DNA of 17,932 nucleotides from Candidatus Latescibacterota bacterium (GTDB lineage: Bacteria; Latescibacterota; UBA2968; UBA8231), in contig CBDBIJ010000087.1 of the NCBI GenBank assembly GCA_965205655.1, positions 1 to 17,932 of the forward strand, written 5' to 3'. Positions within the stretch are counted from its first letter, which is position 1; every line of letters begins with the position of its first letter. Position numbers and translations under genes: made by a program. The notes below the pieces were generated by a model that saw only the letters and a program-made list of their open reading frames with translations, was not told the origin of the DNA and searched no databases. Positions 1-17,932 of the stretch are shown here, in pieces.

Positions 1-78
1 GGGGTTCGTTTCACCCGCAAACGCTTCAATGAAGGTGTTGCGTTGACGAAGGTGTTGCGTTGACTGGGTTGAACTCGC
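1..78 (+). mobile_element. Probable right end of an IS30-family element (degenerate transposase C-terminus plus terminal IR), cut by the window edge
   Basis: Allowing one indel, it reads GFVSPA-x-RFNEGVALT, resembling IS30 transposase C-termini (..GFxTPAERFxxxVALTG*). It ends in GGTGTTGCGTTGACTGGGTTGAACTCGC, an IS30-like end as I recall it. It abuts an HD gene that lacks its 5' end. Confidence 0.55.
31..64. repeat. Perfect 17-bp tandem duplication (GAAGGTGTTGCGTTGAC x2)
   Basis: 31-47 and 48-64 are identical. Confidence 0.95.
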
Positions 79-497
79 GGTCTCGACGTTTTGAAAGTGT
101 TGAAGATGCTGCTCATACACGATCTGGTAGAGATCGATGCCGGTGACACGTTCGCCTACGACGAGGCGGGACAGTCAGACAGACAGGAACGAGAGCGCCA
201 GGCGGCGGAGCGAACTTTTAACCTGCTTCCGTCGATCAAGCAGGGGAATTTCGGGCCCTGTGGGAGGAGTTTGAACACAGGAAGACGCCAGAGTCGCGCT
301 ACGCCAACGCCCTCGACAGACTTCAGCCGCTGCTGCTGAACTACCACTCAGGCGGCGCGACCTGGAGGCGAAACGGCGTGCGGGAGAAGCGGGTGATCGC
401 CCGCAACCGGCACATCGCCCAGGGCGCGCCGGCACTGTGGGACTACGCGAAAGAGATGATCGGGCGCGCTGTGGAAGAGGGGAAGCTGGAGCGGTGA
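79..497 (+). pseudogene. HD-domain phosphohydrolase (HD_3/YfbR-like), 5'-truncated and frameshifted
   Basis: Frame 1 gives [27 protein letters not shown]...[15 protein letters not shown]. After a frameshift near 230 it continues [44 protein letters not shown]...LWDYAKEMIGRAVEEGKLER* (TGA 495-497). The N-terminal HD-family segment is missing. Confidence 0.85.
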
Positions 498-513
498 CGA
501 CTTTTTTCTGCCT

Positions 514-1884
514 CTACGTCAACGCGAATCGTTCCAGATTGAGACGCTCGGCCCGGCTGCGGTCGAGCCGGACGCGCAGCCTCACATCTTTGTTGTCGTA
601 GGACGTCTCCAGAATCTCTCCCTGCTCGTGGAGCTGCGAGAGCAGGCGGCCCTGACTCTGGGGAATCTGAAGCTCGAGAGTGACATCACCCTCGTGACAG
701 TAGTAGAGAATCTTCTCTTTCAGCGTTTCCAGCCCGACACCGGTGAGGGCTGACACCGCCACCTTCCCCGCCTGATCGGCGAAGGCCTTCACCTGGAGCT
801 CTTCGTCGCCGCTCGCGACCTGATCGATCTTGTTGTAGACAAGAATCATCGGCTTGTCTTGCACATCCAGCTCAGACAGAACTTCCGTCACGGTGTCGAT
901 CTGCAATTCGAAGTGCGGATGACTCATGTCGACAACATGAAGGAGCAGATCGGCCTCTGCCGTCTCCTGCAAGGTGGCGCGAAAGGAGGCGAAAAGGTGA
1001 TGGGGCAATCTCTTTATGAATCCCACAGTGTCGGAGAGAAGAACTTTTCTATGGGGCGTCAGCTCCACGGCTCGCGTGGTGGAGTCGAGGGTGGCGAAAA
1101 GACGATCCTGGACGAGAACGTCGGCGCCGGACATGGCGCGCATGAGCGTCGATTTGCCGGCGTTCGTATAGCCGACGAGGGCGACGCGAAACTGATCGGC
1201 CCTGCCCTTGCGGCTCGTCCTCATCTGAGAATCGATGCGCCGAAGCTCGCGCTTGAGGGCTCCGATGCGACCGCGGATGAGCCGCCGGTCAGTCTCCAGC
1301 TGAGTTTCGCCGGGACCGCGTACGCCGGCGGCCCCCATGCCGCGAATGGCGCCGCCTCCAGCCTGGCGCGAAAGGTGCGTCCACTGTCGTGTGAGGCGGG
1401 GAAGAAGGTAGTTGAGCTGCGCCATCTCGACCTGCACCTGCGCCGTCTTGGTCCTGGCGTGGAGAGCGAAGATGTCGAGGATCAAACCGCTGCGGTCGAG
1501 AATGCGCACGTCTGTCGCCTCTTCCAGATTGCGCATCTGGGCCGGCGACAGGTCGTTGTCGAAGATGATGAGGTCGACGCCGTGCTTCTGCGCCAGCTCC
1601 TTGAGCTCGGAGGCCTTGCCCTTGCCGATATACAACCTGGGATCGATCCGTTTGCGCGCCTGGACAACCGTCTCGGCGACATCGAGTGTCGCCGTATCCG
1701 CGAGGCGCGCCAACTCGTCGAGCGAATCACGTGCCTCCCAGGCCGGGATGCCCGGAAGAGAGACGCCCACGACCAGGGCTGATTCGGTGTGTGTCGTCTC
1801 GGAGTTGTCTCCCAATGACGAATTCCCTTCAACGCACGGTGCCCGACCGTCGCAAAGCGTTACATTCCGTGCGTTTCGTCGCAA
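514..1884 (-). CDS. hflX: Ribosome-splitting GTPase HflX (true start probably downstream of 1884)
   Basis: YIGKGK, DLSPAQMRNLE, ILDIFALHART, QVEMAQLNYLLPRL, GPGETQLETDRR, G1 GYTNAGKST, LFATLD, G3 DTVGFI, G4 NKID. Confidence 0.97.
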   Translation of the reverse strand: MRRNARNVTLCDGRAPCVEGNSSLGDNSETTHTESALVVGVSLPGIPAWEARDSLDELARLADTATLDVAETVVQARKRIDPRLYIGKGKASELKELAQKHGVDLIIFDNDLSPAQMRNLEEATDVRILDRSGLILDIFALHARTKTAQVQVEMAQLNYLLPRLTRQWTHLSRQAGGGAIRGMGAAGVRGPGETQLETDRRLIRGRIGALKRELRRIDSQMRTSRKGRADQFRVALVGYTNAGKSTLMRAMSGADVLVQDRLFATLDSTTRAVELTPHRKVLLSDTVGFIKRLPHHLFASFRATLQETAEADLLLHVVDMSHPHFELQIDTVTEVLSELDVQDKPMILVYNKIDQVASGDEELQVKAFADQAGKVAVSALTGVGLETLKEKILYYCHEGDVTLELQIPQSQGRLLSQLHEQGEILETSYDNKDVRLRVRLDRSRAERLNLERFALT

Positions 1885-1897
1885 TATTCAAGCCAAT

Positions 1898-1928
1898 TTG
1901 ACTATTGTCAAGAGGACAACTACTGTCC
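1898..1928. promoter_or_regulatory. Divergent hflX/glnD promoter region with palindromes TTGAC-N4-GTCAA (1898-1911) and GGACA-N5-TGTCC (1914-1928)
   Basis: Both inverted repeats are seen directly. The plus strand has TTGACT-17bp-TACTGT (sigma70-like, towards glnD). The minus strand has TTGACA towards hflX. Confidence 0.45.
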
Positions 1929-1970
1929 AACTTTTTTCTACTCTCATAGAGCCCAGGCAAGTACCGAGCC

Positions 1971-4709
1971 ATGACATCTGCTGCCGACGCCCTCGCCGCC
2001 GCCCTCACTCAAAGAAAAGGCGCCTCAATCACGAAAGCACGGCAGGCGTTCTGGAGTGCTCGCCTCGCCGTCCTCGAGGCTGAGCACCGCGGCAAAGCCA
2101 GCGGCATCGCCATTGCCCGAGCCATAGCCGACACTGCTGACGCGATCGTCCTCGACTCGTATCGAGAGGCACTAACAGCACATAGCGGGGGCTCGCACGT
2201 GCTCGTCGCCCTCGGTGGATACGGCCGCCGGGAGATGTCGCCTCACTCCGACGTCGATTTGTTGTTCCTGTTCGACAGGGAAAAGGACAAGATCCCATCG
2301 TTCATCGCCGGAGTGCTCCACCCGCTGTGGGACCTGGGATTCGACCTCGGCCACAGCAGTCGAACGATTTCAGAATCGGTCAAGATGGCGCGCCAGGATC
2401 TGGAGTCCTGCACAGCGATGATGGACTGCCGGTTCCTCGCCGGCGATGAAGCGCTGTTCCAGAAATTCCACAAACGTCTGTCGCGAAGCGTCCCCAAAGG
2501 CACCGTTAAAAAACTGCAAACGCTGCGCCAGGACCGAACCGGCGGCAGTGGGTCGGTTCATCTGCTCGAACCCAACGTCAAGGACAGTCCGGGTGCGCTC
2601 AGGGAGATTCATCTCTTGGAATGGGCCCTAAAGGCGCGAGCGGGGCGTGATGATTTCGACTTCGCAATGGGCGAGTATCTGGAGCGGGGAGAAGTGCTGG
2701 CGCTGGAGCGGGGGCGCGACTTTCTCTGGCGGGTGAGGCACGAGCTCCACTTCACCGCCGGCCGAAAGCACGACCGGCTCGAGCACGAGGCGCAACCGAC
2801 GATCGCCGGCAATCTCGGATACGCAGATCGGCCCGTGTCGGCTGATTCGGCAGACACCGACGATTCGAATGATGACCGGCAGGGCCCACTGGCGTCACAA
2901 CAGAATCGTGTCGGCCTTGCGGATCGCGTTGGAGCTGACCGCGGGCTGGAGCTGGCCGTCGAGCAGTTCATGCAGCAGTACTACCTCCACGCACGTGCGA
3001 TCTACCACTCCGTCGAGCTGGGTTTCAAGTATCTGACGCTGTCGTCGCGTCGAAGGGGGCGCCGAATACTGATCGAGGAAGGCGTCGTCGCCGTCGACGG
3101 GGAGATTCTTCTGCCACACGGTGAGCCCTACTTCGAGGAGGATCGCCTGCGACTGCTGCGGATTTTCTCCCTCGCCCGGGCGAAGAGACTGCAGCTCAGC
3201 GAGCAGGCCCAGCGTAGCGTGAGGCAATCGCTCGATCTGATCGACGACGGCATGCGGCGCAATCCAGAGGCGCGGGATATTTTCATGAGCATACTGCGCC
3301 GCCGCAGGCGGGTGGCAGATACGCTCAGAGCGATGCACGAACTTGGCGTGCTCGGCGCTTATATCCCGGAGTTCGGCGCCCTCACATGTCTGGTCCAGTT
3401 CGATGTGTACCACCAGTACACCGTCGACGAGCATACCCTCGTGGCGTTAGAGAACCTGACCTCGCTGCGCGAAGCGTCGACCGGCGGAGCGCTGGCAACG
3501 GCCTACGATGAGCTCGAGCGGCAGGACCTGCTGATTCTGGGTATCCTGCTCCACGATATCGGCAAGTCGAAACGCGAAGAGCATATCAGTCTTGGTGTAG
3601 AGCTGGCGCAGCAGACCCTGTCGCGCCTCGACCTGCCAGACGACGACGCCCGCTTCGTCCTCTTTCTGGTCAAGAATCACCAGGAGATGGTGATCCGGTC
3701 GCAAAATCGCGACCTGGACGACTATGGGATGATCGCCAATTTCGCATCGCTATTTGCGACTGCGGACTGGCTGCGGGCGCTCTACCTCATGTCCTATGCC
3801 GACTTGCGGGCGGTTGCGGAGGGCGCCTGGACCGATTGGCACGGTGCTCTGCTGCTGGAGTTATACCACAAGACGAACGAACAGCTCCAGTCCGGTCTCA
3901 AAACGCTGGAGGAGAGGCAGACGGCCAGGCAGCTACTCGAGAAGCATCTGCGGGAGATGAATGGATCGCCGCCGTTACAGGTGGCGGCCTTCGAAGAGCA
4001 CGTGGAGCAGCTCTCGGCCAGATATCTGGTGGCACACGAGCGCGCCGAGATCGGACGCCACATGAGTCTCATCGAGCGCGCCGCATATACGGCCGTGGCG
4101 GTTGACTTCGTCGAGCACGACGACCACACCCGGCTGATCGTGTGCACGCGCGACCAGGAGCAGTTGCTCGCCAAGATTTGCGGGGTCCTCGCCGTCAACG
4201 ATGTCGACATCCTCCGGGCCGATGTGAACACGCGATCGGACGATGTCGTGCTCGATATATTCCAGGTGGCGAATGTGGACGGCAGTCCCTGCCTGCCGGA
4301 CAGCAAGAGGAAGCGGATCGCGGACATGCTGGACCAGGTCATAACCGGAGAGCGGCGCGTCGAGCAGCTCTTCGAGAGCTACAGCATCCACTGGAGTCGC
4401 CGTCGCCGGCACATGCCGGTCAGGGCGCCGCGCATCGCTTTCGAAAATCAAGTATCGGATCGCTACACCGTCATCGACACGAAGGTGAATGACGACGCGG
4501 GGTTGCTCTTCAAGATCACGAGCGTTCTCGGAGGAATGGGTCTGGACATCCACATGGCGATCATCAACACGGTGGCCAACCTCGCAACCGATTCCTTCTA
4601 CGTCTCGGATCACAAAGGTCAGAAGATCGTCAACTACGAGTTGCTCGAGGGAATCCGGGACCGCCTCCTCGACGAGCTCTCCGCCGAGACACCTGGCGGG
4701 GCAGCGTAA
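1971..4709 (+). CDS. glnD: Bifunctional [protein-PII] uridylyltransferase / uridylyl-removing enzyme GlnD
   Basis: 912 aa. NTase motif ALGGYGRREMSPHSDVDLLF, LWDLGFDLGHS, LLEPNVK, QFDVYHQYTVDEHTL, HD motif LLHDIGK, and two C-terminal ACT domains (TRDQEQLLAKICGVL; DDAGLLFKITSVL..DSFYV). Confidence 0.96.
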   Translation: MTSAADALAAALTQRKGASITKARQAFWSARLAVLEAEHRGKASGIAIARAIADTADAIVLDSYREALTAHSGGSHVLVALGGYGRREMSPHSDVDLLFLFDREKDKIPSFIAGVLHPLWDLGFDLGHSSRTISESVKMARQDLESCTAMMDCRFLAGDEALFQKFHKRLSRSVPKGTVKKLQTLRQDRTGGSGSVHLLEPNVKDSPGALREIHLLEWALKARAGRDDFDFAMGEYLERGEVLALERGRDFLWRVRHELHFTAGRKHDRLEHEAQPTIAGNLGYADRPVSADSADTDDSNDDRQGPLASQQNRVGLADRVGADRGLELAVEQFMQQYYLHARAIYHSVELGFKYLTLSSRRRGRRILIEEGVVAVDGEILLPHGEPYFEEDRLRLLRIFSLARAKRLQLSEQAQRSVRQSLDLIDDGMRRNPEARDIFMSILRRRRRVADTLRAMHELGVLGAYIPEFGALTCLVQFDVYHQYTVDEHTLVALENLTSLREASTGGALATAYDELERQDLLILGILLHDIGKSKREEHISLGVELAQQTLSRLDLPDDDARFVLFLVKNHQEMVIRSQNRDLDDYGMIANFASLFATADWLRALYLMSYADLRAVAEGAWTDWHGALLLELYHKTNEQLQSGLKTLEERQTARQLLEKHLREMNGSPPLQVAAFEEHVEQLSARYLVAHERAEIGRHMSLIERAAYTAVAVDFVEHDDHTRLIVCTRDQEQLLAKICGVLAVNDVDILRADVNTRSDDVVLDIFQVANVDGSPCLPDSKRKRIADMLDQVITGERRVEQLFESYSIHWSRRRRHMPVRAPRIAFENQVSDRYTVIDTKVNDDAGLLFKITSVLGGMGLDIHMAIINTVANLATDSFYVSDHKGQKIVNYELLEGIRDRLLDELSAETPGGAA

Positions 4710-4898
4710 CCTCCCCGAGCGTCGTCAGACTGCCATAATGGCAGTTGTCCGCCTGTCCTTGCAGATTCTCGCTGTCTGGAAATAGGTTACAACTGGTTTA
4801 TCATCAATTAATTAGGAGATAGTATCTCACGAGGTACGGCATTTGCGATAGTCAGGCTCGCAGAATCGACCCAATGCCGAAACCGGAGATCCGATTTC

Positions 4899-5804
4899 AT
4901 GTACAAAGTAAAATCAGTCGCCCTGCTGGCCGGCCTGGCGCTGCTGTTCGCGTTTCTGAACCTGGCTCTCTTCGGCTGGATCAGCGCCGCTCTCGTTCTC
5001 GGGTTCGCCGTATTGCTGAATCTGGCCACTGTCGACAGGGCCCGGGACCTGATTCTGTGGATCCACCGGGCCCGCCCCATCGGGCGCCGGGAGGCGCCGC
5101 AGCTGCACGGAATCGCCGAGGAGCTGGCGCGACGGGCGCAAGTCGAGGTTCCACGGCTCATGACGTATCGGTCGCAGATGGCCAACGCCTTCGCAATCGG
5201 CGCGCGTAAGGGGAGAGCCGTGGTAGCAGTCAGCTCGGCGCTGTTGAACATTCTGGACCGGCGCGAGATGCGCGGAGTGCTGGCTCACGAATTCGCCCAT
5301 CTGAAGAATCGGGACAGCAGCCTGAGCCTCACCTCCGGGATCTTCGTCCAGGTGATTACGGTGCTGAGTCGGGGATTCTCTCTGCTCTTGCTGCTGACGT
5401 TGATTGCAGGCGGAGCGGCTCTGGAGGGCACGGCCCTCGTGCAATTGTTGCCATTGCTGGCGCTTGTCGCCGGAGCACCCACCGGGGCGGCAATGCTGCA
5501 GGCGGGCCTGATGAGGACGAGGGAGCGACTCGCTGACCGGGACGCAGCTCGAATGACGGGCGATCCACGCGGCCTCGCATCAGCCCTCTTTAAACTGCAG
5601 GAATACAGTCGTTACTTGACGGGATGGCTGCGGCGATTCCGCTTCATATACACGTCAGAGGCGGAGAGGGGTCCCAGGCTGATGCGCAGTCACCCGCCGA
5701 CCGAAGAGAGGGTCCGCAGGCTCCTGGAGATAGAAGAGGCGCGTCCGGCGAAGATTCCAGTAGTGCACCTGCCGTCTGGATTCGCGGGGTATCGAGCGGC
5801 GTAA
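4899..5804 (+). CDS. htpX: HtpX-like membrane zinc metalloprotease (peptidase M48)
   Basis: N-terminal TM helices, ANAFAIG, GVLAHEFAHLKNRD (HExxH), RERLADRDAA, LASALFKL, SHPPTEERV. Confidence 0.9.
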   Translation: MYKVKSVALLAGLALLFAFLNLALFGWISAALVLGFAVLLNLATVDRARDLILWIHRARPIGRREAPQLHGIAEELARRAQVEVPRLMTYRSQMANAFAIGARKGRAVVAVSSALLNILDRREMRGVLAHEFAHLKNRDSSLSLTSGIFVQVITVLSRGFSLLLLLTLIAGGAALEGTALVQLLPLLALVAGAPTGAAMLQAGLMRTRERLADRDAARMTGDPRGLASALFKLQEYSRYLTGWLRRFRFIYTSEAERGPRLMRSHPPTEERVRRLLEIEEARPAKIPVVHLPSGFAGYRAA

Positions 5805-6446
5805 ACGCGATCGGGGCTCCTACCTCAGAAGCAGGAGCTTGCGAGACAGACTGCCGGTTCGACCTTCGAGCCGGGCGACGTAGACCCCGCTGCCCATCTC
5901 CCTGCCGACGTCGTCGAGGCTGTCCCAGCCGACTTCGCCATATCCGGCGCTTCCCGGCCGCAGCAATGAGGTTCGCACCGGCTGACCGAGCAGGTTGTAG
6001 ATGGACAGTGATGCGTCTTCGAGCCCGGTGGGCACGTGAAAAGAGATGATGGTGGCGGCGTTGAAGGGGTTGGGCCGGTTCGGCCACAAAACGAAATCCC
6101 CCGGCAGCGTCCCGACCTCCCAGCCCTCCTCAACAGCCGTCATGCGCTGCAGCACGACCGGCGGCCCCGACTCATCAAGACGTTCAATGACGGCGGCGGC
6201 GGGCAGGATGCGGTCGTCCGGGGGCGGCAGTTCGGCGAAGGGGCGGGAGCGAATCTCGCGGCCATCGGCGAGAGTGACGACGAGGATGAGCTTTTCATAA
6301 TCGGGGTTCTCGGGGTCGAAATCGATGCACTCGAAGTGCGCGTCCGCCCGGCGCAGATTGGACACCTCGGGGAGGTCCGGGTTGAATGAGAATGCCGGAT
6401 CGATCGTCATCTCCTCGGCGGACAGGGTCGTGTAAAGTCGCGTCAT

Positions 6447-6486
6447 GTAGGGATGTCGATCGAAGAGTAGGGATGTCGATCGAAGA
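6447..6486. repeat. Perfect 20-bp tandem duplication (GTAGGGATGTCGATCGAAGA x2) causing a frameshift
   Basis: 6447-6466 equals 6467-6486. Removing one copy gives LFDRHPY-MTRLYTTLS in a single frame. Confidence 0.95.
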
Positions 6487-7007
6487 GCTTCTGGGACTCG
6501 CGGAGGGGCGTAACGACAACGGCGTCCAGATCTCCGATGAGCCCATCGAGGTCGAAGACGAGGCCCTCGAGGTAGTCGTCGTAGGCGCGCATGTTGTTGT
6601 AAAAGGATTGCTCGGCAATGGCGAGCAGCCGGCCCTCCTCGGCGGCCTCATCGTAGTCCTCTCTGTCGCCGCGGAACACCACCTCCAGCACTCCCTCCTC
6701 GAGCACGGACCGCCGGGCATCGGTATGCGCCGCCGCAGCAGGGCCTGCATCTGCCCGTCTCTGGGGAATCCCTGAAACAGGAGCTCGTCGATGACATCGA
6801 CGGGATGCTCCTGCCGGCCGAGGGCATCGAGATCGAAGCGGTCTTCCCAGTAGAAGGCGCGCTTTCATGATGGAGCTGGCGCCGGCGTAATCGGTGACGA
6901 AGGCCTGGCCGCCGGCCTCGTCCGCAGCGCGAGTGACCACGTCGGGGTAGTTGAGGCCGAAATTGAACCAGTCGATGACGGCCTCGTTGATGTGGACGTG
7001 GAGATAG

Positions 7008-8383
7008 GAGCTATAATCAGAAGGTGTGGAAATAGACAGACGGCGATCCTACCCTTCCTTTGTAATTAGCCATCACAAACGCCGGGGCTATCCCGGCAGG
7101 AAGAGGAGAATCGCCATGGCACAACCTAAGCCGAGCACGACGGAAATGTCCATGCCCACGTTCGAAACGCTGGAAGAGTGGACACGCTCGCAGATTCAGT
7201 CGCTGATGCAGTCGGTTCTGGATGAAGAAGTCACCCATGCGCTGGGACGGTCACGGTACGAGCGACAGGCACCGTTGGACGCAGCCGGCGGCTACCGCAA
7301 TGGGTACGGGAAGCGGCGGCGACTGTCCTTGACCTCGGGCACGATCGAGGTGAAACGCCCTCGGGTGCGGGGTCTGGAAGAGCGATTTGAGAGTGCGGTA
7401 CTGCCGCTGTTCGCCCGGCGCACCCAAGAAATAGGTCAGCTGCTGCCAGAGCTTTACCTGCACGGTTTGTCTCAGGGCGACTTCGAGCTGGCGCTGCGCG
7501 GCCTGCTGGGCAAGGGAGCGCCTTTGTCGGCGTCCTCGATCGCTCGTTTGCGTGAGAAGTGGATCGTCGAATACAACGCCTGGCGCAGCCGACGACTGGA
7601 TGACCGCGAGCTCGTCTACGCCTGGGCGGACGGGATCTACGTCAAAGCCGGTCTCGAGAAGCAAAAAGCCGCTCTCCTGGTGGTCATCGGCGCGATGAGC
7701 GATGGGCGCAAAGAAGTCCTGACGATTGTCCCGGGCTATCGCGAATCGACAGAGTCGTGGGCGGGCGTACTGCGCGATCTGCGTGACCGCGGACTGAGCG
7801 TGGCGAAGTTGTTGGTGGCGGATGGGCACCTGGGTATCTGGGCGGCCCTGGCAGAGGTCTGGCCGGAGACGGCTGAACAGCGATGCTGGAATCACCGCAT
7901 CCTGAACGTGCTGGATAAGCTGCCAAAACGCGTGCAGGTCGAAGGGCGGCACCTGCTGACACAGATCCCGTACGCGCCGACCCGTCAGGAAGCGACGAAA
8001 CGTCGCGATCAATTCGCCAAACGGTTTCGCCGCGAGTGTCCAGACGCCGTCGATATCCTTGAGCGCGATTGGGACCGTATGGTGACATTCTACGACTTTC
8101 CCGAGGCCCACTGGCAACACCTGCGCACCACCAACGTCGTCGAAAGTCCCTTCGCTTCGGTACGGTTGCGAACCAATGCGGCCAAACGATACAGGAAGGT
8201 GGCCAATGCCACCGCCCTCATTTGGCGGGTACTGATGGTGGCCGAGAAACGATTCCGGCGACTCAATGCACCGCATCTCATGGCTGACGTCTACGCCGGG
8301 GAGTGCTACGAAAACGGATCACCCATCGCGCAAAGGAAGAAGATCGCCGCCTGAGTCGTTTACACACCATTTGACCCTAGCTC
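7008..8383 (+). mobile_element. Complete IS256-family insertion sequence (1376 bp)
   Basis: Imperfect terminal IRs GAGCTATAATCAGAAGGTGTGGAAA and (reverse complement) GAGCTAGGGTCAAATGGTGTGTAAA. The 9-bp direct repeat TGGAGATAG flanks it at 6999-7007 and 8384-8392. Confidence 0.95.
7116..8354 (+). CDS. IS256-family (mutator-like) DDE transposase
   Basis: RBS GAGGAG before ATG 7116. Motifs YRNGY, YAWADGIY, RESTESW, LVADG, QRCWNH, LRTTNVVESPF. Confidence 0.95.
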   Translation: MAQPKPSTTEMSMPTFETLEEWTRSQIQSLMQSVLDEEVTHALGRSRYERQAPLDAAGGYRNGYGKRRRLSLTSGTIEVKRPRVRGLEERFESAVLPLFARRTQEIGQLLPELYLHGLSQGDFELALRGLLGKGAPLSASSIARLREKWIVEYNAWRSRRLDDRELVYAWADGIYVKAGLEKQKAALLVVIGAMSDGRKEVLTIVPGYRESTESWAGVLRDLRDRGLSVAKLLVADGHLGIWAALAEVWPETAEQRCWNHRILNVLDKLPKRVQVEGRHLLTQIPYAPTRQEATKRRDQFAKRFRRECPDAVDILERDWDRMVTFYDFPEAHWQHLRTTNVVESPFASVRLRTNAAKRYRKVANATALIWRVLMVAEKRFRRLNAPHLMADVYAGECYENGSPIAQRKKIAA

Positions 8384-9134
8384 TGGAGATAGTTCTTCGC
8401 CCTCTCTTCACCGAGAATCCAGACGAGGACACCCAGGTCCGGCTGGGTGGCCACCGCTGTCAGCTGGATCGGGATCATCGGCTCCACTGAGGGGTACTCG
8501 AGCGCGATGGGCTGGAGATCGCCCACGTCGCGGTCGGGAGCCAGCTTCAGGGCCAGAAAGAGAAAGTCGCTCTCCACGTACGGCATCAGCAGCTCGACGC
8601 CCAGGTCACCGAGCTCGTAGCCGTTTTCCTCCAGCCATTCGACGATGGCGCCGGCATCCTCGGAAGCGATGACGGCGGTCTGGTAGGGGCCGACCCGTCC
8701 TTGAGAAACGACATCCACATCGCGCCTGGTCGCGTCGTCGGCCGCCTCGGCGGTGGCGAATACGGGCGGGCCGAAGCCGCAATCGGGATCCTCACGCCAG
8801 TCGAGGACGAAGAAGGGCTGGGTGGCGAACTGGAGCTGACGAAAGAGCTCGTTGTGGCTGACCCCCAGCTTCGGCACGGCGGGGACCGGGAGGACCCAGG
8901 CGAAGTCGGCAGCCGTTCCGGTATACTGGATCTGGACGTGAGTGGTCACCGTCTCGCCGTTGGCGACGAAGAGGATTTGCTCGCTCACCTGGTTCATCGG
9001 AAAGGAGGAGCAGAAGAAACCGCCGCAGGCCCAGGAGGGGCTCGCCGCCGCGAGCGCGAGCGCCGAGGAGACGACGATGGCAGCGGCGCGAGGCGTGTCG
9101 TAGCGTGGGCTCATGAGTATCTCCATTGGATCAA

Positions 9135-9148
9135 TTGATCTATATCAA
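9135..9148. promoter_or_regulatory. Perfect FNR/CRP-family-type box TTGAT-CTAT-ATCAA
   Basis: Exact match to TTGAT-N4-ATCAA in the AT-rich intergenic region between two divergent genes. It overlaps a second palindrome, GATCAATTGATC (9129-9140). Confidence 0.55.
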
Positions 9149-9287
9149 CTGACTGGCTGCTATTTGATGCGTCAGCGCACGGACTATACGAATTAAACAC
9201 CTGAGCGGCGATTTGGTGTCACCGGGGAGAAATTTAACCGCGCCCATCCGATTGTCCGCAATTCATACCCGAGCTATTTTCGCTGCC

Positions 9288-10283
9288 ATGGCGAAGAGAA
9301 TTCGCATCGGCATTGTCGGCTCCGGAGGGATGGCGCGATCGCGGGCGGCGACGTTCTCCAGTCTCGAGGGGTGCGAGCTGGAAGCAATCGCGGCTCGCAA
9401 TCGAGCTACCGGCGAAGAGCTGGCCTCGGAGCACGGCGTCGAGCTACTCGATGACTGGCAATCGCTTGTGTCGCGCCAGGACCTGGAGGCCGTCGCCATC
9501 TGCACGAGCAACGACAGTCACGCCGTCATCGCGCGCGCCGCGCTGGAGGCGGGGAAGCACGTGTTTATGGAGTACCCACTGGCACGGCAGGCAGGCGAGG
9601 CGCAGCAGCTGGTCGACGTTGCAGGGCAGCAATCCGGATGTGTGCTGCGGGTCGCGCACAACGAAGCATTTTCGCCGCGGCACGTCGCACTCAAGCAAGC
9701 CGCTGACTCGCTCGGTGACCTGCTCGTGGCGATCTACGTGCGCCTGACTCCCGGACGGGGCTCACGTCCCGAGGTGCTGTTCAATCTGAATGCCTCCGGC
9801 CCGCCGGCCCTGTTCTTCATCTACCACGTCTATCCCCTCGTCGACATCTTCGGCGCCGCCGTCTGGGTCGAAGGATATGCCGACTATGTCGGGTTGGGCG
9901 CCGACGGCCGCTACGACAGCTTCGTGAACACGATGACCGCCGGATTCGGGAATGGCGGCTGCGCAACGTGGACCTGGGCAGGCGGAGTGGCCATCAACGC
10001 GGCAGAGGAGTATCAGCGGCTGGTGCTGACAGAGGGTTCCCTGCTGCGAGAGGGCGGGCAGTGGTCACGGTCAACGCCACAGAGCGTGGAAGAGCTCGAG
10101 CTACCTGAAGGGCCTTCGGACTCGATCGAGGAGCAGTTTCTGCGGGAGGTTGCCGGCGAGGAGTCGGGGTGGCGCGCCGACGTGGCCAAGGCCCTGGACG
10201 CCGTTCGCATAAGTCTCGCCGCCGAAGAGGCGTTCCGGCGCGGTCGGCGGGTCACCATTGAAAAGCTGGGGGGAACATCGTGA
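9288..10283 (+). CDS. Gfo/Idh/MocA-family NAD(P)-dependent oxidoreductase, biliverdin-reductase-like
   Basis: Rossmann motif IRIGIVGSGGMA, AVAICTSNDSHA, ALEAGKHVFMEYPLA (EYP in place of the usual EKP). ATG 9288 preferred because the Rossmann fold starts right after it. Confidence 0.85.
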   Translation: MAKRIRIGIVGSGGMARSRAATFSSLEGCELEAIAARNRATGEELASEHGVELLDDWQSLVSRQDLEAVAICTSNDSHAVIARAALEAGKHVFMEYPLARQAGEAQQLVDVAGQQSGCVLRVAHNEAFSPRHVALKQAADSLGDLLVAIYVRLTPGRGSRPEVLFNLNASGPPALFFIYHVYPLVDIFGAAVWVEGYADYVGLGADGRYDSFVNTMTAGFGNGGCATWTWAGGVAINAAEEYQRLVLTEGSLLREGGQWSRSTPQSVEELELPEGPSDSIEEQFLREVAGEESGWRADVAKALDAVRISLAAEEAFRRGRRVTIEKLGGTS

Positions 10284-12394
10284 GCAGCATATCGAGATTG
10301 GCAACATTAGCAGCGCTCTCCTTCCTCATCCCGATCGGCGTCGATGGGAAAGGTGCCGACGAAGAGGATGAGGCCAGCGGACGGCCCACCTACGAGGCAG
10401 AAGAGATAGTCGTCACCGGGAGCAGACTGTTCATTTCCGAGTCGAGCTCCATCGCGACCAGATTGCCGGTGGCGATCACGTCGGTGCCGGCCAGCATCAG
10501 CGCGGTGGGTCGGGCCACCATAGAGGAGCAGGGCAGCGTCATCCTCGGCGACGCGCTGGCGAACGCCAGCGGTATCAATGTTCAAACTGGATTCGGCGTC
10601 TTCGACTATTTCGTTATCCGCGGATTCGACTCGCTGACAAGCGGACTGGTGCTGACCGACGGCATCCCCGAACCCGAGGTTTCCTTTTACAACCTGTACA
10701 ACATCGAGAGCGTGGAGGTCCTCAAGGGGCCGGGTGCGTTTCTGTACGGCGGCAATCCTCTGTCGGGGACGGTCAATCTCGTTCGCAAGCAGCCGGTATT
10801 CGAGAATTTCGCGCGGATAGGGGGATCGGTCGGCAGTTTTGGCACCTATCGAGCAACTGCCGACATCGGTGCGAAGAATGAGAAAGAGACTGTCGCATTC
10901 CGGTTGAACGGGCTGCTTCAGGGCTCGGACAACTACCGGGACGACAAGGACAATTCGACGTGGGCGATAAATCCGGCCGTCGCCTGGAGGATTGACGAGC
11001 GGAGCACGCTCAGGGTGCAGCTGGAGTACGTGAAGGCGAGTTTCAAGAGCGATTCGGGATTGCCAGTCGTGGGCGACTCACTGATCGCTGTGCCGAGGAA
11101 ACGGTCCTACCAATCTCCCTTCGACGACTCTGACCTGGAGACATACCGGCTGCAGCTGAGTTTCGACCGGCAACTGACTGATGATATCAGTCTGAGGGAT
11201 CGCTTCTACTACACCGATTTCGACTGGCCTTCGAGCGGCACCATTTTTAACGGCGTGTTTCCGAACACGGAGGGGTCGCAGGATCTTTATCGTTCGCTCC
11301 TGGTGCTGGATGACCATCAGAGATTCATCGGTAACCAACTGGAAGCCGTGATGTCCAGAAGCACTGGGTCTCTGCGCCACACCCTGCTCGCAGGGATCGA
11401 GGTCGCTCGTTTGAGCGACGAGTTCACCCTCGACGTGGCGGGGTTGCCGAACATCGCTCTGTTGTCTCCAGTCGAAAGCGCCGTTCGCCCGCTGTTTATA
11501 ATACCGAATCAATCCACCGCCGCGGACGCCCGCAGTGTGGTCATTGCGCCGTACTTCGTCGATCAGATCGATTTCGGCGAACGCTACGAGGCGTTTGTCG
11601 GTGCGAGATTCGACGCAATCGACTACGAAGACGGCATCACCGCCACCGACAGGACCTACAACAAGCTCAGTCCGATGCTCGGATTGGCGTTCAGGCCAAC
11701 GGCCGATCTTTCCCTGTACGGCAATATGAGTCAGGCATTCGCGCCACCGTCGAGTCTGGTGGTGGGAGATCGAAAGGCGGAGGAGAGCAGGCAACTCGAG
11801 GTCGGAGTGAAAGGCAAGTTCGCGCAGGGGAAAGTACTCGGCTCGCTGGCTTTCTACGAATTGAAGAAGGACAACATCGCCATCTCGGTGGAAAAGGGGG
11901 TGTTGAAGGAGACGGGAGATCAGCGGTCGAGGGGAGCCGAACTCGAGGTCGCCGCGCAGCTCGGGCCAAGCTTGAGCACCCTCTTGTCCTATGCCCTATC
12001 CGATGCCGAATTAACAGAGTTTAGGGACGAGGTTCTTGTCCCGACTGCCACGGGGTTGGACACCACTATAATCGATCGCTCCGGTAATACACCCGCCTTC
12101 GCGCCAACGCACATCTTGAACCTGTGGTCATCGCTAGGTGTCGCGAGAGGCTTGAGCGTCAGCGCCGGTCTGCGATACGTGGGCGACCAGTACATCGACG
12201 AGGACAATCTGTTCCAGCTTGAATCGGCATTGACCGCAAACGCCGCTCTTCACTACGAGCTCGGGACCGTCAGTGTGCGGATGCACGTCGACAATCTGAC
12301 GGGCGAGAAATTCGAGACCCGAGGATTCGGAGCCACATCCGCAATCCCGGCGGATCCGTTCGGTGCACGCCTCAGCGTCGAGTGGTCCCTGTGA
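10280..12394 (+). CDS. TonB-dependent outer-membrane receptor (siderophore-receptor-like architecture, substrate unknown)
   Basis: 704 aa. Signal peptide, TonB box EEIVVTGSR, plug motifs FVIRGF..DGIP..IESVEVLKGPGAFLYG..GTVNLVRKQP, barrel motifs QLEVGVKG and QRSRGAELE. GTGA overlap with the upstream stop. Confidence 0.93.
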   Translation: MSSISRLATLAALSFLIPIGVDGKGADEEDEASGRPTYEAEEIVVTGSRLFISESSSIATRLPVAITSVPASISAVGRATIEEQGSVILGDALANASGINVQTGFGVFDYFVIRGFDSLTSGLVLTDGIPEPEVSFYNLYNIESVEVLKGPGAFLYGGNPLSGTVNLVRKQPVFENFARIGGSVGSFGTYRATADIGAKNEKETVAFRLNGLLQGSDNYRDDKDNSTWAINPAVAWRIDERSTLRVQLEYVKASFKSDSGLPVVGDSLIAVPRKRSYQSPFDDSDLETYRLQLSFDRQLTDDISLRDRFYYTDFDWPSSGTIFNGVFPNTEGSQDLYRSLLVLDDHQRFIGNQLEAVMSRSTGSLRHTLLAGIEVARLSDEFTLDVAGLPNIALLSPVESAVRPLFIIPNQSTAADARSVVIAPYFVDQIDFGERYEAFVGARFDAIDYEDGITATDRTYNKLSPMLGLAFRPTADLSLYGNMSQAFAPPSSLVVGDRKAEESRQLEVGVKGKFAQGKVLGSLAFYELKKDNIAISVEKGVLKETGDQRSRGAELEVAAQLGPSLSTLLSYALSDAELTEFRDEVLVPTATGLDTTIIDRSGNTPAFAPTHILNLWSSLGVARGLSVSAGLRYVGDQYIDEDNLFQLESALTANAALHYELGTVSVRMHVDNLTGEKFETRGFGATSAIPADPFGARLSVEWSL

Positions 12395-12975
12395 GCGAGG
12401 GCGTGGATCCGACCCAATTCGGACGCCGCATCTTCGATGACCTGTTCATCGCGCAGAGCAGACGCCCCGATCACCTCGGCGATATCGACGTTGAAACTCT
12501 GACTCCCTTCGAGCGCGGGATCCTTGTGGTCGTCGGTCTCGTCACTCAGTTCATCGAAGCCTACAAGATGGAGCCGATCGAGGTGAGTCAGCTGTGGCAG
12601 GGCAGTCAACGCCTGAACAGTGATGACCCATGGCTCGAGGCACGGGCAGGCCAGGAGGTGATTTCGAGGCGGGTCATCCTCAAGGGCGGCAGGAGCGGTA
12701 CACCCTACCTCGAGGGGGAGGCGCTCATCGTGGCACAGCGACTCCCCGAAGCGGTGCGGCAGGACCTGCAAGAATCGAACATGGGATTAGGGCAGATTCT
12801 GCGCCGTCGCCGGGTGGAGACACACGGTGAGCTGCTGTGGTGCGGCACCGAGCAGGTGCAAGGGCCAGCAAGTTCCGGGGAGGATCGCCTGACTATCGAC
12901 AAAACGTACCGATTCATCTGCGACGGAAGTCCAGCGATTCTGATCACCGAACGGCTTCCACCGCCGCCAGGGTAA
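12391..12975 (+). CDS. Chorismate-lyase/UbiC-fold (DUF98-like) protein
   Basis: LTPFERGIL..VTQFIEAY..EPIEV, RRVILKG, GLGQILRRRRVETHGELL, KTYRFI..PAILITERLP. GTG 12391 overlaps the receptor's TGA (GTGA). Confidence 0.75.
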   Translation: MSEGVDPTQFGRRIFDDLFIAQSRRPDHLGDIDVETLTPFERGILVVVGLVTQFIEAYKMEPIEVSQLWQGSQRLNSDDPWLEARAGQEVISRRVILKGGRSGTPYLEGEALIVAQRLPEAVRQDLQESNMGLGQILRRRRVETHGELLWCGTEQVQGPASSGEDRLTIDKTYRFICDGSPAILITERLPPPPG

Positions 12976-12979
12976 TCGA

Positions 12980-14017
12980 ATGAGTCATCTCCACCACAGA
13001 GTCCTCACAGTGTGCACGCTATTGGCGTGGAGTCTCGGCAATGGGGGCTCGGGAGCCGATCCGAGCATCGATCTGACGGAGGACTGGCCGCAATGGCGCG
13101 GCCCGAAGGAGGTCTGGAGGCGATCAATAGGGGAGGGCTTTTCCGGTTTATCGATTGCGAGTTCGCGGGTGTACACGATGTACGCCACCGAATCGAGCGA
13201 ATTCGTAGTGAGTCTCAACGCCGCCGACGGCAGTGAAGTCTGGAAGAGCCGCAGCGGGTCCAAGTTCATGCAGACATACGGAAACGGACCGCGGTGTACG
13301 CCCACCGTCGACGGGGGCCGCGTCTACGCTCTGGGAGCGAACGGTGAGCTGCTGGCTCTGGAGGCCGCCTCCGGGCGCACGATCTGGCAGCACAATCTGC
13401 GCACGGAGTTTGGAAGAAAGCTGCCTGCCTTCGGGTTCACGGCGTCGCCGCTCATGTCATTATCGCCGAGCGGCCAGCTGTACTGGCGCTATGAATGACC
13501 GACCGAATTCGGCCAACATCCGGCGACGCCGGTGTTCATCGCCCCCGATCGCGTCTTCATTTCCTCCGGTTACGGCATGGGGGGCGCAGTGTTGCAGATG
13601 GAGCTTGCCGAAACCGGGCTCGGGGTGAGCGAAGTGTGGTTCAACAAGGAGATGAAGAATCACATCAGCACATCGGTGTATCACGAGGGAGCCATCTATG
13701 GCTTCGACGATGCGATATTCAAGTGCATTGATGCCGAGACTGGCGATGAGCGATGGAAGACCCGGGGCTACGGGAAAGGTACGCTCATCATGGCGGACGG
13801 CCATCTGATCGTGTTGGGTGACGCGGGTAAGCTCGCCATCGCGGAGGCGAATCCCGCCGCTCACGTGGAGGTGGCCAGCGCCCAGGTGCTGAGCGACCAG
13901 TGCTGGACGGCGCCCAGTCTCGCGCACGGGCGGCTGTATCTCCGCAATATGGTGGAGATCGTCTGCTTGGATCTCGCGATAAAGACGCAGTCGGCATCGT
14001 GCGAAACGCGGGGGTAG
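12980..14017 (+). pseudogene. Secreted PQQ-like/BamB-like beta-propeller protein with an in-frame TGA and apparent internal deletions
   Basis: DWPQWRGP, GPRCTPTVDGGRVYALG, VFISSGYG, CIDAETGDERWK, WTAPSLAHGRLYLRN. ORFs 12980-13498 and 13532-14017 share a frame and are separated by TGA 13496-13498 (YWRYE*P, where W is expected). Segments appear missing after WRGP and after ASPL. Confidence 0.8.
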
Positions 14018-14032
14018 TACGGGCTGAGCGCC

Positions 14033-14554
14033 CTACGAGTTCCACGGGACGAAGCTCCGAATCATCTCCAATGCACGCTCTCCAAAGGTTAGTCCCAGGT
14101 AGGCGGCGCTGGCATAGCGCACGGTCCGTCCGAGCAACACACTGATCACCAGCGTCCGCAGGCGCATGCCGAACACGCCGGCTGAGAGAATGAACAGCTT
14201 GGTAGGAACCGGCGGCGGGCCCATGACGGCTGCGATGATCGCCCAGAAGCCGTAGCGGTCGATCCGCTCTTTGACGCGCTCCCGTCTCTTCGGATCGAAT
14301 CTCCGCAAGGCCACGTCCCCACCCTTGCATCCGACGTAATACAAGAGAGCACAACCCAGCGTCGATCCGATCGTCGCCGCCGCGAGGAGGGCGATGATTT
14401 GCGGAGATTCCAGTCGCGTCTGCGCCAGGATCATGAGCGCGATGTCGGGTGCAGCCGCCGTCGGCAGGCCGGCGGAATCGATGAAGGAGAGGCCGAACAG
14501 TCCCGGTATACCGGCTGATACCGCCTGTTCCTGAAGATTTTCGGTGATGTTCAT
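14033..14554 (-). CDS. DedA/VTT (SNARE-associated, YqaA-like) membrane protein
   Basis: SFIDSAGLP..PD, AATIGSTLGCALLYYVG..GG, IDRYGFWAI, PPPVPTKLFILSAGVFGM, GRTVRY. Confidence 0.85.
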   Translation of the reverse strand: MNITENLQEQAVSAGIPGLFGLSFIDSAGLPTAAAPDIALMILAQTRLESPQIIALLAAATIGSTLGCALLYYVGCKGGDVALRRFDPKRRERVKERIDRYGFWAIIAAVMGPPPVPTKLFILSAGVFGMRLRTLVISVLLGRTVRYASAAYLGLTFGERALEMIRSFVPWNS

Positions 14555-14617
14555 GGGGAAGGCGCAAAGCGACAGCTGCCAGAAGAGCTAGGCTTGCCTG
14601 GTTTCACTAGTGCTCTG

Positions 14618-15678
14618 TTAAAGAGTCGGCATTGAGTTTTGGACTTTGGTCAGCTTGGAGTTGTCCGTGTTCTTGTTTCGCCATCTCAGGTACTCCTGGA
14701 TGCGCTGGCCGACTTCTCGATGATCGTTGGGATCGCTGTTTTTGATGACGAAATAATGGGCTGCCGTGAGGTGACATTCGAGCCGATTCATCCATGACGC
14801 GTTGGTGGCGGTGAAGACCGGCGAGACCTGGTTTCGTCTGCACCACTGCAGGATCGGCGGTGTCTTGTGCGTCGACAGATTGTCCATGACGACGTAGATC
14901 CGTTTCGCCTTGGGATAGCGCAGCCGAATGGCCTTGAGAAAATCGAGTACGACCGATGCGTGCTTCTTTGGTTTGTGATGCATCCACAGGATGTCCTCAT
15001 GGACGTTATAGGCTCCGAAGAAATAGCTGACGCCGCCGTGGCGGCTGTAGGTTGCCCGATGCCGGACCGGGCGCTTCTGCGGGGCCCAGGAAGCGCCGGC
15101 ATGCGGCTTGATCTGGACCGGTCCCAGTTCGTCGAAGCAGACTACGACCGTGCCTTTCGGCGCCCGCTTGTAGAGTCGGTTGATGCGTTTTTTTTAGAGG
15201 CAAACTCCGGGTCCTTGGATTCCTTCCAGGTGCGCGTCCGTTGATAGGTCACCTTATGCTGATCCAGGATTTTCCCGATGGTCACATGCGAGACCTCAGG
15301 AATCATCTGCCGTCCCACCAGGCAGTCGGTCAGCTTGCGCAACGACCACTGATTGAACGGCTGACCGAACGCACGGGGAGGCATCTTGGCGATTTCCACC
15401 ACCACGGATTCGTCTTCCGGCGTCAATTTCGAAGGACGCCCCGGACGTGCCCGCGTGCGCAACGCCGTCAATCCCCCTTCGTTGTATTGGCGAATCAACT
15501 GGCGAACGTACTCCTCGTGCAGATGCAGCGTATCCGAAATCTCTTGGACCCGCATTCCCTGGACGCTGAACGAGATCAACTGCCCACGGCGCATCTGCAC
15601 GGCGCTGCGAGGCCGCTTCAGCCATCGCACCAGTTCCTTCGACTCCGCCACGTTCGGTGAACGAGCATGAAGACACAT
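14618..15678 (-). CDS. IS630 transposase expressed by a -1 frameshift at an A8 run (about 353 aa)
   Basis: AGGAGG RBS and ATG 15678. The HTH part (..RPGRP..WSLRKL..TRTWKESKDPEFASKK) joins at A8 (15188-15195) to KRINRLY..VVCFDELGP..VVMDNLSTHK..NASWMNRLECH (DDE), ending at TAA 14618. Confidence 0.9.
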
Positions 15679-15714
15679 AGCTTGACCCTCCTGAAGAATT
15701 CGCCATATATCTCC

Positions 15715-15743
15715 ATGATACCACGACTTACGACAAAGTACAA
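15715..15743 (-). promoter_or_regulatory. Putative sigma70-type promoter of the IS630 transposase
   Basis: Minus strand TTGTAC-17bp-TATCAT with an extended -10 TG, 37 bp upstream of the start codon. Confidence 0.55.
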
Positions 15744-15764
15744 GCTCCATTTCTTAACGGAGAA

Positions 15765-17932
15765 CTAGCGGATCAGCTTTCGAATCCTCGCTTCCGACTC
15801 GTGGGACCAACCGCTGAGTATGTCAACGACGAGGCCCTCACCGTCGACGATGAAAGAGAGTGGAACAAAGATCTGGTCACCGGCGAAGAGCTGTTCGAAA
15901 CCGCTCTCGTCGGAGATGAAGTTCGGATAGGTGATGCCGGCTCGATCCAGGAATCGAGGTACCCGATCCCGGGCCGCGCCGGTGTCGAGACTGATGCCGA
16001 TCAGGTCGACGCCCGACGCGCCGAGCTCCTGGTACAGCTTCTCCAACTCCGGCATCTCCTGGCGGCACGGCACGCACCAGGTGGCCCAGAGGTTTACCAG
16101 GTAGCTGCGGCCAAGTTGGCGGATGCGCTCGAAGTCGGTCTGCGTTCCCTCCATATCGACAAGCGGAACAGAGGGAAACGGGTCTCCCCGGCCGGGCCGC
16201 ACCGACTGAAGAACGACGGCGCTGGCAGGCGCAGGATCGGGCAGTGAGAAGCGCTGTTCCTGCAGGAACTCGGGACTCGATGCGCTCTCTACAAGTTTGA
16301 TCGAAGATGACGTAAGTGCGAGGGGAGATTTCGCATCCTCACTCTGAAGACGTGTCTCCCCGCCCGCCGGCCACCTCACCGTTATCCACTCCACTCTGTC
16401 GTCCTCAGCGAGTCCGAACAGGAGTCGCGGGTCGCTCTGCGAGACGAAGCCGCTGCCGCCAGCTTTGATCTGAGTTTGCACGCCGCGAGAGGTTTTGACG
16501 CGGACGATCGCGCCGTAGGCGTCCCGACCGCTCTGGATCCCTTCGAGGGTCACGCGGAGAAATTTCCTGGCCTGGCCGACATTATTGCGAAAGAGGTGAT
16601 GGACCTGGCCCTGGAGAGAGGTGAGAAAGATGTCGGAGTCGCCGTCGTTGTCGAAATCGGCGTAGGCGGCGCCGCGGCCGTCCGTCACCGCGTCGAGTCC
16701 GGAGAGTCCGGAGATGTCGACGAATCGCTCGCCCCGGTCGTTGAGGTAGAGCTTGTCGCGCTCGAAGCCGCTGAACGAGAATCCCTGCTCGAACAGCTTC
16801 ATCATATGGTTGGTCTGGTACTGCTGATTGCCGGCCTCCTCGAGTGCTACTGACGACGCCAGCACGTGGCGCCAGAACAGGCTTCAGGTGTCCTTCAGGG
16901 ATTTGCCCGAGACGAAACCGTTGGGGGTGTGTATGTCCTGCCAGCCGTCGTTGTCGAAGTCGACGAAGCCACCGCCCCAGGCCCAGCCGGCGGCAAAGGA
17001 GCCGAGGTCGGCGCTCACTTGCTGATACGTCCCGCCACCGAGATTGCGAAACAGCGTGTTGCCGGCGGCGAGCTTGTCGAGGACGCGGGTCTCGTCAAGA
17101 TGACTGGTTTCATCGGGAAACAGTCGCTTGATGATGCGCTTACCCGCGGTAGAGGACATGTTGGTGACGTGGATGTCGAGATGGCCGTCGTTGTCGAAGT
17201 CTCCCAGCGCTACACCCATGCCGTTGCCGGGGTCGAGCAGGCCGAGGGCTTCAGCTGCGTCGATGAAACGGTTGCCCTCATTCAGGAAGACCGCGTTTTC
17301 GCCGAAATCGTTAGCCACGTACAGGTCGAGCAAGTGGTCATCGTTCAGGTCACCGAAATGCGCGGCGTAGGACCACCGGCTGTCGGCGACGCCCCATTGC
17401 CGCGCCCGCTCCAGAAAGGTGCCGTTTCCCTGGTTGACGAGCAGCAGGTTCGGCGTGCCATTGGTGGCCCGCGACCAGGAGTTCGGCATGATGACGCCAT
17501 ACCGATTGTATGAGGCCACGTAGATATCCGAGAATCCGTCGCGATTGATGTCGGCACTCACGGCGCTGAACCCCTGAGCGAGCTGGTCGACACCCGCCTG
17601 GATGGAGACGTCGAGAAACTCGAGGACTCCGTCGGGAACGAGGCGGTTCTCGAACAGCAGCTGATGACCCGTGGAAGCGAGGAACAGATCGGCGTCGCCG
17701 TCGTTGTCAAAATCCACGAAGAGGGGACCCGAAGCGTTGGGGGTGATCCTGACGCCGGCGGATTCACCCCGGTCGCGAAACGTGCCGTCGCCCTCGTTGA
17801 CATACAGAAAGTTGCCGCCATGACCGGTTGTGAAAGCGTCGAGAAGGCCATCGCCGTCGACATCACTGACGGCAACTCCGTGGGCGATAAAGCTCGGATT
17901 GTCCGGGGTGCCGAAGCGGGCCGCGTCGTGAT
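15765..17932 (-). CDS. FG-GAP/CRTAC1-like repeat + ASPIC/UnbV + TlpA-like thioredoxin fusion protein, 5'-partial, with one in-frame TGA (candidate selenocysteine)
   Basis: The frame is open from the window edge. It carries repeated DxDxDG loops (DVDGDG, DFDNDGD, DINRDG), then NGFVSGKSLKDT-TGA-SLFWRHV, SFSGFERDKLYLN, ASPIC/UnbV motifs (RDAYGAIVRV, GSGFVSQSDPRLLFGL, VRWPAG) and thioredoxin VNLWATWCVPCRQEMPEL. ORFs 16884-17717 and 15765-16865 are in the same frame. Confidence 0.88.
16850..16886 (-). other. In-frame UGA plus candidate bacterial SECIS hairpin
   Basis: mRNA: UGA agcCUGuucu GGCGCCA cgugc UGGCGUC guCAG. The 7-bp stem starts 11 nt after UGA. The 5-nt loop starts at +18 with G at position 2. 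A possible lower stem is CUG/CAG. Confidence 0.55.

Follow-up and report, generated by a model that had tools for sequence, protein, structure and literature searches.

We describe a gene from a Candidatus Latescibacterota bacterium in which a single in-frame UGA most probably encodes selenocysteine (Sec). We put the probability at about 93% that this is one gene whose UGA is read as Sec by SelB and tRNA-Sec through a bSECIS element lying within the ORF. The initial annotation had placed a Sec in the propeller region of the product, and this placement is supported by the conservation of the codon, by covariation in the hairpin that follows it and by the co-occurrence of the codon with the Sec machinery; the insertion of selenium itself would follow from this reading. 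The family is widespread and uncatalogued, and its members are split by gene callers.

An in-frame UGA in a propeller-thioredoxin fusion gene

The window is the whole stretch of DNA that was analysed, 17,932 nt, and corresponds to the entire contig C87 of an assembly (GCA_965205655.1) with a size of 4.0 Mb and a completeness of 84%. The gene occupies one end of the window, on the minus strand, with the following features.

15765..17930, minus strand: read-through ORF, 721 visible codons, translated through one internal TGA
16578..17930, minus strand: FG-GAP (DxDxDG) beta-propeller, CRTAC1-like, about residues 1-451; Pfam PF13517/PF01839; model pLDDT 93.8; 9etn_A Z 42.9
16755..16925, minus strand: predicted insertion that carries the Sec and follows a DxDxDG strand pair; it spans about residues 336-392 and forms two helices in the model; no phmmer alignment to CRTAC1
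16884..16886, minus strand: in-frame TGA, probable Sec349, motif D-T-U-S-x-F-W-R; first residue of the predicted helix 349-360
16855..16873, minus strand: bSECIS-type hairpin GGCGCCA-CGUGC-UGGCGUC; 5-nt loop at 16866..16862 with G at loop position 2
16341..16520, minus strand: ASPIC/UnbV domain, residues 471-530; PF07593, E 1.2e-14
15771..16187, minus strand: TlpA/ResA-like thioredoxin domain, residues ~582-720, with WCVPC (C619, C622); profile and structure matches

The translation passes through the TGA in the context KSLKDT-U-SLFWRHV and terminates at a TAG (15765-15767). As first described, the two ORF halves share one frame across this codon, and the remainder of the roughly 720 codons is intact. 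Because the window is the entire contig, the 5' portion of the gene is missing and the frame is open at its 5' end. Judged from P0050, a 95%-identical protein, the absent part would amount to about 200 codons beyond the contig end; the rest of the assembly was searched for the N-terminal part of the gene and it was not found.

The Pfam redoxin match in the C-terminal domain covers residues 582-702, and the CxxC stands in the context WATWCVPC. The whole protein misses the TlpA and ResA equivalog cut-offs (77.7 against 230 bits and 64.9 against 170 bits, respectively), indicating that this is a fused domain and not an orthologue. The N-termini of P0050 and L026 contain a hydrophobic stretch that we took by eye as a signal peptide, and the product is therefore probably exported. 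The full product would be ~925 residues long, comprising a signal peptide, an N-terminal domain, the FG-GAP propeller with its calcium motifs, the ASPIC/UnbV domain and the TlpA-like domain. In the ESM Atlas, the N-terminal domain of P0050 matched unnamed clusters only.

The initial annotation had made its reading depend on support for the TGA from sequencing reads. The spanning contigs of runs X1 (15742-16970) and X6 (16780-16994) show 0 differences from the window; these runs come from two studies, one of which may be the window's own source, and on this evidence the TGA is not an assembly error.

Neighbouring elements and other host selenoproteins

The gene's stop is abutted by a mobile element, which lies outside the selenoprotein gene.

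14607..15768, minus strand: IS630-type element with HTH and DDE_3 ORFs; CTAG at both ends by eye

The repeat finder did not report the ends of this element. The TAG stop of the selenoprotein gene falls within its right-hand CTAG, and in run X1 the depth over the element is ~15x that of the selenoprotein gene, as for a multicopy element.

Three other genes in the window had been described as pseudogenes, of which two were examined. A DUF2330 gene (8377-9126, minus strand, with the remainder at 6443-6940) is apparently split by an IS256/Mutator transposase gene (7026-8354, plus strand) located between the two parts. The PQQ_2 propeller gene (12980-14017, plus strand) contains an in-frame TGA (13496-13498). 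Two paralogue matches on contig C113 have Trp at the aligned position, which makes this TGA a true nonsense change with which the Sec codon can be contrasted inside one window.

A genome-wide scan of the host for a UGA followed by a hairpin, which is over-permissive, yielded three further likely selenoproteins, all with a UxxC motif: a UGSC-family-like protein (C141:213-1913, minus strand, GHUSTC), a SelL/peroxiredoxin-like protein (C137:5429-5992, minus strand, GPWUPKC) and a ResA-like protein with a T9SS-type C-terminal tail (C55:1432-2370, minus strand, GYSUPYC). These candidates score under their best family cut-offs, except for the T9SS-type tail domain.

The UGA codon is conserved

A set of 40 relatives includes seven intact copies in six genomes at 63-68% identity. 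In the six loci of this group that were inspected, and also in relatives of ~31% identity, the TGA falls in one and the same column. We then considered a metagenome DNA pattern that left the Sec codon free and is biased to the canonical subfamily; it gave at least 119 matches, and among those listed 105 carry TGA (104 clear family members and L279), while the other 14 have different codons and are chance matches outside the family.

Within the host phylum (168 genomes searched, 50 matched), one TGA was found in 52 of the 55 matches, and within Acidobacteriota (251 genomes searched, 47 matched, the phylum being taken from the label of G168) in 49 of the 60, the same-column position being confirmed on the loci that were fetched. 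TGA forms thus occur in 48/168 host-phylum genomes and 37/251 sampled Acidobacteriota. Neither TAA nor TAG was found at the site in any of these 55 and 60 matches, whereas the true terminators of the family genes use all three stop codons.

Protein databases contain the family largely in truncated form, in that 102 of the best 120 database proteins terminate exactly before the TGA codon. The closest lineage-named proteins among these 120, P0033 and P0073, are labelled Ca. Latescibacteria. A scan with generic repeat peptides recovered just 2 close members among 78 loci, and viral contigs gave 0 matches to the pattern and one weak, unrelated match. One copy (L028/L142, G011:C9) retains both the TGA and the hairpin and has several frameshifts.

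The hairpin downstream of the UGA is under selection

The hairpin begins at the 11th base past the UGA, with 17 nt between the UGA and the loop, and its position and the G at the second loop base are as described in the initial annotation. That annotation had also cautioned that hairpins arise easily at this GC content. Taken alone, the window hairpin is unexceptional and rises above chance only in comparisons: its folding z-scores against shuffled sequences are -0.64 (42 nt) and -1.80 (26 nt), neither of which is significant for the single sequence. An Rfam scan of 15000-17932 returned no SECIS family and two weak matches under the gathering score.

For the comparisons, the bSECIS rules of PMC13188914 were re-implemented with ViennaRNA, in place of bSECISearch, as a loop of 3-9 nt, a G in the first two loop positions, a spacing of 16-37 nt and an MFE <= -7.5. 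The rule holds at 113 of the 114 unique TGA sites, compared with 386 of 1947 in-frame control positions, and at all of 30 additional loci. In the covariation test that had been suggested at the outset, which used 97 aligned sites, the pair 18-28 shows compensatory change (UA 57, CG 33, GU 4, UG 1); its score was equalled in 0 of 500 shuffles and slid controls scored lower, with this being the single pair that varies on both sides and the sequences being kin. Moreover, the third base of codon +8 is G at 99/99 sites, against a background of 37-43%.

A comparison at constant protein sequence is possible in the sister clade, where the identical peptide SFFWRQVV occurs in TGA genes and in stop-free genes. 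All six stem pairs are retained in 6/6 TGA genes, while two to four are retained in 5/5 stop-free genes, among 20 fetched loci of which nine lacked the motif match and were unscored. A loose hairpin rule is also satisfied by two of the five stop-free homologues. Taken together, these comparisons indicate that the hairpin is under RNA-level selection and that it decays in stop-free homologues.

The Sec machinery accompanies the UGA codon

The host genome encodes a tRNA-Sec (70 bits against a cut-off of 47) together with selA, selB and selD, so that the search for selA/selB/selC/selD proposed with the initial annotation finds all four, with selD frameshifted in the assembly. The selD gene (G000:C45:11474-12420, L295) has its own UGA (CGUAAK), followed by a hairpin (GAGUCC-GGUC-GGACUC). 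It is spread over three frames by two frameshifts at homopolymer runs, which are probably assembly errors.

Among genomes of the host phylum, selA is present in 47 of the 48 that bear the TGA form, against a background of 131/168. In Acidobacteriota it is present in 35/37 TGA-bearing genomes, compared with a background of 195/251 and with 6/10 of the genomes that have only stop-free forms; leaving out the unpublished G218 and G315, the values are 34/36 for TGA-bearing and 5/9 for only stop-free genomes. All of these counts include kin and hence are not independent. The three TGA genomes without selA all have tRNA-Sec and two of them have selB, so Sec machinery was found in all 85 TGA-bearing genomes. 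The two genomes tested that have stop-free copies only, G265 and G330, are without selA, selB and tRNA-Sec. In a single case (L326:5324-10340, G191:C1), a single ORF of 156 codons separates the family gene from selA, which follows it downstream in the same orientation.

Replacement and probable repeated loss of Sec

We examined which residues replace Sec in homologues that lack the stop codon, noting that protein searches over-represent such forms. In the 18 stop-free full-length close homologues, the Sec column contains C in four, S in three, D and A in two each, and R, V, L, E, T, Q and N once each. In a sister clade that bears TPR domains, 114 of the 120 matches listed are stop-free, with S in 59, A in 29, N in 19, G in 7 and Cys in none, and the remaining six are the C-terminal halves of split genes. 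S, A, N, G, D, V, L, E, T, Q and R are therefore all accepted at this column, and such tolerance speaks against a catalytic residue that the protein cannot do without. A conserved TGA alternating with Cys had been named as the pattern to look for; the TGA is conserved, but the alternation with Cys is weak (4/18 and 0/114).

In a quick tree of an 83-row subsample, whose root is not established, the stop-free forms are nested within the TGA genes at several well-supported positions, suggesting that Sec is ancestral in the family and was lost repeatedly.

The presence of Sec is associated with the state of the thioredoxin domain. The CxxC is intact in 74/74 TGA genes with at least 300 downstream codons, whereas of the 106 proteins that have S, A, N or G at the Sec column and in which a redoxin domain can be detected, two have it intact, 61 have one Cys and 43 have neither. 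In the sister clade, the decay of the CxxC thus accompanies the loss of Sec, and this may reflect one or few events. The proposal of the initial annotation that Sec is recycled by the fused WCVPC motif gains correlative support from this co-decay; the association is not universal. Four close homologues (P0004, P0006, P0007 and P0013) retain the CxxC without Sec or Cys, and two TGA subfamilies (L030/L031; and L136, L163-L166, L169-L172) end ~210-235 codons past the TGA without a thioredoxin domain.

Of these, L030 and L031 belong to a distant subfamily with the motif DG-U-[SA]-C-[VI]-W, in which a Cys lies two residues past Sec (UxC). In addition, L323, which has the TGA, a CxxC tail and the sequence SVLWRHVVASG, resembles the Cys proteins P0005 and P0008, both without a thioredoxin tail, and the comparison raises the possibility of a Sec-to-Cys switch with domain loss.

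Predicted structure and possible function

An AlphaFold2 model with Cys in place of Sec was obtained with a pLDDT of 93.8 and a pTM of 0.90. In this model, residue 349 opens a helix (349-360) within a two-helix insertion that follows a DxDxDG strand pair. The nearest solved structure is murine CRTAC1 (9etn_A; Z 42.9, rmsd 2.3 over 438 aligned residues; Foldseek E 8e-30). The conserved residues include N207-D208, N257-M258-x-S260, R265, W353, R354, E390 and R391. From the propeller topology, we assume that the Sec insertion is placed near these residues, on the face opposite the DxDxDG/calcium loops. The N-terminal end of a helix is a typical position for reactive thiolates. The USxFW sequence may resemble the MsrA motif GCFW, a likeness on which no conclusion here depends. 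In 29 TGA rows the CxxC pair are the only conserved cysteines, and the propeller therefore offers Sec no resolving Cys.

We lean slightly towards the view that the product is a redox enzyme, periplasmic or exported, and that the thioredoxin domain fused to it recycles its lone Sec. This reading draws on the missing resolving Cys, the co-occurrence of the CxxC with the TGA, a DsbD_TM gene in the host (likewise present in 10 of 14 control genomes) and the signal-like N-termini. In the proposed mechanism, the lone selenolate would reduce or attack an extracytoplasmic substrate on the propeller face, such as a peroxide, a sulfoxide or a protein disulfide. The oxidized Sec would then be re-reduced by the fused CxxC, itself fed by a DsbD/CcdA-type membrane protein, and the overall logic would be that of a 1-Cys redox enzyme with its thioredoxin built into the same chain; both the substrate and the Sec-CxxC contact are putative. 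On a broader view, the chances seem evenly balanced that this ancestrally Sec-containing family is an unrecognised class of periplasmic selenoenzymes, with Sec on a helical cap recycled by the TlpA domain, and that losses to non-thiol residues along with the CxxC produced non-redox paralogues.

Among the nine loci scanned (54 of 100 ORFs), no conserved neighbour partner was found. Of the two copies in G013 (L130 and L131), one lies near a heavy-metal P-type ATPase and the other faces an RND efflux set (AcrB/CusB/OEP) tail to tail.

The main rival to the redox relay accepts that Sec is genuine and assigns it a different role, as a binder of soft metals or ligands (Cu, Hg, Ag, As) or as a redox switch, on a propeller that serves as an adhesin or scaffold, with the thioredoxin domain only keeping Sec reduced. 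Many homologues without Sec or Cys still retain the surrounding motif, the title of the closest structure (CRTAC1) does not name an enzyme, and both G013 copies have heavy-metal export genes nearby, all of which would fit such a role. On the other hand, heavy-metal neighbours are missing at the other seven of the nine scanned loci, the predicted placement of Sec at the N-terminus of a helix speaks for a reactive residue, and the co-decay of the CxxC fits turnover. We therefore regard a metal-binding or switch role as possible but the less likely of the two.

Alternative readings of the UGA

It is very improbable that the UGA is decoded through reassignment or leaky readthrough, giving Trp, Cys or Ser in place of Sec. 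Ser, Ala and Cys are present at this column in homologues, but Trp is absent from all of the 18 and 114 stop-free proteins, and the hairpin conforms to the bSECIS model. UGA is also an ordinary stop codon in the host and in fact its commonest (1169 of 1927 long ORFs), indicating that the code is not reassigned, and the sole TCA-anticodon tRNA called in the host is tRNA-Sec. A tRNA-Ser(act) call made by ARAGORN in the host appears to be false.

We consider it slightly more improbable still that there are two genes, a propeller fragment that ends at the TGA and a downstream gene that starts from a GTG at 16865, with the hairpin as a by-product or a coupling signal. Databases do annotate the split form, and a stop codon as common in the host as TGA is in keeping with it; nevertheless, the site is never TAA or TAG, the break falls inside one predicted propeller, single-chain full-length homologues exist and the TGA tracks the Sec machinery. 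Finally, although the PQQ_2 gene has a real TGG-to-TGA nonsense change, the region is IS-rich with two elements in the window and the assembly contains frameshifts, a pseudogene or sequencing error as the cause of the TGA has a negligible chance and is refuted by conservation, with the same TGA in more than 100 independent loci down to ~30% identity and unchanged in the contigs of two studies.

Comparison with catalogues and known systems

The initial annotation did not recognise this as a characterised selenoprotein family, and the catalogues agree with one qualification. In the available text of a 2026 review (PMC13188914), Table 1, with 119 families, has no row naming FG-GAP, ASPIC/UnbV, CRTAC1 or VCBS. 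FG-GAP/ASPIC-type terms were not found in the accessible portions of deep-Sep (PMC12013277, its four supplements included), nor were the family terms in those of BSepDB (PMC13326102, including one supplement of ~4 million characters) or in the main text of SelCysML (PMC13745706). NCBIfam 20.0 has no model above cut-off for the window protein; the selenoprotein models NF041054 (46 bits against a cut-off of 300) and NF040769 (19 bits against 120) match the thioredoxin domain only. The qualification is a supplementary table from 2016 (PMC4807772, S9 Table), whose accessible part contains four selenoprotein candidates with FG-GAP and ASPIC-UnbV domains. Each is divided into two genes in IMG, a SECIS is called for three of the four, and the homologous residue is given as G, not C. 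ASPIC and FG-GAP have 0 occurrences in the main text of that paper as available, and the four are listed as candidates only. Compared by domain names, they very probably belong to the family of the window protein.

The decoding proposed here is standard; the new features are the fold in which the Sec lies and how few of the homologues have Cys. According to the authors of deep-Sep, in the portion of their paper at hand, selenoproteins that have no Cys homologues may escape their method (PMC12013277); since the homologues here are mostly without Cys, the family marks a blind spot of current searches. If our reading is correct, it would add a selenoprotein class overlooked by searches for Sec/Cys pairs. 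In the entries seen, bacterial members of this propeller family are named by domains only; the Sec marks a candidate reactive site on them, and it would provide an active site for the bacterial FG-GAP/ASPIC-UnbV superfamily.

In its decoding signals, the window gene is similar to the SelB/bSECIS selenoprotein genes set out in the available text of PMC13188914, sharing the in-frame UGA, the 17-nt spacing, the 5-nt loop and the G at loop position 2; its hairpin is also like the bSECIS model there in the 6-8 bp stem and an energy below -7.5, and the host has selA/selB/selC/selD. It differs from those genes in its motif DTUSxFWR, which lacks a partner Cys, and in that only a minority of its homologues have Cys.

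CRTAC1 (9etn) and bacterial FG-GAP and UnbV_ASPIC proteins share the propeller and ASPIC/UnbV fold of the window protein. CRTAC1, however, gives no phmmer alignment to the Sec-bearing region 259-410; the CxxC domain is extra in the window protein and the N-terminal domain is extra in its relatives. The C-terminal domain belongs with the TlpA/ResA/DsbE group, matching TlpA (1jfu, E 2.6e-16) and ResA, while the window protein remains below all NCBIfam cut-offs. In contrast to the WAxxUGC and UGC-TlpA selenoproteins, the Sec of the window protein lies outside the thioredoxin motif. In Trx-Msr fusions such as Neisseria PilB, the fused domain acts as the reductant for its partner domain. The partner in the window protein is a propeller and not an Msr, and we propose that the two systems share the logic of a fused reductant.
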